Shown here piece by piece: positions 1-64,000 of a DNA stretch of 64,000 nt. Source of the stretch: an uncultured delta proteobacterium (GTDB lineage Bacteria; Myxococcota_A; Polyangia; Palsa-1104); NCBI GenBank assembly GCA_963785725.1, contig CAWAWS010000020.1, forward strand, positions 160,001-224,000, in the 5' to 3' direction. Every line of letters starts with the position of its first letter. The first letter of the stretch is position 1. The notes under the pieces are model-generated. The model was not told the origin of the DNA. It was given only the letters and a program-made list of their open reading frames with translations, and searched no databases. The translations under genes and the position numbers were made by a program.

Positions 1-596
1 GGCACGACAATATATTCAAAACGATTAGTCAGTCAAAAGTAATCATTAGGGTTTTTATGAACTGTAATCGCGGTAGCAAAGCCAAAACAGCGTCATTAGA
101 GGTGGGAGAAGGCGGCACTGTGAATGGCGCCTTCGCACTCGCCCGCTGCACACTGGCAGTTTGCACGTACAACCACACCATCACGATATTATTGCAATTT
201 TCGGCTTCACCGCGATCGACAAGTGAAAGCCGAATCGCATTTACAACCTGCGTCAATGATATGACGAGGCGTCAATCGACCAGCAGCCTGAATCGAATTC
301 GTAATCGAAACCGCAATTATCGATATCCCTGATTACCGATATTCGAATATCGATTTCGCTGCGATTACGTAAGTCGTCGTTCGAATATGAGCGCGAGACA
401 AATGTGGGCGCGCCGAATTCGGCGCGTCGTGGATTGCGGCCGCGCGACGATGACCGGCCGTGCACGAGAGGCAGCCGTTCGCGCGCTCGCGAATGATTCG
501 CGCCGATGAAGGCGGTCGGCGAATGCGGCGGCGTCCGCGCGCTCGCCGTCGCGCTCGCGCCGTCGCGGCGCCGCCGGTTGGCGTCGAGCACGAAGC

Positions 597-697
597 GACT
601 GACCGTCAGTCACGAAAACTGACTGGCAGTCACGAAAACTGACTCACAGTCACGAAAACTGACCGTCAGTCACGAAACGCCGACCAGCAGTCACGAA
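597..697. repeat. Tandem array of about 5 x 20-bp units (GACnnnCAGTCACGAAAACT)
   Basis: Units at 601-620, 621-640, 641-660, 661-680 and a degenerate one at 682-697. The first four periods contain ACTG-N5-CAGT. 597-611 is the palindrome GACTGAC-C-GTCAGTC. Confidence 0.9.
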
Positions 698-1105
698 CGA
701 TTGAAGGGCCGTCATTGTCGTCGCGCGGCAAACGAGACGACGCCGCTTGACACCTCGTGGCCGCGCGGCGAATGCGCGCGCAGACGGCGAATATCATTCG
801 TTGCCGCGGCGACGAAGACGCCACCTCGAATGAACGGCGACGTGCCGCACGCGACCACATCGCCCACCCACAACGCTGCAAACACCTGTAAGCATTCATA
901 TTTACTGAAGGTTTCGTCACGCTCGCGTCATCTACTCGTGAGCAACGAAGGCGGCTCGGCCGCGCTCGCGAATCGCGGAGTTGTCCGTGATGACGCGCGC
1001 GCGCCGACACGACAGCAGCACGATGTCCGCGCGCCCGAGCTCGAAAGCGGCGCGGCGAGGATCGTGCGTGGCGTCGGGCGCGCCTTCCACTGACGGAGGT
1101 AACGA

Positions 1106-2074
1106 ATGTCGACGCGAGTCTTGCAGAGTCCTTCGTGGTCATGGGCGCCATTGTCATTGGCGCTGGCATTGTCGGCGCTGCCGTGGGTAGCGACGGGTTG
1201 CGGCGGAGACGAGCTCGCCGGCGAGAGCGCGGCGCAATCCGCGGCCGCTTGCGCGCACGACCTCTGCACGACCGGCAGCACGCTGAAGTCGGGCTGCAAT
1301 GCGTGCGTGACCGAGATCTGCGCCGCCGACAGTTACTGCTGTAAGACGAAGTGGAGCAGCCAGTGCGTCGCCGAGGTCGCGTCCATCTGCGGCCAAACCT
1401 GCGGCGGCGGCAACGCGGGCGGCGGCGGAGGCGCGGGCGGCGGCGGCAGCGCGGGCGGCGGCAGCGCCGGTGGCGGCGGCAACGCCGGTGGCGGCGGCAG
1501 CGCCGGTGGCGGCACAGCGGGTGGCGGCGGCACCAGCGGTGGTGGCGACGGCACGCCGACGCGGCAACAATGCACCGGCAACTTCGGCAGCGGGCTGTCG
1601 ACGGCGCATGGGCGGCTCGACGGCTATCTCGTCTCCATCGTCGCCCCCGGCGGCTCCAAGACGTGCAACGGCGACAGCTCGCACGTGCACTTGCAGGTCA
1701 TGATGAGCGGCGCCATTTACGACGTCGCGGTCGATACCGGCTCGAGCGGTGACGATATCTATTATTTGGCGACCAATATGACCATCCCCGATGGCACGTG
1801 GTCCGAAGGCTGGCATACGAGCGACTCATTGTCGTACAAGTCGCTCGGCATCTCCTCGACGCAGCTGACGCAGCTCTCACCGTCGGTGGCGGCGACGACG
1901 GTGGAGAACGAGCTGGCGACGGCGAATCATATCTCGGTATTCGGCACCGGATATAACGCCAATGGAATGCACCTGATTCATTACGACAACGGCAAAGACG
2001 GCGCGATTGTCGTCGAGCCGCAATCCGAGTCGTCGCGCGTGCTGTTCTTCCGCTTCTCCGAAGACAGCTTCTAG
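1106..2074 (+). CDS. Lipoprotein: Cys-rich N-terminal module, Gly-rich linker, C-terminal globular domain (possibly DUF2278-like)
   Basis: GGAGG RBS, signal peptide ending VATGC, CAHDLC...YCC...C module, GGGSAGGG linker. Confidence 0.8.
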   Translation: MSTRVLQSPSWSWAPLSLALALSALPWVATGCGGDELAGESAAQSAAACAHDLCTTGSTLKSGCNACVTEICAADSYCCKTKWSSQCVAEVASICGQTCGGGNAGGGGGAGGGGSAGGGSAGGGGNAGGGGSAGGGTAGGGGTSGGGDGTPTRQQCTGNFGSGLSTAHGRLDGYLVSIVAPGGSKTCNGDSSHVHLQVMMSGAIYDVAVDTGSSGDDIYYLATNMTIPDGTWSEGWHTSDSLSYKSLGISSTQLTQLSPSVAATTVENELATANHISVFGTGYNANGMHLIHYDNGKDGAIVVEPQSESSRVLFFRFSEDSF

Positions 2075-2281
2075 CCTAAGCGTTCGCGCGCTGCTCGCAT
2101 GAACGACTGGAATGATGGACCACGCGCCGGCGGCAAAGGTGCACCACCATTCGCTCGGGTCCTCGACCAATGCAGACTGCATGTTCGCAGCATATATCGA
2201 CTGGGATGACGACAAAGACTCGAATGAGCCCGCCGGAAACGAGGAGCCGGCGGTCGACGATGACCGCCGGCTTGCCGCGAA

Positions 2282-4705
2282 TTAGCTGATGGGCGCGGTC
2301 GAGCAGACGTTGTTGATGCAGGTGATGCTGCCCGTCTCGTGGCCGCAGCAGTCGGCGTCGGTGCCGCACTTTTCGTAGACGGTCGAGCACGACGGCGGCT
2401 GCGACAAGCACTGCAAGCCCGTGCCGCCGTCGGCGCTGCTGGTGCCGCCGGCAGGCGCGCGGCAATAACCGCCGCAGCACTCGTCGCCGGTATCGCAGCC
2501 ATCGCCATCCTTATGGCAGGGAACGGCGGTCCAGAAGCCGCGCGCATTACCGGCATAAAGCTCCTGCGCCGGCAAATAGAAGGCCGGATGGCTGGGATCG
2601 GTGCCGCCGGGCGCATTCAGATCGACCGCCGCCACCCACAGCTTCTTCGTCGTGATCTGGTGCTGCCAATCGTAGTTGCGCGGGTCACTCATATAGCCGT
2701 CGATCGTGGCCACGTTGCCGTACATGCGGCGGCTCGAGAACACGACCCAGCCATAACCGCCGGACGCAATCGGGCACGCCGTGGGCTCGTAGTTCAAGAG
2801 CGGCTCCAACGTCGCCGCGTGATTGTTCGCGGCATTCGTCGGCAAATAGAGCGTGCCATTGGCGATGCCATTGAGCTCCGACAGCGGCGCCGTCTTCTTG
2901 GTCGCCATGTCGTACCAGAAGAGCGCGCCCGTATTCCAACGCGTATAGCCGAGCGCCGGGCTGGGAATCGTGGGATCGAGGCTGCCCTCTTCGATCTGGA
3001 AGACGACCGCGTTGTTGGTCGGCAGGAACGTCGACCACGACACCGCGCCCGTGCTCGGCGTGTAGACCTGCGTGTGATTACTAAAGGTCATGGTCGAGAA
3101 ATCGAAGTCGATCGTCCCCAACGAGCGCGAATCGAAGTTGGCGTCATTGAAGGCGACGTGCTTGCCGTCGGGTGAGAACACCGGCAGCGTCGCGCGCAGC
3201 CCGTTCAAGTTCGCGACGCCGGTCATCGGCGTCCCGCTCACCGGCGAGCTGATATTATAGAGGTAAGAGTTCTGGTCGCTGCGATCATTACCCGAGCTCG
3301 ACAGATAGAACGCGCCGGTGGGATAGAACGCCGGGAAGATATTCGACCAGTTGCAGGTGCTGCAGTAAGGATCGCTCGTCGACGGCAAATTGACCGGGTT
3401 ATTGGGGACGATCCAATTGCTGCCATATTCGACCGTCGTCGACGCCGGCGGCTGCGTCAGATCGTAAGCATAGCTGGTCGAATAGTCGTTATCCGGGTCA
3501 TTGGAGATGAGGCGCTGACCATTGGCGCTGACGCTGTGGCAGGCGCGGCAGCCGGGCCGCAAGCTGTTGTTGGTCGGGTTCGTGATGTTCTTGCCCGCGA
3601 CCAGCGTGGGCGCCGAGTCGCCGGGATGAATGCCGAGCGTCGCCGCGCCGAACGCCGGACCGGTCTTGGTCGCCGTCACCGTGCAATTCGTGGCATTGGG
3701 CGCGCAATAGCACTTGTCATTCGGTCCGCAGCTGGGCTCGCCCGAGTTCTGCACGAACGCCGTTCCATAAGAGTTGTAATAAACAGTGCCGCGCAGTGAG
3801 CCGCGCGCGATCTTCCAATTGAGCGTATAAGGCCCGACCGCATTACCGCCTTCGCCGAACGTCAGCGTGACCGTCGCGTTCTCCGTCCCGTTATTGGAGT
3901 TACCGAGCTCTTTCCACACCGCCTGCGGCAAGGGAATGTTCTTGAATACGAAGCCCGTCGCCGTCGATTGCGCCGCGAAATAGCCGGTATAAGTAAACGC
4001 GCTCTCGCTCAGCTGAATCTTGACCGAGTCGAACTTATGCGTGCTGCCGTCCCATTGAATGAGCGGCGCCAACAGTCCGCGCGGCCAAATGGTGCCGTCA
4101 TAAGGATATAGAATCTTCACGGTCGCATCGGCCATGGGCGGACCATCGAGGCCGGTCTGCTGCGTCGTGGTCGCCGGCGGCGCGGGACCATCGCCGCCGA
4201 CGCCGCCATAACCGCCGGCGCCGGGCGCGCCCGGCGGATAGTCCGGATCACCCGTCGTCTGCGTCCAAGCGACCTTGATCGTGACAGTCGTCGAGGCGGT
4301 TTGGCCGTGATAACTGGCCGTGACATTGCCGACGCCGCCGACCGTGCCCGACGCCGTCAATAGGCCGGTGCTGACGTCAATCGACGCCAATTCGCCGACG
4401 TCGATGCTCCACGACGGCAGAATCGTCTGACCGTCGACGACGGCCGTGTATTGCAGCGTCGGCGGCGCTCCGCCCTGCGTCATGCTCAACACTTGATCGG
4501 GCGGCGTAATGATGATCTGAAACGCCATATCCTGCGCCGGCGGCGGCGTCATGTCGCTGGGAACGACGACGCTCAAATCGGGCTGCTTGGCGCTCATATC
4601 GTCGCCGCCGTTACCTCCGGTGGGAGGCATTCCGCGACCTCCGGGAGAGCTGCAGGCGGAAATTGACCCGACCAATAGCACACACGGGAGCGCATATTTA
4701 AGCAT
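2282..4705 (-). CDS. Large myxobacterial lipoprotein with a TolB-like beta-propeller region and a Cys-rich tail
   Basis: 807 aa; lipobox ISAC; PVFSPDGK and WVVFSSRR (PD40-like) motifs; C-terminal CxxxxxCC repeats. Confidence 0.8.
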   Translation of the reverse strand: MLKYALPCVLLVGSISACSSPGGRGMPPTGGNGGDDMSAKQPDLSVVVPSDMTPPPAQDMAFQIIITPPDQVLSMTQGGAPPTLQYTAVVDGQTILPSWSIDVGELASIDVSTGLLTASGTVGGVGNVTASYHGQTASTTVTIKVAWTQTTGDPDYPPGAPGAGGYGGVGGDGPAPPATTTQQTGLDGPPMADATVKILYPYDGTIWPRGLLAPLIQWDGSTHKFDSVKIQLSESAFTYTGYFAAQSTATGFVFKNIPLPQAVWKELGNSNNGTENATVTLTFGEGGNAVGPYTLNWKIARGSLRGTVYYNSYGTAFVQNSGEPSCGPNDKCYCAPNATNCTVTATKTGPAFGAATLGIHPGDSAPTLVAGKNITNPTNNSLRPGCRACHSVSANGQRLISNDPDNDYSTSYAYDLTQPPASTTVEYGSNWIVPNNPVNLPSTSDPYCSTCNWSNIFPAFYPTGAFYLSSSGNDRSDQNSYLYNISSPVSGTPMTGVANLNGLRATLPVFSPDGKHVAFNDANFDSRSLGTIDFDFSTMTFSNHTQVYTPSTGAVSWSTFLPTNNAVVFQIEEGSLDPTIPSPALGYTRWNTGALFWYDMATKKTAPLSELNGIANGTLYLPTNAANNHAATLEPLLNYEPTACPIASGGYGWVVFSSRRMYGNVATIDGYMSDPRNYDWQHQITTKKLWVAAVDLNAPGGTDPSHPAFYLPAQELYAGNARGFWTAVPCHKDGDGCDTGDECCGGYCRAPAGGTSSADGGTGLQCLSQPPSCSTVYEKCGTDADCCGHETGSITCINNVCSTAPIS

Positions 4706-4992
4706 TGGCGCGCAATATCACCCTGTGTGCACTGCTAATCAATTCAGTCTTTATGCTAGGTCGAGTTGATATCTTCGTTAAGAAACAGCGACGAAACAGT
4801 AGCGGGCCGATTTACCTCTCAATCGATATTCGGTAAGCCGCATATCAATCGCATTTCAGACTGACAATGACAGCGACGGTGATTGTCGCGCAGTGCAGAA
4901 AGTGGCCGCCAGCCAATGACGGGGAAACACCAGTCGGGTCATGTGTGCAGTCGGATACCGGGCGACGAACGAGCTGATATCGTCGGCGCAGC

Positions 4993-6003
4993 ATGGCGAG
5001 CAAAGGGCAAAAGAAGCTGACGTATGAAGAGGAGCTGGCGCTGCTCTCGCCGGCGACGGTCGATCCCGCCGGCGAAGACGGGCACAGGCGCATCCTGGCG
5101 GCGCTGGCGAGCGGACGGTCGCTCGTCGTGGCGCGGGCCGCCAAGCTCGTCAAGGAGCACAGGCTCGACGGCTTCGCCGAGCCGCTGCGCGCCGCCTTCG
5201 AGCGCTATTTGCCGGCGGCGGCGACCGCGAGCGCGCTGCAGGCGGCGACCAAGCTCGATCCCAGCTGTCACGCCAAGCTGGCCGCCATCGAGGCGCTCGA
5301 TCAGACCGAATCGGTCGATCCCGAGCCGTTCGCGCGCGCCGTGCGCCACTTTCAGCCCGAGGGCAGCGGCGACAGCGCGGCGCCGCTGCGGTCGGCGGGC
5401 ATCGCCGGGCTGGCGCGCCTCGGCCATCGCGACTTTCACATGATCGTGGCGCGGCTGGTGAGCGATCGGTGGCCGCCGGTGCGACAAGCGGCGCTGGAGG
5501 CGCTGGCGCATCGCGACGACGGCGCGGGCGCGCCGCTGGCGCTCCTCAAGGTCGAGCTCGGCGACGAAGATCCGCAGGTCGACGTGGCGGCGATGACGGC
5601 GCTCCTGACGCTGGCGCCCGACTGGGCGCTCGAGGTGCTGAGCGGGCTCCTCGACGCGCGTGGCGGCCACGGCGGGCGTCGCGAGCTGGCCGCCGTCGCG
5701 CTCGGGCAGTCGCGCCGCGACGACGCGCTGGCGCTGCTGCTGGCCAAGCTGCCGCTCAGCCCGCGTGCCGACGAGCGCGAGGCCCTCCTGCGCGGGATCG
5801 GCCTCCATCGCAGCGACGGCGCGCTCGCGGCAATGCTGACGATCATCCGCGAAGGCAAGGCCGCCGAGGCGACGCTGGCCATCGAGGCGCTGGCGTCGCG
5901 CCGCTTCGAGCCCGGCATCGGCGAGCGCGTGCGCCGCGCGGCCGGCGAGAACGAAGCGGCGGACGACTTGGCGCCGGTCGTCGCGCAGGTCTTCGACGCC
6001 TGA
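4993..6003 (+). CDS. HEAT/PBS-lyase-like repeat protein
   Basis: Repeated helical motifs such as DRWPPVRQAALEAL, DPQVDVAAMTAL and RRELAAVALG. Confidence 0.75.
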   Translation: MASKGQKKLTYEEELALLSPATVDPAGEDGHRRILAALASGRSLVVARAAKLVKEHRLDGFAEPLRAAFERYLPAAATASALQAATKLDPSCHAKLAAIEALDQTESVDPEPFARAVRHFQPEGSGDSAAPLRSAGIAGLARLGHRDFHMIVARLVSDRWPPVRQAALEALAHRDDGAGAPLALLKVELGDEDPQVDVAAMTALLTLAPDWALEVLSGLLDARGGHGGRRELAAVALGQSRRDDALALLLAKLPLSPRADEREALLRGIGLHRSDGALAAMLTIIREGKAAEATLAIEALASRRFEPGIGERVRRAAGENEAADDLAPVVAQVFDA

Positions 6004-6058
6004 TGCGTTGATTCTTCGACTCGGCGGCGTCGGCTCGGGTCATTATACTGGGCGCGAA

Positions 6059-7903
6059 ATGTCCGAGCCCGAAGCCGCCGAGCCTGCCGTCGGAACCGTC
6101 GTCGCCCACCGCTGGCGGCTCGTCGAGCGCGTGGCGCTCGAGGGTGACACGCTCGTCTTCCGCGCCGACGACCTCAAAGGCGGCAAGCCGGCGCTCTTGA
6201 AGCTGCTCGACGCCCGCTGCGCCGCCTCGCGCGAGCTGGCCGCGCGCTTCGACCGCGACGCGCGCACGATCAGCCGGCTCAACCACGCCAATTGCGTACA
6301 GATCCTCGACTTCGGCATCTTCGAGGCGCGCCCCTACTTGGTCATGCAGGCCGTCGCCGGCCGCCGCCTCGGCGACGAGCTGGGCAAGCCGCAGCTGACG
6401 CCGACGCGCGCCGCGCGCATCGCCACGCAGATCTTGGAGGGCCTGCGCCACGGCCACGCTTACGGCGTCGTGCACCGCGAGCTCGGTCCCGACAAGATCT
6501 GGCTCACCGGCGCCGCCAACGGCCCCGATCACGTCAAGATCCTCGACTTCGGGCTGGCGCGCATCAGCGGCGACGACAAGAAGCGCACGGCCGCCAACGC
6601 CTTCGGCTGCCTCGCGCCCGAGCAGCTGCAGCAGCGGACCGTCGACCAGCGCGCCGATCTGTTCGCGGTGGGCGTGCTTTTGCGCGCCATGGCCAGCGGC
6701 CAGTCGCTGCCGGCCGTCGACGGCGCCGCCGGCCGGCCGCTGACGCCGGCGCTGCAGCGTGTGGTGGCGCGCGCCCTGGCCAAGGATCCCGAGCAGCGCT
6801 TCGCCGACGCCGGCGAGTTCATCGACGAGCTGGAGGCGATCGGCGAAGGGCGCACGGCCAAGCGGCGCAAGATCGACGTCGCGCCGCCGCCGCGTCTCGG
6901 GCGCGCGCTGGCGTTGGCGTTGGCGGCGCTCGTCGTCGTCGGTGGCGGCGTCGGCTGGTGGCGGCGCGCGCGGCGGACGCGATCGGCGACGGCGACGGTG
7001 ACCGCCGCCCAGCCGGCCGCGACCGAGCCAGCGGCGGCCAAGCCGCTCGCCGGCGATGCGCCGTCGTCGCCACCGCCGATCGCCAAGCCGGCGCCAGTCG
7101 CGCCCGTCGTGACGCCGCCCGTGACGACGAAGCCCGCGCCGACGGCGGCTGACGCCGCGAAATCGTCGACGAAGCCCGCGCCGACGGCGGCTGACGCCGC
7201 GAAATCGTCGACGACCGCGCCGACGAACGCCGCGGCCGCGAAGGCGCTGCCGACGACGAGCGTGCCGGCGAAGGCGACGACGGCGCCGGCCGAGACGAAG
7301 GCTGCGCCGCGCGGTCCAGCGCCGACTCCGGCTGCCGCGGGCAAGCCCGCGAACGTCGTCGCAGCCGCGGCGCCGGCCGTAAAGGCGGCAGCCGCGCCCA
7401 CCCCGGCGCCGTCGGCAGCGACGAACGAGCCGGCGCCGGCCGGCGAATCGGCGCGCGTGACCGCGCTCCTGACCGCCGGCAAGCTCGACGTCGCCGAGCA
7501 GGAGCTGCGCGCGCAGCTCGACCTGCACGCCGAGTCGGCCGAGCTGCACTTCCTCTTGGGCGAGGTCTTCTTCCGCAAATTTTGGCGCCGCGACGCCCTC
7601 GTCGAGTGGGACCGCGCGCTCGCGCTCGACCCGTCGCTGCGCCGCGATCCGCGCCTGACCGCGCGGCTGTGCGCGACGCTGAGCCCGCGCTTTCACGGCG
7701 CCGGCGCCGAGCTCATCGCCAAGCGCTTCGCCGCCGAGGCCGTGCCGCTCCTGCGCGGCTGTGTGGCCTCGGCGACCGACCTCGAGCGGCTGCAGACCGC
7801 GGCGCAGCTGGCCGAGCAGCTCGGCGGCAAGAACGCCATCGACCCGCAGCTGGTGACGCGCCGGACGCAAGAGCTGACGCCCAAGGCCGCGCCCAGCCCG
7901 TAG
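6059..7903 (+). CDS. Membrane Ser/Thr kinase-like protein, probably a pseudokinase, with a Pro/Ala/Thr linker and C-terminal TPR
   Basis: Kinase fold with VKILDFG and APE retained, but the catalytic loop reads HRELGPDKI. One TM helix and a TPR-like tail. ATG at 6059. Confidence 0.85.
   Translation: MSEPEAAEPAVGTVVAHRWRLVERVALEGDTLVFRADDLKGGKPALLKLLDARCAASRELAARFDRDARTISRLNHANCVQILDFGIFEARPYLVMQAVAGRRLGDELGKPQLTPTRAARIATQILEGLRHGHAYGVVHRELGPDKIWLTGAANGPDHVKILDFGLARISGDDKKRTAANAFGCLAPEQLQQRTVDQRADLFAVGVLLRAMASGQSLPAVDGAAGRPLTPALQRVVARALAKDPEQRFADAGEFIDELEAIGEGRTAKRRKIDVAPPPRLGRALALALAALVVVGGGVGWWRRARRTRSATATVTAAQPAATEPAAAKPLAGDAPSSPPPIAKPAPVAPVVTPPVTTKPAPTAADAAKSSTKPAPTAADAAKSSTTAPTNAAAAKALPTTSVPAKATTAPAETKAAPRGPAPTPAAAGKPANVVAAAAPAVKAAAAPTPAPSAATNEPAPAGESARVTALLTAGKLDVAEQELRAQLDLHAESAELHFLLGEVFFRKFWRRDALVEWDRALALDPSLRRDPRLTARLCATLSPRFHGAGAELIAKRFAAEAVPLLRGCVASATDLERLQTAAQLAEQLGGKNAIDPQLVTRRTQELTPKAAPSP
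7126..7214 (+). repeat. 42-bp in-frame tandem duplication in the kinase linker (TKPAPTAADAAKSS x2)
   Basis: Identical copies at 7126-7167 and 7168-7209. Confidence 0.9.
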
Positions 7904-8078
7904 AACGCCGACCGGTTTGACCGCCTACTGCGACGCGCAGTTGCGGCCTACGCCGGGCAGGCTCGTCGCTGCGCTGCTCGAACTACGGAAAGTATTCCTG
8001 CGCTGCTCGCTCCTCGCGTGCCCGGCTCGGCTCGCAGCTGCGCGTCTCGCTACGGCATTCAAACCGTTCGACGTTCTA
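7901..8078 (+). repeat. Long imperfect palindromic intergenic element (REP/MITE-like), copy 1
   Basis: About 60-bp imperfect inverted arms TAGAACG..CGGTTTGA..GACGCGCAG..GCCGGGCA versus TGCCCGGC..CTGCGCGTC..TCAAACCG..CGTTCTA. Confidence 0.75.
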
Positions 8079-8123
8079 GCCGGCCACGTAGCCGTTCGTC
8101 GACGAGTCCTGTAGGCTGCGCGC

Positions 8124-9263
8124 ATGCGACGCGTGTCACCCATCGTCTGCCTCGTGGTCGCGCTCGTCGGATCGCCGCAGGTCGCGCGCGCCGACGAGGC
8201 CGAGCCGGCCGCGGCCGAGCATTACACGCGTGGCGCCAAGGCGCTCGAGGACGGCGACGCCGCGCTGGCCGTGACCGAGCTGACCGCGTCGCTGGCGGCG
8301 AAGCCGTCGCTGCGCGCCTATTTGTCGCGCGCCGAGGCGCAGGTGAAGCTGGCCCGCTTCGACGACGCGCGCGCCGACTACGAAGCCGCGCTGCGCCTCG
8401 ACCCGCCGAAGAACAAGCGCGCCGCCATCGAGCGCTGGCTACACGACTTGGCGACGGGAACGCGGACGCGGCTCGCCATCGCCTCGACGCCGCCCGGCGC
8501 CACGGTCTACGTCGACCTGAAGGCGGCCGGCAAGCGCGGCGTCACGCCCCTCGTCATCGCGACGCCGCCCGGCCGTCACCGCGTCATCCTCGAGCTCGAC
8601 GGCTACGAGCCGTTCGTCGCGCGCGAGGTCAACGCCGTCGAGGACCGCGAGACGGCGCTGGCGGCGACGCTGGTCGTCAAAGGCTGCGATCTGCGCGTGA
8701 CGACGGCGCCGGCGACCGCGACCGTCGCGCTCGACGGCGGCGCGCCGCAGCCGGCGCCGCTGGCGGTGCGCGTCCGCGGCGGCGAGCATACGCTGGCGTT
8801 CGTCGCGCCCGATCGGCTGCCGCGCCAACGCGCCGTTCGCTGCGAGATTGGGACGCCATTGGACGTGACCGAGACGCTGGAGCCGATTCCGCCCGGTCGC
8901 ATCGTAGTGGCCGTGCCGCCCGGCGGCCGCCTGCGCGTCGACGGGCGCGACGCGGCGACGCCGGCGCTGGTCGCCGCCGGCGAGCACTCGGTCACGGTCG
9001 ACGCGCCGTCGCGCGCCCCCTGGCAGACGACGCTGCACATCGACGGCGGCCAAGAGATCCGCCTGCAGCCGCGCCTCGACGAACGCCGCGCCGGCGATGG
9101 CCGCAAGAAGTGGCTGCTCATCGGCGGCGGCATCGCGGTCGCCGGCATCGCCATCGGGCTCGGCGTCGGCCTCGGCGTCGGCCTGTCGGGCGACGCGGCG
9201 CCGGTCGGCCACTTCGGCGGCTTCCACATCTTCGGCGTGTCGATTGGCGGAGGCTCCAAATGA
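8124..9263 (+). CDS. TPR + PEGA domain protein with a C-terminal membrane anchor
   Basis: Signal peptide, TPR-like helices, PEGA motif STPPGATVYVD...GVTPL...PGRHRV, hydrophobic C-terminus. Confidence 0.85.
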   Translation: MRRVSPIVCLVVALVGSPQVARADEAEPAAAEHYTRGAKALEDGDAALAVTELTASLAAKPSLRAYLSRAEAQVKLARFDDARADYEAALRLDPPKNKRAAIERWLHDLATGTRTRLAIASTPPGATVYVDLKAAGKRGVTPLVIATPPGRHRVILELDGYEPFVAREVNAVEDRETALAATLVVKGCDLRVTTAPATATVALDGGAPQPAPLAVRVRGGEHTLAFVAPDRLPRQRAVRCEIGTPLDVTETLEPIPPGRIVVAVPPGGRLRVDGRDAATPALVAAGEHSVTVDAPSRAPWQTTLHIDGGQEIRLQPRLDERRAGDGRKKWLLIGGGIAVAGIAIGLGVGLGVGLSGDAAPVGHFGGFHIFGVSIGGGSK

Positions 9264-10459
9264 GTCGGCTCGGTCAGCTGAGCGTGTTGGCGTTGTGGCT
9301 GCTGGCCGGCTGTCATGACCGGCGCACCCTCCTCTTCCTGCAGCTGCAGACGGCCGCGGGCGCGCCCGGCGACATCCGCCGCGTCGACGTGCAGGTCGCG
9401 CTCGCCGGCCGCACGGCGACGGTGACGCTGCGCGAAAAGAGCGGCGCCGCCCTGACGTTTCCGACGGGCGACGTCATCGACATCGGCGCCGGCGCCGGCG
9501 CGCTCACCGCCACCGCCACCGCCTACGACGCCACCGGCATGCCGCTCGGCCAGGCCAGCGGCACCACGATCATCGCGTCCGGCGAGAGCAGCGCGCTCAC
9601 GCTCGTCTTCGGCAGCAGCGACGGCGGCTCGCCCGACATGACGACCGGCGCCGCGCCCGACATGACCGGCGCCGTGGCCGACATGACCGCCGCCGCGCCC
9701 GACATGACCGCCGCGACGCCCGTCGTCGACATGGCACCGCCGGCCGACCTCCTGAGCGCGACCGTGCCCGGCGCGCCCACGAACGTGCTCGCCTCGGCCC
9801 TCGTCTTGAGCGCCAAGGTCTCGTGGACGGCGCCGGCGAGCAACGGCGGCGCCGCCATCGTCGCCTACACCGTCACGTCGAGCCCCGACAACGTGCAGGC
9901 CGTCGCCTATCCGCCGGCCACCGGCGCCACCGTCAACGGCTTGCGCCAAGGCGGCTCGTACACGTTCACCGTCACCGCCACCAACGGCGTCGGCACCGGT
10001 CCGCCGTCGGCGCCGTCGACGCCGGCGGTCATGCCGTCGAACCTCGCGCTCACGGCGACGACCGCGGCCAGCTCGACGTTCAACAACCCGAGCATCGGCG
10101 TCTACAACGTCGCGCTCATCAACGACGGCAACATCGACACCGCCGTCGGTCCGACCGACAGCTGGTCCAACGGCCAGGGCACCGCGCTGCCGCAATCGGT
10201 CACGCTCGGCTTCGCCGGCACGAAGACGCCGACGGTCGTGCACCTCTATACGTCCGTCGGCTACGAGATGCAGGCGTTCGACGTGCAAGTCGGCAACGGC
10301 ACGACGTTTACGACCGTCGCCAGCGTCACCGGCAACACGGCGGCGTACGTCGACGTGCCGCTGACGCCACTTTCGGGAACGCAGCTGCGCGTGCTGTGTA
10401 ATACGGGCTCGATTGCGCAGCCGACGATCGTGCGCATCAACGAGCTCGAGGTTTACTGA
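9260..10459 (+). CDS. Lipoprotein with fibronectin type III and discoidin/F5-8-like domains
   Basis: ATGA overlap with the upstream stop; lipobox LAGC; FN3 motifs VPGAPT..VSWTAPASNGG..YTFTVTATN; ends RINELEVY. Confidence 0.8.
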   Translation: MSRLGQLSVLALWLLAGCHDRRTLLFLQLQTAAGAPGDIRRVDVQVALAGRTATVTLREKSGAALTFPTGDVIDIGAGAGALTATATAYDATGMPLGQASGTTIIASGESSALTLVFGSSDGGSPDMTTGAAPDMTGAVADMTAAAPDMTAATPVVDMAPPADLLSATVPGAPTNVLASALVLSAKVSWTAPASNGGAAIVAYTVTSSPDNVQAVAYPPATGATVNGLRQGGSYTFTVTATNGVGTGPPSAPSTPAVMPSNLALTATTAASSTFNNPSIGVYNVALINDGNIDTAVGPTDSWSNGQGTALPQSVTLGFAGTKTPTVVHLYTSVGYEMQAFDVQVGNGTTFTTVASVTGNTAAYVDVPLTPLSGTQLRVLCNTGSIAQPTIVRINELEVY

Positions 10460-10462
10460 GCG

Positions 10463-11695
10463 CTAATTACGCGCGAGCAGCGAGATTTCGGCGTCGGGCA
10501 TGACCGCCAGCCGATTGCGCTGCGGGAACGTGCCCACCGTCGTCTTCGCGATCTGCTGTCCCGTCGCATAATCGATGACGGCGACGGCGTTGTCGCCCGA
10601 CAGTGAGACGAAGCAGGACTTGCCGTCGACGCTCGTGGACGCCCAATAGGGAATCAGGCCGACGTCGATGGTGCTGACGACGGCCATGTCGGCGGTGGTG
10701 ATGATGGAGACGGTGTTGTCGATGGTGCCGGCGTCGCACAAGCGCGCGCCGTCCTTCGACAGCGCCAAGCCGTGATGGGCCGAGTCGTGCGGGTAGTCGT
10801 CGCGCGTCGGATAATTCGCCGTCGCGAAGGCGCTCAACGGCTCACTCACCGTCGCCGTCGTCACGCCCCACACGAGATCGTATTTGACGACGCCGTTGAG
10901 ATACGACAACTGCGTGTACAGCGTATTGCCGTCCGGCGTGACGATATTGGGACGAATCCCCTCGCCGAAGAAGTAGGTGCGCACCGGCGCCAGCGTCGTG
11001 GCGTCGACGATCGTGAACAGCCGAAAGCCCTTGAGGAAGTCCAAGCTGGAGGCGAGATCGACGTCGCCGATGCTGCTGTTGTAGATGCGCTTGCCGTCCG
11101 CCGAGTAGTCGTTCTGGTGCGGATAGTGACCGGTCGCGAACGAGCCGACGAGCGCGCCCGTGGCCGCGTCGAGCACCTGCGCTTGGTCGACGAGCGTCGC
11201 CGAGACGACGAGCCGCGTGCCGTCGGGCGAGAGCGTCGCGTGGTCGGCGTGATAGCCGGCGACGTCGGTGCGCCACAGCATCGGATGCGCCGCCGACGTC
11301 AGATCGAACGCCGCGACGTCGCCCAGGTTCGAGCGCGAGACATAGAGCCGCGTGCCATCGGGCGACAGAAAGACGTCATCGACGAAGCGCTGCCCACCCG
11401 CCGGCTCGAAGTGCTTGATCTTCTGATTCTGCGTAATCAGCGCATAGGCGATGGCATGGATCGGGTCGGTGTTGATGACGCCGAGCCGCTGTTGCAGGTC
11501 GGGCGCGACGTCGAGCGTCCCCAAGTTGGCGAACGTGTGACCGTCGAGAAAGCTGACCGTGCCGGCGACGCTGTTGCCGACGAGCAGCACGTCGTGCAGC
11601 GGCGCCGTCTGCGCGGCCGTGACCTCGTGCGTGCCGACGGCGTTGCTACAGGCGAACGACAATAACGGGAGAGCGCACAGCGACCACTTGAGCAT
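10463..11695 (-). CDS. YncE/YVTN-type beta-propeller lipoprotein
   Basis: Lipobox SFAC; repeated LSPDGTRLYV-type blades; GGAAGG RBS before the ATG at 11695. Confidence 0.8.
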   Translation of the reverse strand: MLKWSLCALPLLSFACSNAVGTHEVTAAQTAPLHDVLLVGNSVAGTVSFLDGHTFANLGTLDVAPDLQQRLGVINTDPIHAIAYALITQNQKIKHFEPAGGQRFVDDVFLSPDGTRLYVSRSNLGDVAAFDLTSAAHPMLWRTDVAGYHADHATLSPDGTRLVVSATLVDQAQVLDAATGALVGSFATGHYPHQNDYSADGKRIYNSSIGDVDLASSLDFLKGFRLFTIVDATTLAPVRTYFFGEGIRPNIVTPDGNTLYTQLSYLNGVVKYDLVWGVTTATVSEPLSAFATANYPTRDDYPHDSAHHGLALSKDGARLCDAGTIDNTVSIITTADMAVVSTIDVGLIPYWASTSVDGKSCFVSLSGDNAVAVIDYATGQQIAKTTVGTFPQRNRLAVMPDAEISLLARN

Positions 11696-11833
11696 GAGCC
11701 ACCATCCTTCCACGCCATGGGTGACTCATCGCTGCGACGGCGACTTGCCGATCGGCGGTAGCGCGAATCGCTCGCCGCGTTCACGTTTGCGGGCGTGGCC
11801 GTCGCGTAAGCGGCGACGACTTTCGGACGGTTA

Positions 11834-13426
11834 CTAATTCCAGCCGGGCATCTGCGACAATTTCACGACTTGAGCGTCCGCGAACAGCCCCGGCAAGACC
11901 GAGGCGTTGGCGCTCGACGTCAGCTGATCGGGCCACATCGCGACATAGGTCCACAGCGGCTGAGTCGTCAGCACCGACGCCGGCATCAGCGTGTAGCACT
12001 CGCCGACGCCGATGGGCTTGCCGGCGGCGATGCCGACCATCGCGTCGTAATTCTGCGTCGTGAACCCCGAGTCGTAGACGTCGAGCGACACGATGTCGAA
12101 GTAGCTCGCGCCCGGCGAATAGCTGGTCACGTCGCCCGCCAGCGTCGAATAATCCTGCACGTTGTAGACCCAAATGATGTTGTCGAGCCCTTTGACGTTC
12201 ACGAGATAGTCGTGGGTGATTTGGTACAGCTTGGGCGAGCCGGTCGGTCCCGGCCGGCCTTGCCACCACGCCCAGCCGCCGTTGATCTCGTGCAGCGGCC
12301 GAAACAGCGGCGCCACGCCTGCCGCCTTCAGCTCGGCGAAATACGTGGCCAAGAGATCGAGGCGCGCCAGCCACACCTGATAGAGCGTGCCGCCCGGCGT
12401 CGTCAGATCGCTCCATTGCGCGTCGGTGAGGCTGGAGCCGTCGATGTTGGTGCCGTCGGGGCCGCCCGAATACGAGCAGTCCTCGTTGGCGCCCAGCGTC
12501 GGCGAGCAGGCGTGATAGATGTACTGCACGAGCGCGCCTTTGGCCCACTGCGCCTCGCCCGCTTGGACGATCGATTCGCGCGCCGCCGGCAAGTTGCTGC
12601 CGAAGCCCCAGTCGCCGCTCCAGAAGCTGGGATAGCCGTTGCCGCCGATCGACGCCATCTGGTCGGAGTCGGCCGTCGGGTTGCTCGCGTCTTTGTCCTC
12701 GATGCCGATGGCCGACTGCTTGCCCTGAATGCTCTTCAAATAGGCGAGCACCTTGTCGCGCGCGGAGCTGCCGGCGCTCCCGCCGTCGCTGCCCGAGCCG
12801 CTCGTCGCCGGCAGCGCCAACGTATAGGTCTCCCAGGCTTTGTCCCAGGGCGCGTTGGCGAGCACTTGGCCGCCGCCGCCGTTGATGGCCGAGACGTAGT
12901 TGCTCGTCACTTTGGTCATGAAGGCGACGTGATCGCCGGCCGCAATCGTGCCCGCGCCGTCGACGCGCGTGATCGTGAACGTCTCGTCGTCGCCCGCCGT
13001 CGCCGCGCTGAAGCCGAGCGCGCCGCCGCCGCCGTTGACCGCCGACAAATACTGGCCGCCGACCGCCAAGTAGACGACGTCGCCGTCGCTGAGCAGGCCG
13101 CCGTTGACGTCGGTCAGCGTGAACGTCTCGGTCGCGCCGGCGCTGTCGGCGGCCGCGTCGAGCACGCCGCCCGCGCCGCTCGACAAATACTGACTGGTAT
13201 CGAGCGTCGACAACGTCAGCGTGTACGTCGACGGTCCCGCGCCGGCGTCGCTCGCGGTCGCGCTGCCGCCGCCGTTACCGCCGGATGATCCGCCGCCGCC
13301 GCCGCTGCCCGAGCTGTGCTCGCCACTCAGGCTGCCGCCGCAGCCGGCGACGCCGAGCGCGAGGATGAGCGAGCCCGCGAGCATGCGCGTCCTCGCCTTC
13401 GTTCTGGGCTTCGTCGAAGTCCGCAA
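11834..13426 (-). CDS. GH26 beta-mannanase-like lipoprotein with a fascin-like beta-trefoil domain
   Basis: GH26 motifs FRPLHEINGGWAWW, DIVSLDVY and GVGEC; fascin-like YLSAVNGGG..WETY repeats; lipobox VAGC; GAGGAGG RBS before the TTG start. Confidence 0.85.
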   Translation of the reverse strand: MRTSTKPRTKARTRMLAGSLILALGVAGCGGSLSGEHSSGSGGGGGSSGGNGGGSATASDAGAGPSTYTLTLSTLDTSQYLSSGAGGVLDAAADSAGATETFTLTDVNGGLLSDGDVVYLAVGGQYLSAVNGGGGALGFSAATAGDDETFTITRVDGAGTIAAGDHVAFMTKVTSNYVSAINGGGGQVLANAPWDKAWETYTLALPATSGSGSDGGSAGSSARDKVLAYLKSIQGKQSAIGIEDKDASNPTADSDQMASIGGNGYPSFWSGDWGFGSNLPAARESIVQAGEAQWAKGALVQYIYHACSPTLGANEDCSYSGGPDGTNIDGSSLTDAQWSDLTTPGGTLYQVWLARLDLLATYFAELKAAGVAPLFRPLHEINGGWAWWQGRPGPTGSPKLYQITHDYLVNVKGLDNIIWVYNVQDYSTLAGDVTSYSPGASYFDIVSLDVYDSGFTTQNYDAMVGIAAGKPIGVGECYTLMPASVLTTQPLWTYVAMWPDQLTSSANASVLPGLFADAQVVKLSQMPGWN

Positions 13427-13675
13427 GACGACCTCCTCGACTACGATTTCGCGTCACGACGACGCGGGGGCATTGCACCTCGCGGCCGACAAAGAGCAAC
13501 GACGGGGCCAAGTGCTGCGCTGCGGCGACGAAAGTCGGCACACGCCTGTCTCGCAAGCGAGACGACGCCGGAAACGGCGGGTTTACGCGCACGCCAGTCA
13601 TCAGCCGCTGGGGTTGCGGCGCTCCGACCGTAAACGCGGGGTGGTCACTCGCGGCGGCTCGAGCCGCGCGCGAAG

Positions 13676-14572
13676 TTACAAGCAGCCGATGGGCTGTCCG
13701 GAGATGGCGACTTCGTCGAAGTAGACGTCGTTGGTGCCGGTGTCGCCGGTGTTCGTGTAGATGATGCCCACGTTGACCTGATCGAGCTGCTCGGTCATCG
13801 GATCGGTGGGGCTGCCGCTGAATTGCCCGAGCTGCTTGCCCTGCAGCGACACCGTCACCGAGCCGTTGTGCGTGTCGAACGTCGTCGCCAGCTCGAGGCA
13901 CAGCCACTGATTCGTCGGGAGCTGCGCGCCGCTGAAGTTGGCGGCCTGACCGAAGAACCCGCCGGCGTAATTCAAGGTGCCGTTGATGGGATCGACGTTG
14001 AGCGTCGCGTAGTCGTTGCCGTTCAAGTTCTGCGACGCGTGGAAGCCGACGATCTGAAACGGCGTCATCGAAAACTGCGTCATGTAGAAGAAGAAGCGCA
14101 CGTGCAGCGTCGACGGGCGATTGGGGATCGTCTCGAACACGAACGACTGCTGATTGGCGCCCACCGTCTTGGCGTGCATCGAGCTCTGCCCGAGACACGT
14201 CGGCGAATTGGCGATGACGAGATCGGTGCCGGCGTTGAGCCCGACGCCCGCGCCTTGGATGATGGGCGCGTTGTTCCAGTTGGGGAACGACATGCCGCTC
14301 TCGGTCTCGAAGCCGTCGCAAAAGAGATAGCTCGCCGGGCACAGCGTGGTCGGCGTGGTGCGGCCGCACAAAAAGCCGCCGGCGTCGGGATCGATCGGCG
14401 TCATATCGACGATGACGCCGCCGCCGTCGCCGGGCTCGTGCATCGACATGTCGGCGCCGGGCTTGTTCTTGTACAGCTTGGCGTCGAAGACGTCGCAGGC
14501 GGCGACACAGCTCGCCAACGCCAAGCCGGCCGCCCAAAAGCTACGCACGGTTCGCGTGTGAGGATGAATCAT
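13676..14572 (-). CDS. Lipoprotein with a beta-sandwich (CBM/LamG-like) domain
   Basis: Lipobox VAAC; FCDGFE start, WLCLEL, and C-terminal YFDEVAIS..IGC. Confidence 0.7.
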   Translation of the reverse strand: MIHPHTRTVRSFWAAGLALASCVAACDVFDAKLYKNKPGADMSMHEPGDGGGVIVDMTPIDPDAGGFLCGRTTPTTLCPASYLFCDGFETESGMSFPNWNNAPIIQGAGVGLNAGTDLVIANSPTCLGQSSMHAKTVGANQQSFVFETIPNRPSTLHVRFFFYMTQFSMTPFQIVGFHASQNLNGNDYATLNVDPINGTLNYAGGFFGQAANFSGAQLPTNQWLCLELATTFDTHNGSVTVSLQGKQLGQFSGSPTDPMTEQLDQVNVGIIYTNTGDTGTNDVYFDEVAISGQPIGCL

Positions 14573-14596
14573 TCCGGGCGGCTCTCCAGTCGTCGG

Positions 14597-16351
14597 TCAG
14601 CGATGCAGGTACGGGTTGAGCTCGAGCGCGGGCTCGCTGCCATGCGACGCGTCGTCGGCGTTGTTGTTGTCGCGCGGGCGGGCCGCCGGCTGCGGCTGCG
14701 TGGCGTGGCTGTGATGACGATCGGTCGCTTTGGCGGGCGCGCTCGCGTGCCCGGCGGAATCGGCCGCAGCCGGCTTCTCGGTCGTCGGCGCCGGCGCCTT
14801 GGCGGCCGGCGGCGCGTTCGCGGGATCGGGCGTCGTCGTGCCCAGCGTCGCCGACGGCAAGTCGCCGTTCGCCTCGGCCGGCTTCGCTGGCGCGGCGGGC
14901 GCCATCGCCGGCGGCGGCGTCGGCGCGACCGCGACCGGCGGCGCATCAGCCACCACCTTCATCGCCGCGCGCGCCTGCGCCGCTTGCTGCTGCCGCCACC
15001 ACACGCCGACGGCGAACGCGACCGCCAGCGCCACCAACGTGACGGCCACGATGCGCGCGGCGCGACGTGGCCGCGGCGGCTTGGCCGAGACGCGCGTGCC
15101 GTTCGGCGCCGGCGCGTATGCCGCCGCCTCCGCCTCGTCTTCGGCGTCGGCCTCGAACGCGATCGGCGGCGCCGGCGTCTCTTGGTCATGCAAGAGCGGA
15201 TTCGCCAGCGACACCCCCGACAGCGACTTCGACGGCTCGTGCAAGAGGTCGACGCGACCGGCGATGGGCGGCCGACCGCCCGACAGCGACAGCTTCGGCA
15301 GCGACGCCAGCTCGCCGAGCCGCATGGCGCCGCCGTTGCCGGTCAAGACGCTGCAATAGCGCTGGATGGCGTCGCGGCGCTCGGTGATCTCTTGGCTCAT
15401 GCGCGCCCGCATGATGTCGGCCGCTTCCATGCTGCTGGCGAGGCAGCCGCCCTTCTCGGCCGCGCGCGACAGCTCCGCCGCCATGTCGTGCGCCGACGCG
15501 TAGCGCTGATCGGGCGCGCGCGCCAACGCCCGCGCGCAGATGAGGTCGAGCTCCGTCGGTGCCAGCGGCTGAATCGTCGACGGCGGCCGAATCGGATCCT
15601 CGAGCAGCTTGAGCAGCGTCGCCGCTTCGTTGGGCGCCTTGAACAGCCGCTTGGCCGTCAGGCACTCCCACAGCATGACGCCGACCGAGAAGACGTCGGC
15701 GCGACGATCGAGCGCGCCGCCCGTCGCCTGCTCCGGCGCCATGTACGCGATCTTGCCTTTGACCGTGCCCGGCTGCGTCTGCGTGATGCGCGTGCCGGCG
15801 TGCGCGATGCCGAAGTCGGCGATGCGACCGGCGCCGTCGATGCCGATGAGCACGTTCTGCGGCGAGACGTCGCGATGGACGAGCCCGATGGCGTGCCCGC
15901 GATCGTCGGTCAGATTGTGCGCGGCGTCGAGCCCGGCGAGCACGCCGAGCAGCGCCTGCACGCCGACGCGAATGCGCTCCGTCGGCGTCAACAGCGGCGT
16001 GCCCAAGATGCGCGAGAACGAGAAGCCTTCGATGTAATCCATCACGAGATACAGCCCGAGCGAGCTCTGGCAGACGTCGATGATGGGCACGGCGTTGGCG
16101 TGATGGATCTGGGCCGCCAGCCGCGCTTCGTCGAGCAGCATGTCGACGAACTGCGGATCGGACGCGAGGTGCGGATGCAAGAGCTTGATGGCGAACAGGC
16201 GCGAAAAGCCGCCCGCGCCCGCCAGCCGCGCCAGCATGACGGTCGCCATGCCGCCCGAGGCGATCTCGGCGATCAGCTCGTAACGATCGAGTCGCCGGCG
16301 CGGACCCGTGATCGTCGCCGGCGAGGCACCCGGACGCTGGCCGCCGCTCAT
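14597..16351 (-). CDS. Membrane Hanks-type Ser/Thr protein kinase
   Basis: IASGGMA, AIK, HRDVSPQN, DFG and YMAPE intact; TM helix; GAGGAG RBS before the ATG at 16351. Confidence 0.92.
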   Translation of the reverse strand: MSGGQRPGASPATITGPRRRLDRYELIAEIASGGMATVMLARLAGAGGFSRLFAIKLLHPHLASDPQFVDMLLDEARLAAQIHHANAVPIIDVCQSSLGLYLVMDYIEGFSFSRILGTPLLTPTERIRVGVQALLGVLAGLDAAHNLTDDRGHAIGLVHRDVSPQNVLIGIDGAGRIADFGIAHAGTRITQTQPGTVKGKIAYMAPEQATGGALDRRADVFSVGVMLWECLTAKRLFKAPNEAATLLKLLEDPIRPPSTIQPLAPTELDLICARALARAPDQRYASAHDMAAELSRAAEKGGCLASSMEAADIMRARMSQEITERRDAIQRYCSVLTGNGGAMRLGELASLPKLSLSGGRPPIAGRVDLLHEPSKSLSGVSLANPLLHDQETPAPPIAFEADAEDEAEAAAYAPAPNGTRVSAKPPRPRRAARIVAVTLVALAVAFAVGVWWRQQQAAQARAAMKVVADAPPVAVAPTPPPAMAPAAPAKPAEANGDLPSATLGTTTPDPANAPPAAKAPAPTTEKPAAADSAGHASAPAKATDRHHSHATQPQPAARPRDNNNADDASHGSEPALELNPYLHR

Positions 16352-16364
16352 GCGCGACTCCTCC

Positions 16365-17390
16365 TCATTGGAACGTCGCCAATCCGGCCGCGGCGCCACC
16401 GGCGCCAAACGGCTGCAAACGGACGGAAGCGCGCCGTTCGGCGGGCGCGCTCGAATGCCAGCGAGTCGCGAAGATGGCGATGACGAGCGTGGCCACGCCG
16501 AGCGCCGCCGTGCCGGCGATGAGCCCGTCGGTGCGATGCTCGCGATCGAGGCCGTCGTTGAAGCCGGCCTGCGTCGGGTTCTTCTGGTAGCGATCGTTGG
16601 CCGACAGCGTGTCGAGGCCCGACCAGATCGTAGCCGCGCCCAAACCGGCCGTCAGCGCCAGGCCGACGATGGCCAGGGCCGGGTTCAGCCGCCGATCCCG
16701 CTTCTCGACGACGGGCGCAGCCGGCGCGGGCGCAGCCGCAGCCGCGGCCGGATTGGTGACGACGGCGCTGGCCGGCGCCTCGTTCGTCGGCGGCGGCGTC
16801 GTGACGACCGGCTGCGGCGGCGGCTCGACGGCCAGCTCGCTCGTCGCGCCCGCGGTCGCCGTCACCGACTTCGTCGCCGATCGGCCGTCGTTGAAGCGCG
16901 CGATGACGGCGTGATCGCCGGGCGCGACATAGAGCTTGTGCGTGGCCGAGGGCGCATCCGAGGTCGCGCGACCGTCGAGCACGAGCGCGCAGTCGACCGC
17001 GCAGCGCACCGACAGCTCGCCCAGCGTCGGCGTCACCCGCGCCAAGAGCCGCTCGGCCAGCTTGCGCGTCTCGAGATCGTTCGGATAACGCTCGATGGCG
17101 TGCGCCGCCAGGGTCGCCGCGTGCGCCGGATTGCCGGCGGCGTCGAAGTTGCGCATGGCGCTGCGCAGCGCGGCCGCGTTCGGCGCCGACCGATCGGCCA
17201 GCTCGAACAGCTCGGCCGCGCGCGCGTAATCACGATGCAGCTGCGCGCGCTGCCCCTCTTCGAACGCTCGCGCGGCGCCGTCGACGTCCTCAGCGGGCGA
17301 ATTTTGCGCGTAGGAGATTCCGGCGATCGTCATCGAGACGACGATCGTCGCCAAGCCAAGCAGCCGCGTGTGATGAGCCAGAGGCTGCAT
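16365..17390 (-). CDS. TPR + PEGA-like protein with C-terminal TM helices
   Basis: Signal peptide, TPR-like AFEEGQRA..DYARAAELFE, APGDHAV motif, two hydrophobic segments. Confidence 0.8.
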   Translation of the reverse strand: MQPLAHHTRLLGLATIVVSMTIAGISYAQNSPAEDVDGAARAFEEGQRAQLHRDYARAAELFELADRSAPNAAALRSAMRNFDAAGNPAHAATLAAHAIERYPNDLETRKLAERLLARVTPTLGELSVRCAVDCALVLDGRATSDAPSATHKLYVAPGDHAVIARFNDGRSATKSVTATAGATSELAVEPPPQPVVTTPPPTNEAPASAVVTNPAAAAAAPAPAAPVVEKRDRRLNPALAIVGLALTAGLGAATIWSGLDTLSANDRYQKNPTQAGFNDGLDREHRTDGLIAGTAALGVATLVIAIFATRWHSSAPAERRASVRLQPFGAGGAAAGLATFQ

Positions 17391-17559
17391 CAGGGTGCAC
17401 CCTTTCCTTCCGTGTACGGAAGGCTGTTCGATTCATGGTCGAACACCGGGGCGACGCTGTCAATCGTAGGAAACCGTTAGATCATTTTGGTGCGGTCGGT
17501 GTGCGGAGAGAGGCGACGAAGGCCCTACATCAGGGCCGAAATCGACGCCGCAGCGAGAC

Positions 17560-19743
17560 TTATTTCGGGGCGTTTGCGGTGCCGGCGGGAGACTTTGTTC
17601 CGAGCACGTGACTGACGCGTACCACTTCCGGCAGGTGGACGTCGAGCTTGCCCAAGTACCACGCCAACCCGATCAACAAGAGGAGCAGCAGCGTGAAGTA
17701 GGCGCGCCACGGCCGCGACTTCTCGGCGTACGGATCTTTCAGCGAGCGCTCGGCGCCTTTGGGCAGCGTCGCGACGTCGGTGAGCGCGCCGCCGAAGGGC
17801 ACGTTGATGCGCGCGCGGCCGTTGATGGCCCAGCCGTTGGCGTCGAGCAGCGGGCCCAAGTTGCGCTGGCGCAGCTTCAAGAACGCCAGCAACATCGACG
17901 GTCCCGAGACCAGCAGCAAGACGGCGACGAGGCCGAGCGGCATCCACGCGCCGAGGCCGAAGAAGGCGCCCAAGATTCCGGCGAGCATGGCGCCGATGCC
18001 GCCGATGGCGACGCCGATGGCGGCGACGGTGCCGACGTCGATCTTCGACGCCGTGTCGGACTTCTTCGTGACCGTCGCCGGCGCCTGATCGGCCGTCGCC
18101 ACCGCCGTCGCGGTCTCGCTCAGCTTGGTGTTCGACTCGGCGTCGGCCTTGCTCGCGCGCTTCGAGACCTGCTCCTCGACGAGCCGCACGAGCTTCTTGT
18201 ACGGCGCCCAAAACGCTTCGCGAATGCTGATGGGGTTGGCGACGATCTTGGTGATGGTGGCGTCCCAATCGCGGCCTTTGCGATCGAAGAAGATGCCGTT
18301 GCGGCCGACCAAGAGGTTGTCGGAGTCGCCGTCGGTGAAGGCGGCCACGATGCTCATCTTCTCGCCGCCCGGTCGCGTGCAGTCGCAATAGGCGAGATAG
18401 GCGCCCGACATCGCCGCCAGCGCCGCGTGCTTGCCGGCGTCAGCGACTTCGAGGCAGAGCGTGCAGCCGCGACCGTCCAAAAAGAGCGTGCCCGCTTGGA
18501 AGGCGGCGCCGCGCCGGCCGTAGAACTCGGCGAAGTTGACGAAGTTGCGCAGCACGAGCAAGAGATCGCGCTGAAACAGCAGCAGCTTCTCGACGGCGGC
18601 GACCTGCGCGCTCTCGGCTTCCAGCGCCAGATCTTGCTGGATGAGCGCGTCGATCTTGGCTTTGGCGTCGCCGGTCGCGAGCGCGCGCACGCGTTCGAGG
18701 CTGATCGTGGGATCGATCGAGACGATGGGCTTCTCGGCCCACCACTTGTCGTACGCCGCCAGCTTTGCCTGCAGCGCCACCCAATCGGCGTACGACAGCT
18801 CGGCGCGCGCGCCCAAAAGCGGCGTCACCGTCGCGTCGGCGAGCGCCGTCAACGGATCGGCCCATGTCGGGTTGACGCCGTCGCGCAGCGGCAAGGCGCG
18901 ATTGGCCTCGACGTGCGCCAGCGGCAGCTTGCCGACCTCTTCGCGCGCCTGGCTCAAGTCCTTCATCGCCAGCGCCGTCCAATCGGCTTCGCTGCCGCCG
19001 AGCGGACCGACCGAGCGCGCATCGACCGCCGCCAGCCGCGTGCGCGTGAAGAAGTCGTCGACTTTGCCGCGCACGGCGCGCATGGCGTCGGCCGCGGCCG
19101 CCGTCGCCTCGCCGAGCGGCCGCGTCGTGGCGTCGGCTTTCTTGTCCCAGCCCACGAGCGCGTCCACTTCGGCGAAGAAGCTGTCGACCAGCACCTGATT
19201 GACGCCCAGCTTGCCGCTGCGATCGGCGACCTGACCGCGCGTCGTCATGATCTCGCCGATGACGGCGCGCGTGGCCTCGTCGTCGGCCGACTCGGGCGGC
19301 ACGACGCCGTCGCCGTTGAAGCGCGTCTCGGCGAAGATCTTGGCCGTGTCGGCGACGTCGGCGAGCGTGATGCTGGTCGCGTCGCCGCGGCCCATGTTGA
19401 CGAGGATGCGCGTCGCGCCCGCTTTGACGGCCGGATCCTTGATCGACGACAGCGCCACCGAATCGCCGCCTTTGTACAGCTCGCTCGGATCGGCCAACGT
19501 CTCGGTCGCCCACTTCACGGCGGCCAAGACCTCGGGCAGACGAATGCGTCCGTCCTTGTCGGCGTCGATCGCCTCCAGCGTCTTCGGATCGAAGTTGACG
19601 CCTTTGGTCGGCATCGCCAGCGCGACCCACAGCTTCGGGTCGAGATCGGGCAAGCCGATGAGGTCGGCGCCATCACGCAGCGCGACCTGATCGACTCCGC
19701 CCGAGCGGTAAAACTTCCAGCGATGCGTCGTCGGGTTCGCCAT
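17560..19743 (-). CDS. Conserved hypothetical EF-hand-containing membrane protein
   Basis: EF-hand loop DADKDGRIRLPE; three hydrophobic segments near the C-terminus; start overlaps the upstream stop (TAATG). Confidence 0.75.
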   Translation of the reverse strand: MANPTTHRWKFYRSGGVDQVALRDGADLIGLPDLDPKLWVALAMPTKGVNFDPKTLEAIDADKDGRIRLPEVLAAVKWATETLADPSELYKGGDSVALSSIKDPAVKAGATRILVNMGRGDATSITLADVADTAKIFAETRFNGDGVVPPESADDEATRAVIGEIMTTRGQVADRSGKLGVNQVLVDSFFAEVDALVGWDKKADATTRPLGEATAAAADAMRAVRGKVDDFFTRTRLAAVDARSVGPLGGSEADWTALAMKDLSQAREEVGKLPLAHVEANRALPLRDGVNPTWADPLTALADATVTPLLGARAELSYADWVALQAKLAAYDKWWAEKPIVSIDPTISLERVRALATGDAKAKIDALIQQDLALEAESAQVAAVEKLLLFQRDLLLVLRNFVNFAEFYGRRGAAFQAGTLFLDGRGCTLCLEVADAGKHAALAAMSGAYLAYCDCTRPGGEKMSIVAAFTDGDSDNLLVGRNGIFFDRKGRDWDATITKIVANPISIREAFWAPYKKLVRLVEEQVSKRASKADAESNTKLSETATAVATADQAPATVTKKSDTASKIDVGTVAAIGVAIGGIGAMLAGILGAFFGLGAWMPLGLVAVLLLVSGPSMLLAFLKLRQRNLGPLLDANGWAINGRARINVPFGGALTDVATLPKGAERSLKDPYAEKSRPWRAYFTLLLLLLIGLAWYLGKLDVHLPEVVRVSHVLGTKSPAGTANAPK

Positions 19744-21122
19744 TATTGGACCAACAAGAACTCGACGCGGCGATTGGCGGCTTTACCGGCCTTGGTCTTG
19801 TTGTCGGCGACCGGCTTGTCGGGGCCGTAACCCTTGGCCGTCAGCCGTTCTTTGCCGATGCCCTGGTCGACGAGATACTTGACGACCGCCTCGGCGCGCT
19901 GCTGCGACAAGAGGATGTTCTTGTCGTGATCGCCGACGTTGTCGGTGTGGCCCTGGATCTCGAGCTTCACTTGCGGATAGTCCTTCAACACCTTCGCCGC
20001 GCGATCGAGGACCGGGAACGACGACGGCAAGATGACCGCCTTGCCGTTGGCGAACACGATGCCTTCGACTTTGCCCGAGAACTTCTTGACCGCTTCCGGG
20101 ATCTCGTCCGGGCAGCCGTCGTCGTCCTGGTAGCCGTTCTTGGTCTCGGGCTGCGTCGGGCACTTGTCGAGCTTGTCGGGGATGCCGTCGCCGTCCGAGT
20201 CGGGCAGCGGGCAGCCGTCATTCGTCGACGGGCCGGCCTCTTTGGGGCACTTGTCGAGCCAATCGACGACGCCATCGCCGTCCGAGTCGGTGTCGGGGCA
20301 GCCGCTGTTGGCCGCCGGGCCGGCCTGTTGCGGGCACTTGTCGAGCCGATCGACGACGCCGTCGCCGTCCGCGTCTTTGTCGGGGCAGCCGAGGTTGTCG
20401 ACGGGGCCCTTTTCCGTCGGGCACTCGTCTTTGCTGTCGGGGATGCCGTCGCCGTCGCGGTCGATGGGCGGCTTGGCCGGCACGACGACGACGATGACCT
20501 TCGGCGCGGCCGCCGGCGGCGTGCACTTGTGGTCGATGCCCTTGCCGAAGATGCCATAGAGGCCGAGCAACACTTCGCCGTCCTCGGTGAAATAGGTGCC
20601 TTCGCCCGTGGCGCGACCGAACTGCACGCGGCCGTCGACGCGCAGGCCGAAGCGGCAGGTGATGTCGACCTTCAAGCCGGCGCCGAGGTGCAGCTCGCCT
20701 TTGGTGTCCTGGCTGGCGCCGCCGAGGTTGGTGTCGGACGAGCTCGACGTCATGCCGCCGCCGCCGGCGAGCACGAACGGCCGCACGCGCCCGGTCATGA
20801 GGTGCACGAGCACGTGGCCGCGCCAGCCGAACGCCAAGACCTGCGCGATGTGGTCGCGCGTCTGCGTCGGCGCCAGCAAGAGCTCGGCCTCGAGCTCGAC
20901 GCGCGGATGCAAGATGAAGCCGAAGCGGAAGCCGAACGCGCCCGTGTTCTGCAGGGCGGTGCCGCCGGTGGTGTCTTCGGGACGGCCGAGGCGATTGTCG
21001 CTGTTGAAGAAGTGGCCGCCGGCGAACGCGCCCGCTTCCATGGGAACGTCGGCGTGTGCCAGCGACGGGGCGAACAACACGGCGGCGAGGACGATCGTAA
21101 GTTTACGCATGGTCTCGCTCAC
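19743..21122 (-). CDS. OmpA-family protein: beta-barrel + thrombospondin type 3 repeats + OmpA C-terminal domain
   Basis: DxDGDGxxDxxDKCP repeats; IQGHTD..LSQQRA..NRRVEF. Confidence 0.92.
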   Translation of the reverse strand: MSETMRKLTIVLAAVLFAPSLAHADVPMEAGAFAGGHFFNSDNRLGRPEDTTGGTALQNTGAFGFRFGFILHPRVELEAELLLAPTQTRDHIAQVLAFGWRGHVLVHLMTGRVRPFVLAGGGGMTSSSSDTNLGGASQDTKGELHLGAGLKVDITCRFGLRVDGRVQFGRATGEGTYFTEDGEVLLGLYGIFGKGIDHKCTPPAAAPKVIVVVVPAKPPIDRDGDGIPDSKDECPTEKGPVDNLGCPDKDADGDGVVDRLDKCPQQAGPAANSGCPDTDSDGDGVVDWLDKCPKEAGPSTNDGCPLPDSDGDGIPDKLDKCPTQPETKNGYQDDDGCPDEIPEAVKKFSGKVEGIVFANGKAVILPSSFPVLDRAAKVLKDYPQVKLEIQGHTDNVGDHDKNILLSQQRAEAVVKYLVDQGIGKERLTAKGYGPDKPVADNKTKAGKAANRRVEFLLVQ

Positions 21123-22042
21123 AAAAGCGTGATGACGAGCGAAAGGCTCGTCACGGTGTCGAGGCGTTGAGCGCGCGGCACGAAGTCCGCCGCGTACGTG
21201 AAGCCGGCGAACGCAGGCAGCGGCGCCGGATTGTTCGTGTAGCGCGCGAGGAACGACAGCTGAAAGCCGATGTTCTTCCAGATGCGCGCGTTGAGGGCGG
21301 CGCTGGCGTTGACGCGCGTATTGCCGAAGGCGCCGACGGTCGTGTTGGGCGTGTAGCCGGGCAGCGAGTTCAAGTTGCCGAGAATCTCCACGCCGGTCGC
21401 GATGCCCACTTCCTTCGACAGCGTGATCGTGTAGCCGGCGAACATGCGCAAGGAGTGGATGTCGAGCGTCGGACCGCTGACGTTCTCCTGATACGTGAAG
21501 TCGTAGCCGAGCTCGGCGACGAGCAGGTGCATGTCGCTCACATAGAGCTGGCGGCTGTAGCCGACCTGCCCGCCGGTGGCGACGATGATACCGGCCGGCC
21601 GGTTACCGCTGGCGAAGCCCGTGGCATAGATCGAGTTGTTCTTGGAGAGGAAGCGATCGTAGCGGAGCTTGATGTTCCACAGCTCGGCCGACGTCGTCGA
21701 GGTGTGCGTGATCTCGGAGTCGTTGTCGATCACGGTGCCGCCGCCCGGGACGTCGGCGCCGATGACGGTGCTGCGCGCGTACGAGCCGTTGACGTCGAGC
21801 TGCAGCTTGTTCCAGCCGTCGAGCATCGAGGCCGTGCCGCCGGCGGTGAAGGCGAAGCTGTTGGCGTTACCGGTGTTGAGCACGAGGCCCGCTTGCACGG
21901 AGGATTTCCAGATCACCTTGCCCTTGGTGTCTTCCTGCGTGCTGTACACGAATTTGGGATCGTCGGCCCACGCCGGCGTCGCCGCGAGGCCGAGCAGCCC
22001 CAGCGCGAGCCAGACGAGGGGCGAGCCTTGTCGTCTTGTCAT
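21119..22042 (-). CDS. DUF481-like outer-membrane beta-barrel protein
   Basis: Signal peptide; WKSSVQAGLVLNTGN start, RYDRFLS, alternating beta-strand pattern. Confidence 0.75.
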   Translation of the reverse strand: MTRRQGSPLVWLALGLLGLAATPAWADDPKFVYSTQEDTKGKVIWKSSVQAGLVLNTGNANSFAFTAGGTASMLDGWNKLQLDVNGSYARSTVIGADVPGGGTVIDNDSEITHTSTTSAELWNIKLRYDRFLSKNNSIYATGFASGNRPAGIIVATGGQVGYSRQLYVSDMHLLVAELGYDFTYQENVSGPTLDIHSLRMFAGYTITLSKEVGIATGVEILGNLNSLPGYTPNTTVGAFGNTRVNASAALNARIWKNIGFQLSFLARYTNNPAPLPAFAGFTYAADFVPRAQRLDTVTSLSLVITLL

Positions 22043-22410
22043 CAGTCTAGAATCCTTGGTTGAAAGGTCGAAAAACCGGTAGCGCCGCCGGCGTCGCGGC
22101 GCGAAGCACTAGAGAAACACCCAAGATCATGCTCGGCCGAGCAGTACGACCGACGCGCGGTTTCGGATCGCGCGGTCGTCGTTTTGTAGCAGGCGGTGCG
22201 GCCGCCACGACGACGGTCGCGGGCCGATCCGTCGACATCGAAGTGCGACCAGAGCACGTAATGCATCCCCCAGAATTCGTGAGTCCTACAAAAAACGGCA
22301 TGCTACTAGGGATGAGGTGGCGGTCAATCCTTTATTGCCCGCCGTGTATTTAAAAATGTGTGCGTCAGCGAAGCGGATCTTGTTATCGAACGACGTGAAT
22401 CGTTCGCGTT

Positions 22411-23250
22411 TCAGCCTTTGAAATAGTCGTAGCGGGCGGCGTGAGGCGCGATTCTCGTCTGCAGAGCGACGCATTCGGCGGGGTCGAGCGGCGCGAAGTC
22501 GTGGTTGAGGGCGAGATTGGCGCGCACCTCGGCGACGCTGGAGCAGCCGATGACGACGGTGTCGGCGAAGCCGGCGGCATAGCGGATGAGCTCGTCGGCG
22601 CTCGCGACGCCGTCGGCGACGAGGCGGCCGGCGGCGAGCACCTTCATGCCGACGACGCCCATGCCGCGGCGGCGCGCTTCGGGCACGACCGTCGTCAAGA
22701 ACGGCAGCTGCGCCGGATCGGCCGGATTGATCGGGCACAAGACGCTGTCGAAGTCGAAGCGACGCATGGCCTCCAACAAGATCGCCGGATCTTGATGGCC
22801 GGTGAGCCCGATGCAGCGGACGCGACCATCGGCGCGCGCGGCCTGCGCGGCCTCGATGGCGCCGCCCTTGCCGAAGATGGCGTCGAGATCGCCGGGCTCG
22901 CGCAGGTCGTGCATCTGCCACAGGTCGAGGTGGTCGGTGCCGAGGCGCGTGAGCGAATCGTCGAGCAGCTTGAGCGCGCGATCGCGGCGGCGCTCGTGCA
23001 CTTTGGACGCGAGGAAGATCTGCGCGCGCGCCGCCGGACCCGCCTGCCGCAGCGCCGCGCCATAATGATCCTGGCTCTCTTGATACGCCGGCGCCGTGTC
23101 GCAGTAGCGCACGCCGAGCCGGAAGGCCTCGAGGATCATGGGCACGGCGTCCCGCGCGCGGCCGGTCGTGCGCAAGATCCCTTCACCGCCGAGCGACACG
23201 GGCAAAACGGTGGCGCCGGTGCGGCCGAGCGTGCGTTCCACGAGAGGCAT
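22411..23250 (-). CDS. Aldo/keto reductase
   Basis: RTLGRTG, DTAPAY, SLTRLGTDHLDLWQMH, IGLTGH. Confidence 0.92.
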   Translation of the reverse strand: MPLVERTLGRTGATVLPVSLGGEGILRTTGRARDAVPMILEAFRLGVRYCDTAPAYQESQDHYGAALRQAGPAARAQIFLASKVHERRRDRALKLLDDSLTRLGTDHLDLWQMHDLREPGDLDAIFGKGGAIEAAQAARADGRVRCIGLTGHQDPAILLEAMRRFDFDSVLCPINPADPAQLPFLTTVVPEARRRGMGVVGMKVLAAGRLVADGVASADELIRYAAGFADTVVIGCSSVAEVRANLALNHDFAPLDPAECVALQTRIAPHAARYDYFKG

Positions 23251-23529
23251 GCACGCACTCTACTACGGTGACGACCGGAGCGCGGATCGGCGCGCCGCGA
23301 CTGCATGCTCGACTGCAACTAAAATGGCATGCGACAAAATACCGCATGGTCACCATTAGCAGTGCACTCTATCAATAATGGCGATATCGATATTCGAATT
23401 AACTGCGAATCATTGCAGCTCGCAGTTGAGCCCATAGCCGCGACATTCGACGGACCTCACGCTGTGCCTGAATCCGATCGACGGGCGCGCGGCTTCCCAA
23501 AGCGGCGGCGAGCGGACATCATGCCGCGC

Positions 23530-23952
23530 ATGGCCCGCCGCTATTGGCTCATCAAGAGCGAACCGTTCAAGTATTCGTGGGACCGCTTCGTCAGCGACGG
23601 GCGGACGCATTGGGACGGCGTGCGCAACTTCGAGGCGCGCAACAACTTGCGGGCGATGGCGCTCGGCGATCTGGCGCTCTTTTATCACTCCAACGAAGGC
23701 AAGGAGATCGTCGGCGTGGCCGAGGTGGTGCGCACCGCCTACGCCGATGCGACGGCGGAAGCCGGCGACTGGAGCGTGGTCGACGTGGCGCCGCTGGCGC
23801 CGTTGACGCGACCGGTGACGCTGGAGACGATCAAGAGCGACGCGTTGTTGTCGAAGATGGCGCTGGTGCGGCGGTCGCGGCTGTCGGTGGCGCCCGTGGA
23901 GGCGAAGGAGCTCGCGCGTGTGCTCGCGCTCGGCAAGACCAAGCTGCGTTAG
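23530..23952 (+). CDS. EVE domain protein
   Basis: YWLIKSEP..WDGVRN..ARN..FYHS..SRLSV. Confidence 0.92.
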   Translation: MARRYWLIKSEPFKYSWDRFVSDGRTHWDGVRNFEARNNLRAMALGDLALFYHSNEGKEIVGVAEVVRTAYADATAEAGDWSVVDVAPLAPLTRPVTLETIKSDALLSKMALVRRSRLSVAPVEAKELARVLALGKTKLR

Positions 23953-25412
23953 GACGTCAGCCGCTCGAAGTCGATGAAGCCTTTGGCGACGCTGACGTCG
24001 AGCAGCCGCACGCGCACGCGCTGGCCGACCGTCAAGCCGTGGCCGCCTTTGACGACCTTGCCTTCGGCCGTCGGTGAGCTCACGCGCACGAACACGCCCT
24101 TGTCGCTGGCGCCGGTGATGATGCCGTCGAACGTGTGCCCGACCTGCGGCTGCAGCAGCTGCGCCGCGGCCGACTTCTGCACGCGCCGCTCCACCTTCTC
24201 GGCCGCCGCCTCCATCTCCGAACAGTGGGCCGCGATCTGCGTCAGCTCGACGCGCGTATAAGGCGACTTCTGCCCCACCGCGTGCGCCTTGATGAGCCGC
24301 TGCGTCACGAGATCGGGATAGCGGCGATTGGGCGCCGTCGAGTGCGCATACTCCATCGTCGCCAGCCCGAAGTGGCCGATGTCGGGCTCGTCGGGCGCGT
24401 GCGCGACGTATTCGCCGCGCCCCATCAGCTTGATGACCGCGAGCGAGATGTCGGCGAAGTCGTCGGGATGCTCGTCGCGCATGCGATCGATGAAGCCGGC
24501 CAGCGCCTTCGAGCTCGGCTGCGGCGGCAACGTCACGCCGTGCTCGTTGGCGTAGGCGACGATGCGCTGCCACCGCTCCGGCTGCTTGACGACGCGGCGA
24601 ATCGACACCATGCGATCGAGATCGAGCGCGTGCGCGACGGTGCGGTTGGAGGCGATCATCAGCTCCTCGATGACGCTGCCGGCGCGATCTTGATGATGCG
24701 GCGCGAGGCCGGTCACGTTGCCGTGCGCGTCGACCTCGGCGCGCACTTCGCCGGTGTCGACGTCGAGCGCGCCCGCTTTGCGGCGGGCCGCGGCCAGCAC
24801 GCGCGCGATCTTGTCGTGCAGCTGCACCTGCGCGCGCAGCGTCTCGTCATGCGCGAGCACGCCCGGCGGCGGCGCCTTGCCGTCGAGCCACGCCGACACC
24901 GACGGATAATCGAGCTTGCCCTTGTTCTGCACCAGCGCCGGATAGAGCTTGCCGTCGCTGATGTTGCCGTCGTCGTGCACGAGCGTCTCGATGACGATGG
25001 CCGGCCGCGCTTCGTCGGCCAGAAGCGAGCTCAAGTGAAACGACAAGCGCTCCGGCAACATCGGGAACGTCCGCACGCCGGTATAAACGCTCGTCGTGTT
25101 GTTGCCGGCGAAGCGATCGATGGCCGAGCCCTTGGCGACGAAGTGATCGACGTCGGCGATGGCGACGTACAGCCGCGTGCCGCCGGCCACGACCTCGGCC
25201 GCTTCGATCTGATCGAGATCTTGCGACTCGGGATTGTCGATGGACGTCCACGGCATCGCCCGCAAGTCGCGCATGCCGGCCGTGGGCGCGGCGACGGGCT
25301 GCGCGTGCGCGGCCTCGGCCACGGCGTCGTCGGGCGGATCGGGCAGGAAACCTTTTTCGCGCATGGCCGTTAGGGCGACCTGCACGAGCACACCATGATC
25401 GATTTGAGCCAT
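23949..25412 (-). CDS. RNB-domain exoribonuclease (RNase II family) with a C-terminal S1 domain
   Basis: SIDNPESQDLDQ, VAIADV, IEELMI, HSTAPNRRYPDL. Confidence 0.9.
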   Translation of the reverse strand: MAQIDHGVLVQVALTAMREKGFLPDPPDDAVAEAAHAQPVAAPTAGMRDLRAMPWTSIDNPESQDLDQIEAAEVVAGGTRLYVAIADVDHFVAKGSAIDRFAGNNTTSVYTGVRTFPMLPERLSFHLSSLLADEARPAIVIETLVHDDGNISDGKLYPALVQNKGKLDYPSVSAWLDGKAPPPGVLAHDETLRAQVQLHDKIARVLAAARRKAGALDVDTGEVRAEVDAHGNVTGLAPHHQDRAGSVIEELMIASNRTVAHALDLDRMVSIRRVVKQPERWQRIVAYANEHGVTLPPQPSSKALAGFIDRMRDEHPDDFADISLAVIKLMGRGEYVAHAPDEPDIGHFGLATMEYAHSTAPNRRYPDLVTQRLIKAHAVGQKSPYTRVELTQIAAHCSEMEAAAEKVERRVQKSAAAQLLQPQVGHTFDGIITGASDKGVFVRVSSPTAEGKVVKGGHGLTVGQRVRVRLLDVSVAKGFIDFERLTS

Positions 25413-25487
25413 TGCTACGATATATACAGGAAACGCCCGATATCGAGCCGCGGCGCTGGATGGGAAAGTCGAAGCTCCGCGCGCGAA

Positions 25488-26778
25488 TCAGGCGGAGCTG
25501 GGCGCGAGCAGGCTCTGCAGACGCGCGATGACGTCGGGCGCGGCGCGGACGGTGAAATAGGCGGCTTCGTCGTCGGCGCGCTCGGCGAGGACTTGGCAGC
25601 TGGCGAAGATCTCGCCGCGCAGGCGCTGCTGGCTCCAGGCGACGCGCAGCTCCTCCTCGATCAGCTCGTCGGCGAAGTGCGCGACCAGCGCCGCGTGCAG
25701 CGCCACGACGTCTTCGGGACGCTTGGCGCTCACGACGTGCGCGTCGGGCCAACGCGCGAGCAGCGCTTGGCGCGTCGCCGCTTCGTCGGCCACGAGGTCG
25801 ATCTTGTTGAGCACGAGGACGTGCGGCACGTCGCCGGCGCCGATCTCGGCGAGGACGGCGTTCGTGACCTCGAGCTGCCGCAGATGGCCGGGGTCGGACG
25901 CATCCAAGACGTGCAACAGCAGCGACGCCTCCAAGCGCTTCGTCGAGCGTGCTCTTGAACGAGGCCACGAGACCATGCGGCAGGTTCTTGATGAAGCCGA
26001 CCGTGTCGGACACGAGGATGCGCGGCACCGTCGCCGGCGCGAGCTCGCGCACGGTCGTGTCGAGCGTGGCGAAGAGCTTGTTGGCGACGTAGACCTCGCT
26101 GCCGGTGAGCGCGCGCATCCACGTCGACTTGCCGGCGTTGGTGTAGCCGACGAGCGCCACGCGATGTAAGCCCCCGGCGCTGACGCGACGCTCGCGCTGC
26201 GTGCGCCGCTCGGCGTCGAGGCTCGCCAGCTCGGCGGTGAGCTCGGCGATGCGATCGCGGATCTTGCGCCGATCGAGCTCGAGCGCCGACTCGCCCGCGC
26301 CTTTGCCGCCGATGCCGCCGCGCTGGCGGTCCTTGCCTTTGCCGGCCTCGCGCAGCCGCGGCGCCAGATACTGCAGCCGCACGATCTCGACCTGCGCGCG
26401 CGCCGCTCGTGAACGCGCGTGGCGATGGAAGATCTCGAGGATCACCTGCGTGCGATCGAGGACGTCGACACCCACCTCCTTCTCGAGGTTGCGCGCTTGC
26501 GACGGCGACAGCTCGTGGTCGACGAACAGGAGGTCGCACAGCGGCGCCTCGGGCGTGCCGACCATGGCCTTCAGCTCTTCGCGCTTGCCGCTGCCGAGGT
26601 AGGCGCCGCCGTCGAAGGAAGCGCGCTTCTGCGTGACCGTGTCGATGACGGTGACGCCGAGCGTGCGCGCGAGCTGGCGCAGCTCGGCCAGCGAGCTCTG
26701 GAACTCCTCGTCGGATACATCGGGCAGCTGCACGGCAGCGACGATGGCGCGCTGCGGCTTGTCTTCGGCGTCGAGCAT
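25488..26778 (-). CDS. hflX: GTPase HflX, split by a +1 frameshift near 25934 (probably a sequencing error)
   Basis: VGYTNAGKST, LFATLDTT and DTVGFI in one frame. LLLHVLDAS..VLNKID continues in the next frame after KSTLDEAL. Confidence 0.9.
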
Positions 26779-26867
26779 GGCTACGTCATTACCACGCGCA
26801 CGTCAGCCTTGCGGCGCCGACCGTGCGCTCGTTTCTTTTGCGCCGCGCGGACCGGCGACCGCGGCTG

Positions 26868-29081
26868 TTAATCGGCGACGCAGAGCGGGCGGCCGTTGGC
26901 GCCGACGCCGCAATAGTCATCGACGCGCGGGCACGAGCCCTCGCTGCAATAGCCGCCGCAACCATTGCCTTGGCCGCAGCGTGCGTTGTTCGGGCAGTTG
27001 GGCGTGCACGTGCACGAGACGCAATTGAAGACGCCGCCGCAGCCGTTGGCCTGCGGGCCGCACTTGCCGGCGCAGCTCGTCTGCGGAATGCACACGCACT
27101 GATTGTTCTCGCAGGCGTAGGTGCTGGTGCCGGTGGTCGGGCAGTTGCCGCAGCTCAGCGTGCCACCGCAGCCGTCGCTGATGCTGCCGCAGCTGGCGCC
27201 GCGCTGCGCGCAGGTCGCGGGAACGCAGCAGTCGTCGATGCAATTATGCTCGCCGGTGACGCAAGCCGAGGGCAGCTGCGTGCCGTCGGCCAAGCATTCC
27301 TGCTCCTCGCTGGCGCAGCTCTGTCGACACGTGGACGTGGTGACGCAGCTATGCACGTCGTCATCGCAGACGTGCAAGCCGTCGCAGGTGCCACACGAGA
27401 GGGTGCCGCCGCAGCCATCGGGAACGAGGCCGCAGGTCGCGCCGATGCTGGCGCAGGTGGCCGGCGTGCAGCAGGCATCGGTCACGCCGGCGCCGGCCGA
27501 CGGCGAGCCCGACACCACCGCCCCGGTCGAGCTCACGAATTGGGCGGTGACACGGTAGATCCACGTGTTGACCGGTCCGGCCTCGCACAGCGTGTAGGCG
27601 GTGTTGTCGGTGAAAAGCACCGAAGGGGTCGGCTTGTCGTCGTCGGTCGTCGCCAGCGTCGTCCAAGCTCCCGTGGGACTATCGGTGCGCTCGATGAGAT
27701 AGCGGTCGGCGCCGGCAACGCCGCGCCAGCTCATCTGGTTGGTCATCGCGCTGCCGCTGCCGCTCGGCTGCACCGTGAGGGCCTGCGGCATGTCCGGCGA
27801 GCCCGTGCGCCCATCGTCCAACTCCGGAAGGCCCGCGATCAGATTGGCGATCGTCCTGACCACGGTGAAGACGGTCACTTCGGTCGGCATCTGGAAGTAG
27901 GGCGTGAAGCTGGCGGCGGGGAAGCCGGGATAGTGATACGAGCAGGAGTTCGGCGACGAGTGGTCGCATAGGAACTTGAAGCCGCCGTCGCGACTGTGAC
28001 CGCGCAGCGCCCACACCATGGCGCCGGCGGTGCCGTCTTGATAGGCCTCTTGGAGGCAGCTCACCAAATCCGGCTCTTCGCCGCCTCCATTGGTGCCGAT
28101 CTCGCCGGCGATGAACGGCTTCTGGTCGAACGCCTGGGCGCGGTCTGCAGCGACCTTGCTCGCCGACAGCTCCGACCCTTGGACGTAGAAGTGGTCGCTG
28201 ACGATGTCGATGTTCGACGTCGCCAACAGCGACGAGCTCTTGATGCCGTAGTGACCGTCCATCACCAGATGGTTGGCGTCGAGGCCCTTGATGAAGCCGG
28301 CGATGTCCTCGGTCCACTCGGCGGTGTCCTGGTCGAGCTCGTTGCCGGTCTCCCAGGCGAGGATGGCCGGATCGTCGCTGTAGCGAATGCAGGTGCGCGT
28401 GTTGACCCGGGTGAGCAGAAACGTGATCATCTTCTTGAACTCGTTGCGCACCATCGGGTCGCTCCAGAAGTGATCCGGTCTCTGGCCGCCTTGTGACGCG
28501 GCGTAGATGGGCACGCCGCCGCTCGTGGAGGTCGAGCTCGTCTCGACCAGCGGGATGATGAGACGCACGCCGTAGTGGTTGGCGAGCTCGAGCAGGTGAT
28601 CGATCTGCTGGAACAGCTGCTCGTCGAACTGGATGTTGCCGTTCGCGTCCCAGGTCACGTGCTTGCGCAGCGTGTCGGTGCGCGGATAGGCCGTCTGCGT
28701 CTTGATGACGTACGAGCGGGTGACGCGGCCGCGCAGCTGCGCGATGCTCTTGATGGTGTCTTCGTTCTCGAAGGCGTCGTCGACCGGGTCGCTTTCGGTC
28801 GGGTAGTGCTCGTCGTCGAGGAGCGTGGGCGAGTTGAACGAGAAGAAGCGGAAGGGAGCCTGGCCCTCCATCAACTGGTCGCCGAGGCGCGTGATGTAGG
28901 GGCGCGCGGCGGCCTCGGTGATGCCGACGGGGTTTTGAATCTGGCAGCCGCTGACCGGCGTGATGCGAGCGCTGAGCGAGTCCTGCTCGTGGCCGGTTGG
29001 AGGCTGGGAGAAACAGCCGGCGAGAAGGCCGATCGGCACCAGGGCCGCCAACAGCTGCGAACAAGAGCGCGCGTACGACAT
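26868..29081 (-). CDS. GH5 mannanase-like lipoprotein with an FN3-like domain and Cys-rich repeats
   Basis: ILAWETGNEL (acid/base) and IAGEIG (nucleophile); lipobox LAGC; C-terminal CGxxxDGCGGTLSCG repeats; ATG at 29081. Confidence 0.85.
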   Translation of the reverse strand: MSYARSCSQLLAALVPIGLLAGCFSQPPTGHEQDSLSARITPVSGCQIQNPVGITEAAARPYITRLGDQLMEGQAPFRFFSFNSPTLLDDEHYPTESDPVDDAFENEDTIKSIAQLRGRVTRSYVIKTQTAYPRTDTLRKHVTWDANGNIQFDEQLFQQIDHLLELANHYGVRLIIPLVETSSTSTSGGVPIYAASQGGQRPDHFWSDPMVRNEFKKMITFLLTRVNTRTCIRYSDDPAILAWETGNELDQDTAEWTEDIAGFIKGLDANHLVMDGHYGIKSSSLLATSNIDIVSDHFYVQGSELSASKVAADRAQAFDQKPFIAGEIGTNGGGEEPDLVSCLQEAYQDGTAGAMVWALRGHSRDGGFKFLCDHSSPNSCSYHYPGFPAASFTPYFQMPTEVTVFTVVRTIANLIAGLPELDDGRTGSPDMPQALTVQPSGSGSAMTNQMSWRGVAGADRYLIERTDSPTGAWTTLATTDDDKPTPSVLFTDNTAYTLCEAGPVNTWIYRVTAQFVSSTGAVVSGSPSAGAGVTDACCTPATCASIGATCGLVPDGCGGTLSCGTCDGLHVCDDDVHSCVTTSTCRQSCASEEQECLADGTQLPSACVTGEHNCIDDCCVPATCAQRGASCGSISDGCGGTLSCGNCPTTGTSTYACENNQCVCIPQTSCAGKCGPQANGCGGVFNCVSCTCTPNCPNNARCGQGNGCGGYCSEGSCPRVDDYCGVGANGRPLCVAD

Positions 29082-29195
29082 GCCGGCACGGTTATCACGG
29101 GCCAGTCGGGTGGCATGGTGATGCCGGACACCACCATCGCGCGCTCGAGCCGCGCAATCGGACAACCGCCCGCTCGCCCGCGCCGTCACACCGTC

Positions 29196-29972
29196 ATGCG
29201 CGCCAGCCTCTGCCTGCTGCTCGTCGCGACCGCCGCACACGCCGATTCCACGACCGCCGCACCCGCCGACGCGCACGCCGTTGACGACGCTGCGCACGCC
29301 GCCGCCGCCACGACCAATCGACCCGGCGGCGCCGCCGCGGCGCGCGTCCAGCGCTTCGCCGCCGAAGCCGCCGGCGTCGACCGCGCCCGCTCGGGCGCCC
29401 TCGCCCCCGCCTGGCGCGACGTCGAACGCGCCCTGCAGGCCCAATTCCAGCCCGCCGCCGCCGACGTCACGTCGCGCTCGACCGCGCAGCTCCTGCTCGC
29501 ACAATATCGCGCCGGCCTCGGCCGCGACCCGCGCCAGCCCGCGAACCTCGGCGTCTCCGCCTACGATCAGCCCGCCGAATGGCAGCGCAGCGAGGTCGAG
29601 GTCGTCGTCGGCGACGCCGGCCAGCTCGTCGACGCGCGCATCCTCGTCCCGTCGGGCCGCGCCCAGCTCGACCAGCTGGCGCTCGCCGCCGCGCGCGCCG
29701 CCGTCGCCGCCCATCCGCCGCGCGTCACGACGCCGTCGGCGCCCGCCGCCAAGTCGCAGCGGGTGCGCTTTGCCGTCGAGAGCAGCGTCTCCGTCATGCC
29801 CATCGACGCCGCGCCGCTGGCGATGCCGGGCACGACGCAGCCCAACGGCGCCGTCGTCAACTTCACGAAGATGCACTTCGACGAGTCGCGCGCCACCGTC
29901 TCCAAGCCCGACTACATCGGCCACGCGACCGTGCACACGCGCGTCACGCTGCTCGGCGTGCAGTCCGACTGA
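29196..29972 (+). CDS. Secreted protein with a TonB C-terminal-like domain
   Basis: Signal peptide ..[36 protein letters not shown] motif. Confidence 0.65.
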   Translation: MRASLCLLLVATAAHADSTTAAPADAHAVDDAAHAAAATTNRPGGAAAARVQRFAAEAAGVDRARSGALAPAWRDVERALQAQFQPAAADVTSRSTAQLLLAQYRAGLGRDPRQPANLGVSAYDQPAEWQRSEVEVVVGDAGQLVDARILVPSGRAQLDQLALAAARAAVAAHPPRVTTPSAPAAKSQRVRFAVESSVSVMPIDAAPLAMPGTTQPNGAVVNFTKMHFDESRATVSKPDYIGHATVHTRVTLLGVQSD

Positions 29973-30029
29973 GCCGCGCCGCCGCGAATGCGAGCCGCAC
30001 GCAGCCTCCGGGCGTGGTAGACGACCGAC

Positions 30030-30260
30030 ATGAACATTCAGCTGTGCAAGAAGTCGCTCGATCGCCTAGGCGCGCCGGCGCAAGCGATGGTCTCGTCCCT
30101 GCGCGACGACGAGCATGCGATCGTCATCAAAGACTGCCTCGATCGCTGCGGCGGCTGCCAGCAGGGCCTCGTCATCGCCAGCGTCGACGGCATGCCGGTC
30201 TCGACGCGCGACATTCCGACGTTCGTCGCTCAAGTCGCCGAGCTCGCGGCCGACGAATAG
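30030..30260 (+). CDS. Small Cys-rich protein, YuzB/DUF1450-like
   Basis: IQLC ... CLDRCGGC ... VDG pattern; 76 aa. Confidence 0.65.
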   Translation: MNIQLCKKSLDRLGAPAQAMVSSLRDDEHAIVIKDCLDRCGGCQQGLVIASVDGMPVSTRDIPTFVAQVAELAADE

Positions 30261-30343
30261 CCGCATTGCGGCAAGCGCTGCGCGCGCTCGGGCGACGACG
30301 ATGTTCGCGGCGAACGGTGCCGCAAGTGCTAGACTGAGAGATA

Positions 30344-30598
30344 ATGGAAGACAAGATCAAGCGCATCCGCTGCGGCACCAAGAAGTGCACCGGCTTCATC
30401 GACACCCGCCTCTCGACGACGCCGAAGACCAAAGACGGCAACTGGCAGTTCCATTGCACGGTCTGCAACTTCTGGAGCCTCTTGTCGGAGGGCGGCCAGA
30501 TGACCGCCACGTCCAAAGAAGCGTTCGATCTCGAGCGGCTGCCGACGCGGCTGCGGGTCCCGTATCAAGTCACGCGCAGCCCCGACGGCGGCACGTAA
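30344..30598 (+). CDS. Small putative zinc-ribbon protein
   Basis: CGTKKC and CTVC pairs; GC3-rich codons. Confidence 0.65.
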   Translation: MEDKIKRIRCGTKKCTGFIDTRLSTTPKTKDGNWQFHCTVCNFWSLLSEGGQMTATSKEAFDLERLPTRLRVPYQVTRSPDGGT

Positions 30599-30846
30599 CA
30601 GCGACGAGCATCACGCTGGCAGCCGCTGCCTTCCCGGCAATTTGGCGGACGCCACGCAGCGCGCAAGAAACTGGCGCTGGACCTTCCGCCGAGCCTGAGC
30701 GATCATTAGATAGCGTTAGCGTTTTTGTAAGCTACGCTTCTTCTTCCCGGTTCTGTCCGCACGCGACACGCTTCGTGTTCCTGCCACGCTTCGACGAATT
30801 GCCGTTGCCGTCAGCTCGAAGTCCGACATCGAAATGGAGGATTTCA

Positions 30847-31044
30847 ATGGCCAAGGACAAGGATCCGAACGAGCGCGAGGAAGCCGCCACCGAGAGCAGC
30901 GAGAGCCCGGCCGAGAACGAGGCCGCGCCCGCGGACGAGATCGTCCGCACCATCACCGTCGAGGCGCCGCGACCACCGCGCATCGCCAACATCGGTAGTG
31001 GGCTCATCAAGAGCAGCCCGAACAAGATCCGCTACGTAAACTGA
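30847..31044 (+). CDS. Small hypothetical protein (65 aa; acidic N-terminus, basic C-terminus)
   Basis: TGGAGG RBS, ATG at 30847, GC3-rich codons. Confidence 0.65.
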   Translation: MAKDKDPNEREEAATESSESPAENEAAPADEIVRTITVEAPRPPRIANIGSGLIKSSPNKIRYVN

Positions 31045-31210
31045 AGCGGCGCTCGCCGCTCGATTGACGAGGTCGAAGGTGGCTCGGGACCGCTCGCGTC
31101 GGTCTCGGGCCGCTTTGCGTCCGCTGTCTGCCGCGCGGTGACGATCGCGCGCGGACGCGCTTGGGAGCGCACGCACGTGAATAGGCCGCGGGCAATGTCG
31201 TTGATCATTC

Positions 31211-31624
31211 ATGCCTCGACCGCTCTTACTGCACACATGGCTCGGACGCCCGATGGTCCTCGCGCTTACGACCTTGGCCGGAATGACGCTCGTCGGATTC
31301 ATGCTCTACGCGGCCCTGCGCGTGAATCAGTCGTGCGGCTGCGCAATTCCCCGGCATGGACGTCCGGGGACTCGGATCATCATGCACACCGTGCAAGAGG
31401 CCCTCGTGCACTATCAGGCCGATCACGGCGAGAGCTGCCCACCGTCACTGGACGCGCTCGTCGCCGAGGGCTATCTCACGCAGACACCGCGCGACACCTG
31501 GGGCAATGCGCTCATGTACCGCTGCCGCACGCCGGCGCGCGATCCCTTCCGTATCGCCGAGCTCATCTCGGCCGGTCCCGATGGCCACTTCTATACCAAC
31601 GACGACATCTATGACGACGACTGA
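31211..31624 (+). CDS. GspG-like (T2SSG domain) protein, orphan
   Basis: N-terminal TM; ALVHYQADHG..PPSLDALV..DTWGN..ELISAGPDG..DDI. Confidence 0.75.
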   Translation: MPRPLLLHTWLGRPMVLALTTLAGMTLVGFMLYAALRVNQSCGCAIPRHGRPGTRIIMHTVQEALVHYQADHGESCPPSLDALVAEGYLTQTPRDTWGNALMYRCRTPARDPFRIAELISAGPDGHFYTNDDIYDDD

Positions 31625-31626
31625 GG

Positions 31627-33186
31627 TCAGTGACTGTTGGTGTCGACGACGACGCTCGGCTTCGGGCGCTTCATGAGCAGGATGAGCCCGCTGGCGAGCA
31701 AGAATGCGATGGCGAGCGACATGAAGTTGCCGTTGAACGCGCGCAACAACGCTTGACCGCTGATGCGCTGCTGCAGAATCGCCAGCGCGGCTTGCGTCGG
31801 ATCGGCGAGCCGCGCGCCCGGCCCGTGCGCCAGCTGCCGCAGCTGATCGGCCGCCTGCGCGCTGAAGGCGTCGACGTGGCTCGTGATGAACGTGAAGTTT
31901 CGCTTGCTGCCGCGATCGAGCATCGTGCTCATCCAGGCCGTGCCGATGGAGGCGCCGAGCTCGCGCGTCAGGTTGAACAGCGCCGTGCCCGCCGGTCGCT
32001 GCGCCGGCGTCAGCGACGCGACGGCCAGGAACGTCAGCGGCACGAAGCCGAAGCCGGTGCCGATGGCGCGGATGAACAGCGGGCGCACGATGGTGCTCAT
32101 GCTGGCGTCGTTCGTCAGGTGCGCGTTGAGCCACAGGCTCGTGAAGATGCCGAGATTGGCGATGATGAGCAGTCGCCGCGGGTCGACGCGCGTCACCAAG
32201 CGGCCGGCGAGCGGGAAGATCAGGATCTGAATCCAGCTGCCGAGCAAGAAGACGCGGCCGATGTCGAGCGCGCGGTAGTGCATGATCGTGCCGCAATAGA
32301 GCGACAACAACAGCGAGCCGGCGAAGATGGCGGTGCCGACGAGGAAGTTGAGCGTCGTGGCCGCCGCGTAGCCGCGATTGGCGAACACGCGTAAGTCGAC
32401 GACGGGATGCGGCGTCTCCAATTCGTGGCTGATGAAGCCGGTGAGCGCGATGGCGGCGACGACGGCGAGCAGCGTGATCAGCGGATCGTCGAACCAGCCG
32501 TTGCGATTGCCCTCTTCGAGCACGTATTGCAAGGAGACCATGCCGATGGCCAAGAGCGCGATGCCGAAGCGATCGACGGGCGCTTTGTCGGCGACGAAGC
32601 CGGGCTGCTTGATCTGCGTCCACGCGACATAGGCGGCGAAGAGGCCGATGGGGATGTTGACGAAGAAGATCCAATGCCAGCTCGACCAATCGACGAGGTA
32701 GCCGCCGATGGTCGGGCCGAGCAGCGGGCCGGTGATGGCGCCCATGCCGAAGAGCGCGCCGGCCATGCCGTGCTGCCGCTCGGGATAACGCGAAAAGAGG
32801 ACGCTCTGCGACGTCGGAATGATCGCGCCGCCGCCGAGGCCCTGCAGAATGCGGAACACGACGAGCGACAAGAGGTTCCACGACAGGCCGCACAAGACGC
32901 TGGCGGCCGTGAAGATGAGGATCGAGGCCGCGTAATAGCGACGAAAGCCGAAGCGCTTGAGCAGCCAGCCCGACATCGGGATGATCGTGATGTTCGCCAT
33001 CGCGTAGGCCGTCGACACCCAGGCGATCTGGTCGAGCGGCGTGCCGAAGTTGGCGCGGATGTCGTTGAGCGCGACGTTGACGATCGAGATGTCGAGGAAC
33101 GCCATCAAGCCCGCGGCCATGGCGCCGATGGTGATGAGCGTCTTGTTGCCGCGTAAGAGCGTGCCCTCGTCGTCGTCGCGGCTCAT
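31627..33186 (-). CDS. emrB: DHA2/EmrB-family MFS efflux permease
   Basis: LDISIVNVAL, FRILQGLGGG, GPTIGG, WIFFVNIPIG. Confidence 0.92.
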   Translation of the reverse strand: MSRDDDEGTLLRGNKTLITIGAMAAGLMAFLDISIVNVALNDIRANFGTPLDQIAWVSTAYAMANITIIPMSGWLLKRFGFRRYYAASILIFTAASVLCGLSWNLLSLVVFRILQGLGGGAIIPTSQSVLFSRYPERQHGMAGALFGMGAITGPLLGPTIGGYLVDWSSWHWIFFVNIPIGLFAAYVAWTQIKQPGFVADKAPVDRFGIALLAIGMVSLQYVLEEGNRNGWFDDPLITLLAVVAAIALTGFISHELETPHPVVDLRVFANRGYAAATTLNFLVGTAIFAGSLLLSLYCGTIMHYRALDIGRVFLLGSWIQILIFPLAGRLVTRVDPRRLLIIANLGIFTSLWLNAHLTNDASMSTIVRPLFIRAIGTGFGFVPLTFLAVASLTPAQRPAGTALFNLTRELGASIGTAWMSTMLDRGSKRNFTFITSHVDAFSAQAADQLRQLAHGPGARLADPTQAALAILQQRISGQALLRAFNGNFMSLAIAFLLASGLILLMKRPKPSVVVDTNSH

Positions 33187-34466
33187 TTTGCCGCCACTTT
33201 CGTCGGCTGCTCGACGGTCTTGACGGTGACGTCGGCGCTCATGCCCGGGCGCAGCTCGACCTGCGACGTGTCGTCGAGCCGAATGAGCACGGGCACGCGC
33301 TGCACGACTTTGACGAAGTTGCCGGTGGCGTTGTCGGGCGGCAAGAGCGCGAAGCGGGCGCCGGTGCCGCCGGCGAAGCTCTCGACGTGCCCGGCGAACG
33401 TGCGCCGCCCGAACGTGTCGAAGCGGACTTCGGCGGGCTGCCCGCGCTTCATGTCGGCGAGCTGGTCTTCTTTGAAGTTGGCGACGATCCAGACGTCGTC
33501 GAGCGGCACGACGGCGGCCAGCGGCCGCTCGGGGCTGACCCACTGGCCGGCCTCGACCGAGCGGCGCGAGATGACCCCGCGACGCGGCGCGCGCACCGTC
33601 GTGTACGAGAGGTCGAGCTCGGCCAGCTTGAGCGCCGCCTGCGCCTGCTGCACGCGCGCGTCGGCCAGCGCCAGCGCCGCCTTGGCCGACGCGACCTGCT
33701 CGTTCGCCGTCGCCGCCGCGTCGAGGCGGCCGCGCGCCAAGACGATGCCGCCGCCCGAGCCGGCGCGCGCCGCTTCCGCCGACGCCAGCCGCGCCCGCGC
33801 CAAACGCTCGTCGGCGACGGCGCTGTCGAACGTGGTCTGCCGCTCGTCCATCTGCTGTTGCGGCAGCGCGTGATCGGCGACGAGCGACCGCGCGCGCGTA
33901 AGGTTCAGCGTCGCCAGCTGCCGCTTGGATTCGGCGGCAGCGATGTCGGCGCGCGCCTGCTCGATGGTCGCCTCCGCCGACGTCAGCGACGACGACGCAG
34001 CCGTCAGACCGCCGCGCGCCTGCTGCAGCGTCGCCGGCGCCGTCTTTTGCGTCAGCGCCAACGCCGAGCGCGCCCCCGCCGCCGCCGCCTCGGCCGCCGC
34101 CAAGTTGGCCCGCGCGACCTCGACTTTGGCGGTGAAATCGGCCGGATCGAGCTCGACCAGCACCTCGCCCGCTTCGACACGCTGGTTGTCCTCGACGTGG
34201 ATGCGCAGCACCTGACCGGCCACGCGCGCCGAGACGTTCAAGAGGCGCCCTTCGACCTGCGCGTCGTCGGTCGACTCCTGGCCGCGCGTCAAGAGCCACC
34301 AGCTGCCGGCAATGATGACAGCCGTCATCGATAGCACCGCCAGCAAGAGCGGCGTCCGCTTGCGCTTGGGCTTGCCGATCACCGCCACCGCCGGCGGCGC
34401 CAAGGTAGCCGCCGCCGCGGGCGCCGAGGCCGAATCGACCGGCATGACGTTCGTCGCTGTGCTCAT
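33183..34466 (-). CDS. emrA: EmrA/HlyD-family membrane fusion protein
   Basis: STDDAQV, coiled coil, ANFKE, FALLPPDNATGNFVKVVQRVPV. Confidence 0.92.
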   Translation of the reverse strand: MSTATNVMPVDSASAPAAAATLAPPAVAVIGKPKRKRTPLLLAVLSMTAVIIAGSWWLLTRGQESTDDAQVEGRLLNVSARVAGQVLRIHVEDNQRVEAGEVLVELDPADFTAKVEVARANLAAAEAAAAGARSALALTQKTAPATLQQARGGLTAASSSLTSAEATIEQARADIAAAESKRQLATLNLTRARSLVADHALPQQQMDERQTTFDSAVADERLARARLASAEAARAGSGGGIVLARGRLDAAATANEQVASAKAALALADARVQQAQAALKLAELDLSYTTVRAPRRGVISRRSVEAGQWVSPERPLAAVVPLDDVWIVANFKEDQLADMKRGQPAEVRFDTFGRRTFAGHVESFAGGTGARFALLPPDNATGNFVKVVQRVPVLIRLDDTSQVELRPGMSADVTVKTVEQPTKVAAK

Positions 34467-34477
34467 CGTCGTCGTCC

Positions 34478-35706
<1,229 letters not shown>

Positions 35707-35710
<4 letters not shown>

Positions 35711-36405
35711 GACTTGGCCTCCCCAAAGTTGTCGTGGTTGCCGTCGCTGCCGTCGTCGTTGCCGCGGTCGCTCAGCCACTGCCGTCCGAGCGCGCGACAC
35801 GCCTGCAAGATCTCGTCGGACAGCGGCGTGCCGCGCAGCGCGCGCGCCAGGCTCAGCCCGCCGTACATGAGCGCGATCAGCGCCACCGCCGTCAGCCGCG
35901 GCGCCCGCAGCGTCGCCGGCAGGTGCGCCTGCAGCGTGCCGACGAGCAGCCCGACCTGCTCGGTCAGCACCGGCCGATGCGCCTCCGCCGTCGTCGCCAC
36001 TTCGCTCGTCACCGCCGGCAGCGCGCAGCCGAGCCCCTCTTGATTGCGATCGCGATGCGCCACCGACAAGTAACGCTCGATCAGCTCGAGGCCACGCACC
36101 TCGGGCGGCAGCGCGTCGATGCCGTCGAAGAGCCGAGTGCGCAAGCCCATGCCCGCGCGCCGCAGCGTCGCGTCGATGAGCTCCTCTTTGGAGCCGAAGT
36201 GCGCGTAAAAGCCGCCGACGGTCAGCCCGGCCGCGTGCATGACGTCGGCGATGCGCGCGCCGGCGATCCCGCGCTGCCGCAAGAGCCGCGCCGCCGCGTC
36301 GAGGATGCTCTCGTGCGTCGCGTCCTTCTTGTCCGCCGGCCGGCTCGGCCGCTCCGCGGCGCCGCGCGGCTCGGCCGCTCGGCTTTGTGCTTGCGCGCTC
36401 TTCAT
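35707..36405 (-). CDS. TetR-family transcriptional regulator
   Basis: [33 protein letters not shown] helix-turn-helix. Confidence 0.92.
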
Positions 36406-36423
36406 GACCGCCTCGCCTTCGTC

Positions 36424-36449
36424 TTACGATAGAAATATTATCATCGTAA
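36424..36449. promoter_or_regulatory. Palindromic operator candidate for the TetR regulator
   Basis: TTACGAT-N12-ATCGTAA in AT-rich DNA, 18 bp upstream of the tetR start. Confidence 0.6.
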
Positions 36450-36492
36450 TATCGAAGTCAAGCCATTCGCGAAGCAATGTCGCAAGCAATGG

Positions 36493-36834
36493 TTATTCGT
36501 CGTTATTTCGCGAAGTGCGAGACAGGGCGCGGGCGAGCGCGGCCAGCGCCGCGGCGAACAGCGGGCCGGGAATGGCCAGCGCGTCGGCATCCGCAGTCTC
36601 GAGGATGAACCAGTCGTTGCCGATGACGTCGACCGGCATGCGCAGCCGCAAGCGGCGCAGGTGCGCCGGCCGGCCGTCGGCGAGCGTCAGCGCGACCCTG
36701 TCGTCGTCGGGCGGACCGGGCGGCAGCGCCAGCGGCTTGCCGTAGCGGGCGAAGAGGCCGGAGATCGTCGCCGGCGGCATGGTGCGCGCCAGCTCCAGCG
36801 CCTCGCGCACGGGGTCGCCTTCGTCGTCGATCAT
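36493..36834 (-). CDS. Hypothetical protein (113 aa)
   Basis: ATG at 36834 follows the SDR stop; plausible coding composition. Confidence 0.55.
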   Translation of the reverse strand: MIDDEGDPVREALELARTMPPATISGLFARYGKPLALPPGPPDDDRVALTLADGRPAHLRRLRLRMPVDVIGNDWFILETADADALAIPGPLFAAALAALARALSRTSRNNDE

Positions 36835-36857
36835 CCGCGCCGTTGTACCACTTCGGG

Positions 36858-37520
36858 CTAAAGGCGCGTCAAACCGCCGTCGACGACGATCTCCTCGCCG
36901 GTCATGAACGACGAGTCGTCGCAGGCCAAGAACAGCGCCGCGCGCGCCACCTCCTCGACCGTCCCCATGCGCCGCAGCGGAATCCGCGGCCGCCGGCGAC
37001 CGCTCGTGCTCGGCCGCGAAGTCCGGCGTCGGCGCCATCTTGTCGAGAATGCCGCTGTCGGTCGGCCCCGGGCTGACCGCGTTGACGCGCACGCCGCGTT
37101 CGGCCAACTCGCCCGCCGCCGTCCGCGCCGGCGAGCGCAACGCCGCCTTCGACGCCGCGTAGACGCTGGTGTTGGGCATCCCGAGCACGCCGTTGATCGA
37201 CGTGTTGAGCACGACCGCGCCGCCGCGCCGCAGCAGCGGAATCGCCGCCTTCAGCGCCAGCCACGGCCCTTTGACGTTGAGCCGAAACGTGTCGTCGAAC
37301 TCGCTCTCCGGCAGCTGCAAGATCGAGCCGTACGGCACTTTACCGGCGTTCAAGAAGAGCACATCGAGACCACCCCAGCGCTGCTCGACGTCGGCGGACA
37401 GCCGGCGAATCTGCGCGCCATCGCCGGCGTCCGACTGCACGACCGCGGCCACGCCCGCCAACGTCACGCGCGCTCGCTCGAGCGTCGCCGGGTTGGCGCC
37501 GGTGACGAGCCGGAAGGATA
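36858..37520 (-). pseudogene. 5'-truncated, frameshifted short-chain dehydrogenase (SDR)
   Basis: LDVLFLNAG, YAASK and VNAVSPGP are present. After a frameshift near 37000 comes IPLRRMG..SSFMTGEEIVVDGG. The N-terminal TGxxxGIG segment and a start codon are missing. Confidence 0.8.
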
Positions 37521-37574
37521 GCGTTCTAGACCAACTGGTCAAATATGATTGAAGCAGCTGCGAAAGCGGACGAG

Positions 37575-37835
37575 CTACAGGACTTTGCCGCCCTTGCTCG
37601 TGCACTCGTCGGCGCTGGCGGACTCGACCCAGCCTTTGCCTTTGCAGTCGTTCTTGGCTTTGCAGGCGTTTTCGTTGCCTTTGCACGAGCCTTGGCCTTT
37701 GCACGCGTTGATGCCGCTGCACTGCACCGCCGCCGTCGGGGTCGTGGTTGTCTTGCCCGCTTGGCTGCCGGCACAGCCGATGAAACCTGCCGCCGCCATG
37801 GCAATCAATGCACCCTTGCTCGAAACCTTGGTCAT
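37575..37835 (-). CDS. Bufferin-like (BufA2-type) Cys-rich periplasmic peptide, possibly lipidated
   Basis: Signal peptide then CSGINACKGQGSC..NACKAKNDCKGKGW..C..KGG; GGAGG RBS. Confidence 0.8.
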   Translation of the reverse strand: MTKVSSKGALIAMAAAGFIGCAGSQAGKTTTTPTAAVQCSGINACKGQGSCKGNENACKAKNDCKGKGWVESASADECTSKGGKVL

Positions 37836-37861
37836 GTGCGCCTCCGCGTCGTTGTATGCAG

Positions 37862-37887
37862 TACGAGACAGCCGGCACTTCGGTTTC
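37862..37887 (-). promoter_or_regulatory. Candidate ECF-sigma promoter of the bufferin-like gene
   Basis: The minus strand reads GAAACC-N16-CGTA, 26 bp before the ATG. Confidence 0.45.
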
Positions 37888-37893
37888 GCTTTT

Positions 37894-38856
37894 TCAGCGT
37901 GCCAGCGAATCCATGCGATCGAGCAGCCGCGACTTCAGCTCGGTCGTCACCGGCTTCGGCCCCAGCCACGCCGTCCACAAGTCGTGCACGATGCGCTGGT
38001 TCTTGGGCCCGGTGCGCGTAAAGCCCTTGCCGACGTGGACGAAGATTTCGCCGTCGGCGTCGGTGTGCAGGTGCAGCTCGTCGCCCGGCTTCATGTCGCG
38101 ATCGAACAGCGCCAAGAAGGCCTCGGCGTCGCGGCGCAGCTCCGGCGTCGCCGACGACTTCGTGTCATCGGCCAGCGCGTCGCGATAGATGTCGCGCAGC
38201 TTGGCCACCGTCATCGCCTTCTCGAAGTAGAAGACGGCGTGCTTGCCGAAGTCGCCGAGCACGATGAACTGCGGCGCCTGATCGTTGCGAAACAGCGACG
38301 CGTGGTCGGTGCCGCCCGCTTGCGCCACCAGCCGCGCGAACTGCGACCGCGCCGGCTCGTCCTCGACATAGAGCGCCATCGAATAGATCTTGGCCATGTT
38401 GCCGGCGCCGAGGAGCGCGTACTCCTTGTCGCCGATGTTCATGGAGGTGGGGAACGAGTGGCGCGTCACCGGCTCGACATAGGGAAACACGGCGCGTTTG
38501 GGCGGCGGCGGCGCGGCCGGCGTCGGCGCCGCTCGGGCGCGCTCGAGCACCTCGATGCGCGCACGCACGGCCGGCTCGTCCTTGGCGTCGTGCGCCGGCA
38601 GGGCCAGGTAGCGGCGATAGGCGGCCAGCGCCTCGTCGGACGCGCCGGCTTTGTCGTACGCCGACGCGATGTCATACGTGAACGCCGGCAGCGGCTGCGC
38701 CGCGAACGCGCGCTCGTAGTCGGTCGCGGCCTCGCGAAAGTGGCCCGCTTCGAACGCTTTGGTCCCGGCGTCGTAAAAGCGCTTGGCGGCGTCGGCGGCG
38801 TCGTCCGCGTGGGCGAGCGTGGCGACCAACAGGAGCGGCAAGATCAGTCTACGCAT
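37894..38856 (-). CDS. Secreted TPR + chalcone-isomerase-like domain protein
   Basis: Signal peptide ..LAHA|D; TPR helices; LLGAG..KIYSMALY..LWTAWLGPKPV..LK..LL. Confidence 0.7.
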   Translation of the reverse strand: MRRLILPLLLVATLAHADDAADAAKRFYDAGTKAFEAGHFREAATDYERAFAAQPLPAFTYDIASAYDKAGASDEALAAYRRYLALPAHDAKDEPAVRARIEVLERARAAPTPAAPPPPKRAVFPYVEPVTRHSFPTSMNIGDKEYALLGAGNMAKIYSMALYVEDEPARSQFARLVAQAGGTDHASLFRNDQAPQFIVLGDFGKHAVFYFEKAMTVAKLRDIYRDALADDTKSSATPELRRDAEAFLALFDRDMKPGDELHLHTDADGEIFVHVGKGFTRTGPKNQRIVHDLWTAWLGPKPVTTELKSRLLDRMDSLAR

Positions 38857-38900
38857 CGGCGCGATCATATACGCTTACGAGGGCTTCGGGTTACGCGGCG

Positions 38901-39062
38901 AGGGGGCGTCCCTAATTCCCGGACCGAGGCGAACCGTCGCGAGGAGCCCGAAATGCTAGGAACGATGAGGGAGCTGGCCCGTAGGCCAGCGACCGAAGAG
39001 TGACGACGCAGTTCGGGCCCGCAGCAGGTTCGCCGACGGGAGGGAACTACGGACGCCCCCTA
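38901..39062 (-). repeat. Long palindromic intergenic element (REP/MITE-like), copy 2
   Basis: Nested arms AGGGGGCGTCC/GGACGCCCCCT, GGCGAACC/GGTTCGCC, GCCCGAA/TTCGGGC, and an inner hairpin GCTGGCC-CGTA-GGCCAGC. Confidence 0.75.
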
Positions 39063-40214
39063 ATAGAACGCCAGCTGCGGCGCCAGCGCCGGTGACGGGA
39101 ACGTGGCGAGCTGCGGCGTGTCGCGCGGGTTGGACACGTCGAACACGCGCACGACCGCGGCCGCGTCGTCGCCGAGGTAGGCGTGGCGGCGCACCGAATC
39201 CCAGGCGACGCCGCCAAATCCGGCGCTGCCGCCGGCGTCGATGACGCGCGTGGCCGTGCCCGAGTCGAGCTCGAGGCGGTACAAGCTGTCGGGCGCGCCG
39301 GCGACGCCGGGGCTGACGGCGAGGACGAAGTCGTCGCCGATGGCCGCGAAATCCGTCGCCGAAAACGGCCGATTGCCCGCGCCGGCGGCGCCGATCATCG
39401 TCATCACCGACGGCGTCGCGGCACCGATGTTGACGAGCGCGATGGCCGACTCCGCCAGGCGATTGTCGGGCGTGTCGTTGGGATCGCCGGCGCAGCCGAC
39501 GACCAGATCTCTCGTCGCCGGCAGATAGTCGAGCCCCGAGCAGCCCTTGAACGCCGGCAGGTCGACGACGAGGCTGACGGCGTCCGTCTTCGGATCGACG
39601 GCGACGACGCGGCCGTGACCGACCGTCTTGCCGTCGGCGCTGCGATTGCCGAGCGAGACCCATACTTTGCCGTTGGCGACGAGCGCGCGATCGGGCTGCG
39701 CCTGCACGTCGGCGTTGGTCGCCTGCCCGCTCAAGTCGACGCGCCCGACGATGGCGCCGGCGCTGGGATCGACGATCAACAGATCGGCGCCGGCATCATC
39801 GGCGACGACGCCGGGCGTCGGATTCGTCGCCGCGCGCGTGACATAGGCCTTCGTCGCCGAGAGGCTCACGACGTCGTGCGGATCGGCCGCGAACCCGGTG
39901 CCGACCGCCAGCGTCTGCACGACGTGACAGCTCGCGGGCGCAATCCACAAGAGCTGCGCATTCAGCCGATCGACGAGCAGGATCTGATGATCGAGCGCCG
40001 GCGTCGACGGCAACACGACGTCGCCCGACAGACCGGCCGACAGGCATTGGCTCGCGCGCGTGTTCGAGGCCGGGTCGGCCAGCGACAACGTCACGTGCGC
40101 GCCCTCGTTGCCGAGCAGCGCCAAGCCGACCGCGCCCTGCCCCGACTTGGGGCTGTCGTCACTGGCGCTGCAGCCGGCGACGACGATCACGAGCACGGGC
40201 CCAATCCATCTCAC
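39060..40214 (-). CDS. Beta-propeller lipoprotein
   Basis: GAGGAG RBS, GTG start, lipobox VAGC, blades such as DPHDVV..KAYVTR and VVAVDP. Confidence 0.75.
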   Translation of the reverse strand: MRWIGPVLVIVVAGCSASDDSPKSGQGAVGLALLGNEGAHVTLSLADPASNTRASQCLSAGLSGDVVLPSTPALDHQILLVDRLNAQLLWIAPASCHVVQTLAVGTGFAADPHDVVSLSATKAYVTRAATNPTPGVVADDAGADLLIVDPSAGAIVGRVDLSGQATNADVQAQPDRALVANGKVWVSLGNRSADGKTVGHGRVVAVDPKTDAVSLVVDLPAFKGCSGLDYLPATRDLVVGCAGDPNDTPDNRLAESAIALVNIGAATPSVMTMIGAAGAGNRPFSATDFAAIGDDFVLAVSPGVAGAPDSLYRLELDSGTATRVIDAGGSAGFGGVAWDSVRRHAYLGDDAAAVVRVFDVSNPRDTPQLATFPSPALAPQLAFY

Positions 40215-40357
40215 GCGGCGGCTCTCCTCGATGCGAAACCCTACAGAAAACAAGCGCCGCCACACCATTTGTCAAGGCGAAGCAGTCGCGAAAACGACAC
40301 CGGCGACGCTGCCGAAGCGCGATCTGGTGCCGCCTCGGTCGTGCTATAGCCTCCGGC

Positions 40358-41380
40358 ATGGCGGCCAACGACCTCCCGATCCTCGCGTTCGTCCTCAAGA
40401 ACTACAAGAACTTCAACTCGCGCGCGACGCGTGACGCGCTCGTCGCCTATTGGCGCCACATCGAGCGCGGCGGCAAGATGTTCTGGGCCGTCGCCGGCGC
40501 CATGTCCTCGGCGCAGCTCGGCATCACGCTGGCGCCCGCGATTCGCGAGGGTCTCATCCACGGCATGTCGGTCACCGGCGCCAACCTCGAGGAGTCGCTC
40601 TTCCGCCTCGTCGCCAACCACAGCTACAAAGACTTCCCCGAATATCGCTACATGACGAAGCAGGACGACACCAAGATCTTGAACGATCGCATGCGTCGCG
40701 TCACCGACACGTCGATCCCCGAGGACGAAGCCTTCCGCGCCGTCGAGAAATACATCGTGCCGATGTGGAAGAACGCGACCGAAAGCAACAATCGGCGCTT
40801 CTGGCACGAATACTTCTACGAGATGATTCAGGCCATCGGACCCGAGCTGCATGAAGGCGCGGTCGACGAATGCTGGCTGCTCGCCGCCGCCAAGGCCAAG
40901 CTGCCGATCGTCGTGCCCGGCCACGAAGACTCGACGTTCGGCAACATCTTCGCCTCGCACGTGAAGCTCAAGGAGTGCTCGGCGCTCGTCGTCAAGTCGG
41001 GCATCGAGTACATGGCCGAGTTTTACGACCAATATCGCGAGCTCTCGGCCGGTCCCGGCATCGGCTTCTTCCAGATCGGCGGCGGCATCGCCGGCGACTT
41101 CCCGATCTGTGTCGTGCCGTCGATCAAGTACGACCTCGCCGAGCCGGTCAAGCCGTGGGCCTACTTCTGCCAGATCTCGGACTCGACGACGTCTTACGGC
41201 TCGTATTCGGGTGCGACGCCGAACGAGAAGATCACCTGGGACAAGCTGACCGAGGAGACGCCGATGTTCGTCGTCGAGTCGGACGCGACGATCGTGGCGC
41301 CGCTGATGCTGTCGGCGCTGCTCGAGTGCAAGCGCAACCCGGCGGGCGCCAACGCGGCGCTGAAGGCGGCGGGGCTGTAA
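40358..41380 (+). CDS. Deoxyhypusine synthase-like protein (probable homospermidine synthase)
   Basis: AGAMSSA, TGANLEE, EDSTFGN, IGGG, SYSGATPNEKITWDK. Confidence 0.9.
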   Translation: MAANDLPILAFVLKNYKNFNSRATRDALVAYWRHIERGGKMFWAVAGAMSSAQLGITLAPAIREGLIHGMSVTGANLEESLFRLVANHSYKDFPEYRYMTKQDDTKILNDRMRRVTDTSIPEDEAFRAVEKYIVPMWKNATESNNRRFWHEYFYEMIQAIGPELHEGAVDECWLLAAAKAKLPIVVPGHEDSTFGNIFASHVKLKECSALVVKSGIEYMAEFYDQYRELSAGPGIGFFQIGGGIAGDFPICVVPSIKYDLAEPVKPWAYFCQISDSTTSYGSYSGATPNEKITWDKLTEETPMFVVESDATIVAPLMLSALLECKRNPAGANAALKAAGL

Positions 41381-41390
41381 GCGTCTCCTC

Positions 41391-42725
41391 ATGCCGAAGC
41401 CGACGCCACCGCCGATGCTGTCGGGCTGGGGCCGCGTGCCGGCGCCGGGTCGCGAGCTGTTGTCGGAGCAGCTCGAGTCGGCGACGCGCGGCGCGCAGCT
41501 CAGCCGCGGCCTCGGCCGCTCGTACGGCGACTCGTCGCTGCCGGCGACCGCGGACGATAAAGTCGTCGGCACGCGCCTCGCCAATCGCATCCTCGCCTTC
41601 GACCCCGCCACCGGCCGCATTCGGGTCGAAGCCGGCATCAGCTTGGCCGAGCTGAACCGGCTGTTCATGCCGCGCGGCTGGTTCACGCCGGTGTCGCCGG
41701 GCACGAAGTTCGTCACCGTCGGCGGCATGGTCTCGAGCGACATCCACGGCGGCAACCATCACGTCGCCGGCTGCTTCGGCCAGCACGTGCGCGCGCTCAA
41801 AGTTCGCCTCGCCTCGGACGACATCGTCGAGTGCAGCCCGAGCGTCGACGACGACCTGTTTTACGGCGTCATCGGCGGCATGGGCCTGCTCGGTCACGTC
41901 TTGGAGGTCGAATTCAACCTCGAGGCGATTCCGAGCTCGTGGCTCTTGGTCGACACCGAGCCGGTGCCCGACATCGAAGCGTTCCTGAGCGGCCTCGATC
42001 GCGTGGCGCTGCAATATCCGCAGACCAAAGGCTGGATCGACTGCCTGAACCAAGGGCGCTCGATGGGTCGCGGCGCCATCATCGCCGGTCGCTGGGCGAC
42101 GAAAGAGGAAGCCGGCGAGGCGCTGCCGACCGAGCCGCGCGGCCAAGCGCTGCCGTTCGACCTGCCCAATTGGGCCGTCAACAACTTCACCGGCCGCATC
42201 TTCAACAGCTTCATCTACTGGAACTTCCCGCGTGGCCGCACGCGCGCCATTCAGCCGCCGGCGAGCTTCTTCTATCCGCTCGATGCGGTGCTGGAGTGGA
42301 ATCGCGTCTTCGGCAGCCGCGGCTTCACGCAGCATCAGTGCGTGCTGCCGCGTCGCGCCGGTGCGGCCGCCGTGCGCGAGTTCATGAAGCTCGTGACCGC
42401 CATCGGCACCGCGTCACCCGTGTGCGTCATCAAAGACTGCGGGCCCGAAGGGCGCGGCGTTCTCTCGTTTCCGCTCGCCGGCACGTCCATCGCCATCGAC
42501 ATGCCGCTCTCGTCGCACATCCAGCGCGACGTCGACCGGCTGAACGAGCTCGTCATCGCCGCCGGCGGCCGCATCTATCTCGCCAAAGATCGCTTCACCC
42601 GCGCCGACCACTTCCGAGCCATGGAGCCGCGCCTGCCGAAGTTCCTGGCGCTGCGTGAAAAGTGGGATCCCAAGCGACGGCTACGCAGCGCGCAATCGGT
42701 ACGCATTTTCGGAGATCGAGCATGA
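41391..42725 (+). CDS. FAD-linked oxidase, DprE1-like (decaprenylphosphoryl-ribose 2'-oxidase family)
   Basis: SGWG, RGLGRSYGDS, PGTKFVTVGG..DIHG, GGRIYLAKD. Confidence 0.85.
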   Translation: MPKPTPPPMLSGWGRVPAPGRELLSEQLESATRGAQLSRGLGRSYGDSSLPATADDKVVGTRLANRILAFDPATGRIRVEAGISLAELNRLFMPRGWFTPVSPGTKFVTVGGMVSSDIHGGNHHVAGCFGQHVRALKVRLASDDIVECSPSVDDDLFYGVIGGMGLLGHVLEVEFNLEAIPSSWLLVDTEPVPDIEAFLSGLDRVALQYPQTKGWIDCLNQGRSMGRGAIIAGRWATKEEAGEALPTEPRGQALPFDLPNWAVNNFTGRIFNSFIYWNFPRGRTRAIQPPASFFYPLDAVLEWNRVFGSRGFTQHQCVLPRRAGAAAVREFMKLVTAIGTASPVCVIKDCGPEGRGVLSFPLAGTSIAIDMPLSSHIQRDVDRLNELVIAAGGRIYLAKDRFTRADHFRAMEPRLPKFLALREKWDPKRRLRSAQSVRIFGDRA

Positions 42726-43462
42726 AAGTCGTCCTCCTCGGCGGCACCGGCGGCATCGGCCGCGCCGTCGCGCAACAGCTGGCGCTGCGTGGCGATCGGC
42801 TGTTCCTGCTCGGCCGCGACGAGGCCGAGCTCGCCAAGAGCGCCGCCGATCTGCAGGCGCGCCATCCGCAAAAGCAGGCCGTCGGCTTCGCGCGCTGCGA
42901 CCTCGAAGATCCGTCGGGCTTCGCCGCCGCGCTCGACGCGGCCGACGCGGCGCTCGGCCACTTCGAGACCGTCGTCGTCACCGCGGCGCTGTTCGCGTCG
43001 CAAGAGGCGCTCGAGGCCGATATCGAGCTGACGCGGCGCCTCGTGACGGTGAACTACGCCAACACCGTCGTCTTCTGCGAGCATGCGCGCAAACGGCTGT
43101 TGGCGCGCGGCGGCGGTCGGCTCGTCGTGTTCTCGTCGGTGGCCGGCGACCGCGGACGCAAGCCGGTCATCATCTACGGCTCGAGCAAAGCGGGAATCGC
43201 CGCCTACTTGGAAGGGCTCGACCACAAGTTCGCGGCGCAAGGCTTGGCCGTCACCTGCGTCAAGCCCGGCTTCGTGAAGACGGCGATGACGGCGGGGTTG
43301 AAGCCGCCGCCGTTCGCCGGCGAGCCCGACGGCGTCGCGCGTGACGTCGTGCGCGCGCTCGACAAGCGCCGTCCGGTCGTCTACACGCCGAAGATGTGGG
43401 CGCTCGTGATGCTCGTCATCCGCTGGCTGCCCCGCTTCGTCATGCGCAAGATCAACTTCTGA
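42722..43462 (+). CDS. SDR, DprE2-like 2'-reductase
   Basis: LGGTGGIG, SSVAGDRGR, YGSSKAG, KPGFVKTAMT; ATGA overlap with the DprE1-like gene. Confidence 0.85.
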   Translation: MKVVLLGGTGGIGRAVAQQLALRGDRLFLLGRDEAELAKSAADLQARHPQKQAVGFARCDLEDPSGFAAALDAADAALGHFETVVVTAALFASQEALEADIELTRRLVTVNYANTVVFCEHARKRLLARGGGRLVVFSSVAGDRGRKPVIIYGSSKAGIAAYLEGLDHKFAAQGLAVTCVKPGFVKTAMTAGLKPPPFAGEPDGVARDVVRALDKRRPVVYTPKMWALVMLVIRWLPRFVMRKINF

Positions 43463-44379
43463 TGGGCGTCGCCATTGCTCAGCAGCACTTCTTGGTCACG
43501 GGCGGCGCCGGCTTCATCGGCACGCACCTGTGTCGCGCCTTGTTGGCGCGCGGCGCGCGCGTCACCGCCATCGACAGCATGAAATACGCGCGCGAGCGCG
43601 ACTTCCCGGTGCGCCGCTTCACGCTCGGCACCGACCCGATCGACACGCTGCCGCTCGACGACGTGGCCGGCATCTTTCACCTCGCGGCCGAGAAGCACAA
43701 TCAGTCGCTGGCGACGCCCGAGGCGCTTTTTAGCGCGAATATAAACGGCACCCATCAGCTGCTGACGGCCGCGGCGTGCGCGGGCGTGCGCAAAGTCGTG
43801 TTCTCGTCGTCGCTGTACGCCTACGGCCGCATGCACGGACCGCCGATGCGCGAGGACGACCTGCCGATGCCGGCGACGCTCTACGGCATCACCAAATTGA
43901 CCGGCGAGCGGCTCGTCGCCCACGCGCGCACGCTCGGCTTGCCCGGCACGGTCTTGCGCTACTTCTTCGTCTACGGCCCCGAGCAGTTTCCCGGCATGGG
44001 CTACAAGTCCGTCATCGTCGCCAACTTCGAGCGCCTCTTGGCCGGCCAGCCCGCGCTCGTGCACGGCGACGGCGCGCAGGCGCTCGACTACGTGTATGTC
44101 GACGATGTCGTGGACGCGACGCTGCGCGCGATGGAGGCCGACGTCGACGGGCCGCTCAACGTCGGCTCCGGCGTCGCCACGACCATCGGCGACTTGACGG
44201 CCCGCATGGTCGGCCTGACGCATGGCGCCATCGCGCACGACGCCGCCGACTGGACGGCCGGCTCATCGCGCGTCGGCGACACGAGCCGCATTCGCGCCGC
44301 GCTCGACTGGCAGCCGCGCGTCGGGCTCGACGAGGGGCTGGCCCGTACGCTGGCTTGGCTGCGGGCGAATCCGCACTGA
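43462..44379 (+). CDS. NAD-dependent nucleotide-sugar epimerase/dehydratase
   Basis: VTGGAGFIG, YGITK, LRYFFVYGP, DYVYVDD. Confidence 0.9.
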   Translation: MGVAIAQQHFLVTGGAGFIGTHLCRALLARGARVTAIDSMKYARERDFPVRRFTLGTDPIDTLPLDDVAGIFHLAAEKHNQSLATPEALFSANINGTHQLLTAAACAGVRKVVFSSSLYAYGRMHGPPMREDDLPMPATLYGITKLTGERLVAHARTLGLPGTVLRYFFVYGPEQFPGMGYKSVIVANFERLLAGQPALVHGDGAQALDYVYVDDVVDATLRAMEADVDGPLNVGSGVATTIGDLTARMVGLTHGAIAHDAADWTAGSSRVGDTSRIRAALDWQPRVGLDEGLARTLAWLRANPH

Positions 44380-44406
44380 TCAGCGGCTACACGGCGGTCG
44401 ACGCGA

Positions 44407-44523
44407 TCAGCCGCCGCGATCATGGAACACGAGCACGAGCGCGACCCACCAGCCGACCACGACCGCCGCGATCAGCGCGATCCCAATCGACTCCTGCAGC
44501 GTCCGCTTCGTCATGATTCGCAT
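44407..44523 (-). CDS. Small single-TM protein (38 aa)
   Basis: GGGGGAG RBS; MRIMTKRTLQESIGIALIAAVVVGWWVALVLVFHDRGG. Confidence 0.45.
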   Translation of the reverse strand: MRIMTKRTLQESIGIALIAAVVVGWWVALVLVFHDRGG

Positions 44524-44665
44524 GTCTCTCCCCCCTACGATGCCGCCGCCGCCGCCAACGTTTCGTACGACCCGAGTCATGTAAGGCGCCACGGACCGTG
44601 ATGCAACCCGCGATGGAATATCGCCCCTGTCGTCGCGTTGACCAAGCGGACCAACGGAGGTGCTC

Positions 44666-44923
44666 ATGCTGCGTGTGTTTGCCTTGCTGCTGGCGCTCGG
44701 CGGAGTCGCCGCGGCGCAGTCACCGACGACGACGCGCTCGCTCCTGCTCAAGCGCTCGGTGTTCGATCTCGTCGGCGCCGCGACCGACGTGCACGCCATC
44801 TGCGACGGCCAACCGCCCGTCGCCGTAAGATTTCAACGCACCGCGGCCGACGTCGCCGCCGCCGTCTTCAGCGGCATGTGGTACACGCCCGCGCACCTGC
44901 GCGTGACCTGCGCCGCGCGCTGA
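44666..44923 (+). CDS. Small exported protein, Bor/Iss-like
   Basis: GGAGG RBS; signal peptide; AIC...GMWYTP..RVTCA pattern. Confidence 0.55.
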
Positions 44924-44969
44924 TCCAATTCGCGGGCGAGCGCCGGCCGAATCGTTTACGCTCGCGCCC

Positions 44970-46924
<1,955 letters not shown>

Positions 46925-47159
46925 CGCGCTTCGCGATCGCGGCCGCTGTCGCCGCGAGACCCACGTTTACGGCAAAAACCGCGCACAAAACCGCATTAAA
47001 CACGCAGCGTCATCGTCCGATGTTGGAGGTATTGGCGATGCTGCGACTCACGACGATGTCGGCGCTTTCCCACCTTTCCGCGGCGAAAAAGCGGCGCCGC
47101 CATGCGCGAGTCGTCGGGCGCAAAACCAATAATCGTTGTACAATGACCAAAGCATCATT

Positions 47160-48830
47160 ATGAGCGCGACCTCACTCCGCGGTGGTGGCGAAGGCGAAAT
47201 GTTCGGCCGTTATCGGCTGGTCCGCGAGCTCGGCCGTGGTGGCATGGGCGTCGCGTACCGCGCCGTGAGCGAAGGGCCGCAAGGTTTCGCCCGCACCTGC
47301 GTCATCAAACGAATCGTCCCGCACTTGTCGAGCGACGCCGGCTTCATCTCGTCGCTCGTCGCCGAAGCCAAGCTCTCGGGCATGCTCGTCCATCCCGGCA
47401 TCGTCCAGGTCTACGAGCTCGGGCAGGTCGAGGGCGAATATTACGTCGCCATGGAGTACGTCGACGGCCTATCGCTGTGGCAAGCGATGAAGCGCTGTCT
47501 GCAGATGGGCCGCACGATGCCGCCCGGTGTCGTCTGTTACCTCATTTCCGAGATGGCCGTGGCGCTCGGCTACGCGCACACGCTCGACGACGACTCGGGC
47601 CGTCCGCTCGGCATCGTGCACCGCGACGTCAGCCCGTCGAACGTCATGCTCGGCCGCACCGGCACCGTCAAGCTGCTCGATTTCGGCATCGCGCGCGCCG
47701 CCGGTCAGCTCAGCGATCACGCGACGCGCACCGGCACGCTCAAGGGCAAGTTCGCCTATATGTCGCCGGAGCAGGCCGAAGGTCACGACATCGATCGCCG
47801 CTCCGATCTGTTCGCGCTCGGCGTGCTCTTCTGGGAAGCGCTGACGCTGCGTCGCCTGTTCGCCGGTCCCGACGACATGCAGACGCTCAGGCTGGTGCGC
47901 GAAGCGAAAGTGACGCCGACCGGCCTCGATCCCAAGATCGACGAGGTGCTGCTCAAGCTGTTGGCGCGCGATCCCGAAGCGCGCTGGTCGAGCGGCGACG
48001 AAGTAGCGGCGGCGCTGCATCCGCTGGCGCACCGTCTCGAAGGCAACACGTTCTCGACGCGCCGCTTCGTCAGCGAGCTGATGGCCGTCGATCCGAAAGA
48101 GCCGCTCTTGGCCGCGGTGCCGCCGCCGCCCGCCGAAGCGACGCAGCTGAGCGGCAAGAAGATGCCGCGCCCGACGACGACGAGCCGCCGCATCGTCGAA
48201 GGCACGACGCCGCCGAGCCGCCGCAACGCCAACGCCGACAGCACCACGCCGTCGCTGGTGCCGGCGACGGGCGGCTCGGGCTACGAGATCAAGGGCTCGA
48301 TCGTGCGCGCCTATACGATGCACATCGAGCAAATGGGCATCTTGCCGACGGTGCTGAGCCAGGTGACGCCCGAGACGCGCAAGCTGATGACCACCGAGAT
48401 GCCGCTCTCGAACGTCTGGGTCGACGCCGGCGTCATCGAGGACATGATCGGCAAAGTCGAGGCGCTCAAGGGGCTCGACGGCGTGCGAACCATTACGCGC
48501 GCCGGTATTTACACGGGCGCGCTGCCGATCTTGAAGCCCGTCGTCGTGCCGATGCTGCGGCTGTTCGGCATGTCGCCGCATACGCTGTTGCAGCGGTTCG
48601 GGCAGTTCACGAAGAACAACCTGCGCGGCATGGAGCTCGTGTGGACGCCCGAAGGCGACCGCGCCGGCAACCTCAAGGTCACGTTCCCGCGTCGCACGCC
48701 GCGCAGCGCGTACATCGGCTTCGAGAGCGGCATGTGGGTCATCTGCGAGCTGTGCTCGGTCAAGGGCGAGATCGCCGACACCGAGATTCGGCCCGATGGG
48801 CAGGTCGGCATCATCCGCCTGAAGTGGTAG
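47160..48830 (+). CDS. Cytoplasmic Ser/Thr kinase with a C-terminal DUF2378-like domain
   Basis: [22 protein letters not shown]; no TM helix; tail begins [10 protein letters not shown]. Confidence 0.9.
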
Positions 48831-48941
48831 TGAACCTGCGGCGCGGCGCAATCGCGTCGTTGTCGCTCCGGTCCGGGCTCACAGACCGCTCCGCTGCGGT
48901 CCTCGCTCCGCCTAGCGCTTGAGCCGCTCGCGACGGTTTAC
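48828..48941 (+). repeat. Long palindromic intergenic element (REP/MITE-like), copy 3
   Basis: Arms GTGAACC..GCGGC..CAA versus TTG..GCCGC..GGTTTAC; core GCGTCGT...CTCGCTCCGCCTAGC. Confidence 0.6.
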
Positions 48942-48979
48942 CGGCGAGCGCGATAGTTTACCGGCGCGGCGAACGTCGG

Positions 48980-49960
48980 CTAAATCAGACCGCGAGCGCG
49001 GAAGGACTTGATCGCGTCCGAGATCGACTCGCGCACCGAGCGCGGATGGAAGTCGAGCTCGCGTTCGGCCTTCTCGTGGCTGACGTCGTGATGGTTGCGA
49101 ATGGCGTGCAGCGACGCGCTGTTGAACAGCGGCCGCCGGCCGACGATCCGCGCCCACGCGACCGCGAACGGCGCCGCGCCGCGCGCCAGCCACATCGGCG
49201 ACACCATCTTCGGCGTCTTGGCGCCGCCTTGCGACTCCAAGATCGCGCACACCTCGGCGATGGTCGCGCGAAATCCCGACAATAAATAGCGCTCGCCGCG
49301 TCGCCCCTTTTCGCCGGCGGCGATGGCCGCCTCGGCCACGTCACGCACGTCGACCCAGTTGAAGCCGCCGTCGACGATGCCCGGCAGCTTGCCGCGAAAC
49401 AGATCGAGCACGAGCTCGCCCATGTGCGACGGCCCGAAGTCGTTGGGCCCGGTGACGCCCGTCGGATTGACGGTCACGACGTCGAGGCCGCGCTCGAGCC
49501 CCTCCTTGATCTCGCGCTCGCCGTCCGCCTTCGAACGATCGTACGGCGGCACCGACTCGTTGGTCACGAGCGGCCGCGTCTCGTCCACGCGCTGCGCCTT
49601 CGGCAGCGTCGACAGCGCGTGAATGGAGCTGAAGTGCACGAGCCGCCGCACGCGCTGCTGCAGACACGCCGCGACGACGTTGCGCACGCCGCCGACGTTC
49701 GTGGCGCGCATGATCGCCTTTTCGCGGTCGTCGAGCGAGATCTTGGCGGCGAGGTGGTAGACGATGTCGGCGCCTTCGAACAGCCGCAACAGGGACTGCG
49801 GATCGGCGACGTCGCCGGCAAATTCGTCGACGGCGATGCCTTCGAGCGCGGCGCGGCTGCGTTGATGGACGAGCACGCGCGGGCGAAGGCCACGCGCGGC
49901 GAGGCTGCGCACGAGATTGGCCCCGATGTGGCCAGTGGCGCCGGTGACAGCGACGAGCAT
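48980..49960 (-). CDS. NAD-dependent epimerase/reductase (HpnA/dihydroflavonol reductase-like)
   Basis: VTGATGHIG, YHLAA, YDRSK, VDVRDVA, GERYLL. Confidence 0.88.
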   Translation of the reverse strand: MLVAVTGATGHIGANLVRSLAARGLRPRVLVHQRSRAALEGIAVDEFAGDVADPQSLLRLFEGADIVYHLAAKISLDDREKAIMRATNVGGVRNVVAACLQQRVRRLVHFSSIHALSTLPKAQRVDETRPLVTNESVPPYDRSKADGEREIKEGLERGLDVVTVNPTGVTGPNDFGPSHMGELVLDLFRGKLPGIVDGGFNWVDVRDVAEAAIAAGEKGRRGERYLLSGFRATIAEVCAILESQGGAKTPKMVSPMWLARGAAPFAVAWARIVGRRPLFNSASLHAIRNHHDVSHEKAERELDFHPRSVRESISDAIKSFRARGLI

Positions 49961-50023
49961 CGTCCCAGCGTAAAGGTTCTGCCGGCGCGTCGCCAGTCCT
50001 ATGATGCGTAAGACGCGACCGCG

Positions 50024-50542
50024 TTACAGCTTGAGGGTCGTGCCGCCGTTGACGGTCAAGGTGAGCGAGATGCCGAGGCTCCAGTCGTTGGCCGGCGCCA
50101 CCATGTCGATGGTCGCGTCGACGTTGACCGACTTCGTCAGGTAGAGCGCCGGGTCGAAGTCGACGTTGACGGGCAGCGTCAACGTGCCGTCGGCCGCCGG
50201 CACGAGCTGGTCGGCGCTGGCCGAGATCAGCGTCAAGTCGGGCGCGCCGTCGACCTTGATGGCGATGTCGAGCTGGCGGAAGAAGTCGAGCGTCGTCACG
50301 CCCGACGCCGGCGTCAGCTTGACGCTCTGCACCGAGGCCGACTTCAAGTCGTTCTCGAGCGAGCTGACGTTGCTGTTGTCGAGCACGAAGCTGTTCGAGA
50401 CCGACATCTCCGAGCCGCCGGCCGCACCGGCGCCGGGGAACATCGACGTGCCGGCGTTGGCGGTGATGCCGGTGACCTTGGCGTCGACCCGAACGCAGCC
50501 ACCCGCGACGGCGGCGAGAAACGCGAGCGCGAGGATCCGCAT
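50024..50542 (-). CDS. Hypothetical lipoprotein
   Basis: MRILALAFLAAVAGGC lipobox; start overlaps the upstream stop. Confidence 0.75.
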   Translation of the reverse strand: MRILALAFLAAVAGGCVRVDAKVTGITANAGTSMFPGAGAAGGSEMSVSNSFVLDNSNVSSLENDLKSASVQSVKLTPASGVTTLDFFRQLDIAIKVDGAPDLTLISASADQLVPAADGTLTLPVNVDFDPALYLTKSVNVDATIDMVAPANDWSLGISLTLTVNGGTTLKL

Positions 50543-51108
50543 TACAGGTACACCACGAGGCCGAGCTTGGCCGACGGTCCCCACACCTTCAACGCCGCGT
50601 TCGAGAACTGCATGTTTGTCCCTTTGTCCTGCGTGACCGAGATGTCCATGTAACTGACGCCGGCATGGATGAAGAAGCAGACGCGCTTTTGCGCACCCAC
50701 CTCCATGCCGAGATGCGCATCGAAGTAGTCGTAGCCAATCTTGTAGCCGTCGAGCGGAATGCCGATCGAGCGCGGGATGCCGTGCGTCTCGGCGTTGAAG
50801 ACGTGGCCGCCTTCCGCCGTCAGCGACGGGCTGACGATGGTCTTGAGCGGCACGAGCGTGAGCCCCGCGCCGATGCCGCCCGAGAAGAGGTCGGTCGTGC
50901 CCGTGGCCTGCACGCGCATCCACCACATCGGCCGCGCCGTCAGCGACAGGCCGACGAGATCGGGCGCGCCCAAGTCGAGCCCGATGCCGAACCAGCTCGG
51001 CTTCGACGGCAGCTGCAGCGCGCTCGCGTTGAGCATGATGTCATCGGCCGACGCGCGGCCGGCAAACGCGGCGACCAGCGCCAGGGTAAAGAGGACCTTC
51101 TTACGCAC
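50542..51108 (-). CDS. Small outer-membrane beta-barrel protein
   Basis: Signal peptide ..RASA|D; amphipathic strands; ends PSAKLGLVVYL. Confidence 0.7.
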   Translation of the reverse strand: MRKKVLFTLALVAAFAGRASADDIMLNASALQLPSKPSWFGIGLDLGAPDLVGLSLTARPMWWMRVQATGTTDLFSGGIGAGLTLVPLKTIVSPSLTAEGGHVFNAETHGIPRSIGIPLDGYKIGYDYFDAHLGMEVGAQKRVCFFIHAGVSYMDISVTQDKGTNMQFSNAALKVWGPSAKLGLVVYL

Positions 51109-51284
51109 GAAGAGACCATCGGTCGATGTGCGATCGGCTTGAGCGATCACGTTAGGGCATTTGCTGCGCGAAAAACGTGCGTAAACCGCTGTCGTGCGCG
51201 CACTTCGGAGATGCGCGCGCACAGCGGATCACGACGCGAAGCGAGCGAACAGGACGGGCGTGAAAGTGGGAGCGCGGCGCTGTT

Positions 51285-52745
51285 TCAGCCGGCGCGCGAG
51301 CGCACGGGCGGCAGCTGGACCTGGAGCTTCTTCCTGCGCGCGATCTTCTGGTCGTACATGGCGGCGTCGGCGCGCTCGATGAGCTGCTCGAGCGAACGGC
51401 TCTCGTCGCCGGGCTCGTCTTTGGCGACGCCGATGCTCATGCGAATCTTTTTGTCGCTGAGCTTCTTCTCGATGCGTTCGAGCAGCACCGTCTCGTCCTC
51501 GATGCCGACGGCGAGCACGACGAACTCGTCGCCGCCCAGCCGTCCGACGAGGTCGGACTTGCGCACGCTCTCGGCCAGCGCCTCACCGCCGGCGCAGATG
51601 GCGGCGTCGCCGGCCGCGTGGCCGAGCTGATCGTTCAACGGCTTCAACCCATCGAGATCGGCGAACAGGATCGTCACCGGCTGGCTCGTCGCCCGCGCTT
51701 CGCGCAAGAGCGCGCCGCCGAGCTCGAGAAAGCCGCGCCGATTGTAGAGATGCGTCAGCTGATCGACGACCGCCAAGTAGTGCAACGTCTCGGCGCGCTG
51801 CTGCAGCTTGAGCTCCGCCCGTTTGCGCGTCGTAATGTCCTTGGCGAACGCCGCCACGCCCGTGACTTTGCCTTCGACGACGATGGGACCGAACGACACC
51901 ATGAAGTGGCGCAGATGGCCGCGCAGCTCGTACGCGACGTCGATGGTCACGCGCTCACCGGCGAGCGCGCGATCGTACGGCTCGCGCCACGCCGCGTACT
52001 CGGCCAGCGCCAGCCCTTCGGTCTCGCGCTTGGCCTCCGCCGGAAACACGCCGGCCGCCTGCGCCAGCACGAAGAAGCGTTGATTGTGCGCCGTCACGTG
52101 CAGCTCGCGATCGACGGCCCACACCGCGTCGACGCCGTTCTCGAGCAGCGCCGTCGTCTGCGCTTCGGTCTCCTTGAGCTGCTGCAGCGCCAGCCGTTGC
52201 GTCTCCAGCTGCTTCGACAGCCGCCACCACGCATAGGCGAACAGCGACAGCGACAAGAGGAGACTGCCAGCCGTAGTGACGTAGATGTGATCGAGGCTGG
52301 AGCGCGCGCGCCGCTTGCGCTCGAGCTGCAGCGAGATCTCCTCGGCGCGCATCTCTTCGGCCAGGCGACGCAGCGCGTGGAACTCCTGCAGCGGCCGCGC
52401 CAAGAGCGGCGCCATCGCCGCGATCCGCGCCTGCTGCTGCGGATTGTCCGTCGTGAACATGCGCAGCCGCGAGAACTCCTCGATGAGCAGCGCCGGCGCT
52501 TTCGGTCCGCGCTGCGGGTCATCGAGATCCTGCAGATTCAGCACGAAGCGGCCGACCGACGCGCGCACCGAGTTGGTGTGCAGCACCCAGGCCGCGTCTT
52601 CTTCGTAGCGCATGGCGCCGAGCGCCGTCTCCACCATCGCCGCCGCGAGCAGCAGGAGGCCGCCCGCGAACAGATAATGAATGCGGCGCGACCGCTTGAT
52701 CAGCGCAGCATTGGAGGTGACGAGCCCGGCCATCACCGCTTTCAT
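51285..52745 (-). CDS. Membrane diguanylate cyclase (CHASE3-like + PAS + GGDEF)
   Basis: Two TM helices, WVLHT..TDNPQQQARI sensor, KDITTRK, intact GGDEF with RKSD I-site. Confidence 0.92.
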   Translation of the reverse strand: MKAVMAGLVTSNAALIKRSRRIHYLFAGGLLLLAAAMVETALGAMRYEEDAAWVLHTNSVRASVGRFVLNLQDLDDPQRGPKAPALLIEEFSRLRMFTTDNPQQQARIAAMAPLLARPLQEFHALRRLAEEMRAEEISLQLERKRRARSSLDHIYVTTAGSLLLSLSLFAYAWWRLSKQLETQRLALQQLKETEAQTTALLENGVDAVWAVDRELHVTAHNQRFFVLAQAAGVFPAEAKRETEGLALAEYAAWREPYDRALAGERVTIDVAYELRGHLRHFMVSFGPIVVEGKVTGVAAFAKDITTRKRAELKLQQRAETLHYLAVVDQLTHLYNRRGFLELGGALLREARATSQPVTILFADLDGLKPLNDQLGHAAGDAAICAGGEALAESVRKSDLVGRLGGDEFVVLAVGIEDETVLLERIEKKLSDKKIRMSIGVAKDEPGDESRSLEQLIERADAAMYDQKIARRKKLQVQLPPVRSRAG

Positions 52746-52790
52746 CGGCGGTTGGCGCCGGATCTTGAGAATGGGCGCGGATTACGAAGG

Positions 52791-53252
52791 TTAAGCGGCG
52801 CGAACGGTGGAATTGGGCGCGATCGGCGACAAGGTGCGCTCGCCGTCGCCGGCCCGACCGTCGTGACCACTGCGACCGGCGCGGCCAGCCCGCCAGCGCT
52901 CGTGGTCCTCCCGGCTGTGCGCGTCGCCGATGCGCTTGTCGTTGCGCGTGCCGCCGAGCCCGCACACACGGCAGCACTTGCTGCGACCGAGGCGCGTCCG
53001 CGGCGGCGCGGCCGGCACGACGAGCTTCTGCGCCAAGCCGGTGACCATCGTCGACAGCTGCGCCGTCAGCGTCTCCAGCACCGTCGCGACTACTTGATCG
53101 ACGGTCTCGACGAGCAGCGATTTCAGCGTCCGTCGCAGCTCGGCCTCGATACACTGGATGGTCTGCCGCTCGAGCCGCGCGAGCTGCGTCCGAGCGTCGG
53201 GCCGGCGCGTCTCGGCCGGCTCACGCCCGGCGCGTTTGTCGATGCGTGCCAT
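52791..53252 (-). CDS. Hypothetical protein with a coiled coil and a CxxC..H..H cluster
   Basis: Helical N-half; CCRVC..HSREDH. Confidence 0.5.
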   Translation of the reverse strand: MARIDKRAGREPAETRRPDARTQLARLERQTIQCIEAELRRTLKSLLVETVDQVVATVLETLTAQLSTMVTGLAQKLVVPAAPPRTRLGRSKCCRVCGLGGTRNDKRIGDAHSREDHERWRAGRAGRSGHDGRAGDGERTLSPIAPNSTVRAA

Positions 53253-53467
53253 GGCACCATCATGCGCTACCTTCGACATCGGGCAGATTGCCGGCAGGTA
53301 AGAAGCGGGTTTCTTCGCCGGCGCCCAGCCGCAAAACCGGGCTCACCTGGGCGATTTTGTCACAGCTCTCCTGTTTTCGGAGGGTCGCACCCCACCGCTA
53401 GCGCGCCAACTGCCTCGAAATACAGGCGCTGATGCTTGGCGCGGAACTTGGAGCCTATTGGCGCACC

Positions 53468-54484
53468 ATGGGTGACGTCACCGCAGGTTCGACGTCCGCG
53501 CGCCGCTGCTCACAATGCGGCGGCTCGACCCATTTGCGCACGCCGCACGTCGTCATCGATGGGCCGACCATCCGCACCTTCTGCTCGGCCGATTGCGCCG
53601 CGCAGGCCGCGCAGGGCGAGCCGGCGATGCCGCTCGTGCCGCCGGAGCCGGCGCGACCGCCGCGCCGCTGGGCGCGCCGACTCATGAACCTCAGCCTCGG
53701 CGTGCCGATGCTCTTGTACACGAGCGGACGACCGCTGCCGCCGCATCCGACGGCGCTGGCCGCATCCTCGTCGGCGCCGTCGGATGCATCGGCGACGCAT
53801 ACGATCGCGGCGTCGACGCTGCCCGATCCGGCGCTGTTCGGCCCGCGCTGGCCGCCCAACGATCAAGACTGGCTCGACGAGATAGCCGGCGACGCCTGGG
53901 TGCATCCGCTCGACGGACCCAATCGCCGCATGCCCATCAGCGACAGCCGCGTCTTCGGCGCCGAGCGCGCCGGCGATCGCCCCGGCGAATGCCGCAACGG
54001 CCACTGCGGCGTCGACTTGTCGGGCCCGTGGGGCGAGCCGGTGCACGCCGTGCATGACGGCGTCGTCGATCGCGTGCAGCGCGGCCCCAACGACGAGCAC
54101 GGCGGCCTCTACGTGCGCATCGCCCATCGCGACGGCACCATCTTCTCGCAGTATTTCCACTTGGCGGCGATCCCACGTCATCTCGAGCCGGGCGTGCACG
54201 TCAAAGTGGGCGAGGTCGTCGGGCTGCTCGGCGACTCGGGCGTCAAGCACTCGGCGCCGCATCTGCATTTCGCGCTCTCGGTGCGGCCGGCGGCGAACGC
54301 GACCGAGAAGTACATGGATCCCGAGCCGCTCATCGCGCTCTGGCCGCTGCGTCTGGCGACCGGCGACACGACCGGCATGTTGACGGCGCGCGCGGCGCCC
54401 GGCGTGCCGCACGGCGCCGCGTCGCGCCATGCGCGCCATCACGCGGCCGCGGCCGCGGACGACGACAGCGGCCCGTCCGAATAG
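53468..54484 (+). CDS. M23-family metallopeptidase with an N-terminal Cys-rich (TRASH/YHS-like) module
   Basis: HCGVD and HLH zinc motifs; N-terminal CSQC..FCSADC. Confidence 0.88.
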   Translation: MGDVTAGSTSARRCSQCGGSTHLRTPHVVIDGPTIRTFCSADCAAQAAQGEPAMPLVPPEPARPPRRWARRLMNLSLGVPMLLYTSGRPLPPHPTALAASSSAPSDASATHTIAASTLPDPALFGPRWPPNDQDWLDEIAGDAWVHPLDGPNRRMPISDSRVFGAERAGDRPGECRNGHCGVDLSGPWGEPVHAVHDGVVDRVQRGPNDEHGGLYVRIAHRDGTIFSQYFHLAAIPRHLEPGVHVKVGEVVGLLGDSGVKHSAPHLHFALSVRPAANATEKYMDPEPLIALWPLRLATGDTTGMLTARAAPGVPHGAASRHARHHAAAAADDDSGPSE

Positions 54485-54489
54485 CCGCG

Positions 54490-56244
54490 CTACTCCGGCT
54501 GCGGCGGCGGCTGATGCCCGTTCTTCGGCAGCAGCGTGATGCTGTGGATGTACTGCTGGAACAACAGGTTCGACGGTGAAGCCTGCGTCGTGCCCAAGCT
54601 GATGCTGAAGTAGCCCTTGCTCTCGCTCTTCAGACCAATGTAACCGGCCTTCGAGCCTTCGGCGCCATTGACCGTGTGGTAGCCGCCGCCACCGCCGCCC
54701 TTCGCCGGCTTGGCCGGCTTGGTCGGCTTGTTGCCGGGCTTCGGTTTCGGCTTCTTCCCACCAGCGCCGCCACCGCTGCTGGAACCCTCGGCCGGATCCG
54801 ACGATCCGCTGTTCGAGCCTTTGTAGACCTCGTTGATGACCGCGGTCGCCGAGCCGCTGTCGCCGAGGACGGTATTCTTTGGGTTGAAGAGCACGTCGCC
54901 GGCGCCCGGCTTGAGCGTGATCTGAACGATCGTCTCGGTGTCCGAGTCCTTGGCGTAGTCCTTCGCCTGGTTGTAGTCGCCGAGGTGAGCGCCGATGGGA
55001 ATGATGCCGGGCGCACCGTTGCTCTTGATCTGCTTGCTGATATCGGACGATCCGAGCCGGCCGCCGCCGCTGGCGACGAGGTTGTCGACGTCCTTGCGCG
55101 CATCGCTGTCGAACCAGTCCTTGATCGCTTGCGCCTCGCTGTCCTTCATCCCGCGATAGACGCTGATCTGCGTCGGATTGGACTGCCCGGCCTTCGCGAT
55201 ATCCGACAGCAACCCCGGCCCGCCCTGCACGACGTCTTGCAGCGTGCGGTTTGGCGGCGGCGACTTGTTGTCTTTTCCCTTCCAGTAGGCCGTGCCTTGG
55301 GTCGACGTGAAGATCTTCGTTCCGTTATTCTTGTCCTGATCCTTGAGCTGCTGCTCCCAGAAGCTCTGCGAGAACACCTCGTCGCCGCGGTCGGGGGTCG
55401 CGCTCGAGCTGCCTTCGCCACTGCCCGAGCCCGAGGCCGAGCCCGAGCTCGTGCTGATCGATGGGCCGCCGTGGTCGTCGCCCAAGCCCGGCGTAGCGGC
55501 GGTGCAAGGATCCGAGTTGTGCGCCCAGACCGCGAGGCGGCCGACGAAGTACGTGTGCGTCCCTTCGACCGCGAAGTTGTAGACCGGAACGTCGGCCGCC
55601 AGCGACTCGCCGTCGACGAGATCGAGCTGCTCGCCCGCCGCATCGAGCAGATGATCGCGACCGGGCACCAGCTCCGCGGCCACGACCCAGCCGCGCTCCA
55701 AGCTCTGCAGCGGATGATCGGGCGTCGCCACGAGCGTGTCGGTCGCGCCGACCGAGTTGACGATCGTCAGCCGCACGAGCGCATGCACCCGATGCACGAC
55801 CGTGCGCAAGACCGGCCGCCACTCTTGCTCGCCGCCGAATTGATCGCGCGTCAGGACGACCGTGCCCGTCGTGATCGTCTCAATAGGGCGTAAGCCGTCT
55901 TCGGTCATGATCGGCGTGCCGGCGACGAAGCAGCCGGGCGTGCCGTCGGGGTTCTTGACCTTGCAGGCGTTGCAGTTGATGGTCGCCGTCGGGCCGTTGG
56001 GCCCGTTGCCGCTCCCGCTGCCGTTGCCGCTCGGGCCGTTTTGCGCGAGCGCGGCGCCGTCGTCGCAGGCGTTGACCTCTTTGCCGTCGAGGTCGAGCGC
56101 CGTCGTGGCGATGCCCATGCGACAACGAATCTGCTTGCCGAACGCGCGATAGCCGATGATCGCCGTCATCGCGACGAAGATCATCGCGATGACGTATTCG
56201 ATGCCCGAAGATCCGCGGATTCGTCTGCTCGTTGGTTTCGCCAT
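54490..56244 (-). CDS. Flp/Tad pilin-like N-terminus + HINT domain + putative toxin/effector domain
   Basis: RRIRG|SSGIEYVIAMIFVAMTAIIG (Flp motif); CFVAGT..TPDHP..VYNFAVEGTHTYFVG..AHN|S (HINT); unique C-terminal domain of about 340 aa. Confidence 0.88.
   Translation of the reverse strand: MAKPTSRRIRGSSGIEYVIAMIFVAMTAIIGYRAFGKQIRCRMGIATTALDLDGKEVNACDDGAALAQNGPSGNGSGSGNGPNGPTATINCNACKVKNPDGTPGCFVAGTPIMTEDGLRPIETITTGTVVLTRDQFGGEQEWRPVLRTVVHRVHALVRLTIVNSVGATDTLVATPDHPLQSLERGWVVAAELVPGRDHLLDAAGEQLDLVDGESLAADVPVYNFAVEGTHTYFVGRLAVWAHNSDPCTAATPGLGDDHGGPSISTSSGSASGSGSGEGSSSATPDRGDEVFSQSFWEQQLKDQDKNNGTKIFTSTQGTAYWKGKDNKSPPPNRTLQDVVQGGPGLLSDIAKAGQSNPTQISVYRGMKDSEAQAIKDWFDSDARKDVDNLVASGGGRLGSSDISKQIKSNGAPGIIPIGAHLGDYNQAKDYAKDSDTETIVQITLKPGAGDVLFNPKNTVLGDSGSATAVINEVYKGSNSGSSDPAEGSSSGGGAGGKKPKPKPGNKPTKPAKPAKGGGGGGYHTVNGAEGSKAGYIGLKSESKGYFSISLGTTQASPSNLLFQQYIHSITLLPKNGHQPPPQPE
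55516..55932 (-). other. HINT (polymorphic-toxin/BIL-type) auto-processing domain, 139 aa
   Basis: Cys1 at codon 55932-55930, block-B TxxH (TPDH), terminal His-Asn at 55521-55516, followed by Ser. Confidence 0.9.
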
Positions 56245-56268
56245 GTGAGGCTCGGCCGGACTCCAACA

Positions 56269-56282
56269 GCAAGCCCTGTGCC
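56269..56282 (-). promoter_or_regulatory. sigma54 (-24/-12) promoter of the pilin-HINT gene
   Basis: The minus strand reads GGCACAGGGCTTGC(T), i.e. GG-N10-GC, 24 bp before the ATG. Confidence 0.75.
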
Positions 56283-56382
56283 CTTTCATTCGCATGCTGA
56301 TTCGACAGCTTACACTCGCGATCACGACCGCGCGGGGTCTCTTCCCCCAACCGCGGCTGGGGCTGGCAGTCTCGGGGTCCGA

Positions 56383-57468
56383 TCAGCAGCTCAAGTTGGA
56401 GCCGGGGTCGACGCCGAGCATGTTGCAGAACGTCTGATAGTGCGTGACGCGGTCTTGCACTTCGGTCGGGTTGCCGCCGTTGCATTCGATGGAGCCGTTG
56501 ATCGTCTGGATGGTCGCGCCGAAGCCATCGCCGTTGACGATCGCGTCGTGGCAGATGTACTGACCGGCGCCCGTCGACGTCATCCAATACCAAAGGCCGG
56601 TCTGCCAGGCGACGGTGGCGTCTTGCGCGACCAGATCGGGGTTGGCTTGCAGCGGCAGGTTGAGCGCCTTGCCGACGGCGCAGTAGTTGAAGTTCCAGCT
56701 GATCTGCAAGGGACCGCGGCCGTAATACTGCTTGCCGGCGGCGCACGGGCAGTCGCTCGACGATTGGCAGTAGTCGCCTTTGACGATCTCCTCGACGTAG
56801 ACGAGCTCGCCGGTCTCGTGGGCGACGTTGGCCAAGAAGGCGGCGACCTCGCGCTTCTGCACGTCGGAGCTACCGCTGGTGGCGAACGCGGGATAGCTGG
56901 CGGTGGCGTTCACGAGCCCCTGGTACGTGTAGAAGCTGTTGCGGTTGGGGAACATCTGGTCGAACTGCGACTCGCTCAAGATCGCGGCCAAGCCGCTGCC
57001 AACGGGCGTTCCGCCGCCGCCGGCGCTGCCACCGCCACCGGCGCTGCCGCCGCCGCCGCCGGCGCTGCCACCGCCGCCGCCGTTGCCGGTCGGCGCGCAA
57101 GTGTACGGGCTCCAGTACCACGTGCTGATCGTCGGATCGTAGCCGGGGTTGTCGTGCGTCGCTTGGTAGTCGTTGCCGTTCGAGTACGTGACGATGTCGC
57201 CGGTCTTGTAGGCTTGGCCGGCGACCCACGGCAGGGCGCCGCACGCGTCGGGGCCGGTCGTCGTGCCGCCACCGCCGGCCGTCCCGCCGCCGCCGGCGCT
57301 GCCACCGCCGCCGCCGTTCGACGTCGTGCCGCCACCGCCGCCGTTCGACGTCGTGCCGCCACCGCCGCCGTTCGACGTGCTGCCGCCGCCCGCTGCCATC
57401 TTGATGTTGGACGGGCCGCCACAGCCGGCGGCGATGAAGACGAGGCAGGCGAGCACGGACTTAGTCAT
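56383..57468 (-). CDS. GH19 chitinase lipoprotein with one chitin-binding module
   Basis: LANVAHETG, YGRGPLQISWNFNY, INGSIEC; W..GQAY..GDIVTY CBM; lipobox AAGC. Confidence 0.93.
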   Translation of the reverse strand: MTKSVLACLVFIAAGCGGPSNIKMAAGGGSTSNGGGGGTTSNGGGGGTTSNGGGGGSAGGGGTAGGGGTTTGPDACGALPWVAGQAYKTGDIVTYSNGNDYQATHDNPGYDPTISTWYWSPYTCAPTGNGGGGGSAGGGGGSAGGGGSAGGGGTPVGSGLAAILSESQFDQMFPNRNSFYTYQGLVNATASYPAFATSGSSDVQKREVAAFLANVAHETGELVYVEEIVKGDYCQSSSDCPCAAGKQYYGRGPLQISWNFNYCAVGKALNLPLQANPDLVAQDATVAWQTGLWYWMTSTGAGQYICHDAIVNGDGFGATIQTINGSIECNGGNPTEVQDRVTHYQTFCNMLGVDPGSNLSC

Positions 57469-57481
57469 GCCGCGCCTCATC

Positions 57482-57495
57482 GCAAGCGCGATGCC
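57482..57495 (-). promoter_or_regulatory. sigma54-type promoter of chitinase 2
   Basis: The minus strand reads GGCATCGCGCTTGC, 13 bp before the ATG. Confidence 0.7.
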
Positions 57496-57605
57496 GAGCC
57501 CGATCGATCGCGATGATTGGGAAATGACAGGATTTGCGGCGTGGGTGACTGGAGTCGCGAGAGCCCGGGCGTCCATTGCCGGTTGACGTCCGGCCGGCTC
57601 CTCGC

Positions 57606-57644
57606 CCGGGCGAGCCGTCGACGAGGGTCGACGGGCCCGCCCGG
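57606..57644 (-). terminator. GC-rich hairpin after chitinase 1 (no U-tract)
   Basis: CCGGGCG..CCGTCGAC-GAGG-GTCGACGG..CGCCCGG, 14 bp past the stop. Confidence 0.4.
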
Positions 57645-57658
57645 TTGCCGTGCCGGAG

Positions 57659-59026
57659 CTAGCAGCTGATGTTGGAGCCGGGGTCGACGCCGAGCATCGA
57701 GCAGAACTTCTGGTAGTACTGCACGCGATCCGAGACTTCGCCGGGGTTGCCGCCGTTGCACTCGATGGAGCCGTTGATCGTCTGGATGGTCGCGCCGAAG
57801 CCCGAGCCGTTGACGATGGCGTTGTGGCACGTCTGGCTGCCCGCGCCCGTCGACGTCATCCAGTACCAAAGCGCCGTCTGCCAGGCGACCGTCGCGTTGG
57901 TCGAGACGAGGTTGGGGTTGGCGAGGAGCGGCAGGTTGAGCGCCGCGCCGGCCGCGCCGTAGTTGAAGTTCCAGCTGATCTGCAAGGGACCGCGGCCGAA
58001 GTACTCCTGGCCCGCCGCGCACTGGTACGAGCTCGACGTGTCGCAGTAGACGCCCTGCACGATTTCGTCGATGTAGACGAGGCCGGCCGTCTCGTGGGCG
58101 ACGTTGGCGAGGAGCGCGGCCACTTCGCGCTTCTGCACGTCGGAGGCGCCGCTGGTGGCGAACGCGGCGTAGCTGGCGGTGGCGCTGACGAGCCCTTGGT
58201 ACGTGTAGAACGAGTTGCGGCTCGGGAACATGGCGTCGAACTGCGACTCGCTCAAGATGGCCGCGAGACCGCTGCCGCCGCTGGTCGTGCCGCCGCCGCT
58301 CGTCGTGCCGCCGCCGCTCGTCGTGCCGCCGCCGCTGCACGCGTACGGGCTCCAGAACCACGTGCTGATGGTCGGGTCGTAGCCGGGGTTGGCGTTGGTC
58401 GCGATGTACTCGTTGCCGTTCGTATAGGTCACGATGCTGCCGACGTTGTAGTACGTGCCCGCCACCCACGCCGGCGCGTTGCAGCTGCCGCCGCTCGTCG
58501 TGCCGCCACCGCTCGTCGTGCCGCCGCCGCTGCACGCGTACGGGCTCCAGAACCACGTGCTGATGGTCGGGTCGTAGCCGGGGTTGGCGTTGGTCGCGAT
58601 GTACTCGTTGCCGTTCGTATAGGTCACGATGCTGCCGACGTTGTAGTACGTGCCCGCCACCCACGCCGGCGCGTTGCAGCTGCCGCCGCTCGTCGTGCCG
58701 CCGCCGCCCGACGTCGTGCCGCCGCCGCCCGACGTCGTGCCGCCGCCCGACGTCGTGCCGCCGCCGCTCGAGCAGGTCACCGCCGTCCACAGCGACGCGA
58801 CCGCGTCGGGCGTCCAGTTCGAGAGCGCCGTGTGCGCCTGCACGCACTGATAGATCGTGCCGTTGTAGCTGACGAGCGCGCCGACCGCGTAGTACGTGCC
58901 GGACGCCCAAGCCGGCACCGTGGCCGGGCAGGAGACGGCGGAGCTAGCGCTGCTCTCGCCGGAAGTTTGCGCCATGCCGCCACAGCCGGCGACGACGAGG
59001 ATGCATGCGAGCAGTGTCTTGGACAT
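57659..59026 (-). CDS. GH19 chitinase lipoprotein with three chitin-binding modules
   Basis: LANVAHETA, FGRGPLQISWNFNY, INGSIEC; three AW..GTYY.VG modules; lipobox VAGC. Confidence 0.93.
   Translation of the reverse strand: MSKTLLACILVVAGCGGMAQTSGESSASSAVSCPATVPAWASGTYYAVGALVSYNGTIYQCVQAHTALSNWTPDAVASLWTAVTCSSGGGTTSGGGTTSGGGGTTSGGGGTTSGGSCNAPAWVAGTYYNVGSIVTYTNGNEYIATNANPGYDPTISTWFWSPYACSGGGTTSGGGTTSGGSCNAPAWVAGTYYNVGSIVTYTNGNEYIATNANPGYDPTISTWFWSPYACSGGGTTSGGGTTSGGGTTSGGSGLAAILSESQFDAMFPSRNSFYTYQGLVSATASYAAFATSGASDVQKREVAALLANVAHETAGLVYIDEIVQGVYCDTSSSYQCAAGQEYFGRGPLQISWNFNYGAAGAALNLPLLANPNLVSTNATVAWQTALWYWMTSTGAGSQTCHNAIVNGSGFGATIQTINGSIECNGGNPGEVSDRVQYYQKFCSMLGVDPGSNISC
58316..58700 (-). 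repeat. 195-bp near-exact duplication of a chitin-binding module plus linker
   Basis: Matching sequence at 58334 and 58529 (period 195 bp, 65 aa), bounded by SGGGTT codon repeats. Confidence 0.9.
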
Positions 59027-59039
59027 GCCGCGCCTCATC

Positions 59040-59053
59040 GCAAGCGCAATGCC
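59040..59053 (-). promoter_or_regulatory. sigma54-type promoter of chitinase 1
   Basis: The minus strand reads GGCATTGCGCTTGC, 13 bp before the ATG. Confidence 0.7.
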
Positions 59054-59249
59054 GGACCGCTCACGAGCGCGACCGCACGGCGGGCAACGACTTCGCGGAA
59101 TCGGCCCTGGGGCGGCGCGACCCACCACGTCCATTGCGGGTTGACGTCTCGCGTCGGAGACAACGATTTATCGCTGTTTCGACCGCCATTTAGCGCGTAA
59201 ACGCGGTCCCCTTGCCGCTAGTCGGATCGCGTGGTGCAATGGCCGTCCG

Positions 59250-61319
59250 TTGGCGCGCGTGCCTACCCATGTTCGCGAAGTGCTGCGACTGTCGGCGGCG
59301 CGGCCGGCGCTGGCGTTGGGCGCGCGCACGGCGCTGGCCACGGTGCTGCCGCTCTTCTTGTCGTCCGTCATCGGCGACGCCGCGGCGACGTGGGCGAGCT
59401 TGACCGGCTTCTCGGTGGCGCTGGCCGACAAAGGCGGCGCCTATCCGACGCGCTTTGCGACGATGAGCGCGGTGACCCTCTTCGGCGCGGCGGCAGCGCT
59501 GGCCGGCTCGCTCGTCGGCGCGCACGCGATCGGCGCCGTCGCGGCGATGGCGCTGGTCACCGCGCTGTGCGGCTTCGCCGGCGTGTGGGGACCGGCGGCG
59601 GCGGGCACGGGCTCGACCGTCGCCGTCATGTTCGCCGTCGCCGTCGCGTGGCCGTTGGCGACGGTCGATCTGGCGCTGGCGCGCGCCGTGGCCGTCCTCG
59701 GCGGCGGCGCGTGGGCGACGGTGCTCGCCATCGTCTTCTGGCCCGTGCGCGTCTACAAGCCGGCGCGTTATGCCGTCGCCCACGCGTTCCGCTTGCTCGC
59801 CGATCAGGTCAACACGCGCACCGGACCGGACGGCCACGGCCCGCTGCGCGACGCCATCGAGAACGCGCGCGCGGTGCTGGCGGCGACGCGACGCGGCCGA
59901 CGCGGCGAGAGCGGGCGCGGCGAGCGGCTCCTCGTGCTGTCGCAAATCTCCGATCTGGTGTTCGGCTCGCTGGTCGCCATCGAAGACGTGCTCGACATGG
60001 GCGACGCCGAGCTCAACGCCGCCATCACGCGCGAATTGACGGCGATGAGCGCGACGCTGCTCGAGCTGGCGCGCGACATCGAGACCGAAGCGCGCGTCCG
60101 AAAGCCGGCGCCGCTGTCGTGGGGCGGCGAGCGCCTGCGGCAGCTGGCGACGGAGATGCCGACGGCGCGCCGCGTTCAGGTCGAGCACGCGGCGGCCATC
60201 GTGAGCAACCTCGCCAGCCTCGTGACGATGGCCCGCGAGCTGACGGCGACGCTGCACGACGACGCCGCGCCCACGCCGACCTCGCCGCTCGTGCCCGGGC
60301 CGATGCCGCCGCGCCCGTCGCTGTGGGAGCCGCTGCGCGAGAACCTCGACTGGGACTCGCCGCTGTTGCGCCACGCGGCGCGGCTGGCGCTCTTGAGCGC
60401 GACGGCGGTGCTCTTGGCGCGCTGGCTCGGGCTGGCGCGCGGCTACTGGGTGACGCTGACCGTCATCATCCTCTTACAGCCCTACTCGCCGGCGACGGTG
60501 ACCAAGGCGCTGCAGCGCGTGTCCGGCACCGTCGCCGGCGGCATCTTGGCCGCGCTCTTGGGCTCGGTGGTGCACGACGCGCACGGCATTTTGGCGCTGG
60601 CGTTCATCTTGTCGGCGCTGAGCGCGGCGGTGCTGCAGATCAACTACGCGCTCTACTCGCTGCTGTTGACGCCGACGTTCGTGCTCTTGGCCGAGGTGCA
60701 CGCCAACGACTGGAGCTTGGCGCGCCTGCGCATCATGAACACGATCATTGGCGGCGTGCTGGCGTTCATCGGCGCCTCCCTGTGGCCGAGCCGCGAGCGC
60801 ACGCGCTTCGCCGAGTCGCTGGCCGCGGCGCTGGAGGCGACGCGCGACTACTTCGCCTGCGTCATGGCGGTCGTGGCCGGCGCCAATCCGTCGCCGTCGC
60901 CGCGGCTCAACGCCGCGCGTCGCCGCTTCGGCCTGCGCTGCAACGAAGCCGACGGCTCCTTGCAGCGGCTGCTCGCCGAGAGCCACGCGCGCCCGGAGGC
61001 GATCGAGCCGCTCATGACGCTGGTGCTCTACGTGCGCCGCTTCGGCGCGTCGATGGGCGCGCTGGCGTCGGCGCGCGCGATGCTGCCGCCGACGACGTTG
61101 GCGCGCACGGGGCCGCTGGTGGCGCCGATTCAGCGCGCGCTCGAGGACCTGCAGGACGCGGTCGTGCACGCGCGCCGGCCGGCGCCGCTGCAGCTACCGC
61201 CCATCGACGTCGACGATCCGCTCGTGGCCGCGCGCGCCCAGCGCTTCGTGCAGCAGCTGTCGATTCTGCACGGCGCCGTCGAGCGCTGGCGCCGCGAGGA
61301 CAGTGGCAACCGCCAGTAG
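59250..61319 (+). CDS. FUSC/YccS-family membrane transporter
   Basis: Two TM blocks; RHAARL..GYWVTLT..LQP..QRVSGT..RIMNTIIG. Confidence 0.88.
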   Translation: MARVPTHVREVLRLSAARPALALGARTALATVLPLFLSSVIGDAAATWASLTGFSVALADKGGAYPTRFATMSAVTLFGAAAALAGSLVGAHAIGAVAAMALVTALCGFAGVWGPAAAGTGSTVAVMFAVAVAWPLATVDLALARAVAVLGGGAWATVLAIVFWPVRVYKPARYAVAHAFRLLADQVNTRTGPDGHGPLRDAIENARAVLAATRRGRRGESGRGERLLVLSQISDLVFGSLVAIEDVLDMGDAELNAAITRELTAMSATLLELARDIETEARVRKPAPLSWGGERLRQLATEMPTARRVQVEHAAAIVSNLASLVTMARELTATLHDDAAPTPTSPLVPGPMPPRPSLWEPLRENLDWDSPLLRHAARLALLSATAVLLARWLGLARGYWVTLTVIILLQPYSPATVTKALQRVSGTVAGGILAALLGSVVHDAHGILALAFILSALSAAVLQINYALYSLLLTPTFVLLAEVHANDWSLARLRIMNTIIGGVLAFIGASLWPSRERTRFAESLAAALEATRDYFACVMAVVAGANPSPSPRLNAARRRFGLRCNEADGSLQRLLAESHARPEAIEPLMTLVLYVRRFGASMGALASARAMLPPTTLARTGPLVAPIQRALEDLQDAVVHARRPAPLQLPPIDVDDPLVAARAQRFVQQLSILHGAVERWRREDSGNRQ

Positions 61320-61395
61320 ACACCGGGTTTCACGCTGGGGCCCACGCACCCCGGCCTCATAATTCAACTAGCTGATATCAGGACGTTTAGACGTT

Positions 61396-61409
61396 GGCTT
61401 CGCGCTTGT
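61396..61409 (+). promoter_or_regulatory. Possible sigma54-type promoter
   Basis: TTGGCTTCGCGCTTGT: GG-N10-GT, one mismatch at -12, 14 bp before the GTG at 61424. Confidence 0.35.
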
Positions 61410-61423
61410 ATAGACAGCTCTTC

Positions 61424-62731
61424 GTGAATCGTCTCCTCGTTCTATCCTTGTTCGTTTTCGGCGGCTGCATCGGCAGCGCGGCTCCCAACGGCGCGGCCGG
61501 TGGCAACAGCTACGCCGGCGGCGGCGGCTCCGCCGGTTCCGGCGGTGGCTCGGCCGGTGGCGCGGCAGGCGGTGCTGCAGGCGGCGGCGGCGCGGCTGGC
61601 GGTTCGGCGGGCGGCGGCGGCACGACGACGGACGACGGCGGCGCGCCGTCATCGGGCGGCGCCGACATGACGCTGCCGACGGGCACGCCGTTCTTGTACG
61701 TCGGCGGCTACGCGAACCAGATCTCGATCTACACGTTTGACGACACGACGGGAAAGCTGACCGCCACGGCGGCTTCACCGGTCGCGTTCGCGGGCTCGCC
61801 GTCGTTCTTGGCCGTCGATCCGCTGCATCGTTATCTTTATGCCGTCGACGAGGACAACAGCCAAGTCGTCGGCTACACCATCGACGCGACGACCGGCGCG
61901 TTGACGGCGGCGGGCGCGCGCGTCGGCTCGGGCGGCTCGGGCCCCGCGTTCTTGTCGGTCGATCGCACGGGCAAGTACGTGCTCGTGCCCAACTACACGA
62001 ACGGCGCCGTGGCGACGTTTCCCATCGGCGCCAACGGCGCGCTCGGCGCGCAGATCGGCTCGGGCGCGCCGGGACAGCTGGCGCACATGATGATCACCGA
62101 CCCGGCCAACAAGTACGCGTTCGTGCCCTGCCTCATGTCGAACTACATCGCGGAGTACACGTTCGACGATACGACCGGGAAGATTGGCGCCAAGCCGGTG
62201 ACGACGTTCGCGCCCGCGCAGCCGGCGGCGGCGGCGCAAGGTCCGCGGCACATCGCCTTCGCGCCCAGCGGCAAGATGGTCTACCTCATCAACGAGACGG
62301 CGAGCACGATGACGTCGTTCACGTATGACCCGACGACGGGCGCGCTCGTGCCGACGCAGACGCTGTCGACGCTGCCGACCGGCGTCGCCAACACCGGCAT
62401 GACCGGCGCCGAGGTGGTCGTGCATCCCAACGGCAAGTGGCTCTACGGCTCCAATCGCGACGCTGCCGGCAAGAACGACAGCATCGCCGTCTTCGACCTC
62501 GATGCGACGGGCAAGATGACCATGGCCACGACCGTCAAATCGGGCGGCGTCGGCCCGCGCAACTTCACCGTCGATCCCACCGGGCAATGGATGATCGTCG
62601 CCAACCAGATGGGCAACAACATCGTCGTCTTCAAGATCGACCCGACGACCGGCATTCCCGCGGCCGTGAACACGCCGACGACGGTGTCGATGCCGTCGTT
62701 CGTCGGCATCGTCAATCTGCCCGGCAGCTAG
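61424..62731 (+). CDS. Lactonase-family (6-phosphogluconolactonase-like) beta-propeller lipoprotein
   Basis: Lipobox FGGC, Gly linker, PSFLA, GPRHIAF, YGSNR, PRNF. Confidence 0.88.
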   Translation: MNRLLVLSLFVFGGCIGSAAPNGAAGGNSYAGGGGSAGSGGGSAGGAAGGAAGGGGAAGGSAGGGGTTTDDGGAPSSGGADMTLPTGTPFLYVGGYANQISIYTFDDTTGKLTATAASPVAFAGSPSFLAVDPLHRYLYAVDEDNSQVVGYTIDATTGALTAAGARVGSGGSGPAFLSVDRTGKYVLVPNYTNGAVATFPIGANGALGAQIGSGAPGQLAHMMITDPANKYAFVPCLMSNYIAEYTFDDTTGKIGAKPVTTFAPAQPAAAAQGPRHIAFAPSGKMVYLINETASTMTSFTYDPTTGALVPTQTLSTLPTGVANTGMTGAEVVVHPNGKWLYGSNRDAAGKNDSIAVFDLDATGKMTMATTVKSGGVGPRNFTVDPTGQWMIVANQMGNNIVVFKIDPTTGIPAAVNTPTTVSMPSFVGIVNLPGS

Positions 62732-62840
62732 CGCGCGCGGCGTTAGCGTGCGCGTTTGATGCGCGGGTGCTCTCGCATCGTCGCCGAATGCGCGGGCGTG
62801 TCGTGCTCGGCGGGCGTGCGCTGGATCGCGACTGCCGACG

Positions 62841-63500
62841 CTATTGCCAAGTGACGTCGCAGCGCCATTTGATCGCCGGCACGTCTTTGACGACGCCGTC
62901 TGGCTCGTGCGGCAGGATCGTGCGCGACAAGGGATTCGTCGCGCCGGCCGCGGCCAACACGACGTCGACGTACGCCTCCATCACGCCCGAGAACCACGGC
63001 GCCAACAGCGCCGGCAGGCCGCGACAGCTGAGAATGACGCGCCGCTCGCTCTCCTTTTCGAGCTGCCGCTCGGACGCGAAGTCCATGTACTGCGCCATCA
63101 GCGCCGGCAAACGTTCGACGGCGCTCATCGGCGACACCAGCTTGAGCAGCATCCGATAGACGCCGCCGATATCCTTTTGCGCCTGATAACGCGAGCGAAT
63201 GCGCAAGAACTCGGAATACGTCTTGTGCGATTGGCGCGCGCAGACATAACCGGCGACGACGAGCGGAATGATGTCGTAGAAGCTCGACGGCAGAAACGTC
63301 CGGCGGAAGAACTCGGCCAGCGCGGGATCGCGAAAGCCGCGCAGCATTTCGTCGACGCCGCCCGGCACCTGCTCGGCGACATAGTCGAGGTGACCGCGAT
63401 ACGCTCCGCCCTTGATGCGAAACGGGCCTTCACCAGGCGGATACGGTAGCGGCTTCGATTCGTCGAGCGGCTCGATCGGCGGCATCTGCGAATGCGGCAT
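62841..63500 (-). CDS. DUF2378-like myxobacterial protein
   Basis: FRIKG..FLPSSFYD..C-terminal RCDVTW; an alternative start is at 63515. Confidence 0.65.
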   Translation of the reverse strand: MPHSQMPPIEPLDESKPLPYPPGEGPFRIKGGAYRGHLDYVAEQVPGGVDEMLRGFRDPALAEFFRRTFLPSSFYDIIPLVVAGYVCARQSHKTYSEFLRIRSRYQAQKDIGGVYRMLLKLVSPMSAVERLPALMAQYMDFASERQLEKESERRVILSCRGLPALLAPWFSGVMEAYVDVVLAAAGATNPLSRTILPHEPDGVVKDVPAIKWRCDVTWQ

Positions 63501-63548
63501 TGCGACGCCTTTCATTCAGGCGCAACGCAAGCGCCCGACGCCGTAATT

Positions 63549-64000
63549 TTACAACGCGGATCCGTCGGAGGCACACAGCCACAGCTTGTCGCGACCTTCG
63601 TCACCACCGAGGCCGAGCAGCGCGCGCTCGCCGCGCGCGATCGCATTGCCACACTTGGCGCACACGACTTCGCGATTGGCGATGACGTCCTGCCACGCGT
63701 CGACGGAATCGAGCAGCGCGGCGGAATCGGAGCGCGGCTCGTATTTCACGGCCGGCTCGCGCGCCGACAGCGGCCGCTGCCCTTTGGCCGACTCGGCGAT
63801 GCGCAGCGCGTCGCGCTTGACCACCTCGCCCAAGTTGCGCGTCGTCGCCACGACATCGTCGACGAGATCGAAGGTGTCTTCGAGCACGTGGCGAATCAGC
63901 TGCGACACGGTCACTCGCTTGCGCTTCGCCTCTTTTTGCAGCTGCTCGCTCAGCTCTTCGGGCACGCGCGCTTGAATGATGCTGTCCTTGCGCTCGTCGG
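63549..64000 (-). CDS. Ribbon-helix-helix (CopG-like) regulator with a C-terminal Cys cluster; 5' end lies outside the window
   Basis: KDSIIQARVPEELSEQLQKEAK..VSQLIRHVLED; CAKC..WLC. Confidence 0.7.
   Translation of the reverse strand, partial: DERKDSIIQARVPEELSEQLQKEAKRKRVTVSQLIRHVLEDTFDLVDDVVATTRNLGEVVKRDALRIAESAKGQRPLSAREPAVKYEPRSDSAALLDSVDAWQDVIANREVVCAKCGNAIARGERALLGLGGDEGRDKLWLCASDGSAL

Follow-up and report, generated by a model that had tools for sequence, protein, structure and literature searches.

Pilin-HINT-toxin genes of Polyangia, candidate polymorphic toxins of the Tad pilus

Introduction

Polymorphic toxins processed by HINT domains have a conserved N-terminal targeting part, a HINT domain directly ahead of a swappable toxin and, in many cases, an immunity gene downstream (Zhang et al. 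2012, PMC3482391), and the genes described here follow the same plan. That paper links HINT to export by the T2SS, the T5SS, the T7SS and TcdB/TcaC, and a pilin, pilus or Flp route is absent from the first 300,000 of its 357,715 characters. A second relevant system is Kil of Myxococcus xanthus, which has variable minor pilins and for which contact-dependent killing is proposed to require effectors; its FHA-fused ATPase and the splitting of its genes over two clusters both recur in the genome studied here (PMC8460266 and PMC12075869, consulted as excerpts). PMC12075869 concludes that the Tad-like tip carries or binds a toxin not yet identified. In the excerpts, neither Kil paper contains a pilin-HINT-toxin fusion, and PMC12075869 mentions neither HINT nor inteins. 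Pilin helices with a large extra domain are also known from PilB and PilC of Streptococcus sanguinis and from KilN (excerpts of PMC12075869). Finally, one sentence of PMC12605009 lists Flp pilins as carriers of ARC toxin domains; 1 of its 12 ARC examples comes from a myxobacterium, and the accessible text is silent on which example has the pilin.

Here, we analyze a gene in a 64,000-nucleotide stretch of DNA (the window; contig CAWAWS010000020.1, positions 160,001 to 224,000) from an uncultured delta proteobacterium of the Polyangia (GCA_963785725.1; 8.9 Mb, 88% complete). A preliminary description had read the gene product as a self-releasing toxin that is delivered by a Tad pilus.

Results

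The gene (P0001, 54490..56244, minus strand) encodes 584 amino acids that are laid out as an Flp-type prepilin, a HINT domain and a toxin with a predicted ADP-ribosyltransferase (ART) fold. The open reading frame runs from 56244 to 54490 without interruption, with a high GC3 over its full length. A box at 56269..56283 (minus strand), 39 nt ahead of the ATG, is presumably a sigma-54-like -24/-12 element.

The protein starts with a basic leader (residues 1 to 11, MAKPTSRRIRG; 56212..56244, minus strand) that ends at a predicted prepilin peptidase site, G11/S12, placed by the G/XXXXE prepilin motif (PMC12075869, excerpts). It continues with SSGIEY, which puts Glu at +5 (E16) and Tyr at +6 (Y17), into a helix of residues 12 to 55 (56080..56211, minus strand), and hydropathy exceeds 1.6 only in windows starting at residues 11 to 18. 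Basic leader, G|xxxxE, Tyr at +6 and hydrophobic helix are the features of an Flp (type IVc) prepilin, and motif and helix also provide the N-terminal trafficking domain of a polymorphic toxin. The claim of an Flp N-terminus thus stood as far as the motif and a comparison with free Flp pilins are concerned, but not at the level of the Pfam model: Flp_Fap (PF04964) matched neither the whole protein nor the N-terminus alone. The free 59-residue Flp of the same genome also stayed below the cutoff (14.7 bits), and one paralogue (C4:160376) exceeded it with 32.9 versus 32.2 bits. A profile of 14 fusion N termini matched a second profile, made from 10 free Flp pilins, at 99.2% (E of 1e-19), which speaks for kinship and not for frequency, because the rows were picked by hand on the motif. 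Taken together, the motif, the score of the paralogue and the profile match point to an Flp-type pilin. With 584 residues versus the 50 to 80 of a major Flp pilin, the protein could serve only as a minor, domain-bearing pilin.

The genome contains six PT-HINT genes, and all six start with the pilin motif. Their ends are mutually unrelated by clustering: one is a papain-fold Gln_amidase (just under the cutoff), one is TseH-like (Atlas 0.96, 181/256 features), one is the domain of the query and three have no family. Two of the six have a frame change, one just past the HINT domain and one near the gene end; these may be assembly errors, since the window has similar breaks near 45,300-45,900. The latter lie in a gene at about 44970-46924 (plus strand), which we take to be formaldehyde dehydrogenase-like and which is spread over several frames, suggesting assembly indel errors. 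A sigma-54-like box matching at 9 of 11 positions lies 28 to 39 nt ahead of the start in five of the six fusions, compared to 2.7% of 2,520 genes, in a test that was prompted by the box of the query. The paralogue on contig C7 is faced by a convergent gene for 290 residues without a Pfam family (L227:456-1325, plus strand; C7:896455-897324); the gene preceding the latter is presumably phage baseplate spike-like.

The Tad machinery and the prepilin peptidase presupposed by the preliminary description were both found, split over two contigs: C15 carries the genes for Flp, TadE, TadG, CpaB, FHA-CpaF, TadB, TadC and a second CpaF, and C4 those for the secretin, a TPR protein and an A24 peptidase. 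The closest paralogue, P0005, is 9 kb from cpaB. Between it and the tad cluster (L001:8122-11000) lie genes for an FHA-sigma-54 activator and a Ser/Thr kinase, candidate controllers of the sigma-54-like boxes. At the end of the cluster, a 77-residue pilin (L001:11156-11386, minus strand; C15:211155-211385) has the R-C-K-M and later Cys pattern of the fusions, without HINT or toxin, and looks like an unloaded carrier. Near the cluster, a protein of 1,182 residues (L002:3209-6754, minus strand; C15:225208-228753) combines an Flp-like start with long GPxVTG repeats; it has no Pfam family, and its gene has a sigma-54-like box (10/11).

Fusions of this type were absent from the 14 other genomes of the same family, several of which have free Flp pilins, and present in 1 of the 27 other genomes of the order (G022, with a ParB-like end). 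Among the matches listed, further fusions came from Myxococcales, Polyangiaceae and Kofleriaceae records, and all titled fusion records were from Myxococcota. In another family of the same class (f9), 18 of 151 genomes matched the profile, and in 8 of them pilin-HINT-toxin genes were read (32 regions read); two single-contig genomes, G506 and G555, have 10 and 4, respectively. The ends in this family and related ones include ribonucleases with barstar, ARC-like domains with Imm74, a YwqJ deaminase and Ntox21 with CdiI_N, and in some relatives unnamed ends are followed by Imm49 or Imm6. A protein search added 39 proteins; the pilin pattern was present in 14 of them, after removal of one false match, and 3 more were recognized by eye. 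Their ends included a DXD glycosyltransferase, an M91 peptidase and Ntox21. That Flp-HINT fusions occur elsewhere with varied C termini was borne out: the C termini of 33 fusions fell into 25 clusters, with 3 of 36 rows skipped and 3 rows having partly out-of-frame tails. Pilin and HINT form a common front end to which many warheads are joined. Pfam-supported immunity genes lie downstream at seven related loci (L261, L266, L272, L274, L285, L286 and L287), and L261 is an Flp-HINT-ARC-like gene with Imm74. Variants were also seen. In P0101, the pilin is followed by two tandem HINT domains before the end domain, and in L121:3625-5392 (plus strand), the pilin and the HINT-toxin parts are in different frames. 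In family f3, HINT directly follows a lipoprotein-like signal peptide, ahead of domains that do not look like toxins (L012, L015, L016, L017, L021 and L036), or is the end of the protein (L011, L034, L014, L018 and L019).

If the pilin-like part serves the Tad machine, the fusions might be linked to tad loci. cpaB was present in all 10 carrier genomes tested, which carries little weight alone. Five of the 10 have a fusion no more than 15 kb from cpaB, where genome size and copy number would predict 0.25; the genomes are kin, and some of them are fragmented. In G278, a TadE-type pilin-HINT-Ntox21 gene lies together with its immunity gene inside the operon, between the prepilin peptidase gene and tadG. 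In the richest carriers, G506 and G555, most copies are far from tad loci and no copy is linked. This last finding would fit the alternative that the proteins are polymorphic toxins whose pilin-like helix is just a borrowed Sec signal anchor, with release by HINT in the periplasm and exit by vesicles, the T2SS or lysis but without entry into a pilus. The same alternative would accommodate the loss of Glu at +5 in some fusions as well as L275, L276 and L277 of G555, HINT-toxins with the same warhead types (L276 is ARC-like with Imm74) behind a plain hydrophobic N terminus that is not a pilin. However, G at -1, Glu at +5 and mostly Tyr at +6 are kept in all 6 copies of the query genome and in the 14 copies of G506 and G555, and the Gly and the Glu are invariant in the fusion alignment A6; a plain anchor needs none of these residues, nor does it account for the linkage to cpaB or for the TadE-type fusion within an operon. 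We therefore regard a mere signal anchor as unlikely and handling of the query protein by the Tad machine as likely.

The C-terminal domain (residues 286 to 584; 54493..55389, minus strand) had been described as unique. This did not hold: it matches 96 proteins at an E of ≤0.001, including P0006-P0100, and this family has no model in Pfam or NCBIfam. In the 56 of these proteins that were scanned, the carriers included eCIS_core in 15, ToxA_N in 6 and RHS in 2. Structure prediction gives, with high confidence, an ART fold whose best match is RhsP2, the RNA ADP-ribosyltransferase toxin of Pseudomonas aeruginosa (7RT7; PMC12340436, seen in part), with 17% identity in the structural alignment; a sequence search of the PDB retrieved no chain at an E of ≤10, RhsP2 included. 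Like RhsP2, the domain has an apparent R-Y-E triad with a Lys two residues ahead of the Glu (R364, Y430, K539 and E541, conserved and in the corresponding order). In contrast to RhsP2, it is larger, with inserts and the additional invariant residues H420 and E529, and RhsP2 is delivered by a T6SS and has an immunity protein (PMC12340436, in part).

No immunity-like gene was found downstream of the query or its five paralogues. At the query, a convergent gene for an M23 peptidase with an N-terminal zinc ribbon-like segment (53432..54484, plus strand) ends 5 nt from the toxin stop, so there is no room for one. Directly upstream are two tandem genes for GH19 chitinases with CBM5/12 modules (56383-57576 and 57659-59134, minus strand), each with a sigma-54-like box (8/11), a possible antifungal context. 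The lack of an immunity gene might also be explained if the end domain does not kill and is instead a mild effector, a decayed one or an adhesive tip; a low-complexity Gly/Lys/Pro insert of 45 residues in the domain (54670..54804, minus strand; low pLDDT, absent in P0002 and P0004), the frame changes in two paralogues and the C terminus of P0005, which has no family, would be in line with this. This reading is improbable, since the near-invariant residues of the family are all intact in the query, the same domain rides on eCIS-core, ToxA_N and RHS carriers, and other apparent indel errors occur in the genome.

A full HINT domain had been claimed and was indeed found: residues 105 to 243 (55516..55932, minus strand) score 65.5 bits against PT-HINT (PF07591; cutoff, 27.7), with C105, T174-x-x-H177 and the terminal H242-N243 in place, and so a processing peptidase stands directly ahead of the toxin. 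The two linkers are also as claimed, a Cys/Gly/Asn linker (residues 56 to 104; 55933..56079, minus strand) in which Cys91 and Cys94 are conserved ahead of HINT, and a Ser/Gly linker that begins with the +1 residue, Ser244 (residues 244 to 285; 55390..55515, minus strand). With Ser at +1, the query has every residue for splicing (C105, T174/H177, H242-N243 and S244), and HNS is also read at the end of HINT in three full-length homologues; HINT might then excise itself and leave the enzyme covalently bound to the pilin and displayed on the pilus. But Cys at +1 does not occur among the 33 fusions, and Ser or Thr stands there in only 3, so cleavage is the rule in a family built for it, even though the query could splice; moreover, an enzyme with cytoplasmic targets would gain little by remaining on the pilus. 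Splicing is thus very improbable, and release of the toxin by HINT is quite probable.

The homologues with HNS are full-length fusions of the same three parts from ENA (96% identical), Logan (67%) and JGI (62%). Contigs from public runs span the junction from pilin-linker to HINT (X1 record 7, X2 record 13 and X8 record 30), and none of those listed bridges HINT and the C-terminal domain; an artificial joining of a pilin gene to a toxin gene during assembly is nevertheless ruled out for practical purposes by the three outside fusions and by dozens of genes of the same plan, some in single-contig genomes.

Discussion

The query is very probably a polymorphic toxin, having every tested feature of this class, including a C-terminal domain shared with other toxin carriers (eCIS_core, ToxA_N and RHS), except for an adjacent immunity gene at its own locus. 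Its reading as a self-releasing toxin delivered by a Tad pilus is supported, incorporation into the pilus, cleavage by HINT and killing being steps that we infer. Since dozens of relatives combine this front end with other toxins, in some cases next to an immunity gene, the pilus is likely a toxin delivery route, and the linkage to tad and the cognate immunity genes of relatives add support.

How could the toxin work? The prepilin helix would anchor the protein in the inner membrane, leaving HINT and toxin on the periplasmic side, an arrangement that is suggested by the topology of pilins and that would keep an enzyme acting in the cytoplasm from its substrate. The A24 peptidase encoded in the genome would cut past G11, and the Tad platform would take the protein as a minor pilin and move it through the secretin on contact, consistent with the presence of the machine and the genetic linkage. 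HINT, whose catalytic residues are intact, would cut after N243, and the freed domain would ADP-ribosylate a target in the cytoplasm of the victim. Of possible substrates, RNA is the foremost candidate, as for RhsP2, although our confidence in it falls a little short of even. For this sequence of events as a whole, a pilin-tagged polymorphic toxin carried outward by Tad and freed by HINT, our confidence is moderate.

That no immunity gene is present would be in keeping with compartmentalization protecting the cell itself or with a victim that is a eukaryote. Carriers of the eCIS-core, ToxA_N and Tc types have a host-directed role. These carriers of the domain, together with the chitinase pair on the same strand, point weakly to fungi or protists as victims. 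In its widest form, which we give an even chance, the hypothesis is that the Tad pili of Polyangia are a toxin secretion system, in which up to ten Flp- or TadE-type pilin-HINT-toxin genes per genome would provide interchangeable minor pilins that release themselves on contact; warheads paired with immunity genes would target bacteria, and those lacking such a partner, among them the new and widespread RhsP2-like ART family, would target fungi or protists.

To our knowledge, every known delivery route of polymorphic toxins has its own signature N-terminal tag, and a pilin tag would put the Tad pilus on this list. The fusions supply named, testable candidates, from related myxobacteria, for toxins borne by a pilus and thereby bear on the question of how Tad-like pili kill prey. 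The tag can also serve as bait for new toxin domains, many ends having no Pfam family; that of the query defines a family of 96 clusters with a predicted ART fold that the databases of models lack. Clean genetics is possible, since several fusions belong to single-contig genomes in which classic pairs of RNase and barstar occur.

The architecture had been put forward as one not known to have been described as a toxin class. Our literature search found pilin-HINT-toxin fusions nowhere described as a class; the one qualification is the mention of Flp pilins as ARC carriers in PMC12605009. Since L261 is a matching Flp-HINT-ARC-like locus, where an Flp pilin bears a toxin domain as in that paper, an example has probably already been drawn in print, unrecognized as a class; the accessible text gives no HINT, Tad link, family or delivery test. 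The pilin-HINT-toxin genes are real and general, and they likely represent polymorphic toxin systems with a new variant of delivery; the Tad pilus as a likely toxin route has so far been barely described. What sets the query apart from the systems of PMC3482391 (as far as its text was covered) is a Tad pilin in the place of the targeting part and the lack of an immunity gene. Kil (PMC8460266 and PMC12075869, excerpts) has one ATPase, in contrast to the two CpaF-type genes on C15, and the variable part in the genome studied here is a fused enzyme and not a tip complex. The extra domains of PilB, PilC and KilN have adhesive or structural roles and remain attached (PMC12075869, excerpts), whereas the query has a self-cleaving domain ahead of a toxin.
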